From: Candidatus Peribacteria bacterium | GTDB taxonomy: Bacteria > Patescibacteriota > Gracilibacteria > BD1-5 > UBA2023 | Length of the DNA stretch: 52,388 bases | Direction of reading: 5' to 3' | NCBI GenBank assembly: GCA_040383945.1 | Contig: JBEICN010000003.1 | Span: 1 to 52,388 of the forward strand | The notes under the pieces: generated by a model | The model's database searches: none | What the model saw: the letters and a program-made list of their open reading frames with translations, nothing else | What the model was told of the DNA's origin: nothing | Part shown: piece after piece, positions 1 to 52,388 of the stretch | Numbering within the stretch: the first letter of the stretch is position 1 | How the letters are laid out: each line of letters begins with the position of its first letter | Position numbers and translations under genes: made by a program

Positions 1-2766
1 AAAGCAGAACTAGAAGAGGCGAATGCGTTTTTTGCACACATCCTCAGTAGTTCGAATCTTCTCGCGAGAGCCGAGCAACACTTGTCTGCAAAAACCGGTC
101 GAGATCTTATGCTCTCGTTTCTCAAATACGATGATGCAAAACATGCTACCAGGCGCAATATCAGAGGAGTTGCATATGAGGACACTGATTCAACGAAAAC
201 AGATGCAAAACGACGTATCGTCGAAATAGCGGGCAAGGCTGACCTCGTAGATGTGCTTTTTTCTGCTCAAAATGCCCCCTGGTCGACACCACAGGTGCGA
301 AGCATGCTTCAGGATAAATCTGAAAAAAATTCCAGAATAACCCAAGAGCGTATTCAATGAGCGTATCTCGCGGTAACCGGTGAGTCGCTTGATATTGATG
401 ATCTTGCGAAGCATCCCGAGAAAGCCTTAAATTTCCAAAGAATCCTCACCGAGAAAATGAATTTTTTGACCGAAATTGCCAAATTGAATCATCAAATTAA
501 AGCGCCTCAATCAACGCAAGTTGGCGTTACCGGACTTACCGCTATTTTATCAGGAAAATTTGAAGAAATTGCCACTCGACAAATCCTCGAGCTCCAAAGG
601 AACATCGAAAAACTTCCAAAGGGGACTACTGAGGTCTCAACACAGTCGCTCGCTAGTATTGCCGGAAGAGTTGGTCTACCTATTGCGGTCGCGCTTCTTA
701 CCGGAGGGGTGGGCATAGCCTCGTACGAGAATCGGGCAGTATCCAATCAGGCGACGCTGGAGGAAGTGGCTCGCCGGTATGATGCCAACAGGCCACTCGG
801 GGCACTTATTCACAATATTTTTCTTGGAAAAGAATTTTCAATGAGGTTCGGCGAAAATCATGCTGTCAAGGCCTACTGCGAAAGTGTCCGGGCGCAAATG
901 AATACCTTCAAAGCTATGGCAGAACTCGGCTTTACCGATGGGGATATAGCAAACCTTTCTCCGAACGATCAGCCGATGTATCGAGCGGTTCAGAAACAGT
1001 ACCAACTTTTGACTGCTAACAAGATTTCACCAGAGGTGGCTAGGGGTATTTTGACTTCGGTATTTTTCAAATCCATCGAGACCGATGCTGCTCAGCGTGC
1101 CAATGATGGAGATTGGTCGTTTCGACTGAGTCCCTTGTTCATTGGATTTGGAAGAGAAGGTGTATCGGTAAGTTCCAAATATTCAGAAAATATGGGTCTT
1201 GCTGCTGCAGCCGGGGTGGAGGTAAGAAAATTGAGTCGTAAGGAAATGGAGGATCTCGGTACATATGTCTACGATCAAAATTCAAAAAACTATATTCTTA
1301 CACTCAAAAATCCACTGGTGCTCGGAGCCCTTCCAGAAGGGGTGACTTCTGACTCCAAAGAAGGAGAGGTGAAAATCACATCTCCGAACCCATTCCGATT
1401 GACCCGAGTGATTCATCGAGGAGCCGACAATACGATCACGGACCGAGGGTATAACATCGAAATAACTAATGACAGAGTTGTAACGACAACTACTCCTGCA
1501 GTAACCGCGCCACCCGAAATGCCAATCGCTGTCAAAGAGGCACGACGAGAGAACATGCTCCTCGATGATAAACTTCAAGACGCGCTATTTTTTCTCGGTC
1601 GAGTAAAAGACCCTCAAGTACGAAAATTTATTGATCTTCTCGCTCGACAGGATTATGAAGGTGCAAAAGCACACCTCGAGTCTATTACCATTAGTTTGCC
1701 AAACGCGAGTGGTAAAAAGGAGACATATACCACACTCAAGAAGAACCTTCTCAACAACTGGGACAAGGTGGACTCATTCTTGACATATATGTACGGAAGT
1801 CGCAAAAGTAAGGCGAAGCAAGAATTTAGTCAACAATATGTTGATACAAGTGTACGAACTGAGCAGACCATCAAGGCCGAAGCACGACTTGCACAAAAGC
1901 AGGGTATCACCTTGGGGGCTCCAGAATCAGAATTCAAAGTTTGATCATCTGAAAAGCATGAACTCACAACAACGGCAACACGATTTCCCGGACAAGAAAT
2001 GACCGTATCTTGTTTTGCCACTCCACTCAACGGGCTCCATAGAATTGACACCTACGATGCTTCCGTGAGCGTGAGCTCAAAAATAGTAGTGGTGGGGGAT
2101 GCAAGCCTCAAAGCGCAGCTTTATGAATCCACACTCAAATCTACCATAGACAAGAGGGGAATTATTGCACAAGTTGCAAAGCTGAATGCGTATCTTTGAG
2201 ATAAAGGTCCAGTCACCACGGAACAATATAAAGCATACCTCACATCAGGTAATATTACAAAGCTTGGAGTTGATGGATTGATAGAGGTAAAAAAGCCTAT
2301 TTTCTTCGAGGCTCGAGCTATGGTGCAGGGGAATGTTTGTATGAATCGAATACATGGAATCGTGTATCCAGTGCTCGGATTTCCCGGCAAGCCTGCACAG
2401 ACAGTCTATGCTCCGGTAGAGCTTGATGGAGCTGTGGTAGAGGGGGACAGTGGAAATGTTGCCACGACCATGATACAAGATGCATCGCTTGGAATCAATC
2501 CAATTATGGCTGCAGTACGAGCGAATGCTCAAAAATCCGAAACTCCGACTACCAATCAGAACTCAACGAGCACCACTGGATCAAATGCGGTTACTGGAAA
2601 CAGTACGACAAATGCCACTAATACTGGAAGCGTTTCCAATCCTACGGTTACGGTGCCCGGAACTCAAGGGTCATCGGGTGCTGGAAATGTTGTGGGTGCG
2701 CCTGTTCGACCTTGAGTAATACCACCACCTCCTACTCCCCCTGTAACGCCACCAACAGGGCCATAA
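1..2766 (+). CDS. Large hypothetical protein, 5'-truncated, with Thr/Asn/Gly/Pro-rich C-terminal tail
   Basis: Track ORFs 82-360, 457-1944, 1999-2199 and 2278-2715 share one frame and are separated only by TGA; first TAA at 2764-2766. Confidence 0.85.
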
Positions 2767-2857
2767 AATTCTCTACTTGATTATATAAAGCCTATTTTGC
2801 GATAACAAAAGCGTAGATATACTTGATAAGTTAGTAGTTCAACATAATATATTTCAA

Positions 2858-3118
2858 ATGACAATCATTCTTTCAGTGATTCGATTCCTTGTGTTGGGAA
2901 TGTTCACCTTTCTCCTGGTTTCTTGTGGATGAGACAAGCATAACGGCACAGATGTTATACAAAAAAAAGATGAAACGAAAGCAAAGTTGCCCTACAGTGA
3001 AGTTGTAGATGGGGAGCAGTCAAGTGCCGCCATCACTGCTCCAAATCAAACCAATCCTACTTACACTGCTCCCGTTGGTCCCTCATGAAAATCCCTCAAC
3101 ACCCCTAAACGCCCATAG
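2858..3118 (+). CDS. Small putative lipoprotein (86 aa)
   Basis: Code-25 translation MTIILSVIRFLVLGMFTFLLVSCGGDKH...: hydrophobic signal with lipobox-like LVSC; TAG ends 2 nt before the next ATG. Confidence 0.7.
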
Positions 3119-3119
3119 T

Positions 3120-6100
3120 ATGAAACATCATGTTTTCCTCACGATTCGCGTCGTACTGTTTTCTCTCATTTGGAGCCTATGGCAGTCTGTGACATTTGCC
3201 GCAGAAAATCCTCTTACTGCTTGTCCGTCTGCGCTTTCTGGACTTTGATGTAATCTGTGTTTTCAAAGTCCCAATGTCTATGAAGGCGAGGGGCTTTCCC
3301 AGTACGATATAGCTCAAAATCGAGGAAATGGAGTCATGGATTTGTATTTTCAAGATGAGCTGGTGTCTCCCACCACCTATAATTTTATTGGCTCAAAAGC
3401 CACCTATCGTCCTGCTGAATTTGAGTTTCCCTCCCTCTCTTTCCTCTCAAATTGTACCAATAACGGAATTACGGGTTGGTGTTGAGATGCCACCACAGGA
3501 CTCTATACATTTCTAAATCCCGGAGAAGACAGAATTTGGACTCAAAGCACGCCTGGAAAACATTTTCAGTTTGTTTCTCTAGACAAGAGCAATCTTTCTG
3601 CTTCTGAAATAGCTGCGATGAAACAGGTGGCTTTTGCTACCAAGTACACGCTTTCCGCATGGGGACTAAATATTGCTACCAAAAATTATGTAAGTAACCG
3701 ACCTCAAGTGGTGACCGAATGTCAGTACTGGGGGGCGAATTTTTGTTGAGATGGGGAAGTTGATGCTACCCGAGAAACATGTGATCCGAATGACCCAAAT
3801 AAGACGAATTTTTGAGCGGGTGGATGTAACTCCAGCTGTCAGCCAATTCCCGCTACAGCAACGCCAATCTGTGATGCATTGGTCGCAAATCCCAATTTTT
3901 GAACCTCTCCATTTTCTAGTGCGGTAAGCTGTTCGGGGAAAAATCTTTGATCCAATCCATCATATAAGATTGACTGTGGAAATGGTCAGGTTATTAATGC
4001 TTCAAGTGGGAGCTGTTCGTATCAGAACACTTCAAACCTGTCAATCACGCAAGATGCCACGTGTACGATCACGCCTCAAGGAGGGTCTCCCGTGACATCA
4101 AACGCCTGCAAGCTGAGAATAGCGGTCAATCCAGCAAATGCTTTTGATCTTTCACTCAAGAAATATGTTGGCACTCCTGGGGCCTCCACTGACGCTCAAA
4201 CCTCAGGCACCGCCGTAGCACAGAATCAAAATACTGATTTTTCGTATACTATCCGAGTACGCAACGAATGAACTGGGCCAACCACCGGGGTTACCACCAT
4301 GACTGATGCTGGACCAACTCCTTCATGAATACAAATACTCAACGCCACGGGGAATGGGTGGAATTGTAATGTATCTGGAAATTCCATTTCTTGTGCATCG
4401 AGCCAGGTGATTGCGGGGGGAATAAATTTTTCTGATATTATCGTATTTGCGAGAACATCATCTGCTACTGGAACCTTTCTCAATACCGCGAGTGTTTCCA
4501 ATCCAAATGAGCGTTCTGTAAATAATTTTGGGAATAATAATACGGATCCAGCTCATGTAATCGTAAGTTCTACCACTACTGCCTGTGCCATCGGCAACAT
4601 CACGCTTCCACTCACCTCCACCATCACGGCTACCACTCCCGGACTTTGTCCTGCGGGGCAGGCCGTGAATGGCTTCACGAACAACGTTGTTGGAACTACC
4701 AACAACTATGTCTGGGGATGTGGATCTTCTGCTGTCGGAGGACTCTGTGCGGCGAGTTTTACTCCCGGAGCCGTGACCCCAGCAGTCTGTGGTGCGCTCA
4801 TTTCATCGGTAACTACTCCTCAAACAACATCTTCTTATAGTTCCACGCTTACATGTACCGCTACTGCAGCGGCAGGAGTCAACCCCACTTTTCAAATCAA
4901 TTGTGGAAACGGACAAGTTATCAGTGCATCTACAGGTACTTGTAATTACACCACTTTCGGCACAAATGCAGCATTCTGTAGTGTGAATGGTCAAGTTGGC
5001 ACCGCCATACCAAATTCCTGCAGAGTCAATATCACGAGCAATCCTCCCGGAGGCGGAGGAGGCCCTGGAACTTGTGAGAAGCTGAATTTCTCTACGGTAA
5101 GTAATATTGGATCTACGTACTCCGTACTTATGGCGTGTACCGCAACCTCTGCTGCTGGCCCAAATCCAACTATAGAAGTAGATTGTGGAAACGGACAAAC
5201 TCTTACCGGATCTTCTGGCATCTGTAATTACAGTACCGGACCTGGGGCAAATTTTCCATATACTGCTACTTGTCGAGTTAACGGATCTACTCAAGGAGCA
5301 CCATCAGCTTCTCCATGAATATTCGCTGCAGGAAGTTGTCGACAGTCAATTGGCTATAGTGGTGGAGCTCCCCTGCCTCCTATTTGAGGAGGAGCATCAG
5401 GCTCAGCCTATTGCTGAAACGGAATCGTAGATAGTTGGGTGAAGACGGTTTCATGGTCAACACAAATTCCTGGTGCGGTATGCACCCCTGTTAATCGAAC
5501 AGAAACTCAAACAGTGAACGGTGTTACTACCAGTACTCTAGTACTTGATTACTACAGTTGTGTGGTTACTACTCGCGAGACATGCGATGCTGGTTCTCTG
5601 AATGGCGTAGCTATCAACAATAGCATTTGTACAGATTGTAATCTCAACCTTACATCTACCAATCCAAGAGCCAACCCACTCTTTATATCATACTATCCTG
5701 TCGACGCGACACGACCACGAGGACTTCCGGTAAATAATTACCAATGGATTGTTGGAAATAATGTGCCAATTTTTGAATCCGGTGACCGATTTGCCATTTC
5801 TTCTCCATTCCCAACCATTCTTTGAGGGTATAGTGCTACGCTAGAAAATACCTCACCGTTGGTTCTTCCGCAAGATGCCACTGTGAGCAACGCTTTTCTT
5901 AGTTCTGAGTGTATAGGCGCGGGTCGTGTTGATTTTGGATCTGGTCCTGTCAGCTGTACAGCAGAAAAGACTTTATTCAATGTCGCGAGCGGCGGTGCCG
6001 TCAACCCTGCGAGCGGAGGAGTAAGCAAGATTTTTATGGGAAATAGCTCGAGTATTGCAACTGCGGCCAAAGATGTCAATCCACCTCTGAGTCAAGGGTC

Positions 6101-6935
6101 TGCGGTACTTCAAAATAATTTTACTGTAGGGATCGGATATTTGAGAGAACCGCTTCAGGTGCGAGTCTCAAAACAAGCAGTAAGTAATACTGCCTGAGGA
6201 AATGCCTACATTGGCACTCGTGTTGGATATAGCGTAAATGCTATTACTAATGAATTTCTCGCAAGTATACAGTCTGGCAACTTCGTGGTTACCTCTGGAG
6301 CAAGTACGAGTGAGATTGCGCTTTCCTGAGTAAATGATACTATTGGATCCAAATCGTTAGAGTCGATGAATATGGGAAATGGGGGCGGTGGATCTACCTC
6401 GTCTACTGTTACTATCAGAAATATGGGAGATTTTAATTTTACTCAGTTTGAAAAAATGGGCGACGCTCCGAATATTTTTGTCATGAAGAAGGGGAAGGTA
6501 ACCATAGACGCAAATCTTCGACTCAAAGGAGTAGGGCTGCTTTTGATCGAAGAAGGTACTCTGGTTATCAATGGAAATATTACCTATGAAGACGCAAATT
6601 CCAGCTGGGCGTTTGTAGTGGTCAAACCCGATGCAAGCACGGGAGTTTCCATACTTGTCAAAGGCATCGTAGAAACCATATCTGGAGTGTATATGGCATT
6701 GAATGGAAAAATGAGCGGATCGGCCGCATCGATCGTTCAATTGTCGGTTGATGGAAACATCTACGCGAATATTTCTGAACTGGTGAATAGTCGAACATTT
6801 ATTCGAGCCACCGAAGGCTCCAGTGCCTTATCCACCGGGGTGACCGTAAACTATTCTACTCGGGCATTCAAAAATCCGCCTCCGTTACTCTCCAAGTATC
6901 TGGAACAGTATACTCTCAAAAAAATATCGAGATAA
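3120..6935 (+). CDS. Large secreted Cys-rich surface protein (about 1271 aa) with DUF11-like domain and Cys-rich repeats
   Basis: One frame through multiple TGA; N-terminal signal peptide; CGDGEVDATRETCDPND...GCNSSC and CGNGIVD motifs; DLSLKK...YTIRVRNEGTGP...NTASV segment; three CGNGQ repeats. Confidence 0.85.
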
Positions 6936-6953
6936 TTATCGGCTTTAATGGAA

Positions 6954-7004
6954 CAAAAAAGGATGACTTTTGTGGAATACAGGAGTCATCTTTTGAAATG
7001 TATG
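6954..7004. terminator. Probable bidirectional intrinsic terminator
   Basis: gatgact/agtcatc stem with an A-run before and a T-run after, between convergent genes. Confidence 0.55.
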
Positions 7005-7122
7005 GATATTGTATAGCAACGCGGATCCTTCTGGAGGCAGAGGAAATATGCGTCTTGAGTTTATAGATATACTCTTCGAAGCAATAAGTGGGGAGGGTGC
7101 TGAAAGTAGGCTTCGAGAGGCT

Positions 7123-8799
7123 CTATATATTTTTTATGAGGTAAGTTCCACAGTTCTCATATCAGAATTTTCGGTAGTACGGGCGTACTCACGCCCCGGC
7201 GATTACGGCTATTTTTGATAGGTTCGGGTAGGTTTTTGTGATGATGTGTTCGGCTTCAGCAAGCATTTTTTTACCAAAGCCCATATGTTGTCCGCTTCCG
7301 TCTGGTGCTGCTCCTATGGGGAGCTGATCGCCGAATACATGGACTTCTCGAATAATCGCACATCCATTGAGTTCTGGTATTTGGACATCTTCTCCCGTAA
7401 AATATTGACTTGGGATACGAAGTCGTAGCAATCAGAAAAGCGTTCGATCTCGTGGATCAACAAATTGAAGTAGGTACTCTTTACCCTTGCTTGCCTCATA
7501 TTCCATGATTTCCAGTTTTGCGTCAAACGGGCTATTTGTTTTGGCGCGAATTTCCCGAGCAGAAATATCTCTACGAGAAATTCATTTTATCAACATCCGT
7601 TGTGCGGTTAGCTCTCGAAGATTGCTGAGTTTTGATCCAGCAAGAATCATGGTGGCTGGGATATCTCGATAGCTTCGGTTCAATCTGACATATTCTGGAA
7701 TCATTCCTTCCAGATCCGCCATGAGATCGATAAGGGTTTCATCGTCATACGGGGTAAAACCTCCGTTTCTCCATATTTCCGTGAGCTCTGCCTTGTCGGT
7801 CACGACCATGGGGTATATTTTGAGTTCATCCGGACGAAAATCTGGATTTTCGAATATTTCTTGCATGGATGCTCGGTCTATTTGTGGAGTGGATCCGAGT
7901 AAATTTGGCATCATGTGGGCTACCACTTTGAACCCAGCATCTTTTAGGAGTTGTGTGGCCCGAATAGACTCGAGATTGCCATGACCCCGTTTGTTGATCG
8001 TATTGATGGCGTCATTCGTGGTTTGATAGCCAATTTCGACACGAGTGACACCATAGACACGAAGTTGTCGAATTTCTTCAGGAGTGATCCAGTCCGGACG
8101 GGTTTCTATCGCGATTCCGATGACTCGGGATTGAGATGTTTCGTTTCTTTCCTGAGCTTCCGAGAGGGTTTTTGAGGCAATCATTTCAAAGCCTTTTCGA
8201 ATTTTGAAGCCAGCCAGTCGGTCGCCAATTTCCCCGGCTTCTATGAATTTTCGTAAGTCTTCAAACGTTGTATGTCCATCATAAATGCCCATGATGACCA
8301 TTTCCCGATACTCCGGCGGATATACGCTCCAAGTCCCTCCAATAATCCGAACATCGCATTTGGCAATGGCATGCCCAGTTACCTCGAGGGATCTGAGGCG
8401 ATTTTGTACTTGGAGTACTGGATCGAAGGCATTGAGCTCGGCCCGCATTACGGCCGGTTCCTGGGGAACATAGCTTTTGGGTAGGTTGTCGAATGTTGGA
8501 CAAAAGACGCATTTTCCGGGGCAGCCCCAAAATTTTGTGAGCAAAGAAATCACGGAAACGCCTGACAATGATCGTACCGCGCGTTTGCGAAATAGCTTGA
8601 GAATGCGCGTTTCATTTGGATAGATCCCCGCTCGTACCCCTTTTTTGTATGATTCTAGCAATTGAAAAAGTTGCGGAGAGCTCGCATTTTTGTATTTTGC
8701 CGAAATGCGGTGAACGATAGATTGAAGGTGCTGCTTGGTAACAGCTTCTGTATCTGACAAAACCGCTTCGATTATTTCTGTAGTGACATCAAAATTCAT
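7123..8799 (-). CDS. elp3: Elp3-type tRNA uridine(34) acetyltransferase (radical SAM + KAT)
   Basis: RSLSGV, CPGKCVFCP, IETRPD, RVEIGYQT, DELKIYP, IREVHVFG, QHMGFGKKML and IAGAG(TGA)VRPYYRKFG(TGA)Y motifs; stop TAG at 7123. Confidence 0.93.
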
Positions 8800-8850
8800 G
8801 CCGCAAGTCTATTCTAACTCCCGTACTTGGCAACCTTCATATATCCACTT

Positions 8851-8878
8851 TTGACACGGATGCGACTTTTTATACAAT
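8851..8878 (+). promoter_or_regulatory. Sigma70-like promoter of tRNA-Gly(UCA)
   Basis: TTGACA-N16-TACAAT, 18 nt upstream of the tRNA. Confidence 0.7.
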
Positions 8879-8896
8879 GGGCAGGCAAAATTCCAT

Positions 8897-8975
8897 GCGG
8901 GGGTAACATAAAAGAGCGAGTGTACTAAGGCTTCAACCCTTGGGTGTGCCGGTTCAAACCCGGTCCCCCGCTCCA
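8897..8975 (+). tRNA. tRNA-Gly(UCA), decoder of TGA as Gly
   Basis: Acceptor GCGGGGG/CCCCCGC, U73, encoded CCA; anticodon loop CT-TCA-AC; T arm GCCGG-TTCAAAC-CCGGT; short variable loop; Gly identity elements G1-C72, C2-G71, G3-C70, U73. Confidence 0.92.
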
Positions 8976-9068
8976 ATTTTTGTACAATTTATAGAGTGAG
9001 ACCGTCGGTGTCACTTTTTTTATTCCCAATCTATTTTTCGATTTTTCATTTTTCTATATAATCTTTGC

Positions 9069-9407
9069 ATGGCAAATTCACACGGACTCTCACCACGACT
9101 GGTAAAAAAACAAGCACAAGCGAGAAAAAATGCAAAGGGCAAGAAAAAAGCCTTTGCGGTGTATATTGGAAACGAAAACCCACAGACACGGAAAAATACG
9201 AGTTTCAAGCAGCGCAAGCACTACATGGAAAACAAACAGAACTTTCCCAAAAAGAAACTCGGAACAAAAAATATCGAGTCTCTCATCGATCAGGGTATTT
9301 TGGATGAACGCTGATTTTTTAAAAAAGGAAAGAAGAAGAACTATATTACCAAATCTATGGTAGATCTCAAGGGGTTTGACTACTATGGGATGCCGCGAGC
9401 AGGTTAA
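9069..9407 (+). CDS. Small Lys/Arg-rich hypothetical protein (112 aa)
   Basis: ORF 9069-9314 extends through TGA to TAA 9405-9407; TATAAT 6 nt before the ATG. Confidence 0.7.
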
Positions 9408-9469
9408 TTTTTTTGAATATCACAAAAAATAGGTTACTCTGGAAGGAGTAGTTTTTATAGTGCTATTGT

Positions 9470-10267
9470 ATGAACCATAGTAAGCATGGTCCCGAAGCTT
9501 CGACACTCATTCGTCTTTACCGGTGAATTTGGGGTAAACTTGAGGAAGGGAATACCCTCCCAGTAGGTGGATCGATCTTTGCATCTGAGCTTACTACCAA
9601 GCTTCATCTCGATTTTTCTTCCTTTCCCTTGCCCGCAAATCAGAAAATAATAGTGCCTATTACCACCTCCATACAAGACTCCTTTGAGGCGTGGTATAAT
9701 CAAATGCCAGAAATGTTGAGGAAGCATGTTGATCCCCAGCTCTATTTTTCTTTGATAATGGCACAGAATGGCATGGAACAACGACTTGGAGTACAAGCTT
9801 ATGAAACTCGTGATATTGCCACACTAAGAAGTCGGAAGTATCAGCATGAAACCCCGAAACTTTCGGATTTTCGTGACGGTTCAGCTCACTGTGCCGAACG
9901 GGCGGCACTCGGTCACTGGATGCTTACGATTATGGGCATTCCGAATGTGTATATGAGCGGTGTGAGTTTTTTTGAGGATGTTTCCGACGGCGCAGACCAT
10001 AGCTGGATTGTTTTGTTTCCAGGAACCAAACAATCTATGATTTTTGATATAGCAAGACCCGAGAACGGTAAGCTCCCAAATCTTTATAAGCCAGATGAGG
10101 TGATTTCTGTGGAAGTATTTTCTGGACAAGACAATGCGTTCATCGAAACAAAGAAGCTTCTTGGAACCACGACTCGATATTTTTGAGTATCTGATAATCC
10201 ACATATGATTACTGAGATTGGAAACGTAGTAAAAAGTTCAGTAAGCAAGCACACTATGTCTCTATAA
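9470..10267 (+). CDS. Transglutaminase-like (Cys-His-Asp) domain protein
   Basis: Code-25 ORF with GSAHCAERAAL...DHSWIV...IFDIARP motif arrangement. Confidence 0.65.
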
Positions 10268-10430
10268 ATTTTTGCTTTGGAATAATCGAATTTTTATAAC
10301 TGTTTTGAGAGAGTGGTGGGGCGGGAGTTTTGATAGTTTTCCATACAGTGACATTTTAATTATTGGAATGACACTCGTTGCATTTTTCTTGCATTATTGC
10401 TATATTTCGCTATGCTCCACGAGCAATTTT

Positions 10431-10508
10431 GCAGCCGTAGCTCAGTTGGATTAGAGCGCCTCCCTGCGAAGGAGGAGGCCGCGCGTTCGAGTCGCGCCGG
10501 TTGCACCA
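10431..10508 (+). tRNA. tRNA-Arg(GCG)
   Basis: Cloverleaf GCAGCCG...CGGTTGC-A-CCA; anticodon arm CCTCC-CTGCGAA-GGAGG; T loop TTCGAGT. Confidence 0.95.
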
Positions 10509-10596
10509 TACTCACCGATTCCAGTCCCATCATCACCGCCTTTTGCCTTGTTGGTGGGATTTTTTGTGCTCACAATAATCTGAGCTGTTATTGGAT

Positions 10597-10911
10597 TTAC
10601 GGCAAAGAGCGTATCCCAAGTTCCGAAAATCTCTTCGGCTCAAAATAGATATCCCGCTCAATCCCGAGCCCGAATTTTCATCGGAACGACTCGAGTTCCG
10701 ATAGGGTAAAACTTCCCCATTCATCATTCCAGTCCCCAAAAATAGAAACGTAACCAAAGAATACGCCACTCTTTTCGTCAAATTCCGTAGCATACCAAGT
10801 GCCGGCTCAGGTGGGATTGAAAAATTTGCAGAATACTATGGGGTCGGCATCCCTCGATTGATCTCAAATTTTTTGGGAGTATTTTAAGATTTTTTTGGTG
10901 AGGAGTTTCAT
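10597..10911 (-). CDS. DUF2958 family protein
   Basis: Absent from the ORF track (three TGA); MKLLTKK...PIVFCKFFNPTGAGTWYATEFD...FFGYV...EWGSFTLSELESFRGKFGLGIERDIYFEPK matches the family pattern as I recall it. Confidence 0.8.
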
Positions 10912-11222
10912 AGACTTGGGGGGTTAGGACTATGAATACACCCTACAAATTTCTATACGAAAATCTCGGAAAAACTTCGGAAATTTAATAAGTGGTTATG
11001 GTACTCAAAATGTTAAGACTTGGGAAGTGTCAAATTTGCATATGGACCAGCGAGTTATTCTGGCAATGTACCTTTGAGAACAGACCTTGCGCGATTTTCG
11101 ACATAGTTTTGAATGCTTCCGAGTAAATTGAGTAGAGTTGCGATTTAACAGAGTGTGGTAGAATGAAGTTAAAGATTTTCACAATACATCGACACTCGTA
11201 TTTTAATTTTATCCCACATCAT

Positions 11223-11672
11223 ATGAAACTTACCGTATCCGTCATTGTTCAAGCTCCACTTGCTACCGTTTGGGAGGCCTTCTGGAGGAGTGAGCATATC
11301 GTTCACTGGTGTTTTGCTTCTGATGATTGGCACTGTCCAAAGTCCGCATCTCAAGAGCCGGTAGTTGGAGAATTTTTTTGCAATACATATGCCGCAAAAG
11401 ATGGGAGTTTCTCTTTTGATTTGACAGCTCGGCATGACTCGGTAGTTCCGATGAAACGGGTAGTCTACACCATGGGAGAGATGAAAGAATACTTCCTCGA
11501 AGCTGGGCGACAAGTTGAGGTTTCTTTTGAAGAAACACCAGAAGGAATCTTGCTTACTGAAGTATTCGATGCTGAGGAAATACATACTCATGAAATGCAA
11601 ATTGCGGGATGGCGAGCGATTCTTGAAAATTTTAAGCGGTATGCGGAGGGTTTGGGAAATAGAGGCAAGTAA
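11223..11672 (+). CDS. SRPBCC/AHSA1-like domain protein
   Basis: APLATVWEAF...WCFASDDWHCP...AKDGSFSFD...QIAGWRAILENFKRY. Confidence 0.85.
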   Translation: MKLTVSVIVQAPLATVWEAFWRSEHIVHWCFASDDWHCPKSASQEPVVGEFFCNTYAAKDGSFSFDLTARHDSVVPMKRVVYTMGEMKEYFLEAGRQVEVSFEETPEGILLTEVFDAEEIHTHEMQIAGWRAILENFKRYAEGLGNRGK

Positions 11673-11762
11673 TCTTGGTGGGTAGAAGCGGTATATGTTG
11701 AATCCTCGATGAGACAGGGATTCTTTTTTTGATTTCTTTCTTTTTTGCATAAACTTTACGGC

Positions 11763-11915
11763 GCTTACAACCGAGGTTTTCAAAACAACATTTTTTCGTG
11801 TCTAACGAATAAAACGGGTGATTTTATCACCGCCCGTCACCTTCATTAGGCACGGAAATCTCGTTGTAAGCAAACTTGAATAGGTCGATAAAATCACCCG
11901 TTTTTGTTTGCTTAC
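11763..11915 (+). promoter_or_regulatory. Structured leader with interleaved complementary segments upstream of the methylase
   Basis: Perfect 18-bp inverted repeat 11811-11828/11887-11904 followed by Ts; its loop is complementary to flanking sites at 11763-11771, 11795-11809 and 11906-11915. Confidence 0.6.
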
Positions 11916-11961
11916 GGCACAATCTGAAAATTTCGGCAATTATCACTAATTGCCATTTTTT

Positions 11962-12975
11962 ATGTCTGAACCACCAATAATGAGAGACAAGAAGTCTTCA
12001 AATACATTTTTACGCAAGGCTAATTCAGCAAAGAAAGATGAATTTTATACTCAGCTCACTGACATTGAAAAGGAACTGGGGCACTACAAAGAACATTTCA
12101 AAGACAAAGTGATCTTCTGTAATTGTGATGATCCCGAAGAAAGTCATTTTTGGAAGTATTTTTCTATGAATTTCGAATATTTAGGTATCAAAAAATTGGT
12201 AGCCACTCATTTTGAGACAGAAAAACCATCCTATAAGATTGAGATTATTGGAGATAGAAATGAAGATGGAAAAATTAATTCACTTGATATTATCCGAACC
12301 CCCTTGAAGCAAAATGGAGATTTTCGCAGTCCTGAATGTATCGAAATACTCAAAGAATCTGATATTATTGTTACTAATCCACCATTTTCACTTTTCCGCG
12401 AGTATATAGCCCAGTTATTTGAATATGAAAAAAAATTTATCATTATTTGAAATCTAAATGCTATAACCTACAAAGAAATTTTTAAACTTATAAAAGAAAA
12501 TAAAATATGGCCTTGATGCACCCTTGATGGAAGGAACATCTGGTTTAGAATTCCTGATAGCTATGAAAAATTTCACAAGATTGAGAACTGAATCAAATAT
12601 GCTTTTGTAGCAAGTACTATTTGGTTTACTAATATGGATTATAGTAAACGACATGAGGATCTTATTTTATATAAAACATATAACGAAAATGAATATCCAA
12701 ATTATGATAATTATAATGCTATTAATGTTGATAAAACTAAAGATATTCCTTTGGATTATCCTGGATTAATAGGTGTTCCAATTACTTTTTTGCTTAAATA
12801 TAATCCAGAACAATTTGAAATTATTGATTGATTGAATCGGTATAGCATTTTAGATTGACCTACAATAGAAACAAAAGGTAAATATTTGGCTCAAGTACAT
12901 GGTAAACCAATTTACATTCGCATCATCATCAAAAACAAACACCCCCAACCACTAATTTCCACTCCATGAAAATAG
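11962..12975 (+). CDS. Adenine-specific DNA methyltransferase, EcoRI family
   Basis: KKDEFYTQ, FCNCDDP, GDFRSPEC, VTNPPFSLFREY and GVPITFL motifs; reads through TGA codons to TAG 12973-12975; start could be 11980. Confidence 0.9.
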
Positions 12976-14048
12976 AACTCCGAGAAATCTCCATCCGTGA
13001 AGTTACCACAGGTTATTCCAACAACCAAGAAGACGGTGTTATCGGTTTTGGTGGCAAACTCAACATTCGCCCAAAATACCAGCGCGAATTCGTGTACAAA
13101 GACCGACAACGCGATTCCGTTATCGAGACCGTTCGCAAGCGTTTTCCCCTCAATGTGATGTATTGGGTCAAAAATTCCGATGACACCTACGAAGTGCTCG
13201 ACGGACAACAACGAACGATCAGTATTTGCGAGTATGTCGCTGGGAAATTCTCGCTGAATTTCCAATATTTTCACAATCTCACCGATACCGAACAAGAACA
13301 CATTTTGGATTATAAGCTCATGGTCTACTTTTGCGAAGGCGACGACCGCGAAAAGCTCGATTGGTTCAAGACTATCAATATCGCAGGCGAGAAACTCACC
13401 GATCAGGAGCTTCGCAACGCCATCTACACGGGCACTTGGCTTACGGAAGCGAAGCGATATTTTAGCAGAACGGGTTGTCCTGCATATGGTATCGGCAGTG
13501 ATTACCTTACCGGATCGCCTATCCGCCAAGAATATCTTGAAACCGCAATTCGCTGGATACATGATGGAGAAATAGAATCCTACATGTCCCAAAAACAACT
13601 TGATCCAAATGCCAACGAACTCTGGCTCTTTTTTCAGAGTGTTATCAGCTGGACTCGGGCAACTTTTCCCGAGTATCGAAAAGAAATGAAAGGGGTAGAA
13701 TTCGGAAAACTCTACCATATCTACGCAAAAACTCCGATTGACTCTCAAAAAATTGAAGCAGAAATCTCGCTCCTTATGCAGGATGAAGATGTTACAAAAA
13801 AATCTGGAATTTATGAATTCGTATTAACTCGAAATGAAAAATTCCTCAATATCCGAGCTTTTACCGAGAAGCAAAAACGAGAATCTTACGAACGACAAAA
13901 AGGTATCTGCGTAGCTTGCATACAGCATTTTCTCATAGATGAAATGGAAGCAGATCATATCACTCCATGGCATGCCGGAGGTAAAACAACTGCCCAAAAT
14001 TGCCAAATGCTCTGCAAGAATTGCAATCGTACGAAGTCGGGGAAATAA
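12966..14048 (+). CDS. DUF262-domain + C-terminal HNH endonuclease (putative restriction partner)
   Basis: RPKYQREFVY and VLDGQQRT (DUF262); CVAC...EADHITPWHAGGKTTAQNCQMLCKNCNRTK (HNH). Confidence 0.9.
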   Translation: MKIELREISIREVTTGYSNNQEDGVIGFGGKLNIRPKYQREFVYKDRQRDSVIETVRKRFPLNVMYWVKNSDDTYEVLDGQQRTISICEYVAGKFSLNFQYFHNLTDTEQEHILDYKLMVYFCEGDDREKLDWFKTINIAGEKLTDQELRNAIYTGTWLTEAKRYFSRTGCPAYGIGSDYLTGSPIRQEYLETAIRWIHDGEIESYMSQKQLDPNANELWLFFQSVISWTRATFPEYRKEMKGVEFGKLYHIYAKTPIDSQKIEAEISLLMQDEDVTKKSGIYEFVLTRNEKFLNIRAFTEKQKRESYERQKGICVACIQHFLIDEMEADHITPWHAGGKTTAQNCQMLCKNCNRTKSGK

Positions 14049-14254
14049 AAACATGAACCACCCCCGCCACTCGTAGATCCCAAAGATATTTTGTGAACTG
14101 CCAGATAAGTATGAGCCATGCCATATCCCACAAATTTGAGAGATTTCCCGTCGGACGATATTGATTGAGGTGATACACGATGACGCTCCAGCTCGCTCAT
14201 GCACGCAGGCCAGAAAATCAAAAATACGGATTGGTGGCTTTTGTCATCGAGGAA

Positions 14255-14794
14255 TTAAGGCTGGGTTTTGTCGAGGAATATATCCACTTTCTCCAAAAAT
14301 TCATCGACAAATATATTTTCCAGTGTTGCTAATTCGTTTTTGGAAAACTTCGAGAGCACCCAATCGCTTACCTCATAGGCATCGTTCCTTCCGATGCCGA
14401 TCTTTATTCGAGGAATACTATCTGTTCAGAGAGCATCGATGATAGATTTAATTCCGTTTTGCCCCCCCGAAGTTCCCTTTTCTCGATATCGAATTTTACC
14501 AAAATCTTGATCGATGTCGTCGGAAATCATGAGTAAATCCTTCGCTCATAGCTTGTAAAATGTGAGTAGTGATGCGACTGATTTCCCAGACGCGTTCATG
14601 TATGTGGTCGGCTTGAGAAGGAATACCCGTTCACCATGAATCATCCCTTCACTTATTACGCCAAAATGTTTACTTGATTCGAATTCGGGAAAATTAAGCT
14701 CGTCTCGAAGAAAATCTATCGCTAAAAAACCCGCGTTGTGACGGGTTTTTTCGTATACTTTCCCTGGATTTCCAAGTCCAACAATACATTTCAT
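14255..14794 (-). CDS. pth: Peptidyl-tRNA hydrolase
   Basis: IVGLGNPG...TRHNAGF, KPTTYMNASG, GTSGGQNGIKSII, RIKIGIGR; extends through TGA to TAA. Confidence 0.93.
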
Positions 14795-14796
14795 GA

Positions 14797-15339
14797 TTAC
14801 TCTCCGGTTCCAACGACAACTTTGGCGTGTCGAATCACCTTTTCGCCGAGCTGGTATCCTTTTTCGAATTCTGAGATAATTTGTCCAGCCGGACCTGGTC
14901 CTTGGCTCATGGCTTCGTGCAGTGATGGATCCAACTCTTTGCCAAGACTTTCAAAAGCAGATACACCCATTCCCTCAAGAACTCGACTCAGTCCAGTTGC
15001 AGCGTGTTTGACACCCTCATACACGGCTCAGTTTTGAAGTTCTACCGGAGTGCCAGATACAACGCGATCCAAATTATCGAGTGTAGGTAGTATTTTTTTT
15101 ACAAAAGATTCCGTAAAAAATGTGGCCATTTCGCGACGCTCACTTTCGCTTCGCTTGAGAAGGTTTTGGTAATCGGCCGTAGCTCGTGCAAGCGCTTCGG
15201 TAAGTTTTTTGATTTTTTCCGCGTCATTTGTATCGGCAGGAGGAGTATCGGCATCTTCCGCGACTACTTCTTCCGTAGCATCTGTTACCGTAGTGCTATC
15301 ATTTTCAAGAATTTCTTCGTTTTGAGTTGTCTGAGTCAT
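14797..15339 (-). CDS. grpE: Nucleotide exchange factor GrpE
   Basis: RATADYQN...LPTLDNLDR...DPSLHEAM...KGYQLGEKVIRHAKVVV; two track ORFs joined at one TGA. Confidence 0.93.
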
Positions 15340-15341
15340 AG

Positions 15342-15842
15342 TTATTTGATTTTCTTTTTAAGAGAGGCAAATTTTTGTTGGAGATCTTTTTTGAGATCTT
15401 TGGAGACGGAGTCGACTTTTTTTGAGAGCATTTTACCCATTTCTTCGGATTCTGATTTTGCCATTTCAGCGAGTTCTTTTGCTTCAGAAATAATTCTATC
15501 AATGGTCTCTTCTCGATGGTCGTAGAGCTTTTTTACTTCTGCCGTAATTTCGGACTTTTTGAGCATGCCTTGTTTTACCAGGCGCTTGATTTCTTTTTCA
15601 GATTCTTTTTTGAAAGTTTCGATTTCTGTGAGTGCTTGGGACTTGAGTTTGGCAAGTTTTTCTCGATTTTCCGTACTAAAAATCTTTTGTTCTGCCTCGG
15701 TCCAGAGATTTTTGTGAATATCTTTGATATCTTCCGATAGCATGGAAACATTTTTGCCTCCACCATCCTTGCCGAACTTCAAAGCCACGAGCAAACCTGC
15801 AAGATATCCGAGTCAAAGCATAAGAAATTTTGATTTTTTCAT
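15342..15842 (-). CDS. Membrane-anchored coiled-coil protein (YtxH-like architecture)
   Basis: MKKSKFLMLGLGYLAGLLVAL hydrophobic N-terminus followed by Lys/Glu-rich helices. Confidence 0.7.
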
Positions 15843-15941
15843 AGGAGTGGTTTGGTAAAGTACGTCTCATATGGTAACTTGATATACCAAAAAAGCAAGC
15901 GAGTTTTTGCATCAAAATGGATTATCTGTTACTATAAAAAT

Positions 15942-17024
15942 ATGTCCCTCGATCAATTCAAACTGCTTCTCAATGAAGTTATTCAACATCAGCTTTCTGA
16001 TCTTCATATCACGACCGGCATGGTCCCCTATATTCGCACGCAAGATGGAGCGGTTGTACCGATAGAAAATTTTGAAAAAGTAAGCCTCGAACTCATGCGC
16101 GAAATTGCCTCTTTTGCGCTTCCTGCAGATCGACGAGGCGCTTGGCCAACCGAAAAAGAATTAGACGCTTCATTTGAATACGCTGGACAAAGATTTCGAG
16201 TAAATGCCTATTTTGAGTCTCGGTGACCATCTCTCGCAATTCGAATGATAAAAAAAGAAATTCCAAAACCTGAAGATCTCTGAATTCCGACAGCTTTTAT
16301 TGATCTTTTCAAAAGAAAGCAGGGATTGATACTGGTGACGGGGGCTACCGGATCTGGGAAAACCACCGCCCTTGCTTCTTTGATCGAAAAGGTAAACCAA
16401 GAGCAACATGCACATATTCTTACCATTGAGGATCCGATAGAATTTGTATTTGAGTCAAAAAAATCGCTCATACACCAGCGAGAAATATCTACCCATACTC
16501 AAAATTTTGCAAAAGCTATACGAAGCAGTCTCCGAGAAGATCCAGACATTGTTATGATTGGAGAGATGCGCGATCCAGAAACCATGGCCGCAGCGATTAC
16601 TCTCGCAGAAACGGGACACTTGGTGGTCTCGACACTTCATACCAACGATACCGTTCAAGCAGTAGATCGCATTGTGGACTCCTTTCCTACTTGAGTCCAA
16701 GGACAGATACGGGTACAATTAGGCATGGCGCTTTCTGGAATTATGAGTCAGTCACTCCTTGCCAAAAAAAATGGAAACGGTCGCGTCGCCGCGAGGGAAG
16801 TTCTCATCAACAACGACGGGATTCGATCCCTGATAATTCGTGGAGTGACCCATCAGATATATTCTATGATCGAATTGAGTTCCGAAGAAGGAATGTTCCT
16901 TATGGACCGCTCCTTGGAATCACTGTATCTCAACGGAAGTATTTCTCAGGAAGTTTTTTTTAGTCGAGTTCGTGATAAAGACGTAGTACAAGTGCATTTA
17001 GATCGTATATGAACAAAAAAATAG
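15942..17024 (+). CDS. pilT: Type IV pilus retraction ATPase, PilT/PilU family
   Basis: SDLHIT, RFRVNAY, GATGSGKTT, TIEDPIE, AIRSSLREDPD, AETGHLVVSTLHT. Confidence 0.93.
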
Positions 17025-17950
17025 AAACACCCGCTCTTTCTGAAAATGTGAAGCCAGGAATCGAATGACTTCGCAAGGAATTATCCATTGCTCCAGTACT
17101 GGCTTTTTTGGATCGCTTTGATAGTTTTGTGCAAAAAAAGAAAAAGATGTTACGCAAGGGGGAAACACTTTTTGAGCCAGGAGAAAACCCATATTTTTAT
17201 ATCGTTTCATCCGGAGCTTTGGGCATTTTTCGCATCAATCCGAGCGGTGAAGTCAAAGAGTTGGGAAAAGTATACACCGGGGCTTTTATTGGCGAAGGTG
17301 TCCTTTCTGAAAGAAATACCAAGGATGTGCTTGTGAATTCGATTACTGAAAAAACCATGGTGGTCGCTTTGACAAAAGAAGAAATTGAATACTTGGAATC
17401 CCAAGATCCCGCAATACTTGCCAAGCTCTACAAACATATCAACAATATTACGAGTTTACGACTTTCTGAGACTGGTAAAGAATTGGCGCTCATGTATGAG
17501 TACACCCAAAAAATTAAAGAATATCAAGAGCTTTGACAGCGAGGACTTATCGCTGGAGTAGACCACATGAAGGATATGCTCGCACTGGATGCTATTCTCA
17601 TGATAGAGCAGCATCCCTTTGTTCCAGGATTGTTTATCTATAAGTACAATACCAAATTCCCATCAGTTTGGCCCATGAACCAAAAGGTAGACCCCAAAAT
17701 CACCATTACTCCTGGTTTTTCCCAAGTAGATTTTTTGACGCTTTGACAGTGACAACAACTGTATATTGAGCCAATGACCATGGGGGAAGAGACGGTGGGG
17801 TACTTGGTGGCCTCAAAAAAGAACGGACAAATTATGTCGGACAGCGAAATTCGTATTATGAAGCATACTACACCATTAATTGCCACTATGCTTCGCGAGG
17901 TCCAACATAAGCAGAATGAAAAAGAAATAATGCTCAAGAATCAGTCCTAA
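17009..17950 (+). CDS. Cyclic-nucleotide-binding domain protein with C-terminal GAF-like region
   Basis: LRKGETLFEPGE...FYIVSSG...GAFIGEG...R pattern; C-terminal EPMTMGEETVGYLVA...SDSEIRIM resembles a GAF end; no HTH evident. Confidence 0.75.
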
Positions 17951-18024
17951 GCTTGTATTTCGCAGGCAGTCCGCATCGTTCTTTTGCCGTATTTTCTGTT
18001 TCGCATATACTCAAGCCATAAAAT

Positions 18025-20439
18025 ATGTCAAAATTAGTTCTTTGCGAAGTTCGTGTAGATCGCCTCAATGAAAAAGGGGTTTTTGTTGCGGAACAAATTC
18101 TTAATGTATTGCACAGCGTACAGGAGGCTCCGCGTTCGAGTTTTTTTGGAAGACGCCAGCCCGAATTGCTACCATTTACTTTTGAGGTGGCCAATATCGA
18201 CGGAGTGGTTCGATTCTTTTTTAGCACTCCAGAGGAATATCTTGGCATACTACAAAATCAGATTTACGCTCATTTTCCGAATGTTGAGTTTCATGTAACG
18301 GAAGAGTATTTTCCAGATGGCCCAGTACATGTGGCAGAAATGTCTCTCACGAGGGAGTATTTTTACCCATTAAAAATATATACAGACCTGAAGGATCGAA
18401 GCGAGAAAGAGACGATCGACCCGCTTTCTTCTATTACGAGCGCTTTATCCAAGGCCACCAAAGATACCCCGCTCTTACTTCAGGTGTGCTTTAGTCCCAT
18501 TCCAGACTCGTATTGGAAAAGTTTAGATCAAGTAGAAATATTTTTATCTCATCGCCCAAAGTGGATCAAGAAGCTCCTCAGTTCTCCATATGGAAAAATT
18601 GTCGATATTCTTTTTCGTCCGCTGGTGCTGATGGCCAAGTTTATACGCTTAATCGTACGAGGCACTGCCTCAGAAGAGGTTTCGCATGGAGAAGCTGCCA
18701 AAGGTCACTCTGAACTAGAAGCGCTGGTCCTTGAGAAAACAAAAACCTATGGATTTGCCGTTTCTGTACGCGCTGCTACTTTTTTGAGCGATCCTATGCT
18801 CGCCAAGGCACTACTTCGTGATTTGAGTAATTCTCTGCAGATCTTGAATCGCCCAAGTGGAAATTCTCTCAAGGTGGGCACTATAATTCACACTCATGAG
18901 CTTCTAAAACGTAGGACCAATGACGGAAAAATGATATTAAATTCTGCAGAACTTGCGGGCTTGGTGCATTTGCCGACAGTGTATGTAAAATCTCCTGGAA
19001 TAAATTGGGTCACCACAAAAAAGTTTGAGCCACCAGCAAATCTTCCGGTGTCTTTCAAAGAGAACTCAGATGTTACTCCACTCGGAAGTACTAATTTTCG
19101 AGGGACAGACACTCCATTTTGACTTATGCCAGAAGATCGACGTCGGCATGTGTATGTGATTGGTAAAACGGGTATGGGAAAATCTACCCTACTCGAAAAT
19201 ATGATTTTTGATGACATCAATAAGTGACGAGGGGTGGGTCTGGTAGATCCACATGGAGACTTGGCAGAAGCTATACTCGCGTTTATTCCAAAGCATCGCA
19301 CCAATGATGTAATCCTTTTTGATCCTTCTGATTCCAAGCATCCGATAGCCTTTAACATGCTCGAACAAGTAGTTCCTGAGCTGCGCCCTATTGTAGCCTC
19401 GTGACTGGTGGGTGTTTTTAAGAAAATATTTGGTGAAAGCTGGGGGCCACGCTTGGAGCATATTCTTCGCAATACCGTCATGACTTTGCTTGAGGTTCCG
19501 GATGCAACCATAATGTCCATTCCCTTGATGCTTACGATGAAGTCGTATCGGAAGAAGGTGGTATCAAAAATCAAAGATCCTATTTTGAAAAAATTCTGGG
19601 AGTCAGAATTTGAGGCCATGTGAAGCTCGGGGCAGACAGAAGCCGCCGGGCCAATTCTCAACAAGGTAGGACAGTTTCTCTCAAGCCCGCTCGTGCGCAA
19701 TATTGTCGGTCAGCCAAAAAATCCTTTTTCTCTTCGCTGGGCGATGGACAATGGCAAAATTGTCATCATCAATCTTTCCAAGGGGAAAATTGGAGAAGAT
19801 TCCTCCGCTCTACTCGGAGCGATGATGATTACCAAATTCCAAATTGATGCCATGAGTCGTGCGGATATTCTTGAGGGGAAGCGACGCGATTTTTATTTGT
19901 ATGTTGACGAGTTTCAAAATTTTGCTACTGATTCTTTTGCGACCATTCTTTCAGAGGCTCGAAAATATAAATTGAATCTTGTCATGGCAAACCAGTATAT
20001 TGAGCAGATGAACGAAATGGTGCAAGGTGCGGTTTTTGGAAATGTGGGAACCATTGTTTCGTTTCAGGTGGGAATTCATGATGCCAAAGTGCTTTCTGAA
20101 GTACTGGATGAAGAGTTAGTCATTCCGACCGATCTCATGAATCTCAAAAAGTACGATATCTATACCAAACTTCTCATTGATGGTATGCCTTCGCCAGTAT
20201 TCTCAGCGACCACTTTCCCACCGATCCGAACTCGACTTGATATTCCAGAGCAAAAACGAGATGTGGTTACCAAGGTTTCCCGTGAAAAATACTCCAAACC
20301 CGTGGACTTGGTAGAAAAGAAAATCATGGAATTCAACCAGAAGGTGGTCGAAGAAGAAAAGCAGTTCAAAGTGTCCGAAGAGGCATATAAGGAAAAGAAA
20401 AAAGAAGAACGTCGTAAGCAGAATGAGAATGCCAAATAG
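18025..20439 (+). CDS. VirD4/TraD/HerA-like P-loop ATPase with long N-terminal extension
   Basis: DRRRHVYVIGKTGMGKS, DPHGDL, FYLYVDEFQNF, SEARKYKLNLVMANQY; single frame through TGA. Confidence 0.88.
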
Positions 20440-21307
20440 CATACTTTTGGCACAGATATTGCCGTTTGAAGCTTCGCAGGATGCCCAGGGATTTACATAT
20501 ATTGTGCCCCAAGATCTTAGGGCTATTATTCAGATTGGACAATTGGTTCAAATGCCGCTACGAGGGGATGTGGCCCATGGTATCGTTGCGAGTCTTGATA
20601 GTGTCGCTCACGAAGTGGTTACCGATGAGCTCAAGACCATAACTCAAATCATCGAAAATACTCCGCTATTCCAGCCGGAGCAAATTCACACCATGCTGAG
20701 TTATGCGCAAAAACATGCGATCCACATTCACAAGGTTGCAGCCTTTTTTATGCCAGCGTCGATTCGCAATCGTATTACAAAGTATGGACTCAAGGCTCAA
20801 AATCCTGTGGCTTCATCGTGAGAATTGAGGAGTCAGGCCACCACCCCAGAGTTAGTATTTTTCCCGAATTCAAAAAATGTGCTCCTAGAAGCATGAGAGC
20901 TTCTCAAACATCCAGGGGTTGCTATCATTACCCCGAGCGATATTTTTACCCAAAAAGCACTTTCCTATTTTTGAGAAATCCCCCCAACTCTTGGCGTATT
21001 TGATACCTCTATGACCGAAACCGCCCGAGCGAAATTCTGGATAGATATTTTTTGAGATAAATATCATTCTGTGATTTGAACTCGGAGACTCGTTACATAT
21101 AATCTTAAGCGATTCCATACCGTGGTATTTCTCGAAGATACCCTGTTTCGTGAATTGTTACATTCGTTTCATCGATACCACGCATTAGAAATACTTTCTG
21201 GAAGTTTGCATGCTGGTCAAGAATTCCGAATTTATAGCTCCACTCCAAGCATCGAGAGTATGTCGCTTGCTCTCGCCAAAAAAATCAATTTCACCACTCG
21301 CTTGTAA
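20423..21307 (+). CDS. Short, degenerate PriA-like protein
   Basis: FTYIVP...IGQLVQMPLRG...GIV (3'-binding domain), VIGTR and SSTPSIES remnants; no Walker A or Cys-rich region; start 20423 or 20429. Confidence 0.65.
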
Positions 21308-21312
21308 ATTTC

Positions 21313-23631
21313 ATGGACTCGCTACTCCTCGTTCTACGCCGGCTGGCCCAAATCACCGTGAGAAAGCTCCAGCACTTGGATCGCATAAACTATCTCAAGA
21401 TTTTTTTTGCTATTTTTGGTCTGTACATTATCTGGACAACCTTTCGATATACGGTTTTGGAAAATCAATACTATCAGGAGTTGGCTGACAAACAGCAGAC
21501 TATCACGGTAAAAAATCCAGTTTCCCGTGGAACTATCTATTCCAGTAATGAGCCATCAGGGGTATTTTCTACTTCTACCAATCTTCCTGATTTGGCCATA
21601 GACCCGCAAGCGAGATGAGATAGAAAGGCTATGATACAATTTGTTACTGACATCGTATATTTTGAATATTGTGCCAGAGAGCGGATACTTACCAACGACT
21701 GTCTTGATGGCGTACTTTCTTATATACGTGAACCGAGGGAAGATACTCAAAAATACACACCTGAACTATTGAAGAATAAGTTAAAAACTTCTTTGACGGC
21801 CCGAATCGAAAAGCCCTACTTGGACTTCGTGCTTCTCAAGGAAAATCTTTCTATCGATGAGATACAAAATTTTGAAGCTCTCAACATCAATGGAATTTTT
21901 CTCATATCTGGGAATGCGTATGTGAATCCTACTATTTTGGAAGATCCTGCATTTGCTTCAGAAAAACTTCAGGCCATTCTCGGAATGCCCAAGGCATCAC
22001 TTGATTACCTCATGAGCAAGCGAGCCATTCGCTATGTTAAGATTTTGAAGCGCATGAATCTTTCCACGAAGGATTTTATAGATACCAAGCTTACAGATGA
22101 AAAAGAGGCCATCAAAAAAGGATTCATTCGAGAAGAAGCTGGAATCGGCAATTATTTTATTCTTGAGCCGAATCCAACTCGTTTTTATCCAGAAAAAACT
22201 CTCGGAGGTCAGGTGATTGGCTTTGTCGATAACGAAGGTATTGGTCGATATGGTATTGAATCGTATTTTCAAGATTATCTTCAGGGGCAGGAGGGTGAGC
22301 GACAAACGAGAAAAGATGCTTCCGGAAGGACTATCGGTGGATATAATTTATCAGAAAAGAAAATGGTCGGAGGAGCGGACATCAAACTTACTATTGATCG
22401 AAATATTCAAAAGGAGGTGAGCCGACTTCTCAAGGAAGGCATAGAGTCATTTCGAGCAAACAAAGGATCTGTCGTAATTTTAGATCCCAAAACTGGGGCG
22501 GTGATCGCCATGGCAAATTATCCCGATTTTGATCCGAATTCGTTTGGTGATGTGTATGAGATTGAAAAAGTGAGTTATGCGAGATACCCTAGACCCACCT
22601 TTGATCTTATGGGTATGCCAGTATTCGTGGAAGATAGTTCTACGGGGAAGGAATATACCTATCTCGGTAAAAAGATATATTTGCGTCAAGCAACTGAATC
22701 CGAGCTTGGGAATGTGGCAATCGTAAAATATAAATTCAAAAATAATTTTTGACCAGGAGTGTATCAGAACGATGCCATCTCTGGACTGTATGAACCGGGT
22801 TCTGTATTCAAAGCCATTACCGCTTCTGTAGGTATTGATACCGGAGATATTAAGCCTACCGATACATACACAGATAAAGGTTTTGTAAAGATTGATAAAT
22901 ATACCATTAAGAATGTTTCCAAAGAATGTATCGGAAGGCATACCTACGCACATGCGCTTGACTGGTCTTGTAATGTGGGAATGATCGATATTGCACAAAA
23001 AATAGGAACATCGCTGTTTCATAAATATATCTTGGATTTTGGATTTGGTAACAAGACGAACATTACCTTGGAGGGTGAAACTTTTGGGCGAATCCCAAGT
23101 TATGAGAAGTGGTCGAGAACCGACTTATTTACCGCTTCTTTCGGACAGGGATTGATTACAGCGACTCCGCTTCAGATGGCAGCAGCGTATGTTGCTATTG
23201 CAAATGGGGGAATCTATTATGAACCATATATTGTCGATTCGATCACCTTTAGTGATGGGCGAGTCGCTCAGAATGTGCCAAAACCTCTGCGTCGAGTCAT
23301 CTCTGAGGCTGCTTCAAAAAAAGTGGTTGCCATGCTAACGGAGGGGGCTAAGGTTGGTTTTGCCAAAAAGGGAGGCGTAGAAGGGTACGATGTCGCAGGA
23401 AAGACCGGTACCTCACAAATCGCTACTCGTGGGGTGTACGAAACAGGCGGACCTGGACACACTATAACCTCTTACGGAGGATTTGCCCCAGCGAGTAATC
23501 CAAAGTTTGTTATGATCGTTAAAATCGATCGACCAAGATCGGCTGAGTTTTCTGAAACTACTTCCTCCGCTCTTTTTTCAAATATTGCAAAATATCTCTT
23601 GAATTATTATGCCATACCCAAAAATAAATAA
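21313..23631 (+). CDS. Class B penicillin-binding protein (FtsI-like)
   Basis: N-terminal TM, RGTIY, YEPGSVFK (SxxK), SCN, KTGT motifs. Confidence 0.92.
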
Positions 23632-23669
23632 TGGGTAAAAATCCTAGCCGAAGTAAGCCTTACTTTTGA

Positions 23670-23701
23670 AGGGTAGCCTTGCAGAGGAGGGTAGCCTTGC
23701 A
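23670..23701. repeat. 14-nt direct repeat AGGGTAGCCTTGCA x2
   Basis: Copies at 23670-23683 and 23688-23701. Confidence 0.8.
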
Positions 23702-23704
23702 AAC

Positions 23705-23739
23705 AAAAAAATATAGCATACATGATGCTATATTTTTTT
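23705..23739. terminator. Bidirectional terminator
   Basis: aaaaaaatatagcat-acatg-atgctatatttttttt between convergent genes. Confidence 0.75.
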
Positions 23740-23748
23740 GAGAGAAGA

Positions 23749-24918
23749 TTACTCGCTCGCTGGAGCTTCGCTCGCTACTTCCTTCTTTTCTTTTTTCGGA
23801 GCTCGCTTTGGTTTTGATTCAGCGGCTTCGATAGCTTCTGGGCTTGGTCCAGTATAGTTTGGATCCAAGGCTTTCATCGAGAGTCCAATACGCTTTGCTT
23901 GTGCATCAAAGGTAATAATCTTTGCCTTGCAAGGCTCTCCTGCCTTGATGTCGTTCACATCACCAGCAACTTCAGAAAGGTGAATAAGACCAGAAATTCC
24001 TCCGTCAAGCGCTAGGAATACTCCAAATTGCGATACTCGGAGCACAGGAACTTCAACAATATCATCCACTTTGTATTTTGCGGCGAGTTCAGCCCAAGGG
24101 TTTGCTCGGAGTCGCTTCATAGAAAGACTGATTTTATCTCCCTCTACTCCGATAACTTGAACTTTTACCTGATCCCCAATCTTGGCAAATTTACTTGGGT
24201 TGGCAACATGTCCCCAGTCAATTTCTGACACATGAACGAGTCCTTCGATACCGTTGAAGGTAATGAAAAGTCCGTAAGTCAGAATACCAGAAACGACTCC
24301 CTCTACAATATCTCCCGATTTAAGGGTAGACATAGCTGCGGCTCGTTGTTCTTCGAGAGCTGCCTTTTCGGAGAAGATAATTTTCTTTCCGTCATTGTCG
24401 ACATTGATGACACGAACTTTGAACGGCTTTCCGACGAGTCGTTGGAGGTGTTCGAGAATTCGTTCTGGATTGGCTCCTTCCACGCGTGGATAGTTCATCG
24501 GAGTAAGTTGAGAAACGGGGATGAATCCCTTGATTCCGTCGAGATCAATCAAAAGCCCTCCCTTGTTGGCTTCGTTTGGTATAACGGTAATAATCTCCTT
24601 GGTGTCAAAATTTGAGTGGAGTTTTTCAATCAACTTTATTTGAGATGCTTTTCGAAGTGAGAGGTGGATAATACCAGAGTGTCGATCTTCACCGATCACA
24701 ATGGAATCAACCAAATCACCAGAAGCAAGCCCAGACGCATCTTCAGTAGATGAAGTCATATGAGCTCCAGCGATTACGCCGGTGAATTGCCCTCCGAGAT
24801 CGACCAGGATCATTTTTTGGTTTGCAGAGATGACGGTACCCGCGATGATTTCCCCTACTACGGGAGTTTTAATCGGGGTCGCTTTGGCAATCAAATCTTT
24901 GAAATCTTGAGTTGTCAT
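23749..24918 (-). CDS. rpsA: 30S ribosomal protein S1 (tandem S1 domains)
   Basis: NKGGLL...GFIPVSQL, GLVHVSEIDW, GLIHLSE, RIGLSMKAL; start ATG 24918 (track start overlaps the tRNA). Confidence 0.9.
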   Translation of the reverse strand: MTTQDFKDLIAKATPIKTPVVGEIIAGTVISANQKMILVDLGGQFTGVIAGAHMTSSTEDASGLASGDLVDSIVIGEDRHSGIIHLSLRKASQIKLIEKLHSNFDTKEIITVIPNEANKGGLLIDLDGIKGFIPVSQLTPMNYPRVEGANPERILEHLQRLVGKPFKVRVINVDNDGKKIIFSEKAALEEQRAAAMSTLKSGDIVEGVVSGILTYGLFITFNGIEGLVHVSEIDWGHVANPSKFAKIGDQVKVQVIGVEGDKISLSMKRLRANPWAELAAKYKVDDIVEVPVLRVSQFGVFLALDGGISGLIHLSEVAGDVNDIKAGEPCKAKIITFDAQAKRIGLSMKALDPNYTGPSPEAIEAAESKPKRAPKKEKKEVASEAPASE

Positions 24919-24950
24919 AAGAAAGTAACGAAATAAAAATAAAAAATACT

Positions 24951-25028
24951 TGGGGCGATCGACGAGGCTTGAACTCGCAACATCCAGATTCACAGTCTGG
25001 CGCTCTAACCAATTGAACTACGACCGCC
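24951..25028 (-). tRNA. tRNA-His(GTG)
   Basis: G-1, acceptor GCGGTCG/CGATCGC, C73, CCA; anticodon arm CCAGA-CTGTGAA-TCTGG. Confidence 0.95.
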
Positions 25029-25104
25029 ATGTTGGCGTAGTTTGAAAAATATTCCAAATTGCCCGTGAAGTATATGCACCAAGCCAAAAATGGCAAAAAA
25101 AAGT

Positions 25105-25232
25105 GAGGAAAACCCAGGGAAAACGCGAACTCCTCGTCAATTTCCGTGCTCCTCACTCGACGTACTTGCCAGTACGTTTCGCTACAGTGCTCAAAATTGA
25201 CTTCGGATTTCATTGTTTCCCTAGGTTTTCTT
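25105..25232. repeat. Long imperfect palindrome (REP/MITE-like)
   Basis: Nested arms ggaaaacccagggaaa/tttccctaggttttct, gtcaattt/aaattgac, acgtac/gtacgt. Confidence 0.6.
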
Positions 25233-25379
25233 GGTAGGAATATCAATAGGGGGTTCGTGATATTTCGCGAATTGATACCGATATCCGGAAAGCGTTTTCT
25301 TGGTGAAAAATGGATGTAGTGTCAAAGAAAAAGTTGATACGAATTTCGCATTTTGGAGGGCTTTCCATACAATGAAAGC

Positions 25380-27338
25380 ATGCAACTTACCAAGGAACTT
25401 CTCCATACTACCGATGCGCACATCAAAAAACTTAGGGCAGCTGGTATAGAGACCACGCTCGATTTTTTGTGACATTTTCCGAGAAAGTTGGAGAATCGAT
25501 CTCAGGTACTGGAACATTTCAGTTATGTGAGCCTAAAAGATAAAAATACCATCAAGCTCACAATTGAATCCATAATTTCTGAACGCACTCGAAGTGGAAA
25601 ACTACTCTCCAAAGTCATACTTCGAGACAAACAAGGATCTATGGCCGAAGCCGTATATTTTACCAAGCCGTATTTTCTCGCCAAATTCAAGTCCGGTGAC
25701 ACCGTGATGTTATATGGAAAGGCGAAGTATGAGTATGGAAAACTTTCTTTCCTCACCCCCGAACTCGAGTTGTACCAAGAGGATCGCTGTGAATTCGTTC
25801 CAGTGTACTCTGATTGTAATTATATACCGGGTACTTGGTTTGCTGAAAAAATGGAGCATCTTCGGCCATTCCTTTCTCAAATTACCGATGTGCTTCCATG
25901 AGAAATTCGCAAGAAAAAAGGATTCCGATCTCGACAAGAAAATGTTACCGCTCTGCACTTTCCCAAAACAGAAGCGGATTTTGTGCGATCAAGATCCGAG
26001 CTCGCCTATGAAGAACTTTTTATGATTCAGTACCGCTGACTCGAGCGTAAAAAAGCCGAACGCGCTCGAACAGAAGGTATGGCACCAAAAATTATGCTAA
26101 ATGCCGAACGGATGAAGGGGCTCATTTCCAATTTGCCCTATGAACTGACCGGGAAGCAGAAAATCGTGCTATTTCAGATCCTGCGAGATATGGAGCACGC
26201 TCATTCCATGGCGAGACTACTCCAATGAGACGTAGGAACCGGCAAAACCATCGTCGCCTTTTTGGCAGCTATTCATGCGATATTGGAGTCAGGTATCCAG
26301 GTCGCGATTATGGCACCGACAGAAATTCTTGCTCGTCAACATTTCGACGGATGGAACGAGCAATTTGGACAACTCGGTATTTCTTCCGATCTGCTCGTAG
26401 GTTCGCTGACCGCCAAACAGAAAAAAATGGCCAAAGAGCGGCTGAAATCTTGACTCACAAATTTAATTATCGGTACCCATGCTCTCGTAGAGGAGGATGT
26501 GCATTTTGCAAATCTTGGATTTGTTATTGTCGACGAACAGCATCGTTTTTGAGTAAATCAGCGGCGCACTCTAGAGGCCTACTACAGTCTTTCGGGGAAA
26601 ATGTTCCCGCATGTGCTGAATATGACCGCGACTCCCATTCCGAGAACTTTGGCATTAACTCTCTATGGCGATCAGGATCTCTCTATTCTCAATGAGTATC
26701 CGGCCTCCCGAAAGCCAATTCATACCTCAGTAGTTCGAGAGGATCAACGGGATCAGATATACCGGATGATCGACCATGAAATTTCTCTGGGTCGGCAGGT
26801 ATTCTGGATTTCGCCGCTCGTCGAGGAGTCGGAAACTCTTGATATCGCAAATGCCGTGAACACTGCTGAAACTTTGCGTATGATTTTTGCTCAAAAAACC
26901 GTATGACTCGTCCACGGTCGTCTCAAAGCCCGGGAAAAAGACGAGGTAATGCAGCAATTTTTTGAAGGCGAGCTCGATATACTGTCTTCGACCTCCGTAG
27001 TGGAAGTCGGAGTCAACAACCCCAACGCCACGGTTATTTGTATTGAAGCAGCTGAGCGGTTTGGTCTTTCCCAACTTCATCAGTTTCGCGGACGCGTTGG
27101 TCGTGGCATTCATCAATCATACTGCTATCTTTTTACGAGCAAAAACTATGTGGGAGAACGGCTCAAAGCCATGGAGCGATCGAGCGATGGGTTTGAGCTT
27201 TCAGAAATTGATCTTGAACTCCGTTGACCGGGTGAGGTCTATGGCGTACGCCAAAGTGGACTCCCTGAGTTCAAAATTGCAGACATCAAAGATCTGGAGC
27301 TCGTTGCAGAAATCCGAGAAGATATCGAAAATTTGTAA
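25380..27338 (+). CDS. recG: ATP-dependent DNA helicase RecG
   Basis: RLLQG(TGA)[26 protein letters not shown](TGA)[36 protein letters not shown](TGA)PGE. Confidence 0.96.
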
Positions 27339-27454
27339 TTTTTTCAAGAATGTGTTTTTATATTAAAACATATACCTCTTATTTGTCATTTGTTTTTACT
27401 GGATATTTGACGAGTAGGCCTATACTTTATTTTATATTTTTTAATTTCATTTGT

Positions 27455-28090
27455 ATGAAATTTACACAGAATACCAAAGGTTTCACGCTCATCGAGCTAC
27501 TTGTAGTAATCACGATTATTGGGATTCTTGCCGTAGGAGGAACAGCTACCTACACATCTCAGATCCAAAAAGCACGAGACAGTACGCGAATGACGGATCT
27601 GAACGCACTACGATCCTGAATAGAGCAGTTTTATCAGGATTTTGCAGAATATCCGGCAGCTGCATCATGAGCCATACTTGATACTGTTACATGAGTTGCC
27701 GCGTATGTGCCCAAAATTCCAAAAGATGTAAAATCAGGTCAGCTTTGTAGCAACGGAAACACTGGAGTACCTACAGGGTGTGATTATATGTATAACTCAG
27801 CAGATGATTCCAATGGTATTAGACTTGGTATCTATCGTGTGACTTCCGCATTTGAAAATAAGAGTAACGCTGTTACTAAGGCAAACAATGATGCAGGACT
27901 TTACAATGCTTGATCAGGAAGTCAGTCTAGGCTAGAATTCGGTCTTTCTCTTACTTCTACAACTACCCCAACGGTATGCCTAAGAACAGCAACTACTTCA
28001 ACTACTGCATCTGCTGTTACCACTTCACTAGCATCTGTTGCAGCAAATGCTTGTACAAGTCCAGATGGCTTAGTGATTGCTGGTAATTAA
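27455..28090 (+). CDS. Type IV pilin-like protein
   Basis: KG/FTLIELLVVITIIGIL prepilin motif, KARDSTR, Cys pairs; followed by a terminator. Confidence 0.92.
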
Positions 28091-28108
28091 CTAATTCCTA
28101 AGATACGT

Positions 28109-28133
28109 AAACCCGGTTTCCCCGGGTTTTTTT
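28109..28133 (+). terminator. Intrinsic terminator after the pilin gene
   Basis: aaacccgg-tttcc-ccgggttttttt. Confidence 0.8.
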
Positions 28134-28189
28134 CTTGCCATTTCTTCGTCTCGGAGTAGCCTAGTGATGACCATTTCAAATATTGCTCC

Positions 28190-28771
28190 ATGCTTTCTTA
28201 TATCCGAGGTTCGATTGTTCATATATTTGATTCCAAGCTGACTATCACTCCCGAGGGAATCGGACTTGGATATGAAGTTCTTTGTCCAGGGACCGTGCTC
28301 AGCACCGTAGTTCTTGGCGAGTCCGTAGAACTGTTCTTACATCATCATATTACCGATGTTTCTCAAGTTCTCTTTGGCTTTGGAAGCTCAGAAGAACGAC
28401 TTTTTTTTCGAAAACTTCTCAAAGTGGACGGGGTAGGGGGAAAAACTGCTCTTTCTCTCTTGAATCTCGGGATGCGAAATTTGGTACTCGCCATTGAAAA
28501 GGGCGATGAAAAAGTCCTCGCCGGAGCCAATGGGGTCGGCAAGAAAACGGCCCTCAAAATCATCGTCGAACTCAAGAAGGAACTTTCAGGAGAGATGCTC
28601 TTCGCAGACGAAAAACAAGTAGAGCTCGCCCCGTCGCACCACCTCCAAATCATTGACACGCTCGTTGGCATGGGGTACGATAAGTCGATGGTTCAAAAGG
28701 TAGTTTCTCAAATGCCCGAAGTTCAGAAAACTCTACAAGAACAGATAGTTTGGGCGATCAAACAACTGTAA
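28190..28771 (+). CDS. ruvA: Holliday junction branch migration protein RuvA
   Basis: MLSYIRG, GLGYEV, LFGF, LLKVDGVGGKTAL, GVGKKTALKIIVELK. Confidence 0.95.
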   Translation: MLSYIRGSIVHIFDSKLTITPEGIGLGYEVLCPGTVLSTVVLGESVELFLHHHITDVSQVLFGFGSSEERLFFRKLLKVDGVGGKTALSLLNLGMRNLVLAIEKGDEKVLAGANGVGKKTALKIIVELKKELSGEMLFADEKQVELAPSHHLQIIDTLVGMGYDKSMVQKVVSQMPEVQKTLQEQIVWAIKQL

Positions 28772-28801
28772 TTGTCTCACGCATTCTCAGCGAAATCAAT
28801 C

Positions 28802-29917
28802 ATGAAAAACATCCTCATTTATACGGCGACCGGGGAATACAATCTAGGTGACGAATGCATTCTGGCAACCGAAGTAGCCTATTTGCGAAAACGCTTCCCA
28901 TTGGCCTCGATCCGTATCGTGACCTATAATCCCTTGAGTTCTTTGGTACCGGAAAGTCCTGATATTTCCACGATTTCCTATTTTCCCAACCGAATCCGAA
29001 AACATCCGTTCAGAAACTTTATAGCATTTTTTCAAAATATCGTTTCCATTTTTCAAGCAGATCTCATCGTGGTGGGAGGGGGTGGAATCTTTTATGATAC
29101 AGAATTTGGGCAGTCTTTTGATACCTTACGCAGAACTTGGGGGCTTCGTTTTTTTTGGATGCAGTTATTTAAGAAACCGGTAGTTTTTTGGTCTGTCGGG
29201 ATAGATCTATCGGAAGAACATCTGCGAGAAGTGAGTTGGTGGTTTACCTATAAAAAGGCTAAAATAAGCGTTCGCGATCCGTACTCACGCAAGCTTCTTG
29301 ACCATATCGGAGTTTCGACGGAATTGATTATGGATCCAGTGTTTCTATGGGAACCCAAGAGGCGTAAGTCTCCTCAGAATTCTCGGGTTGAAATCTCCAA
29401 AAAACGCATAGGGATAGCTCTACGTTCTTGATACCTACAAGATGAGGCAGAAAATATTGAGCGAATAGTTCGATATTTGCAAGCGCACGGATTTGAGGTG
29501 ATTTTTCTTTCTCACTCTTTTCACCCCACAAATATTCTCAGTCATGATCAGGAAATATTTCAGTCAAGTGCGGAGCGATTTCATGTGGCTATTACCAAAA
29601 CCATGCGCGAAACCCTTGATCTGTATCCCACTTTGGACTTTGTGATTGGCATGAGACTGCACGCAAATATACTTTCAGTGGTCCATGGAATTCCATTTTA
29701 CTCGATTTCCTACGGCAATAAGACCCGAGCCATGCTTCAGGAATTGGAACTCTCTTTTATACAAGATGCAAAAAGCTTTCTGTTCACTACCTTCCGAACA
29801 CAGTTTTGGCAACTTATAGAGGCAGAGGAGGATGCAGAGTTTGCCATCAACGCAAAATATGATACAATACGAACAGAAATAACCAATTCTCTCGAATTAC
29901 TTTTTTATGGATATTAA
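28802..29917 (+). CDS. Polysaccharide pyruvyl transferase (CsaB family)
   Basis: YNLGDECIL, VGGGGIFYD, SVRDPYS, DPVF, IGMRLHANI, ISYGNK. Confidence 0.88.
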
Positions 29918-30473
29918 ATCTCTCAGCGCCAAGCTCTCTGTTTTTGGCGAAAAGGCCTCAGTCGTCAGTAACTCTTTATTTGAAAAAGCGGGGAAGTTCA
30001 CGGGTGATATGCTCGAAAAAACTGCTGAATTCACCTTTGATAAACTCAAGACTTCTCCGTATTGCATTACGAGTGGTGAAGCTTTTGACCAGGTAAAAGA
30101 ACACAAGAATCTTGTTATTTTTGTCATAGGAGATCGGGATAATGCTCAGAGTAAGGCCATCGTTGGTCGTATGCCATTGCAGATTGCCAAGGCCTGGCAA
30201 TATTCTGCGACACTCAGAGTTATCTACGCTCAAGATTTCCCTGATCTGGTTGCTGCCATTAGCGCACAAGCGCCTTCCGCATCTATTTATAGAAATGGAG
30301 TGCTTAAACACCAGTTAGTCGGCAAAAAGCTGGATATGTTCTTGGAAAATTTTGATATTTTTTGTGATTGGGATGAGGTAAAGGAAGCTCCTGTGACACC
30401 AGCTTCTGCGCCCATTCAAGAAACTCCTGCAATAACTACAGAACCAGAGAAAACTTCCACAAAAAATCCGTAG
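29907..30473 (+). CDS. Hypothetical protein
   Basis: 188-aa ORF overlapping the upstream stop. Confidence 0.75.
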   Translation: MDIKSLSAKLSVFGEKASVVSNSLFEKAGKFTGDMLEKTAEFTFDKLKTSPYCITSGEAFDQVKEHKNLVIFVIGDRDNAQSKAIVGRMPLQIAKAWQYSATLRVIYAQDFPDLVAAISAQAPSASIYRNGVLKHQLVGKKLDMFLENFDIFCDWDEVKEAPVTPASAPIQETPAITTEPEKTSTKNP

Positions 30474-30512
30474 GTATCACTCGCTATTCCCCTCTTTCAT
30501 AACTTTTATATT

Positions 30513-30770
30513 ATGATATTCCCCACTGCATTTAATGACATTCTTCTCGCAATTCTGCTGGTTGTCTATATCGTTGCTGGAGTATACACTATTCTCATTC
30601 TTATACGATTGCTTTCGCTCATGAATCGTGTCAACAAAATGGTTTCTTATGCTGATCGTGTTGGTGTAGTACTACAAAGTTTTGAAGCGATTCCATCGGC
30701 AATTGTTTCTATTATTCGACAGGTAGCGCTTGGATTTTTGGAAAAAGGCAGCAAAAGTAAAAAAAATTAA
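30513..30770 (+). CDS. Small membrane protein
   Basis: One long hydrophobic N-terminal segment and a basic C-terminus. Confidence 0.7.
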   Translation: MIFPTAFNDILLAILLVVYIVAGVYTILILIRLLSLMNRVNKMVSYADRVGVVLQSFEAIPSAIVSIIRQVALGFLEKGSKSKKN

Positions 30771-30783
30771 AACATACTTGACT

Positions 30784-30819
30784 ATAAAAATCGAGATCAT
30801 AGAGCATCTCGATTTTTAT
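30784..30819. terminator. Bidirectional terminator
   Basis: ataaaaatcgagat...atctcgatttttat. Confidence 0.75.
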
Positions 30820-30874
30820 GAATTTCAATTACGGAGGAGATTACTTTTGCATGCAAAATTTAGGGTCTAAGTTT

Positions 30875-31783
30875 TTATATTTTTCCTTTTAGGAGGTCTT
30901 CATGAATAGTATTCGCGGCCAAGCAACCTTCCGCAGCACTCATGATAGTTTGCTTAAACTTGTTGGAATTGGTAGTAACATCTCATGCTGCGTAGATTCC
31001 CTGCACACTCGTTGCTTGTCGTTTGTCTACCACGATGCAACCGGTTGCATCTTTTTCTACTTGAAAAGGATCTACCAATGCTGTGTCAGGATCTGAACCG
31101 ATAGCGATAAAAATTCCATTCATAGCGAGTGTGGTCTCGTCATCAAACCGAACTCCTTCTACATTCCATTTTCCTTGTATTTCGGCCACTCTTTTATTAT
31201 AGTGAACGGTGATATTTTCTCGTTTTTCTAACTGTTCTATCCACACGGTTTCCGCACGCAATGAAGTCCCTCGCACCAGCACATGAACATGGGATGCTAT
31301 TTCTGAAAGATACAAAGCTTCCGTAATAGCGGCGTCTCCTCCTCCTACCATCCCCACTACTTTGTTTTTGAAAAAATTTCCATCACAAGTAGCGCAGTAT
31401 GATACTCATGACCCGATAAGTTCCAATTCTCCAGGCACTCCGAGATGTCGATATTTATTTCCAGTTCCAAGCAGTATGGTCTTTGATTGAAATGACTTAC
31501 CCGAGAGCGTGGTAACCGTAAAATTTCCAACACTTCCAGTGATGCTTCCCACCCGTTCTAGGAGTAATTCCGATCCAAAATGTTTGGCGTGCTCCGCAAA
31601 AGTATCCATGATAGCTTTACCTGTTGAGGAAAGCACTCATGGCCAATTCTCTACTTGGTGACTCGTGGCTAGGGCTCAGCCAGGAAGCTCGCCAATAATA
31701 AGATTTTTAAGTTTGTATCTTGACGCGTACATTCCAGCTGGTAAACCCGCAGATCCGGCTCCAATAATAATTAAATCGTACAT
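30875..31783 (-). CDS. trxB: Thioredoxin reductase
   Basis: MYDLIIIGAGSAG, VENWPG, GVSYCATCDG, VGGGDAA, GIYAAG(TGA)DVT. Confidence 0.92.
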
Positions 31784-31951
31784 TTGTTTTGAGTAAGTAG
31801 TAAAATAACCAAGTATTATATATTTTTCGTAACGGAAATAAAAAGTTTTTTTAGGGTTTTATCATATACTCTACTAGGTAGATTTTTTCTACAAAGATTT
31901 GAATCTCTTGAAAAGTATGCTCAAATAGATTCAAAATTAACTTGTTTTCCT

Positions 31952-32221
31952 ATGAGAAAAAGTCCACAAAAAATTGATAACTTTGCTAGATTTCTCGCAG
32001 AAAATACCGAAGAGTCCAGAGGAATAGAGAAAATTATGAATGTTATAGATCAAATCCCGGATCCAGTTCTGCGTGAAAGGATGTATCATCGCATGAATGT
32101 GGAGCTCGGGGTAATACTTCTTCGAAAAGTAGAAATTCAAGATGAGCTCCGTAGAGTATTTCACGCGGAATTTATGAAAGAAGGATGCCTAAAGATGGAG
32201 AAATTTCTGCAACCAGAGTAG
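31952..32221 (+). CDS. Hypothetical protein
   Basis: 89-aa ORF filling the intergenic gap. Confidence 0.5.
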   Translation: MRKSPQKIDNFARFLAENTEESRGIEKIMNVIDQIPDPVLRERMYHRMNVELGVILLRKVEIQDELRRVFHAEFMKEGCLKMEKFLQPE

Positions 32222-32240
32222 GGATTCTACCTGCTTGCGA

Positions 32241-34022
32241 CTACAGCTGTTTTTCTCTAATTTCAGCTTGTGCCATTTGGATAAACTCATCCACAGTGAG
32301 GGAGATCTGCTCTTTGGTTTTGTAGTTTCTTATGGCAAGCGTTTTTTTATTTTGTTCCTGTTCCCCGACGACCAGAATGTAGTTTACATGATCCGTTTCT
32401 GCATTTCTGACTTTTTTGTTGAGTCCATCAGTTGAGTCATCCAAGCAAACACGCAGTCACTCTTTCTTGAGCATGGCAAAGACTTCATCCGCATAAGGAA
32501 TGAAGGATTCTCCAACGGGTATAATACGAATTTGTTCAGGTGAAAGCCAGAGTGGAAAGGTTCCAGCAAAGTGCTCGATCATAATTCCCATAAATCTCTC
32601 CAGACTTCCAGAAATCGCACGATGTATTACGACAGGACGCTCTTCTTCTCATTTTTCGTTGGTAAAAGAAAGTTCGAATCGATTTGGTAAATTGAAATCG
32701 CACTGAATAGTGGCAAGTTGCCATTCACGACCAATAGCATCTTTGAACATAAAATCAAGCTTTGGTCCATAAAATGCAGCCTCTCCTTCGATTCGGCGAT
32801 AATTCAACTCATTTGCTCTCGCTGCTTCTTCCAAGGCTGCTTCTGCAAGTTCCCAAACTTCAGCTCCGCCAAGGTACTTTTCTGGAGTAGTCGAATCTCG
32901 TACCGAGAGTGAAACCCAGTATCCATCGAGCAGTCAAAAGGTCTTATAAAACTCTTTGATGATACCGACAATCGTGGATACCTCCTCTTTGATTTGTGAG
33001 ACTCGGCAAAAGAGATGTCCATCGTCCTGAGTGATAGACCGTACTCGAGTTAACCCAGAAAGTTGTCCGGTTTTTTCATCCCGATATACCGTTGCCGGTT
33101 CAAAATATCGAATCGGCATGTCACGATAGGAGAATTGATTGTCTGCAAATATCTGCATGTGATGCGGACAGTTCATCGGTTTCACATAAAACTTTTCTTT
33201 GCTGGTTCCCCCATATACCGAAAACATGTCTTCAAGATAATGTCATGCGTGTCCACTCGTGACATAGAGGTCTTCTTTGGCAAGGTGTGGCGTGCAAACT
33301 CGAAGGTACCCTTTTTCTTTATGAAGATCCCAAAGGTAGTCTTCTATTCCTTTTCGGAGTATCATTCCATTTGGTTGAATCAGTGGAAGCCCAGAGCCTA
33401 CGAGTTCTGAAATGGTGAAGAGTTTCAGTTTTTTCCCAAGGATACGATGATCTCGTTTTTTGGCCTCTTCCAACATCATGAGATGTGCGTTAAGTTCCTC
33501 TTTGGTATCAAATGCGAGTACATAAATGCGAGTTAACATTTTTTTGTTGGAATCCCCTCGCCAGTATGCTCCCGCGAGCTTATCAACTTTGAAACTATTC
33601 TCATCAATATCCAAAGTCTTGCCCACATGAGGTCCAATACACATATCTGTAAAAATCAGACTACCGTTCTGAGCGTAATTTTCATAAAAGCCAATTTCTG
33701 TCGCCCCTTCGGATGCGAGATCTTCGAGCATTTCGAGCTTGTATGTTTCACCCGCTTCGGTGAGAAACTTTCGAGCCTCAGATACAGATTTTGGTGCAGA
33801 AATAAATTTTTGGTTTTGTTTAATGATGTTTTTCATCTTTTTTTCAATCTCTTTGAGGTGAGATTCGAGCAGGGCAAATTCCCCGAAGTCAAAATCATAG
33901 TACAGACCAGTCTCTATATCGGGTCAGATAGCCATTTGCACCTGTGGGCCATAGAGAGATTTTACCGCTTGAGCGAGTATATGAGCCAGGGAGTGTCGTT
34001 TGGTTGCGAGAGGGAATGACAT
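32241..34022 (-). CDS. thrS: Threonine--tRNA ligase
   Basis: [60 protein letters not shown]. Confidence 0.97.
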
Positions 34023-34053
34023 GAGTAAATAGTTATGATAGTAAGTGTTATTT

Positions 34054-34090
34054 ATCAAAAATCCTCCGAGTTTCTCGGAGGATTTTTGAT
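34054..34090. terminator. Perfect 17-bp inverted repeat upstream of thrS
   Basis: atcaaaaatcctccgag-ttt-ctcggaggatttttgat. Confidence 0.75.
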
Positions 34091-34237
34091 GACAGCTTGA
34101 AATACCTACGAGATTATCAGAGGAGGGTAAGCGTTTCAAGTTGTGCGACCATGGTTGGTTGTTTAAGAACCCAAAGAGCATATACGAAGTTGTCATTGTG
34201 TCAAAAATATCGAATCACACAATAAAAAACACCCGCT

Positions 34238-34669
34238 CTAGAGCGAGTGTTGAGTGATACTTCTTCAAGAAGAGTCTGTATCACGGTTGGAGGAAACTTT
34301 CCTCGAATCAAGACTTATTCAGTCTGATCCGATTCAGATGCCCGCGAGTTGTCGTTCAAAGCCCGTTGAACTGGGAACGAGCGTGATTTTTACGCCCCTT
34401 GGCAGGGCTTTCATTGCCAGTCGGAGAATTCCCCGACAGTGGTCAGGACGCCGGTTGGCTTGGCCCAACATGGCTTCGACCTGCTTGATGCGTGCGGATT
34501 CTGTACGCTGCCGGCGTTGCTCACGAATTGCAACGCACTTCTGCCGAGATCGTTGCGCGACCGCGGCAAGGGCGCTCAGATTCCTCCGAGAGCACTTGAT
34601 GATCCGTGACTCCTTCACGATGGGATTGTCAAGGAGTTTGGCACGTGAGACCGAGATTTTCTTGACCAT
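34238..34669 (-). CDS. Arg-rich orphan protein, GC-richer than its neighbours
   Basis: AGGAG upstream of the ATG; first TGA at 34334-34336, code-25 stop TAG at 34238-34240 inside a terminator hairpin; upstream TTGACA...TAAAAT. Confidence 0.55.
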
Positions 34670-34868
34670 CTTCGCTTCTCCTAAGTGTTTCCCTTTTGGC
34701 CAGTAGGGAATTCTGTCGCTAATCCTTGCGGATAACTACCTGCATTTTCAGCAAGGTACCTGCTATTTTATAAAAAAATTCACTTTGTCAATCTATTAAG
34801 CAACAATATTCAATACTGTCAATTTCAGTTCTTTGTTTCTGAGAAGAAATTCTGTTACTGTAGAGAGG

Positions 34869-35756
34869 ATGATTCAAGCTAAACTACCGATCACAGAGTC
34901 TCTCACTCCCAATAATTCAGAGCAAAAACCAACGGAGCGGTTCTTTGAAAGTGTTTTGAAAAAGGTCGAAGAAACCGCTATACGCACAGGAACACGCAAG
35001 GAGTCTAAGGAGCTGATTCGAATTATTATGGACATGCAGTACCAAACAAGTCGCACAGAGATTATTTTGTGAACCAAAGGTGAGCAACAGGAATTTCTTG
35101 AGCGAATTGAGTCGCTGCTGGTAAATCCAGGAGAATATACCACCACTCAAATCAAAGAAAATCTCCAGGCAATCATTTCAGAAGAGTTCTCCAAAGCAAT
35201 CACTCGAGCAAAAATGCTGAATCTGTCTCTTGGTGTCGATCTTCTGAAGCCAAGTGATGTCAAGTTCAATTTTCCTATGGTTGACGTCAATACCACCTTG
35301 GTCCCCATGGAGCTACATCTCGCGTTTTTCCCAGGAGATTCAGTTCAGCTGGCATATGGGAGATTGCGAGGTCAGTATGCAAGCCGAGGATTCAATGCCA
35401 TCATACTTTTGGATACCGAAAAAAAATTCAAAGGCATCATCACGCTCGATACGCTTCAGAGGTCTCTCGACGAAAATCCCAAGGCCTTACTTTGAGAAAT
35501 TCCTTTGGACATTACGGATAATTACGGAACGCTGAATACTCCAAAATCTGAAATTGAACAGCATATGATGGAACTCGGAGTGAATATCTATCCAATCGTT
35601 GATAAAAATCTATTGCTCATTGGCATACTCACTCATGAAAAAATAGCATTCACTGATGTTCGATTTTATGCAGCTCGACTCAGTACCCAAGTGAGCGAGT
35701 CGCTTCTGAAGCAAGAAATAGAGTCGAAACATACTCACGAAAGCCCAAGTGCGTAA
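34869..35756 (+). CDS. Protein with C-terminal CBS domain pair
   Basis: FNAIILLDTEKKFKGIITLDTL and VNIYPIVDKNLLLIGILT; three track ORFs joined at TGA. Confidence 0.75.
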
Positions 35757-35799
35757 CTTCTTGTCGCAAGAATTTGTATCATATGTATTTTTTGAATAG

Positions 35800-36046
35800 C
35801 AAAAAGTCCATATGTGCAAAGGCTTTTGTGTTGTAACACGCCCACATATGGACTCCTTTTGGTACTTGACGAACGCCGTTTTTCGTCAATGTGCATCAGC
35901 TGTATTTCCCCTGTTTTTACAAGTCTAGGGTTCTTGTTTCATGTTCAAGTAATTTCAAGAACAATGACGTTGTTATTTTAAAAAGAAAATCTTTTTTATA
36001 TTTGTTTGTGTAGGTGATTTCGGCCACCGTGTGTATAACAGCTGAC
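35800..36046 (-). ncRNA. Candidate structured small RNA (about 250 nt)
   Basis: TTGACA-N17-TTAACT promoter-like site, closing stem tcagctgt/acagctga, several hairpins, terminal 12-bp stem plus U-run. Confidence 0.45.
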
Positions 36047-36126
36047 AAATATAGTTAAACATAAAATAAAATATCTGTCAAAAAATTCATGATTTTTTAT
36101 AAAATGCCGTATTACTCGGTACAAAA

Positions 36127-38235
36127 TTACTTTTCTGTAGCACGATAATCACCTTTCCAGTCAGGAGGGCAGCCATTTTTTATATAGGCCTCACATCTCT
36201 TTAAGAATGTTTTTGATGGCCCGTCATCATCAGTTTCTATAAGTTTGAAAAATATTTTTTTTGCTTCTTCAAAATGCCGAGTCTGATAGAGGCCCAATGC
36301 CACTTCAAAATGAGCAATTTTATCCAGTTCTGTATCAGAGACGAGATTTCGAAAGCCAACAAGCTCATATATGATCACAGGTAAGTCTTTCCCCTTTACC
36401 ATGATGCTATCGAGTTTTCGAAAGACAAAGTGTTCTTGTTCACTTTTTGCCACTGATTCACCGACACAAATAAGTGTGTCATACATTTTATTGACCGCCT
36501 CAAGTCGCGATGCGGTATTTACGGTATCCCCAAGTGCCGTGTATTCTATTTTGTGACCTTCACTTCCAATGTTTCCTACTACTGCCTGCCCCTTATTAAT
36601 ACCCATTCGTACTTTGATGGTGAATCCAAAATCTTGTTTGAATTGTTTATTTCGCTCGGCAATCGCCTGTTGTTGTAATAGTGCCGATTTGCAGGCAAGA
36701 TAGGATTGCTGTTTTTCTACTCAGAATGCTCCCCATATTGCCATGACCGCATCACCCACATATTTATTCACAAAACCACGCTCTTTGATAATAATATCTG
36801 AGACATCTTTGAGATAGAATGATAGAAATCGAACCAGCTCCTCTGGGTCCATGCCTTCTGAAATAGTGGTAAAGCCAGCAATATCAGAAAAAAATAGAGT
36901 CACTTCTTTTTTTGTTCCTCAGAGCTTCACCTCTTCATAGTTTGCAAGCACCGAGGTAACGAGATCTTCCGCGAGATATTGGGACAGCATATTTTTGAGT
37001 AAGCGTTTCCCTTTTTCTTCATAGATGTACTTATACATCATGGCTCAGCTCGTACTTAGTATGATTACTATGATAAGTTGAGTCGGGTGTGTTAATATGC
37101 GGGAGGATAAAAATACCGCAATATAGAATATCACCCCCAAAAACAAAGTAATGACCGAATTTCCAATTTGGTAACTGCGACTTTCTACATGGATCAAAAA
37201 CAGCGTGAAAAACAAAGTCAGAAATACAATTATGAGGCCTTGAGCCAGTAGAGGGACATAGGTAAGATAATTCTGCTTGAGAATAGTGCTTATAAAATTC
37301 ATGTGCACTATCGCCCCGTACATGATTCCAGTAGGAGTGAAAAATTCATCATGCAGACCTGTGGCAGTGGCTCAAATGACCACAATCTTATCCTTAACTA
37401 AGGCCGGATTAAATCTATTATTGTAGACATCCACAAATGAGAGTGTTTGGTACGATTGACCTTTGAGGGGATAATTTATGAGTATTTCCGAATACCCCTT
37501 ACCAGCAAGGGGTAAAAATTCGTATTTTCCCGTATGAAATCTATACACCTCCTCATAGAGCGAAGCATCTTTATAAACCTCACTTTTCTGGTTGTAAATT
37601 ACATCCAAATATTTTCTGAGAATTTTTAGAGAAAATGCCTCATGAGTTCCATATTTCTTGTTTGAGATACTTGGTATGATGCCGTATACCATGTCATTGG
37701 ATCTCTCCATGTATGGTTGGAAGTATCCAATGGAGTAAGCAGCTTCACGAAGTATGGGGACAGGAAAGAGTAGCTCCTCGCTTCCATAGGAAAATCCAAG
37801 CACGACATTCCCCGCTTTTTTTATAGCTGAAGCAAGAATTTCGTCTCCGTCGGCTTTTTCTGAAAAAAGCACGTCCACACCAATGACTATGGCTCATGCA
37901 GACTTCAGATTTTCTATCGCTTTAGCGTAATTTACTCTCTTAAATTCTTGCCAGCGACCGAGTCCTCAGAATTCCTCATCTCGTAGGGTTCTATCGTCAA
38001 TAGCCACGAGCAAGAGACTGGGATGGGGGATATTGTTTTTGACAGGAAAATCTCGCCCGAAAATTTCGAGTGGAAATTCTAATGAGAATAGTAGGCTACG
38101 AAGTCAAAAATTGGCATACGAGATTCCTTGCTTTATTCCAGGAGCTAGGGATATCAAGAATACGAACAGAAGAATTCCAAGTGTAATGATGCCTGCAAAA
38201 AAGAATTTTACAAAGGTCCTGCTCTGTATTTTCAT
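36127..38235 (-). CDS. CHASE2-domain class III adenylate/guanylate cyclase
   Basis: LVAIDDRTL...LGRW...IGVDVLFSE (CHASE2), three TM helices, FFSDIAGFTTISE, KYVGDAVMAIWG, YTALGDTVNTASRLE, VKGK. Confidence 0.93.
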
Positions 38236-38238
38236 GGT

Positions 38239-39579
38239 TTAATTTTTAATGTCACGAATGGTGGTGTCAACTTTTTCATTAAATTTGAGTATTCCATCCA
38301 TAATGCTTTCACTGTCTATTTTGAAAGTCTTAGAAAACCAATCTGGATCAGAAAGTGTTTCATAGCTTTTACCCTTCCATTCTTCCATTCTTTTGTTAAA
38401 CATATCAATGCGCTCCATTGGTAAAGCCTCTTGGAGTCTTTTGATTTCTTCGGTGGTGTTAGACTGTGTCGAATAGGTTTGAAGATATCCCTGTAATTCC
38501 TTGGTATTGCGTGGTAAATCATTTTTTAAAGCATCCCAAATATCAAACAAGGTGGCGCGTGAAAAAATTTCACGATATTTTTTTGCATCACTTTCTGGCA
38601 TGGTTTGTAAGATGGCCTCACGAAGGAGTATTTTTGAATCCAATGTATCTTCCGAAGAGTTGAGAACCGAAATAGCCTCATAGATTGCCAGTAGTTCTTG
38701 GGTGTTTTCTGAGCTAAGTTTGGAAGAGTCTATGGAAAGCGATATACCGGAACTGCTCGAATTGACGGTAATAGGTAAATTTTGATGAGTTATTCAAAAT
38801 AATTTTCTGATATATTCTTGAATTTTGCTTATCCAGTGTTCTTTTTGAGAGAGATTTTGCAATTTTTCTTTGATTTTTTGGAGTCGCTCTTGGGCCAACT
38901 CTCAGTCAAATGTGAGATTTTGACTTTGCCATTTTGGATCTAAGTTACTACTTTGTATTGATTTGATGGAGTCATCGGTTGTCACGCTTCTTCCATCAGT
39001 GACCGTAGTAAGGTATGACCCCTTTTCATCCTGTATTTCTATCGCATGCGATTCAGTTCTGAGATACCCTTTTTCTACGTTAATTTCAAATATAGTCCCC
39101 CGTACGGCAGCAATTTTTTGATTGTTATCGTAACGCTGTTTGAATGATGACTCAGGATCGAGTCATCGGGCCAGATTACTCCAACTTTTTCCTTCTGAAA
39201 TTGAAAAATCTACCTGAGTTGAGCCATATATACCTTGTTTGATTTCTAGTACAGTGATATTTGTTTTTTCCCCGAGTCTCGTGACCGAACCATCAGTCCA
39301 AAAAATAGTCGCCGCAGAATTTGCGAGAGTGCGAATTCTGTCGTCAATTCGAATATTTTTTTTCTGTTGAACTTCCAGAGTGGTGATACTTCCATCGGCA
39401 CTCTTAATGATAGTTTTTCCTTCAGTGGCGAGTATATATGAATCGATTCTATCCTTAGTTACTACTAAGTTTTTCGTATTTGATACGTCTACAAAGAGAA
39501 GAAAGGCAATAATGGTGATTAATGTTACCAGAACCACAGAAACGATGTGCTGTCGGAAAACGAGGATAAATGCGTACAT
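38239..39579 (-). CDS. Membrane-anchored FecR-domain protein
   Basis: TM helix, then DRIRT...ATIFWTDGSVTRLGEKT...AAVRGTIFEI; helical C-terminus; start may lie slightly upstream. Confidence 0.82.
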
Positions 39580-39642
39580 GAAAAGTCGGATAGAATTTTT
39601 TCTTCTTTTCGCTATTGTATATCAAACTTAATTGACTACAAG

Positions 39643-40041
39643 ATGCCTTCGCGTTTCCAGTATATTCTTGCCCTATTAATTCTCGTAATTATTTACGAAG
39701 TATATCTCGTAGTGTACTACAAATATCAGGACTTTCAGGTAAATATGTATATGGAAAATATCGAAAAAGAAAATTTTCGACTTTATGAAAGAATTGAGTT
39801 ACATAAGGATTATTTGGCCACCATACAGACTCATGCGTACATAGACCGAATCATGAAATCTTCACAAAATAGAAAAAATCCAGGAGAAGAGGCTATTTTT
39901 TTGGTAGATCAAAAGGAGGTATCTCATTATGTGGCCTTAGATACTGCCAAGATCATCGCCGATCGGCCTGTTTCTTCTGTGACCTCAGGAATGAATAATC
40001 GACAAAAGTGGGCCTATCATTTGTTCGGCCTTGTCCCATAG
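39643..40041 (+). CDS. FtsB/DivIC-like septum formation initiator
   Basis: TM helix, coiled coil, then YIDRIMK...KNPGEEAIFL. Confidence 0.65.
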   Translation: MPSRFQYILALLILVIIYEVYLVVYYKYQDFQVNMYMENIEKENFRLYERIELHKDYLATIQTHAYIDRIMKSSQNRKNPGEEAIFLVDQKEVSHYVALDTAKIIADRPVSSVTSGMNNRQKWAYHLFGLVP

Positions 40042-40050
40042 AAGTGAGAC

Positions 40051-40092
40051 CCTCAGTAAAATACCTCCGAAATCGGAGGTATTTTACTGAGG
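40051..40092. terminator. Perfect inverted repeat between convergent genes
   Basis: cctcagtaaaatacctccga-aa-tcggaggtattttactgagg. Confidence 0.8.
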
Positions 40093-40105
40093 GCGGGTCG
40101 TTTTC

Positions 40106-40567
40106 CTAGAAGGGGATATCTTCGATATGTATTTCTTCTTCTATTTTTGCAGCTCGCTTTGTTTTTGGGGCGGAAGCTCCAGATTCATCACTTGCAGACA
40201 TTGGTGCAGTATCCCCATAGGTATCTTCTCGACTTCCACTCGCAGAAAGAAGAATAATGTTTTCAGCGACTATTTCAGTCTTGTACCGTTTTTGCCCAGA
40301 AGGATCATCCCAGCTTCGAGTTTGGAGTCGCCCTTCCACATAGACCTTCTTTCCTTTGGAAGTGTACTGCTCGATAATAGTAGCAAGTCCAGCCCAGGCA
40401 GAAATATTGTGAAATTCTACTTGCTCTTGTTTCATTCCTGCTGCATCTTTCCAAACACGATTTGTGGCGATGCTGAAGCTTGCCACCTTTTGTCCGTTTG
40501 GAGTTTCCTTTACTTCGGCATTTGCCGTAAGATTTCCGATGAGTTGCACCTTATTGAGTGAATTCAT
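40106..40567 (-). CDS. ssb: Single-stranded DNA-binding protein
   Basis: LNKVQLIGNL, VEGRLQTRSW, C-terminal EDIPF. Confidence 0.97.
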   Translation of the reverse strand: MNSLNKVQLIGNLTANAEVKETPNGQKVASFSIATNRVWKDAAGMKQEQVEFHNISAWAGLATIIEQYTSKGKKVYVEGRLQTRSWDDPSGQKRYKTEIVAENIILLSASGSREDTYGDTAPMSASDESGASAPKTKRAAKIEEEIHIEDIPF

Positions 40568-40689
40568 ATACGATTGTTTAAAAAATATGCGCTGTGAGTA
40601 TCATAGGGGAAAACACATGACTCGCAAGGAAAGATTTACGAAAAAACAAGTTTCTTGCATTTTATTTACAAAGGTGGTATGATACTCAC

Positions 40690-41889
40690 ATGAACAGCCT
40701 CCGATTATCACTTTTTTCAGCGCTCTTTTTTCTTTTTGCTTTCCTACAGGTTGCTTGAGTAGGTAGTATTACTGGCTTTATTACTTATCCACAGCTACCA
40801 TTTCTCAATCAACTTGGGGAATTTGGCAAATTGATTTTATTTTTTGGTTTTTCTATTTTTTCCTGGGTTGGGATATATTTTTTTCTCAAGAAAACCTATA
40901 TTGATCCCATTCGAGTCCTCCGTACCGAAATTGCACACTTTCTTGCGGGGGTTCAAAGTCCAAAAAAACTCGATACAAAGTCTCAAAATCCTGACATTTC
41001 TTATATCGGTAATTTTTTTCATCGAAGTTTGGAAATTTTGAGAAATTTCAAAGAAGAGTTCCAATCTTGACGGGTACTTCGCTCTGAAGTAGAGCTCGCG
41101 TCCGATATTCAGAAGCATGTTTTGAAAAAGTCTCACCCTGAAATTCCGTCCTTCGAAATCATATATGATACCAAAAGTGCTACCGAGGTAGGCGGAGACA
41201 GCTATGATATCATCAACCAAGGGGATAATTCTTATATCTATATAGGTGATGTTACCGGTCATGGGGTGGCTTCGGGATTTGTGATGATGATGGTCAATGC
41301 TTTGATTTCCGGCTTTTCAAAGATGATTGAAAATTCTGCCGATATTCTTGTGAGAACCAACGAAATCCTCAAGCCACGAGTAAAATCTAACATGCTCATG
41401 ACGCTCCTCATGGTACGATGGAATGAAAAAGAAAAAAAATTGTACATGACCGGAGCTGGACATGAATATCTATTGATTTACCGACAGCAACAAAATAAAG
41501 TTTTTGCAATAAAATCTGGAGGTATAGCACTGGGAATGACTCGTGATATTTCAAAAATTCTTAAAGAAATCGAAATCGCATTTGAGCCAGGGGATTGTCT
41601 CGTAATGTACACGGATGGAATCACTGAGTCACGAAATGGAAATAAAGAGTCAGATCTCATGTTTGGAATCGAGCGACTCATCAAGCTCGTGGCAGATGCG
41701 CCCGTAAAAACGGCTACTGGGATCTTCAAACACATTACGATTGAGCTCTCTCGATTTATGGGGTATAGTTATCGTCAATTTGACGACATAACTCTCATAG
41801 TTATCAGATACAAAGATCAACAAAAGATATTGCCAGAAACACGGGAAATTGCCGAAGATAATGTTACCGAGTGGAATTGGAATGCATAA
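40690..41889 (+). CDS. Membrane-anchored SpoIIE/PP2C-family phosphatase
   Basis: Two TM segments, EVGGDSYD, IGDVTGHG, GAGH, YTDGITE, DDITL. Confidence 0.9.
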
Positions 41890-42010
41890 ACATACAAACA
41901 TGAGAAATGGCAAGCGGTAAATAATTTACTCCACCACTCCTTTCTATTTTGTAAAAGGTAAATGCGGTGAGATATTTGCCTTTTGAAAAGCTACTTGTTA
42001 GAATACGGTT

Positions 42011-44005
42011 ATGTCAGATACAACACAAAAATCAGTTCTGCTCGAACTCGTGAGCAAAAATTATACCGGAGATTCCCAGGGGCATGAAAAGTTTCTGAGA
42101 GGGGAACTTGCTGTGCCCGAAAGTTCAGCTTCTCTCACCCCCACAGTTGATACAGTGCCAGCATCAGCATCAACTCTGACATCACTTGTTATGGAGACGA
42201 CCCCTGTTGAAGCTCCCCCCGCCAATGTGGCCGTGAGCGTAGATGATCCCAAAAAGAAAGTTACCAAGCAAGAAGAACGAGAGTTGCGACAAGGTGAAAA
42301 AGACTATTACGAAGCTCTTGCCTATATCAAAGATGCCATAGCTCCGGCAATGATGAAAGTAGATGCCAAACAAATTCAGATAGGAGATACGGTGATTCGA
42401 TCGGTATTTACCTATGCGTATCCTGACTTTCTTGAGGGAAACTGGCTTTCTCCACTCATCAACTGGGATGTAAAATTCGACATGTCGATGTTTATTTATC
42501 CAATTGAAGGGGCTTTTGTGATGAAATTTCTTAAGAAACGACTTACGGAGCTGTATTCGGAGCGGTCTATCAATATGGATAAGGGGTTATTGAACGACCC
42601 TGCTATCGACGCACAGATTCAAGACGTAGAAGAGTTGCGAGGTTCTTTGACTCGTGGTCAGGAGCGTTATTTTCACTTTTCCATCTATGTCACCATGTAC
42701 GGCGATGGCGAAGAGGCAATCAAAAAACTCAATAACACTTTTGATAATCTTCTTTCGGGAAGAAACATTCTGACAAAACAAGCATTTTTGAGAACAGAAC
42801 AGGCTTTTATAGCCACAGGCCCGTTTTGCAAGGATGAAGTGGGGGTATATCGAAATATCTCAACTAAGGGTCTTTCTACAACTTTCCCTTTTACATCAGC
42901 CTCTCTTTCTCAAGATGATGGTATTCTGTATGGTGTAAACACTCACAATAATTCACTTATCATATTTGATCGTTTCCGCACGGAAAATGCGAACATGGTT
43001 GTATTTGCAAAGTCTGGTTGAGGTAAGTCGTTTGCGGTCAAATTGGAAATTCTTCGTTCGTTGATGATAGGAACAGATATTATCGTTATTGATCCTGAAA
43101 ACGAGTACAAAGCCTTGGTAGAGACGGTTGGAGGTAGCTACCTCAATATCAACCTTAATTCTAATGAGCGCATTAACCCTTTTGATCTTCCGCGTGCGCT
43201 CAAGGATACGGAGGCTAAGCCGGGAGACCTGTTGCGCGGATCAATTATCAATTTGCTTGGCCTCATGAATCTTATGCTTGGTAAATGTAATCCAAGTGAG
43301 GAGGCTATTTTGGAAAAAGCTATTACCACGGTATATTCGCTTAAGGGAATTACTTTTTCTGATGATTCCATCGTGGGAAAGGAAGTTCCAGTAATGAAAG
43401 ATTTATTTTCAGTTCTGGAAACAATGGACGGCGCAAAAAGCCTGACAGAGCGGCTCGAAAAATATGTGTATGGAGTATTTGCCGGAGTTTTTTCTGAACA
43501 AACCAATATTTCTATGTCAGATGGACTCATGGTGTTCTCTGTCCGTGATTTGGATGATATTCTTCGGCCAATCGCCATGTACATACTTTTGTGATATGTA
43601 TGGAATGTTACTCGTTCTAGTCTCAAGAAACGCATCTTGGTGGTAGATGAGGCATGGAATATCATGCAGCATGAAGATTCTGCAAAATTCCTATTTGGCC
43701 TCGTCAAACGGGCTCGAAAATATGGACTCGGAGTTACTACGATTACCCAAGATGTGGAAGATTTCATGACTTCAAGCTATGGAAAAGCGATTGTCACGAA
43801 CTCCTCGATTCAGCTACTTTTGAAACAGTCACCTGCATCTATCGACGTACTTCAGAACCTCTTCAAGCTCACTGAGCAGGAAAAATACATATTACTTAAC
43901 GCTTCTGTTGGTACTGGTTTATTTTTTGCCTCAAGTGAGCATGTGGGAATTCAAGTCCTTGCGAGTTATTTTGAAGAGCAAGTCATCACTACCAAGCCTG
44001 CGTAG
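42011..44005 (+). CDS. VirB4-like ATPase
   Basis: FPFTS, NANMVVFAKSGG(TGA)GKS, IDPENEY, INPFD, LVVDEAW, RARKYG...ITQDVEDF. Confidence 0.88.
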
Positions 44006-44081
44006 CGGATTATACATATCAAAAGACATAATTTTCTTCTGGATGTTGCTCACTCTCTCTATTCTTTTTGTATAGACACCT

Positions 44082-44546
44082 ATGAATTATTGGCTTATGA
44101 AGTCCGAGCCGACGGAGTACTCCATTGATAATCTCCAAAGTGACCGAGTTTCGTCTTGGTTTGGAGTGCGAAATTTTCAGGCACGAAACTTTATGAGGGA
44201 TAGCATGCGCGTGTGAGATGGTGTATTATTTTATCATTCAAGCTGCCCTCACCCATGAGTATATGGTGTAGCCCAGGTGTGCAGTCCACCACATCCGGAT
44301 CTCACTCAATTTGAGCCAGGCAAATATTTTGACCCAAAATCTCGCCTTGATAAAATCATCTGGCACAGCGTGGACATCGAATTTATTTCAAAATTTGAGC
44401 ATCCATTCCTACTCGCAGACATTCGACAGCACCCATTGCTTCAGAATATGAAAATTCTCAGTCGATGAAACCGCCTCTCGATTACACCAGTGACCGAAAC
44501 GGAATTTCAGGTTATACGAGCAGGTAATTTGAATATTTGAGCATAA
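44082..44546 (+). CDS. EVE domain protein
   Basis: MNYWLMKSEP...WFGVRNFQARNFMR...GDGVLFYHS...GNRLSITPV. Confidence 0.92.
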
Positions 44547-44563
44547 AAGCCTATAATACTACT

Positions 44564-45130
44564 ATGACCATAATAAAACATCCGCATCAACGAGTGGCCG
44601 TCCTCATAGATACAAACAATCTCTATCATTCGGCTCGAAGCATATACGGACAACGTGTGAATTTTGCTGAGCTCTTGGAGCAGGCAACTGCGTGACGCGA
44701 GCTTGTTCGAGCTATTGCGTATGTAGTAAAATCAGATTCTCCAGAGGAAGACACATTTTTTGAAGCCTTGCACGATCGTGGAATAGAAACAAAAACCAAA
44801 GACCTTCAAGTATTTTATGACGGTACTAAGAAAGGGGATTGGGATGTCGGGATAACGCTCGATGCTATTCGTCTTGCTCCGCGACTCGATGCCATTGTTC
44901 TTGCGAGCGGGGATGGTGACTACATACCCTTGGTGGAATACCTAAAGTCTACCTTTTGAGTACAAGTGGAGGTCATTGCTTTTGGAAGAACCACCTCAGC
45001 ACGCATAAAAGAAGCGGTGGATGAATTTATCGATATTGATATGTACCGAGAAATGTTTCTTATTTGACGCCCCTCTAATCGTGGGAAAAATCTTACCGAG
45101 AGAAGGGGGAATAAGCGTTGAGAATCATAA
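44564..45130 (+). CDS. NYN/LabA (DUF88) domain protein
   Basis: RVAVLIDTNNLYH, KKGDWDVGITLD, LASGDGDYIPLV. Confidence 0.9.
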
Positions 45131-45244
45131 ACTTCATTAGCGTAAGCTTTACGCATAAGAGATTGGTAGAGGCGCGCTTAGCGCTTATGCGTACTTTTTT
45201 TGAGGCATTTTTTGAGAAATAGCTCTTGTTTTTCAGAGTATCAG

Positions 45245-47014
45245 CTACATTTTATTTGGAAGCGGAATGGCTAATATTTTGAAGGCTTCTGCCATCGTTG
45301 TGACCGTCTGATGAACGAGACTGAGCCGTATAGCCTTGAGATCTGCGTCTCACTCTTCTAGGAGTTTCGGCGTGTGAACATAGAAACTCGAAAATGTCGT
45401 CGCAAGTTCATATGCATACATCGCTAAGTGATGAGGTTTGTGGCTTTGGAGCATGCTATCGATGACCTCTTCTTTTTTGGCGAGGAGTAGAATCAGATTT
45501 TTATCAAATGGACTCAAATTGCACGAAAAACTGGTTGGTAACGTAACATCTTGGCCTGATTTTCCCAGAATATTTTTGGCTCGAACATAGGCATACTGTA
45601 TATATGGGCCTGAATGTCATTCAAAATTCAGAGCTTTATCCCAATCGAACACAATGTCTTTTTCACGATCTGACATGAGGTAGGAATATTTGATAGCACC
45701 GATAGCAATGGCTCTGATATTGTCTATCTCTAAGATAATTCCTTTTTTGGCGAGGAGCGCGTCCACTCGTGATATTCCTTCATCTATGAGCGACTGAAGG
45801 CGAATAATTTTCCCCGAACGAGTTGACATGGCCCCATCCTTTAGCTTGATGAAACCGTTTTTTGCTTGTGTAAATTTTGGAACCGTGATAAGTTTTTTCC
45901 CCCAATCTGATTTTTCGATCCACCATCGAGTTACTTCAAAGAGTTGTCGAAAATGAAGCTCCTGTCGTACGTCCACGCAATAAATAATATGCTCTGGATT
46001 CCAGCCATTGGTCATACGGTAACGAATACCAGCAAGATCCGATGCAAGATACCCATGTGTTCCATCACGCTTTGCGAGAATACAGGAAGGCAACTTTGTT
46101 GCTTCATCAAAAACTATACCTACAGATCCATCTTCGTTTTTGGTCGCAATACCTAGATTTACAAGTTCTGCTACTACATCTGACATGCGTACTTCCAATT
46201 TTGGGTAATCTCCAAGTGTTGGCAATCCCAACCCTTCATAAAAGGCCTCTCAGATCATAACATCTGGAAATACCAAAAGTTGCTTGCCCAGCTCCAATGC
46301 TTCGGATATGGTTTTTTTGGTAAAATCTAACCATAGACTCACCATTTCAGCATCTCAGAGGGAGAGTTTTTTGAAGGCTTCTCGGTAGGCATCTGCTATG
46401 GTAGGATCTGTTTCTTCAGCGGCCGTAAGTTTGACATAGACCTCCAAAAGATGTTCCACCGCATCATGCTCTAGTGCTGGTGCTGATCCAAACATATGGT
46501 AACCTACTATAAGCTTGCCGAAGAAACTTCCCCAGTCACCCTGATGCATATCACCAATAGTCGTATATCCACGATGTCGGTAAGCATTGATGATAACCTG
46601 TCCAATGGAAGGAGCGCAGAGGTGTCAAATATGAAGGGGTTTGCCTATGTTTGCTCCAAAGTAGTCTATAATTACAGTTTTTGAGGCATTAACTGATGTA
46701 TCATAAGGAGTACTACACCATAGAAGCAACTCAACGAGGCTTGAATCTGAAAATCTCACATTTACGTATCAGCCCATAGCGTTGGCAGAAATACCCTTGG
46801 TATTTTCATTTTGGGAATGGGAAATCTCTATGGCAATTTGGTTTGCTAGCTCAGCTGGATTTACGCCAATGTTTTTTGACAGTCAAAAAACTCAAATGGC
46901 AATATCTCCAAGCTCGGGCTTTGGAGGGAGTCCGAAAGTAAGCGCAATAGAATCTCCGGTATCTGGATATAGGTTTTTCACAATATCTAGTAGTCGTGCA
47001 TAAAGAATGTGCAT
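45245..47014 (-). CDS. argS: Arginine--tRNA ligase
   Basis: GANIGKPLHIG(TGA)HL (HIGH), GDWG, KRDGTHGYLASDLA, MSTRSG, FEG(TGA)HSGPYIQYAYVR. Confidence 0.96.
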
Positions 47015-47294
47015 AGGTTGTGAATAATCTATTGAATTTTTTCGTATGTAATATACTGTTTTTGGCTTACAGTTCAAGTTATTTTCGTATTAAAATTTTG
47101 TTCAATATTGCTATTTTCTTCGATTTTTTTTCAATTTTACGGGTCGAATGATTTTTTATATTAAAAATAAGTATTTCTTTACAGCACTGGTTTATTGATA
47201 GGTAAATTTTATTTAAAAGTATTATTATAACATAGTCAATATCTTAATTGTGGTAGCCTTTTTCAGAATACGATATTATACATTTGTACCCAAC

Positions 47295-47758
47295 GAAGTA
47301 GAACATCTATCTTCATCGGGACTGCTCATTAAAAAATCTTACTCTGCAAGAATGGCGACGAGAGTTGTTCTCTACTAGCCTCCAACAAAAATAAAAATCA
47401 ACACCGACTGCGATATATATCAAAGTCTCTTTTCTATACAAATAGAAAGCGATGTTACCGAAAGTCTGATAGGACTTTGGCAACCCGTTTCCAAACTCAG
47501 ATTTTGGGTAACATCGCTTTCAAAAAATAAAAATACAAATCGCAAAGGCGAAGATGGCGATCTATAAATTCCTGCCCAAGCAAAGTAAGTCTGTGTTTAC
47601 ACAGTCGCTCTCACAAAGCACTCCTACTTGTGCTTCTCCGTTACTTACGAGCCTTTAGCGCTCATCTTGGATGAAGTCAAGAGTCTTCCGAAACTCGGAT
47701 ACCGTCTACCAAGACAGCCAGTTTCACTTCAAGTCCCCGCCCAGCGGGGACTTTTTTT
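47295..47758 (+). ncRNA. Candidate large structured non-coding RNA (about 460 nt) with terminator
   Basis: End-to-end pairing, perfect 15-bp internal stem, many short hairpins, no long ORF seen, strong intrinsic terminator at 47731-47758. Confidence 0.55.
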
Positions 47759-47830
47759 GTGCCCTGTCGGGAGTGATAAAAAATACGGTATCAATAGTGG
47801 AGATACCGTAAGTGAGACGAGAGCCTTTGT

Positions 47831-49030
47831 CTAAAGCTTTCTTTTTCTCGCCTCAAGAACAAGGCGTTTGGTTTTTTGCGTCTCGCTAATAATTCTTCAG
47901 TATACTTCGACAAATTCAATACCCTGCTGTTTGCTTAAGTCTATAGCCTTTTTGAAATCTTTACTTGAGCTGGAATGTCATTGCATGGAAAAACTCAGTG
48001 AATAGGTTTCTTTTAATGATTCAAGTTCACTTATGAGCTGCACATAATAGCTCGGCCCCACCTGCTTTGATCTATTGAGAAAGTACTCAACAATCTCTCG
48101 ACATTTTCGTTCCATTTTTTCTTTTCCCTCTTTGTAAGTGGCGGACTGTTTTTTTTCAAGGAGTACATATGCATCAATATTGCGTATGTTTGAAAGCGTA
48201 TCGGCTAATTTTTTTAGGAAGGTGATATCATCGAGTTCCCAGAGTATTTTTGAAAGATATGCCTTGTTTCGCATTGCCTTCGCATGCATTTGTAGTTCGG
48301 GCTTTGCGGAAAACAACTCTCGCATTTTCTCACTTTCACTATTTCACGACATATTGATCCAAATTTCATCATTCCCTTTTTCTAAATGCCTTTTATCCAA
48401 TGCTGGCTTGGTCAAATCTCTCTCAACAGTTTGTATCACTTTATTCCCTCCATATTTTACGAGATGTTGACGCACTCTTTCTGGTGTCTGCCATCGTATT
48501 TGAGAACTTCTGTTTGCTTTGTGAAATGAAGGGTCTTCTATAGCATCATGCGCAGCTATTTCTTTAATGCCTTGCAGGGTGGGTTTGGGATCATTTTCCA
48601 AATAAATATACACGGCTTCCATCCAATGACTAAATGCGGAGTAACCACTGCGACGTTTCGGAATAAGTCCCGATGTATTTGAGAGGCTTCTCAGAAATAA
48701 CACAAATTTGAGAAGATCTTTTTTGAGATTGTAGCATTCACGATCTGATTTTCCGGCAAAAAGCTTGTCTCGGTAGACGACAAATACCAGACTTTCAAAG
48801 TCTCGTATTGCGTCAGTCGTATCGAGATATCGAGGGTTATGGATGCGGTTACGGATTTCTTCAAGTAACTGAGACCACTTTGGATCATTTCAACCAGAGA
48901 TAAGCTTTTCAAATCCTCCTCGAACGCCTCTCGCCACATTCTTAGCCATTCAAAGCGCACCAACTACCAGTTTTCGTGGTGAGTATGGTGGAGTTCGCTT
49001 GGAATTAGACCGAGACAATATATGTTCCAT
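47831..49030 (-). CDS. HD-domain protein resembling a RelA/SpoT (p)ppGpp hydrolase domain (399 aa)
   Basis: KRRSG...SH, AAHDAIED, LTK and KKLADTLSNIR motifs in order; one frame from ATG 49030 to TAG 47831. Confidence 0.75.
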
Positions 49031-49515
49031 ATAAGTAATATTATATACAATTTTTCATATTTATCTAGAGCTTTTTGTTGGTTTGATTTGTAAGCTTTGA
49101 AGTGAAGATATTAACGTTACTTTTCACTGACCATACCATATTTAACCACAATTACAACCGAGTGCAAGTTAATTTTTGTATGTTACATGTTACCATTGCA
49201 GCAATGAGGTGTACATCATTCACTTTTAGGAATGAAATAAAAAAAGGGATAGGATAGAGGAACTTTAATTCTTTTATCTATATTATCCCATGTGACCAAG
49301 ATACCTCTGTTTTTCTATGATTCACATGAGCATACAACTTTTGCAAGAAATCATTGCTGGAAGTCGAACTATTGGAGGGTAGTAGATGTGCTTTCGGAAT
49401 GTATGATGGTATTTGGGAATCGGCATTCGTATTTTACCCTGTTGCTCCTCAGGAATGCGTCAATCGCTCTGTAAGAACTTTGCAAATCAATGATATATAA
49501 CTATACTTGACCGGT

Positions 49516-50784
49516 ATGCAAATTAAGGTTTTTTGATGTAAAACGAATACATATTTTGCTCAGAAGTGGGTGAATGAAACGGAAATCGGGCAATGTGAAG
49601 GTGTACTTATTGCTTCTTGTGTGGTGACCGATCAGGCAAAAAACCGATGGTTAAAATTTGCGCTCAGGAATCTAAAAAAATTATGAGGTAATGAGAAATT
49701 GTATATCACGGGTTGTGGGGCTTTTCGGGAGGGTGCTCTGGATCCTCGTTTTTATGAGCAATATCAAGAACTTGCTCCATACAAACATCAGATAGAACTT
49801 TTGCCAGAAGAGCCACCCGTCAATCGTTTGCTCCCCAAAGATCTTGGCGCAAAATTGGCCAAAATTCGAATGCGCATTTCTGGAGCGGCAACCACCCGAA
49901 AAACTGTAGTGATTCAGACTTGATGCGATAATTTTTGTACTTTTTGTCTTACGGTGCAGGCGCGATGAAGACATTCGTATCGGTCTAAAGAAGATATCAT
50001 TCAAGAAATTGAAAATTACGTTAACCAAGGCGGTAGGGAAGTAGTGCTCACAGGGATAAATTTATGAGCCTGGGGTGCAGAATCGTCCAATGATTTTACT
50101 TCGGGAAGGTTGCCAGAACTCATCGATGAGATTTTGCAAAAAACTCATATAGAACGGTTGCGGATTTCTAGTTTATGAGTTGAATTCGTTTCGCCCGAAT
50201 TGCTCGAGCGATTCAAAAATTCCCGAGTGCATGCGTATGCTCATTTGTCAGTACAGTCTTGATCTGATGTGATTTTATCAGCTATGGGCCGTCACTATAA
50301 TCGGGCCACTATTCTATCCACACTTCAGAAGCTTCAGCATTTGGAGCGAGCTGATGGTGTAAAAATCCAAATAGGAGCGGATTTGATCGTGGGATTCCCA
50401 GGTGAGACCGAGGAAGATTTTTTAGATACACTTAGCTTGGTGGAGTCGGGTGCGGTATCTCAGCTTCACGCTTTCCCCTTTTCAGCCCATGTGGAAAAGT
50501 ATAATGTGCCTGCCGGTAAATTCCCCAATCAGATTGAAGAATCAGTAAAATACGCACGGCTTCATAGATTGCTCGAAGAGGGAAAGCGTTCAAAACTGAA
50601 TTTTGAACAAAAAAATCATAAAAATACATTCCGTCTTCTCTTGGAATGAAGAACAAATGGTGTAGAGTTCTCAGGATGGAGTGAAAATTACATCGCACTG
50701 AATCAGGATAATTTTGTTCCCGATGAAGGTCAGCAAATACAGCCGGGGAGCATAGTCACAGGAACATACCGATTCATTCAATAA
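49516..50784 (+). CDS. Radical SAM methylthiotransferase, MtaB-like
   Basis: FG(TGA)CKTN, SCVVT, ITGC, IQTG(TGA)CDNFCTFC, EVVLTGINLG, DLIVGFPGETEEDF, LHAFPFS. Confidence 0.88.
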
Positions 50785-50787
50785 ATT

Positions 50788-52212
50788 ATGGATATAAAAA
50801 AAATTTCAGAAACCATTCGAGAGGGAGTAGCCAAAGATGTTGCGATACTTCGCGCACAATGAATTGAGCCAAAGCTTTCAGTAATTCTCGTGGGAGGGGA
50901 TGAGGCTTCTCTTATGTATGCGCACACCAAGAAGCGAGTTGCCGAGCAGCTCGGTATTATTGTGGAAATCGAAAGCCTACCTGCAGACATAACTCAATCC
51001 GAGCTAGAGCGGAAAATCTCAGAAAAATCACATGATGAAAAAATCCATGGCGTGCTTTTGGAAAGTCCTTTTCCTCCGGGATTGGATTATGCGAAAGCAT
51101 TGGCAAGAGTTGACTCGCTCAAAGATATTGATGGATTGCATGTGGAAAATATGGGTAAGCTCCAATCAGGGAATTTGGAATCTGCTATCTTACCAGCTAC
51201 CCCGTTGGCCTGTATTTGTCTCATGGAGGCGTGGAGTGGAAGCGTGGCAGGTAAGCACGTAGTGCTCGTGGGAAGTGGGAGAACTGTGGGTAAGCCTTTG
51301 GCCATGCTTCTCATACATTACGGCGCAACGGTGGTGGCTTGTAATTCTCGTACAAAAAATATTGCTGAAATTTGTAAAACCGCCGATATCATTGTCAGTG
51401 CTGTCGGGAAACCAAGACTCATTACCCCAGAAATGGTCGGGCCTAAGAGTATGATTATTGATGTGGGCACTTCACTTGATGAACACGGAAAGATGGTGGG
51501 TGATGTGGACTATGAAAAAGTGGCTCATATTGCCAAATTTGTCACTCCAGTACCTGGGGGGGTGGGCATGATCACTACAGGCATAGTGTTTCAGAATTTG
51601 ATCCGCGCTATTCGATTGCAAGAGAAAAGAAACCATTTTGACCTGTCGCTCAACGATTTTTTTGTACTAGCTTCAGGCCCAACCATGCCCGGTGGCTGAG
51701 GCATAGCAGTAGTAGTAGGTATTCTCGGTGCTACCATGGCGTCCATGGTATTTTCACTGACTCGAAATTTGAAGCACGTCGAGTGATATCAAAAACTTCC
51801 GGAGCTCATTGAATTACTCAAGAATCTCTACAAAGAAGATATTGAAGTTTTCAATAGGTATCTTTGAGCTTTGAGGCTTCCAAAGGAGACCTTGGCACAG
51901 CAAGAGCTTCGGAGTGCACTTTTGCAAAAATCTTTGGAAGAAGCATGTGAAGTGCCATTGCGATTTGGTGAAATTGCTCTGAATATACTTGAAATATCGC
52001 ATGAATGTGCTCTTGTTGGAAATAAAAATGTAATTTCAGATGCTTTTGTCGCAATAACGCTGGTGCAATCTGCAGTGGTATCAGCGTTTGAGGCTATTGA
52101 TATCAACCTGAAATCTTTGAAAGATTTGGAAAAATCCAAAGAAATTTCTCAAAGGAAGCACTCTATACTTGAAAAAGTTTCTATTTTGTCAAAGTTGGAT
52201 ATGTACCGATAG
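50788..52212 (+). CDS. folD: FolD methylene-THF dehydrogenase fused to an FTCD_C/FchA (cyclodeaminase/cyclohydrolase) domain
   Basis: KDIDG, PATP, GRTVGKP, IDVG, TPVPGGVG, continuing in frame into PGGG(TGA)G...LRLPKET...EVPL...VGNKNVISD...INL. Confidence 0.88.
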
Positions 52213-52388
52213 AGGAAAAGGTAATACGTCAAAACATTTTGTGCATAATCTTGCATATGCGGATATCTCGTTACGAGATCGATCTGAGTTTTTCGATCGT
52301 TTAGGAATTTCTCTATTTGAATAGTTCTAATGAGTCGTTGAAACTGGAAGTACTCCAAGTGTCGTTGTAGCAGGTAGAATTAATCATC

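What the first reader, a model, noticed from the sequence alone, without database searches (positions are those of the whole stretch)
7123..8975. Elp3 wobble-U34 enzyme head-to-head with the recoding tRNA-Gly(UCA): possible recoding module
Seen: the elp3 start (8799) and the tRNA 5' end (8897) are 97 nt apart with back-to-back promoter-like sites. Established: Elp3 carboxymethylates U34; Elongator-dependent U34 modification is needed by eukaryotic nonsense-suppressor tRNAs and occurs on tRNA-Sec; unmodified U34 can wobble across a whole codon box. Inference: this Elp3 modifies tRNA-Gly(UCA) so that it reads UGA efficiently without mis-reading Cys (UGY) or Trp (UGG) codons, giving bacterial Elp3 a role in code reassignment. 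The adjacency could be chance.
Basis: partly seen in the sequence, partly recalled or inferred. Interest (0 to 1): 0.85.

Follow-up and report, generated by a model that had tools for sequence, protein, structure and literature searches.

The report
Elp3 beside the UGA-decoding glycine tRNA
A tRNA-modifying enzyme (Elp3) does sit head-to-head with the tRNA that reads UGA as glycine, but the pairing is gene order inherited within one bacterial family, and the enzyme is a general one that is also common in relatives with the standard code.

Summary
An intact elp3 (7123-8799, minus strand, 4 in-frame TGA) lies 97 nt from a divergent tRNA-Gly(UCA) (8897-8975). The genome has RF1 only.

The "recoding module" reading is not supported.
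- **Linkage is confined to one family.** The tRNA lies within 2.3 kb of elp3 in 22 of 31 resolvable genomes of family f1. It is unlinked in 0 of 24 genomes of sister families f2/f3, and at 0 of 11 elp3 loci in two other UGA=Gly families.
- **The link has decayed within f1.** It was lost or stretched several times.
- **The tRNA has its own promoter.** It is near-consensus and is present whether or not elp3 is adjacent.
- **Elp3 is not specific to code 25.** It occurs in 80 of 81 RF2-less genomes, in 173 of 219 other genomes of the class, and in 77 of 190 genomes elsewhere in the phylum.
- **Elp3 looks vertically inherited**, so it predates the code change.
- **MnmG is missing.** It was found in 0 of 301 class genomes.

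Elp3 is therefore the only recognisable xm5U34 enzyme here, with 14 U34 tRNAs as candidate substrates. tRNA-Gly(UCA) is probably one of them, but this is untested. The tRNA's tighter partner is an orphan 112-aa basic protein just downstream.

The parts
7123..8799 (-). elp3 coding sequence (558 aa plus stop). It encodes a radical-SAM/GNAT tRNA U34 carboxymethylase and has four TGA=Gly codons (G406, G456, G537, G546).
   Evidence: TIGR01211 scores 487.5 bits (cut-off 350). The conserved residues C93-x3-C97-x2-C100, K147, K291, E485, QHxGxG and Y541 are all present.
8800..8896 (.). 97-nt divergent intergenic region.
8806..8833 (-). Weak promoter-like site for elp3 (TTGCCA-16-TAGACT, 9 of 12). Its -10 box ends 7 nt before the ATG.
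   Evidence: This is a consensus match only; function is not shown.
8851..8878 (+). Near-consensus promoter-like site for the tRNA (TTGACA-16-TACAAT, 11 of 12). It ends 18 nt before the tRNA 5' end.
   Evidence: A similar TTGAC..TA(T/C)A(A/C)T pair is seen by eye upstream of tRNA(UCA) in most linked and unlinked relatives.
8897..8975 (+). tRNA-Gly(UCA), 79 nt, with an encoded CCA end.
   Evidence: It carries G1:C72, C2:G71, G3:C70 and U73. Of cells, 99.7% are paired, and 5 pairs show compensatory changes across 15 distinct sequences.
8993..9021 (+). Terminator-like hairpin plus a run of seven T after the tRNA.
   Evidence: -11.5 kcal/mol, z = -3.17, 1 of 200 shuffles folds as well. The consensus scan did not call it.
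9069..9407 (+). Orphan basic protein of 112 aa (P0002, one TGA). It is the most constant neighbour of tRNA(UCA).

Best explanation
elp3 and tRNA-Gly(UCA) are two independent transcription units. They became neighbours in the ancestor of one family (f1) of a UGA=Gly order, and that arrangement has been partly inherited and partly eroded since.

Elp3 here is a housekeeping enzyme inherited vertically from before the code change. It is a stand-alone radical-SAM/acetyl-CoA enzyme that puts a carboxymethyl group on C5 of wobble uridine. Because MnmE/MnmG are missing, it is the genome's only recognisable xm5U34 pathway. It would serve up to 14 tRNAs with U34, and tRNA-Gly(UCA) is probably one of them.

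Shown: gene identities, the genetic code, the phyletic pattern and the synteny pattern. Inferred: the enzymatic activity, the substrate range, and any effect on UGA, UGG or UGY decoding.
For: 1. Identity and intact active site.
2. The code. RF1 scores 457.9 bits, over its cut-off. The same gene scores only 262.9 bits on the RF2 model, whose cut-off is 370. Each of the 4 TGA codons in elp3 aligns to Gly in at least one of two solved Elp3s.
3. No MnmG and no MnmE over the cut-off in the own genome. MnmG was found in 0 of 301 genomes of the class.
4. 14 of the 35 tRNAs found have U34.
5. Elp3 distribution. In the class, 241 of 301 genomes score over the cut-off. By family, RF2-less families have it in 80 of 81 genomes and the rest in 173 of 219, with one family (f10) at 1 of 40. 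In the phylum sample, 85 of 201 genomes have Elp3 and 11 of 201 have MnmG; 0 have both and 105 have neither.
6. The Elp3 tree follows taxonomy. The own order is one clade (SH-aLRT 100) and f1 is one clade (92).
7. Linkage within f1. The tRNA is within 300 nt of elp3 and divergent in 14 genomes, 487-2302 nt away in 8, not within 1.5 kb in 9, and unresolved in 6. In f2 and f3 it is linked in 0 of 24 genomes; where both genes share a contig they lie 48-591 kb apart.
8. In families f14 and f27, 0 of 11 elp3 loci have a tRNA(UCA) within about 6 kb.
9. In 20 RF2-positive relatives there is no tRNA-Gly or tRNA(UCA) within 3 kb of elp3.
10. The tRNA keeps its own strong promoter-like site in unlinked genomes.
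Against: Within f1 the elp3-tRNA link is kept more often than elp3's other neighbour. In the same 25 loci the tRNA is present in 12 and the P0004 homologue in 6. The link occurs in all three f1 subclades of the Elp3 tree. Some selective value of the divergent arrangement therefore cannot be excluded.

No RF2-less family was seen without Elp3, whereas one RF2-positive family (f10) and 105 of 201 phylum genomes lack both Elp3 and MnmG. That pattern fits a stronger need for Elp3 under code 25. However, the RF2-less families are few and related, so it amounts to about one independent observation.

No biochemical evidence exists for any substrate of this Elp3.
Confidence: 0.7

Rival explanations
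1. A dedicated recoding module. The divergent elp3/tRNA-Gly(UCA) pair is kept together by selection, for example for co-expression or dosage coupling, because Elp3 modification of U34 is specifically needed for this tRNA to read UGA without misreading UGG or UGY.
For: The head-to-head arrangement, within 300 nt, is seen in 14 f1 genomes spanning 9 genera (g1, g3, g8, g9, g12, g13, g20, g23 and the own genus). All RF2-less families keep Elp3, 80 of 81 genomes. Elp3 is the only xm5U34 enzyme present. Shulgina & Eddy (PMC8629427, passages read) flag U34 wobble ambiguity between UGA=Gly and UGG=Trp as an open issue.
Against: There is no linkage in f2/f3 (0 of 24 genomes) or in f14/f27 (0 of 11 loci). 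Within f1 the link was lost in 9 genomes and stretched by 0.5-2.3 kb in 8. Elp3 is equally common in RF2-positive relatives and across the phylum. The tRNA has its own promoter-like site whether or not it is linked. The tRNA's constant partner is P0002, not elp3: 21 of 21 f1 tRNA loci.
Confidence: 0.12
2. Pure coincidence, and tRNA-Gly(UCA) is not an Elp3 substrate at all. Its U34 would be left unmodified or handled by another enzyme, with Elp3 serving only other U34 tRNAs.
For: The tRNA has an atypical D arm and an extra pair in the anticodon stem. Of 201 phylum genomes, 105 have neither Elp3 nor MnmG, so U34 C5 modification is dispensable for many tRNAs in this phylum. The linkage is lineage-limited.
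Against: From recall, not from any call here: in eukaryotes, Elongator-dependent modification is reported on tRNA-Gly(UCC) and tRNA-Sec(UCA). An unmodified U34 in the split UGN box would risk reading the Cys and Trp codons. Elp3 is retained in all RF2-less families sampled.
Confidence: 0.18

Closest known systems
Stand-alone archaeal and bacterial Elp3 (Methanocaldococcus infernus 6iaz, Dehalococcoides mccartyi 5l7j)
   Same: It has the same two-domain architecture (radical SAM plus KAT/GNAT) and matches TIGR01211 end to end. The Fe-S cysteines are present, as are the acetyl-CoA pocket residues K147, K291, E485 and Y541, which correspond to Dmc K77, K193, E386 and Y441 (residue list from PMC6367351, passages read).
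   Different: [quoted passage not shown] All 30 Elp3s of the own order lack it, and so do 5 of 20 RF2-positive relatives. It has an unaligned stretch of about 33 residues (175-207) relative to both structures. It is written with TGA=Gly codons.
tRNA-Gly(UCA) of Gracilibacteria/Absconditabacteria (NCBI code 25)
   Same: It has anticodon UCA and the glycine identity set G1:C72, C2:G71, G3:C70, U73 used by Shulgina & Eddy (PMC8629427). RF2 is absent. The P0002 homologues are named 'Candidatus Gracilibacteria' by their sources.
   Different: Nothing essential. It is one more member of this tRNA family, and it is 96% conserved across family f1.
MnmE/MnmG-dependent (c)mnm5U34 on UGA-reading tRNA-Trp(UCA) in Mycoplasma and mitochondria (recalled, not from a call)
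   Different: It is a different enzyme family. MnmG was not found in any of the 301 class genomes. There the tRNA may read both UGA and UGG; here UGG must stay Trp.
Eukaryotic Elongator acting on tRNA-Sec(UCA) and on nonsense-suppressor tRNAs (recalled, not from a call)
   Same: The catalytic subunit family is the same, and the same anticodon is compatible with the enzyme.
   Different: Eukaryotic Elp3 works within the six-subunit Elongator complex. Here Elp3 stands alone.

Membership tests
Elp3 (TIGR01211) | Full-length match over the curated cut-off | tested here: met
   487.5 bits against 350, covering model positions 3-522 of 522.
Elp3 (TIGR01211) | Radical-SAM CxxxCxxC iron-sulfur motif | tested here: met
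   C93, C97 and C100 are present, aligned to the motif in 6iaz and 5l7j. The motif is conserved in all 61 Elp3s aligned.
Elp3 (TIGR01211) | KAT/GNAT acetyl-CoA pocket residues (Dmc K77, K193, E386, Y441; QHxGxG) | tested here: met
   K147, K291, E485, Y541 and QHMGFG are present. The residue list comes from PMC6367351.
Elp3 (TIGR01211) | [quoted passage not shown] | tested here: not met
   The region reads ...SRRDISARE... with no cysteine. The motif is absent in 30 of 30 own-order Elp3s and present in 15 of 20 RF2-positive relatives. It is a structural feature, not a catalytic one, and eukaryotic Elp3s also lack it (PMC6367351).
Elp3 (TIGR01211) | Basic N-terminal tRNA-binding extension (ELP3_N) | tested here: inconclusive
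   PF23613 scores 19.5 bits, below its gathering score of 27.
Elp3 (TIGR01211) | tRNA-dependent acetyl-CoA hydrolysis and cm5U34 formation | not testable with these tools
   This needs biochemistry.
Code-25 tRNA-Gly(UCA) | Cloverleaf tRNA with anticodon UCA | tested here: met
   ARAGORN call. Rfam tRNA scores 44.2 bits against 29. Of cells, 99.7% are paired, 5 pairs are compensatory, and 0 of 500 shuffles reach the covariation score.
Code-25 tRNA-Gly(UCA) | Glycine identity elements G1:C72, C2:G71, G3:C70, U73 | tested here: met
   These are invariant in 15 distinct sequences. The rule is from PMC8629427. The nearest tRNA in the own genome is Gly(UCC) at 62% identity.
Code-25 tRNA-Gly(UCA) | The genome uses TGA as Gly and lacks RF2 | tested here: met
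   The TGA codons in elp3 align to Gly. Only RF1 is present. In-frame TGA codons also occur in mnmA and miaA.
Functionally coupled 'recoding module' (conserved gene pair) | Linkage conserved across lineages that share the trait | tested here: not met
   f1 has 22 of 31 resolvable genomes linked. f2/f3 have 0 of 24 genomes and f14/f27 have 0 of 11 loci.
Functionally coupled 'recoding module' (conserved gene pair) | The enzyme co-occurs with the trait and is absent without it | tested here: not met
   Elp3 is in 80 of 81 RF2-less genomes, but also in 173 of 219 other class genomes and 77 of 190 genomes elsewhere in the phylum.
Functionally coupled 'recoding module' (conserved gene pair) | Shared regulation | tested here: inconclusive
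   Two separate back-to-back promoter-like sites are present. The tRNA keeps its site in unlinked genomes. No RNA run was listed.

The most novel reading that the evidence does not exclude
Elp3 would be the enzyme that makes code 25 workable. As the only xm5U34 pathway in this class, it was already in place when UGA was captured by a duplicated tRNA-Gly. Its cm5U-type modification of tRNA-Gly(UCA) would keep that tRNA from reading the Cys (UGY) codons, and largely the Trp (UGG) codon. That would explain why no UGA=Gly lineage sampled has lost Elp3, while standard-code relatives have. It would give bacterial Elp3 a role in maintaining a reassigned codon, even though the gene adjacency itself is only a family-level relic.
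Probability: 0.3. Interest if true: 0.7.

Novelty: new member of a known kind. Interest (0 to 1): 0.35.

Why it matters
How UGA=Gly bacteria avoid U34 wobble onto UGG (Trp) and UGY (Cys) is an acknowledged open point (PMC8629427, passage read). This work does not answer it, but it narrows the candidates. In these genomes the only recognisable C5-U34 modifier is Elp3, not MnmEG, so one enzyme and one tRNA can be tested directly.

It also shows that Elp3, described in the literature as rare in bacteria (PMC6367351), is common in this phylum (85 of 201 sampled genomes). In that sample it is mutually exclusive with MnmG (0 genomes with both).

The adjacency that prompted the finding is not evidence for the function.

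Tried and rejected
**Ideas tested and rejected**
- tRNA(UCA) arose next to elp3 from a resident tRNA-Gly. Rejected: in 20 RF2-positive relatives no tRNA-Gly lies within 3 kb of elp3; 6 of the 20 loci hold some other tRNA. A tRNA-Gly(GCC) does follow tRNA(UCA) directly in G001, G002, G016, G019, G024, G026 and G036.
- Loss of the Elp3 zinc motif marks code 25. Rejected: it is also lost in 5 of 20 RF2-positive Elp3s and kept in 1 of 7 f14 copies and 3 of 4 f27 copies.

**Attempts to name P0002, which led nowhere**
- No Pfam or NCBIfam hit.
- Only weak scattered Pfam hits for 24 homologues.
- No PDB sequence hit with a profile.
- The atlas gave no usable hit for homologue P0008.
- The AlphaFold2 model was poor (mean pLDDT 61.9, pTM 0.34), so no fold search was run.

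**Expression**
- No RNA holder was listed for window 7000-10600.

**Literature searches that returned nothing on topic**
- Elp3 with Gracilibacteria: 2 papers, unrelated.
- Elp3 with Absconditabacteria: 0 papers.
- Elp3 with 'Candidate Phyla Radiation': 0 papers.
- Elp3 with Patescibacteria: 3 papers, unrelated.
- 'Candidate Phyla Radiation' with MnmG: 0 papers.
- Elongator with Gracilibacteria: 1 paper, where the word means elongator tRNA-Met.
- Supplements were closed and not consulted. Supplementary tables of PMC8629427 and PMC13092985 may list tRNA and modification-gene data that bear on this.

**Limits of the counts**
- Genomes are one per species, unnamed and related to each other.
- Distances use HMM match ends, not start codons.
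- 'Unlinked' on different contigs means not within the 1.5-kb flanks held.
- The RF2-less label for f1, f2, f3, f14 and f27 rests on best E-values of 1e-81 to 1e-86. That is the range of the RF1 cross-hit, which scores 262.9 bits in the own genome. In-frame TGA codons support it.
- f17 (one genome, 86% complete, no TGA in elp3) was left with the 'other' group.
Full report
**Observation.**
- Under NCBI table 25 the minus-strand ORF 7123..8799 gives a 558-aa protein with four TGA codons. It matches NCBIfam TIGR01211 (ELP3) end to end at 487.5 bits, against a cut-off of 350.
- It also matches Pfam Radical_SAM and Radical_SAM_C, and the solved Elp3s of Methanocaldococcus infernus (6iaz, 1.4e-99) and Dehalococcoides mccartyi (5l7j, 1e-93).
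- ARAGORN finds a 79-nt tRNA with anticodon TCA at 8897..8975 on the plus strand. Rfam's tRNA model gives 44.2 bits (gathering score 29) on the short stretch, although the whole-window gathering run had not listed it.
- The two genes diverge across 97 nt.
- A near-consensus promoter-like site faces the tRNA (TTGACA-16-TACAAT, 8851..8878, 11 of 12). A weaker one faces elp3 (8833..8806, 9 of 12).

**What the two genes are.**
- *Elp3.* It keeps the Fe-S motif C93-x3-C97-x2-C100, the QHxGxG motif, and K147, K291, E485 and Y541. These are the counterparts of DmcElp3 K77, K193, E386 and Y441, named as key residues in PMC6367351 (passages read; alignments).
[quoted passage not shown] That loss is shared by all 30 Elp3s of the own order, but also by 5 of 20 standard-code relatives.
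- *The tRNA.* It carries G1:C72, C2:G71, G3:C70 and U73, the rule Shulgina & Eddy used to call tRNA(UCA) a glycine acceptor (PMC8629427). Its nearest relative in the genome is tRNA-Gly(UCC) at 62% identity.
- Across 30 relatives (15 distinct sequences), 99.7% of cells pair and 5 pairs show compensatory changes.
- *The code.* The genome (1.03 Mb, 69 contigs, 95% complete, 41.9% GC) has one class-I release factor. It is RF1 (457.9 bits) and only cross-hits the RF2 model at 262.9 bits, below the cut-off of 370.
- Each of the four TGA codons of elp3 aligns to Gly in at least one of the two solved Elp3s, and two align to Gly in both.
- Homologues of the neighbouring small protein are labelled 'Candidatus Gracilibacteria' by their sources.

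**Is the linkage conserved?**
- I located elp3 and tRNA(UCA), using covariance model R1, in 61 genomes of the own order (families f1, f2, f3).
- In f1 (37 genomes including the own):
  - 14 have the tRNA within 300 nt of elp3 and divergent: G000, G001, G002, G003, G004, G007, G012, G013, G016, G017, G024, G027 (tRNA cut by the contig end), G032 and G036.
  - 8 have it 487-2302 nt away: G006, G005, G029, G020, G021, G019, G025 and G009. In G009 it is on the same strand as elp3.
  - 9 do not have it within 1.5 kb: G010, G014, G015, G018, G022, G026 (133 kb away), G030 (8.9 kb away), G034 and G035.
  - 6 are unresolved because of fragmentary contigs or a missing gene: G008, G011, G023, G028, G031 and G033.
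- In f2 and f3 it is linked in 0 of 24 genomes. Where both genes lie on one contig they are 48-591 kb apart (G037, G038, G039, G040, G045, G052).
- In two further UGA=Gly families of the class, 11 elp3 loci with about 6 kb on each side held no tRNA(UCA). These were 7 f14 genomes and 4 elp3 copies in 2 f27 genomes.
- Twenty RF2-positive relatives had no tRNA-Gly or tRNA(UCA) within 3 kb of elp3.
- On the Elp3 tree the linked state occurs in all three f1 subclades, with unlinked genomes scattered among them. So the arrangement was ancestral to f1 and was lost or stretched several times.
- For calibration, elp3's other neighbour (the P0004 homologue) is kept in 6 of 25 f1 loci and the tRNA in 12 of the same 25. 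The small ORF downstream of the tRNA (P0002) is kept in 21 of 21 f1 tRNA loci and 3 of 9 f2 loci.

**Is Elp3 tied to the code?**
- In a 301-genome sample of the class, Elp3 is over its cut-off in 241 genomes. True RF2 is over its cut-off in 201.
- Families whose only RF2-model hits are RF1-type (E 1e-81 to 1e-86) or absent, and whose elp3 carries in-frame TGA, are f1, f2, f3, f14 and f27. Elp3 is present in 15/16, 20/20, 3/3, 40/40 and 2/2 of them respectively, or 80 of 81 in total.
- In the remaining 219 genomes Elp3 is present in 173. One family (f10) accounts for 39 of the 46 without it.
- In a 201-genome sample of the phylum, 85 genomes have Elp3; 77 of these are among the 190 outside the class, and all listed matches are without in-frame stops.
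- MnmG was found in 0 of 301 class genomes and in 11 of 201 phylum genomes. None of those 11 is among the 85 with Elp3, so 0 genomes have both and 105 have neither.
- The own genome has no MnmG and no MnmE over the cut-off. It does have MnmA and MiaA.
- The Elp3 tree (61 rows, IQ-TREE quick search, LG+G4, SH-aLRT support) puts the own order in one clade (100), with f1 as one clade (92), f3 as its sister and f2 outside. This pattern fits vertical descent.
- Elp3 therefore predates the code change and is not specific to it.

**Anatomy and likely working.**
- The tRNA has its own strong promoter-like site. A similar pair of hexamers sits upstream of tRNA(UCA) in linked and unlinked relatives. The exceptions are G009 and G030, where another tRNA precedes it.
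- In this genome a hairpin plus a run of seven T follows the tRNA at 8993..9021 (-11.5 kcal/mol, z = -3.17).
- The elp3-side -10-like box ends 7 nt before the ATG, so the mRNA may be leaderless. This is an inference.
- 14 of the 35 tRNAs found carry U34.
- The best-supported reading is that Elp3 is the general, and only, C5-U34 modifier of this organism, and that tRNA-Gly(UCA) is probably one client among many.
- Whether the modification restricts that tRNA to UGA is a reasonable inference from what xm5U does elsewhere (recalled), but nothing here tests it.

**Comparison with what is known.**
- Both parts are members of known families (see Membership tests).
- PMC6367351 describes Elp3 as present in 'some bacterial clades' and DmcElp3 as 'a rare example'.
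- I found no paper in the held library connecting Elp3 with Gracilibacteria, Absconditabacteria, CPR or Patescibacteria on this topic, nor MnmG with CPR. That library is incomplete, and supplements were closed.
- PMC13092985 (passages read) places the UGA=Gly lineages in one class of Patescibacteriota under an earlier taxonomy. In the release used by the tools, the 'class' also holds RF2-positive families.

**Verdict.**
- The adjacency is real, but it is a family-level relic of gene order rather than a recoding module. Elp3's link to code 25 is at most indirect, as a pre-existing general enzyme that may have become important for the new tRNA.
- Interest is moderate. The specific claim is mostly deflated, but a testable candidate for the U34 wobble problem of code 25 remains. 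So does a clear phyletic pattern: Elp3 is common, and MnmG is rare and mutually exclusive with it.

Noticed in passing
window 9069-9407 (+): P0002 is a 112-aa, very basic orphan protein about 90 nt downstream of tRNA(UCA). It is 62-94% identical across the order, where Elp3 is about 55-85% identical. It was found in f1 15/16, f2 19/20 and f3 3/3, but in 0 of 262 other class genomes with this query, including the other UGA=Gly families f14 and f27. It sits next to tRNA(UCA) in 24 of 30 tRNA loci. It has no family, structure or atlas lead. It is possibly a lineage-specific ribosome- or RNA-associated protein.
   Followed up: partly
phylum and class samples: In 201 phylum genomes, Elp3 (85) and MnmG (11) never co-occur, and 105 genomes have neither. 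MnmG was not found in any of the 301 class genomes. Class family f10 (RF2-positive) has Elp3 in only 1 of 40 genomes and no MnmG, so it has no recognisable xm5U34 pathway.
   Followed up: partly
L067-L070 (G089, G101; family f27): Both f27 genomes carry two elp3 copies, each with 20-27 in-frame TGA. One copy groups with RF2-positive families. The other groups with the long-branched f14 Elp3s.
   Followed up: partly
L062-L066, L071, L072 (family f14): The f14 Elp3s carry a large insertion in the alignment, roughly 55-80 residues, exactly where the zinc motif lies. The HMM match is split in two there.
   Followed up: no
whole genome G000; window 8976-9068: No tRNA-Gly(GCC) is found in this assembly by ARAGORN, or by BLAST with the congener's gene. 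In G001, G002, G016, G019, G024, G026 and G036 it lies immediately after tRNA(UCA). It is either unassembled (the genome is 95% complete, with 35 tRNAs found) or lost, which would leave GGY to tRNA-Gly(UCC).
   Followed up: partly
alignment A2 (P0002 homologues from public sources): Several database entries show W at otherwise invariant Gly columns, for example in the ...ERGFF... and ...KGKKK... motifs. These are most likely TGA codons translated as Trp by pipelines using the wrong code table. In G017, G006 and G029 the conserved Gly6 codon is TGA.
   Followed up: no
window 3009-6935 (+): A 1308-aa Cys-, Gly-, Ser- and Thr-rich protein with an N-terminal hydrophobic stretch and 14 TGA codons has no Pfam hit. 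Homologues flank elp3 only in 6 of 25 f1 loci.
   Followed up: no
window 8897-8975: The whole-window Rfam gathering search did not list this tRNA, although it scores 44.2 bits against a gathering score of 29 when the short stretch is searched. The invariant odd D arm (no GG in the D loop) probably trips the speed filters.
   Followed up: yes
window 9470-10267 (+), 10431-10508 (+): A 265-aa ORF with no family hit is conserved only within the genus. It is followed by tRNA-Arg(GCG), which accompanies tRNA(UCA) in many f1 genomes.
   Followed up: no

Follow-up and report, generated by a model that had tools for sequence, protein, structure and literature searches.

The window, by which we mean the whole analysed stretch of 52,388 nucleotides, holds an 816-nt gap between the ATG of argS at position 47014 (- strand) and the stop codon of an HD-like open reading frame at 47831, as the initial annotation had stated. 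Within this gap, sequence conservation begins at 47286 and ends at 47758 in alignments of homologous loci, and the ends of a + strand transcript of about 470 nt are thus placed at these borders: GTACCCAA would represent its 5' end and the U-run of a terminator its 3' end. The RNA gene is present as a single copy in this genome; an inverted repeat inside the locus corresponds to a hairpin of the RNA (P6, see below). Only very short open reading frames had been reported, in agreement with the longest ATG-started frame of 34 aa on the + strand.

A -10-like hexamer, TATTAT (47274-47279, + strand), is separated by 6 nt from the GTAC start, which is conserved, and is replaced by TACTAT or TATAAT in relatives. 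The respective column block reads GATAYTATA in f1 and GGTATAAT in f2 (f1, f2 and f3 denote families of the host order). Since a consensus promoter scan gave no canonical -35/-10 (sigma-70) pair on the + strand, we infer the promoter from conservation. Another conserved box, AGTCAATATCT (47233-47252, + strand), lies about 35-50 nt before the presumed start in alignment A1 of seven species and recurs as GGCAATATCTC in other genera; it may constitute a promoter-proximal or regulator site that is common to the divergent argS gene. At the other end, the predicted intrinsic terminator (47731-47760, + strand) consists of a stem with ten pairs, seven of which are G-C and one of which is compensatory, a CCA loop and a subsequent T-run (stem-loop at 47731-47753). 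The terminator hairpins of relatives are likewise followed by T-runs. The claim of an own terminator with a U-run holds. A weak sign of expression comes from a freshwater metatranscriptome, in which one 191-nt contig covers 47511-47699 with about 91% likeness; this contig belongs to a relative and could be DNA carry-over; the underlying RNA-seq run held 5% of the sampled words, which indicates presence in the library and not ends, strand or level.

The flanks are housekeeping genes without a reverse transcriptase, transposase or cas gene. argS is the divergent neighbour in 11 f1 loci and ligA in four f2 loci, and the gene on the downstream side is HD-like in the genus and in g12, elsewhere a radical-SAM gene. 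The gene arrangement convergent with the HD-like gene was correctly recognised at the outset; the copy in the window has no significant Pfam HD match. Counterparts of the HD-like gene in two other genera carry an HD_4 domain; of the downstream HD-like genes in the genus and in g12, only the g12 copy has a Pfam HD_4 match. As a possible partner of the RNA, the HD-like protein was sought by a single-protein search, which detected it only in the genus plus a second one (5 of 151 genomes) and says nothing about its absence elsewhere. The neighbour conserved in f1 is the divergent argS and not the HD gene, and the RNA is tied to no single protein gene.

Conserved helices and unpaired motifs

The locus folds far better than shuffled controls, as had been demanded of a structured RNA: its minimum free energy is -137.4 kcal/mol, whereas 100 shuffles give -100.4 ± 5.3 kcal/mol (z -7.0). 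Folding energy alone leaves the strand unfixed because the - strand also reaches z -6.3. Homologues were collected and checked for covariation, as the initial annotation had advised. In 22 sequences with 40 consensus pairs, 95.2% of 875 cells are paired, compared with 43.8-47.0% for slid partners, and compensatory changes occur in 27 of the 40 pairs (9-13 for slid partners); none of 500 shuffles matched any covariation measure. Pairing is found in 833 of the 875 cells on the + strand, 75 of them G-U, and in 766 when the cells are read as - strand. The + strand is fixed by the intrinsic terminator, the -10-like box and these G-U pairs, which had already been taken to favour it. Conservation on this strand extends to the sequence and, with compensatory changes, to about ten helices.

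All helices described here are on the + strand. The 5' hairpin P1 (GAAGTAGA…TCTATCTTC, 47295-47314) comprises eight pairs, two of them compensatory, in an RNAalifold consensus of seven sequences; by analogy, we take it to be placed where boxB stands in rRNA leaders. Just 3' of P1 is the boxA-like motif GCTCATTAAAA (47324-47334), a putative NusB/NusE site. Part of this motif (47326-47330, TCATT) can pair with GATGA at 47670-47674 to form P2, which is paired in 96.4% of cells and shows wobble changes only, within f1. The 10-bp long-range helix P3 connects CTTACTCTGC (47338-47347) with GCAAAGTAAG (47580-47589), has compensatory changes in six of ten pairs and is paired in 97.7% of cells (22 sequences). 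Between the two strands of P3 are four hairpins. P4 (GGC…GCC, 47354-47380) contains an inner variable stem (47361-64/47370-73) and was independently recovered in f2, where seven of eight pairs carry compensatory changes. P5 (47406-47427) is compensatory in all four outer pairs, with only 78% of its cells paired. P6 is a long variable hairpin (47445-47521), the base, middle and top helices of which all covary and the apical part of which differs in length; its base is the perfect 15-bp stem (47445-47459/47507-47521) that had been noted in this genome. P7 (ATCGC/GCGAT, 47539-47561) is compensatory in four of five pairs, is paired in 99.1% of cells and exposes a conserved 13-nt loop, AAAGGCGAAGATG, with the core GG-N-GAA; the hairpin with a GGTGAA loop is also present in f2 and in genome G205 of another order.

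Downstream of P3, hairpin P8 (CTGTG/CACAG, 47591-47604) is compensatory in three of three counted pairs. The 3' domain (47627-47681) consists of helix P9 (47627-39 with 47669-81, one bulged U) around hairpin P10 (GAGC/GCTC, 47649-47663). Compensatory changes are found in nine of the twelve P9 pairs; in the MAFFT alignment its pairing amounts to only 69.8% of cells, and register-shifted equivalents are visible by eye in other genera. P2 and P9 are mutually exclusive, as both use bases 47670-74. The last hairpin before the terminator, P11 (GTCT-ACCA-AGAC, 47704-47715), displays CTACCAAG and is paired in 54.5% of cells (22 sequences). In f2, an alignment of 13 sequences (MAFFT and RNAalifold) yielded only P4, P7 and the terminator; f2 sequences are AT-rich and align poorly, and P2, P3 and P9 of this family therefore rest on the reading of single sequences.

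Several stems proposed from the single sequence are borne out by these data. The pairs atcgc/gcgat, ctgtg/cacag and gagc/gctc are supported by covariation, as are the large hairpin on the 15-bp stem and the terminator, and aagcac/gtgctt is present in the sequence. The gtct/agac stem (P11) exists; it does not covary and is invariant in those six of the seven close relatives in which it is covered. Other proposals were accurate as complementarity and failed as conserved structure: nine of ten positions of 47295-304/47721-30 can pair (one as G-U), but the 5' arm is part of a local hairpin; cttcatc (47311-17) and gatgaag (47670-76) are perfectly complementary and not conserved as a helix; and actct/agagt and gtaagt/acttac are not conserved either. 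The bases of these last three helices serve 47338-47347/47580-47589, 47627-39/47669-81 or 47326-30/47670-74 instead. The view that the first two of these helices close the molecule has to be abandoned, as neither is conserved.

The covarying scaffold carries unpaired segments of high conservation. The A-rich linker that had been spotted twice is confirmed at 47384-47402 (AACAAAAATAAAAATCAAC, with CAAAAATAAAAAC near-invariant in f1 and f2) and at 47522-47538 (AAAAAATAAAAATACAA, conserved in f1 and f2), both + strand. The joining strand CTATAAATTCCTGCCCAA (47562-47579, + strand) is conserved, bears copy one of the YNCCCAA motif and is invariant or almost so in AAATT..CCCAA. The P11 region TCTACCAAGA is invariant in seven close relatives, and P11 presents the second YTACCMAA copy; in other genera and in f2 this motif forms the loop of the terminator hairpin. 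A pairing of the CTACCAAG loop with tRNA D-loops was considered and rejected as too weak, the 8-mer complement being found only in tRNA-Cys among 35 tRNAs; 7-mer complements of the CCCAAG motif occur in two other tRNAs of the same set.

Distribution and known RNA families

Full-length homologues were identified in five of five genomes of the genus (69-83% identity over about 500 nt), all sister species, and in numerous other genera belonging to two families of the order. The distribution figures that follow refer to covariance models of a 100-nt core, that is, to the P7 region only, around which models R1 and R2 are built. R1 (E <= 0.01) matched 41 of the 151 searched genomes of the order (22 of 66 in f1, 17 of 65 in f2, 1 of 19 in f3), and R2 found a match in eight of ten f2 genomes. 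All seven f2 loci that were read contain most hallmark motifs in the same order: a boxA-like or TCTTTAA-type 5' motif, the A-rich linkers, the P7 loop and the 3' YTACCMAA loop. The family was not found in several f1 genera, two of them with none of 13 and none of 10 genomes, nor convincingly in f3; upstream of argS in the RNA-negative f1 genera there is no gap. This patchy presence argues against an indispensable housekeeping role. Marginal matches beyond the order (G207, G185, G170), like those in genera without the RNA (G014, G038, G009, G017), turned out to be coding DNA or simple terminators, and G205 provided the sole convincing match outside the order. As far as searched, the family thus seems to be confined to one order of Candidatus Gracilibacteria, in which TGA apparently encodes a residue (code 25), with at least one exception elsewhere.

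No known family accounts for the locus. At the gathering score, Rfam 15 identified only two tRNAs in the window; at E <= 10 the locus gave only hairpin- or terminator-type chance matches of at most 20 bits, and 19 homologous loci gave only one tRNA at E <= 0.01. The Rfam comparison proposed initially thus revealed no matching family, and covariance models of OLE, ROOL, GOLLD, raiA and the other Rfam 15 families did not match. The hallmarks of RNase P RNA, tmRNA and introns had been reported missing, in agreement with the lack of Rfam matches at the locus and with the presence of RNase P RNA and tmRNA elsewhere. RNase P RNA (RF00010, no match at the locus at E <= 10) is encoded on contig 21 (14714-15099, 166 bits) and tmRNA (RF00023) on contig 8 (16615-17055, 70 bits), both above the Rfam cut-off; ARAGORN detected no tmRNA in the window.

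SRP RNA can be dismissed as well. The locus has no SRP match, SRP RNA was found in none of 41 genomes (RF00169) and not in the one genome searched with RF01854, Ffh and FtsY were not found either (PF02978 in none of 41 genomes, PF00448 not in the one searched), and the presence of the RNA does not track this order-wide loss. The missing SRP proteins agree with a passage in PMC8080830. 6S RNA (RF00013) was found in none of 40 genomes, which says little, as the model recovers 6S in only five of 14 control genomes; it has no match at the locus, and the consensus fold of about 470 nt is multi-branched. A search of full-text sources, with bioRxiv supplements and subscription journals outside its scope, retrieved no description of the RNA, and candidate-motif lists in supplements of this kind may therefore bear on its novelty. 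A locus that is conserved, covarying, single-copy and unmatched in Rfam supports the proposal of a large ncRNA, so far undescribed, that is read from the + strand and ends at a terminator of its own.

The boxA-like motif and models of function

The 5' motif would connect the RNA with the synthesis of rRNA and is similar to the boxA in the rRNA leaders and spacers of the host order. No invariant block in f1 is longer than CTCATTAA. The boxA (NusB/NusE) consensus given in PMC5725501 is GYTCTTTAANA. GCTCATTAAAA differs from it by one mismatch; the consensus is gamma-proteobacterial, slightly altered in f1, and holds in f2. At the homologous 5' site of 40 members, two are perfect, 31 have one mismatch, six have two and one has three; 33 of 40 therefore have at most one, and for each of these 33 no more than 3.5% of shuffled versions of the first 130 nt do as well. 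The motif is AT-rich and 11 nt long, and this 1-Mb genome contains 154 occurrences of the consensus if a single mismatch is allowed. In f2, rRNA leaders and spacers contain a perfect GTTCTTTAAAA or GCTCTTTAAAA, and one f2 rRNA leader reads GTTCATTAAAA, sharing the unusual A of the RNA. The f1 rRNA leaders have GCTCCTTAACC, and that of genome G000 differs from the consensus by two mismatches. Any wider homology to rRNA leaders or spacers was rejected, as besides boxA only chance matches of 6-9 nt were obtained. NusB (PF01029) is encoded on contig 28 (1760-2143, 61 bits), and NusE (S10) is presumably present as a universal ribosomal protein. By its consensus fit and the presence of NusB, the motif would place the RNA among the BoxA-led transcripts, with NusB/NusE binding being predicted. 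The occurrence of boxA before non-rRNA genes is described in PMC5725501, whose text states that ncRNAs were left out of its search; a boxA-like 5' motif of such an RNA would be new here.

We propose that 47286-47758 (+ strand) is a gene for a free-standing, trans-acting structured ncRNA of about 470 nt that is synthesised in rRNA style, and we assign a probability of roughly 0.6 to this reading. Its part on synthesis by a Nus/boxA route is moderately supported. Transcription would start at the -10-like promoter, and the 5' hairpin followed by the boxA-like motif would recruit NusB/NusE and hence produce a Nus-modified polymerase. The usual target of boxA/Nus antitermination is Rho. Rho was sought in 13 genomes and found in none of them. 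The classic rationale of antitermination against Rho therefore falls away, and for the same reason the Nus complex would mainly serve fast, processive synthesis and the co-transcriptional folding of P3 and of P9 or P2. The intrinsic terminator would finally release the RNA. The mature RNA might be a stable scaffold, in which invariant single-stranded motifs (both A-rich linkers, the loop with GG-N-GAA, the two YTACCMAA copies) could conceivably bind a protein or RNA partner. A further step, which we consider unlikely, is that the RNA represents a fourth rRNA-style stable RNA: a lineage-specific RNP or RNA-only machine of about 470 nt, possibly ribosome-associated or catalytic, made by a Nus/boxA machinery that would serve no other RNA than rRNA. 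If so, its hosts would be cells that lack SRP and Rho and that have an altered genetic code and anti-Shine-Dalgarno.

Other functions have to be weighed against this proposal. The conserved loops might be inter-subunit contacts of an RNA-only homo-oligomer such as OLE, ROOL or GOLLD rather than protein sites. Homo-oligomeric RNA assemblies have a precedent in PMC12286853, and the size class, the ornate multi-domain fold, the own promoter and terminator, the missing association with a protein gene and the patchy, narrow range all fit; however, no conserved self-complementary loop is discernible by eye and Rfam similarity to these RNAs is lacking, which leaves this alternative unlikely. Slightly less probable still is a large ribozyme or an extra ribosome-associated RNA whose boxA-dependent synthesis would reflect a function in RNA processing or translation. 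Signals of rRNA-like synthesis and invariant unpaired nucleotides within a covarying scaffold speak for it, as does the atypical translation apparatus that is suggested by the unusual 16S 3' end of the order and the lack of SRP and Rho. Yet matches to rRNA, RNase P RNA or introns were not obtained, no catalytic motif was recognised, the patchiness in f1 ill fits a core part of translation and the presence of the RNA is untied to the order-wide loss of SRP. We regard a very divergent 6S RNA, or a 6S-like decoy that captures Nus factors, as very unlikely: the undetected 6S and SRP RNAs leave a slot open and the 5' motif resembles a protein-binding site, but length and branching are at variance with a rod of about 185 nt, the 6S model succeeds in too few controls for its silence to count, and the loss of Ffh and FtsY removes the SRP option.

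The position next to argS in 11 f1 loci and the stable fold of the - strand (z -6.3) might point to a cis element, either a T-box-like argS leader on the - strand or a 3' antisense RNA or terminator of the HD-like gene. This explanation is largely refuted and has a very small residual probability: the 75 G-U cells favour the + strand, the RNA is transcribed away from argS and towards the HD-like gene, its promoter-like box and terminator face away from argS, the f2 neighbour is ligA, the downstream genes vary, and no T-box or other Rfam leader was matched beyond sub-cutoff terminators. The least probable alternatives are a small protein and a mobile or defence ncRNA (retron, omega or bridge RNA, tracrRNA). 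Under code 25, the - strand of the 22 homologues does contain frames that stay open for 71-160 codons, but their frame and extent vary by genus and in the closest pair the amino-acid identity (72.7%) is below the nucleotide identity (about 83%). The single copy, the housekeeping flanks free of mobile or defence genes and the absence of a 22-nt family motif from viral contigs (0 matches) argue against a mobile origin.

Comparison with known systems

To our knowledge, bacterial ncRNAs that exceed about 300 nt and fold in an intricate, conserved way are very few. The discoveries of RNase P, tmRNA, OLE, GOLLD and ROOL each led to new biochemistry or RNA architecture. The RNA studied here comes from the Candidate Phyla Radiation, the RNA biology of which is almost unexplored. 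Its borders and strand are defined, as are about ten helices and the invariant motifs, and over 40 sequences are available; this suffices for synthesis, probing, cryo-EM and binding experiments without a culture. As a gene, it would fill an annotation gap of 816 'intergenic' nucleotides in many Gracilibacteria genomes. The boxA-like element, if real, would extend Nus-dependent synthesis to a stand-alone ncRNA and offer a handle on the co-transcriptional formation of long-range helices in a bacterium without Rho.

Among the known systems, 6S RNA is likewise an abundant-type ncRNA with a stand-alone gene, promoter and terminator, but it was not detected here; 6S folds into a rod of about 185 nt around a central bubble, whereas the present RNA has about 470 nt, is multi-branched and has no RF00013 match. 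RNase P RNA and tmRNA are of a similar size class and also have long-range closing helices; both are encoded elsewhere in the genome. The antitermination region of rRNA leaders and spacers resembles the RNA in the succession of a hairpin and an 11-nt boxA-type motif about 40 nt from the 5' end, and in both cases long-range helices have to form, here between segments 240-350 nt apart. The differences are that the RNA has no rRNA similarity, that Rho was not found and that NusB/NusE binding is putative. OLE, ROOL, GOLLD and raiA share with the RNA a length of several hundred nucleotides, covarying helices, invariant unpaired bases, independent genes and a patchy range. It is set apart from them by lacking Rfam matches to these families and any protein or phage context, by its occurrence in CPR/Patescibacteria and by its boxA-like 5' element.

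Fold, strand and conservation of the RNA

The window forms contig 3 of a genome of 1.03 Mb (69 contigs, 95% complete), and its long open reading frames stay open only if TGA is decoded as a residue. The 816-nt gap between argS and an HD-like gene, described in the initial annotation, is borne out by the argS start codon (ATG at 47014, - strand) and the stop at 47831 of the HD-like gene (47831-49030, - strand, 399 codons); it contains the candidate RNA gene (47286-47758, + strand, about 470 nt). All segments of the initially proposed structure were found in the sequence where they had been placed, including a perfect 15-bp stem (47445-59 with 47507-21), both A-rich linkers and a terminator whose 10-pair stem contains 7 G-C pairs and precedes a T-run (47731-47753). 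The + strand folds considerably better than its shuffled controls (-137.4 vs -100.4 +/- 5.3 kcal/mol, z -7.0). Energy alone cannot assign the strand because the - strand of the locus also folds well (z -6.3).

RNAalifold predicted 97 pairs for seven close sequences, with compensatory changes in 30, and 40 pairs in nine helices were retained in 22 sequences of f1, one of the three sampled families (f1 to f3) of the order. In this larger set 95.2% of 875 cells pair, compared to 43.8-47.0% when the 3' partners were displaced by 1-3 columns, and two-sided changes occur in 27 pairs vs 9-13 with such slid partners; none of 500 shuffles reached any of the pairing measures. The suspected bias of G-U pairs is present in these sequences as well (75 G-U cells; 833 of 875 cells pair on the + strand vs 766 on the - strand), and together with the terminator it identifies + as the RNA strand.

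In the fold, the 5' hairpin P1 (47295-314) and an invariant motif (47324-34) precede the long-range helix P3 of 10 bp (47338-47 with 47580-89), which encloses P4, linker 1, P5, a long variable P6, linker 2, P7 with the loop AAAGGCGAAGATG and a joining strand ending in …CCTGCCCAA. P8 lies between P3 and the 3' domain, in which P9 (47627-39 with 47669-81) surrounds P10, and P11 presents CTACCAAG ahead of the terminator. An alternative partner of GATGA (47670-74) is TCATT (47326-30); the helix that the two can form, P2, excludes P9. P2 is paired in 96.4% but its changes within f1 are wobble only; P9 shows compensatory changes in 9 of 12 pairs, yet it is paired in only 69.8% of the unrefined alignment, and equivalents in shifted register were recognised by eye in other genera. 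The conflict may represent a switch or else an alignment artefact. The two helices once thought to close the molecule are not conserved, nor are the actct/agagt and gtaagt/acttac pairs. The MAFFT alignment of the AT-rich f2 sequences was poor and recovered only P4, P7 and a terminator hairpin with a YTACCMAA loop, with compensatory changes in 17 of 23 pairs.

Distribution and genomic neighbourhood

The element is present once in its own genome (blastn). Full-length homologues occur in all five other species of the genus (69-83% identity) and in another genus, and fragments were detected in further genera. R1, a covariance model of the 100-nt core around P7 (47521-47622; E <= 0.01), had matches in 41 of the 151 genomes sampled from the order (f1 22/66, f2 17/65, f3 1/19), and R2, retrained on 32 sequences, matched 8 of 10 f2 genomes. 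R1 matched once per positive genome except in four (G118, G121, G140, G112) with two matches, on different contigs or near each other on one; these could be due to duplicate copies, to bins that mix strains or to chance. Marginal matches were obtained in 4 of about 136 genomes of the class outside the order, of which G205 alone shares the linker, the P7 hairpin and the P3 complementarity, and none of 150 genomes in a sample of the phylum gave a match. Several f1 genera are negative (two of them with 0/13 and 0/10 genomes); lax searches in the RNA-negative f1 genera gave only spurious matches, and no gap is present upstream of their argS genes. The family is therefore real but patchy. One RNA-negative genome, G007, carries two argS-like loci (L107, L108) on separate contigs. 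A 22-nt family motif occurs in nine metagenome contigs, in no viral contig and in 13 species records, of which 11 bear the title Gracilibacteria. A freshwater metatranscriptome run contains a 191-nt contig that spans 47511-47699 and, at about 91% likeness, stems from a related organism; it places the element in an RNA library but gives neither transcript ends nor strand nor level.

The RNA is divergent from argS in 11 f1 loci and from ligA in four f2 loci, and its downstream neighbour is either the HD-like gene (in the genus and one other) or a radical-SAM gene. Convergence with the HD-like gene was confirmed; its description as alarmone-hydrolase-like lacks a significant Pfam HD match in the window's copy, for which DUF6179 was best (8e-5, below the cut-off). 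The protein features an HDAIED motif, and counterparts by position in G036 and G064 match HD_4, a RelA/SpoT-type hydrolase domain; of the two genera with this downstream gene, only the one other than the window's has an HD_4 match. The gene diverges fast and was detected by protein search in 5 of 151 genomes; the attempt to establish its product as a co-occurring partner of the RNA failed. The argS/RNA intergenic region harbours a conserved box, AGTCAATATCT (47233-47252), which reads GGCAATATCTC upstream of the RNA in other genera, and a sigma-70-like argS promoter on the - strand (47050-47077, TTGAAC-16-TATATT).

A boxA-like motif near the 5' end

Among the invariant blocks of the family, CTCATTAA is the longest; it lies shortly after P1, some 40 nt into the inferred transcript. 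In rRNA operons NusB/NusE bind at boxA, for which PMC5725501 gives the gamma-proteobacterial consensus GYTCTTTAANA; the window's GCTCATTAAAA deviates from it by one mismatch. At the homologous site of 40 members, 2 are perfect, 31 have one mismatch, 6 two and 1 three; for the 33 with at most one, no more than 3.5% of shuffles of their own first 130 nt do equally well. The motif is short and AT-rich, and 154 occurrences with at most one mismatch exist in the source genome. In related genomes, the leaders of the rRNA operons and the spacers between 16S and 23S were inspected as well: f2 features perfect GTTCTTTAAAA or GCTCTTTAAAA, one f2 leader has GTTCATTAAAA and so shares the A of the RNA, and f1 leaders have GCTCCTTAACC. 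Homology to rRNA leaders beyond boxA was sought and not found. NusB is encoded in the source genome, and the RNA-binding domain of Rho (PF07497) was not detected in any of 13 genomes (this one and 12 relatives), three of which are single-contig. On this sequence comparison, the odds that the putative boxA is functional are about even or a little better.

A second boxA-like motif (e.g. GCTCTTAAATA, one mismatch) is located at the P7 3' strand, before the …TTACCCAAGG strand, in 6 of 14 tallied f2 members such as L064 and L067. It could be meaningful, since rRNA operons carry two boxA copies, or reflect mere AT-richness.

If the boxA reading is right, the RNA would be synthesised like rRNA. In rRNA antitermination, a Nus-modified polymerase keeps the 5' region close to its exit channel and aids the pairing of distant strands; such assistance would suit P3 and P9/P2 here.

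The 16S rRNA has an altered anti-Shine-Dalgarno sequence in this order, as read from its 3' end, …GGATGGACTATCTCC…, in the source genome (contig 26:14440-14475) and all 15 f1/f2 loci inspected (within L115-L130); the usual …GGATCACCTCCTT is found in G205, which belongs to a different order.

Identity and possible function

Rfam 15 at gathering score recognised only two tRNAs in the window. A further tRNA (8897-8975, + strand, anticodon TCA), absent from that list, was called tRNA-SeC by ARAGORN and probably serves to decode UGA under genetic code 25, as the organism takes TGA as sense. At E <= 10 no match at the locus scored above 20 bits, and all were chance resemblances to hairpins or terminators; at E <= 0.01 one tRNA was the sole match in 19 homologous loci. 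ARAGORN found no tmRNA in the window; tmRNA and RNase P RNA are located on other contigs of the genome (70 and 166 bits, respectively). An SRP RNA was rejected because the entire SRP pathway seems to be lost in the order: both bacterial SRP RNA models found nothing in the source genome, the only one searched with the large model; neither the small model nor the Ffh M domain matched any of the order's 41 genomes searched, and no SRP54-type GTPase domain (Ffh/FtsY) was detected in the source genome. According to PMC8080830, Vampirococcus and 'many other CPR bacteria' have lost two SRP subunits. No published description of the RNA was found in full text, preprint supplements and subscription journals being outside reach. 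These results are in agreement with the initial proposal of an undescribed large non-coding RNA on the + strand. The molecule is conserved and covaries, and we consider it to represent a new RNA family with no relation to those described so far.

Several other explanations were weighed. Coding DNA was rejected: the longest ATG-started + strand frame comprises 34 aa, as noted initially, and the - strand stretches open in code 25 (71-160 codons) vary in reading frame and extent by genus, with an amino-acid identity (72.7% in the closest pair) below nucleotide identity. A mobile element was likewise dismissed, as neither reverse transcriptase nor transposase nor cas genes were seen in the flanks, and a cis element acting as a leader conflicts with the varying flanking genes. 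A 6S-like decoy is another rival; the 6S model has no match in the genome. A ribozyme or a ribosome-associated RNA is a further rival, and complementarity to tRNAs, tried as a clue to function, led nowhere.

On the best reading, the RNA may act in trans as a stable scaffold, with invariant single strands that would bind a partner. Candidate binding strands are linkers 1 and 2, which are A-rich and ARN-like, the GG-N-GAA loop and a YTACCMAA motif present in two copies. As a rival to this scaffold, the RNA might assemble into an RNA-only oligomer, for which PMC12286853 provides the precedent of OLE, ROOL and GOLLD. Large ornate bacterial non-coding RNAs are precedents for the general kind of molecule described here.
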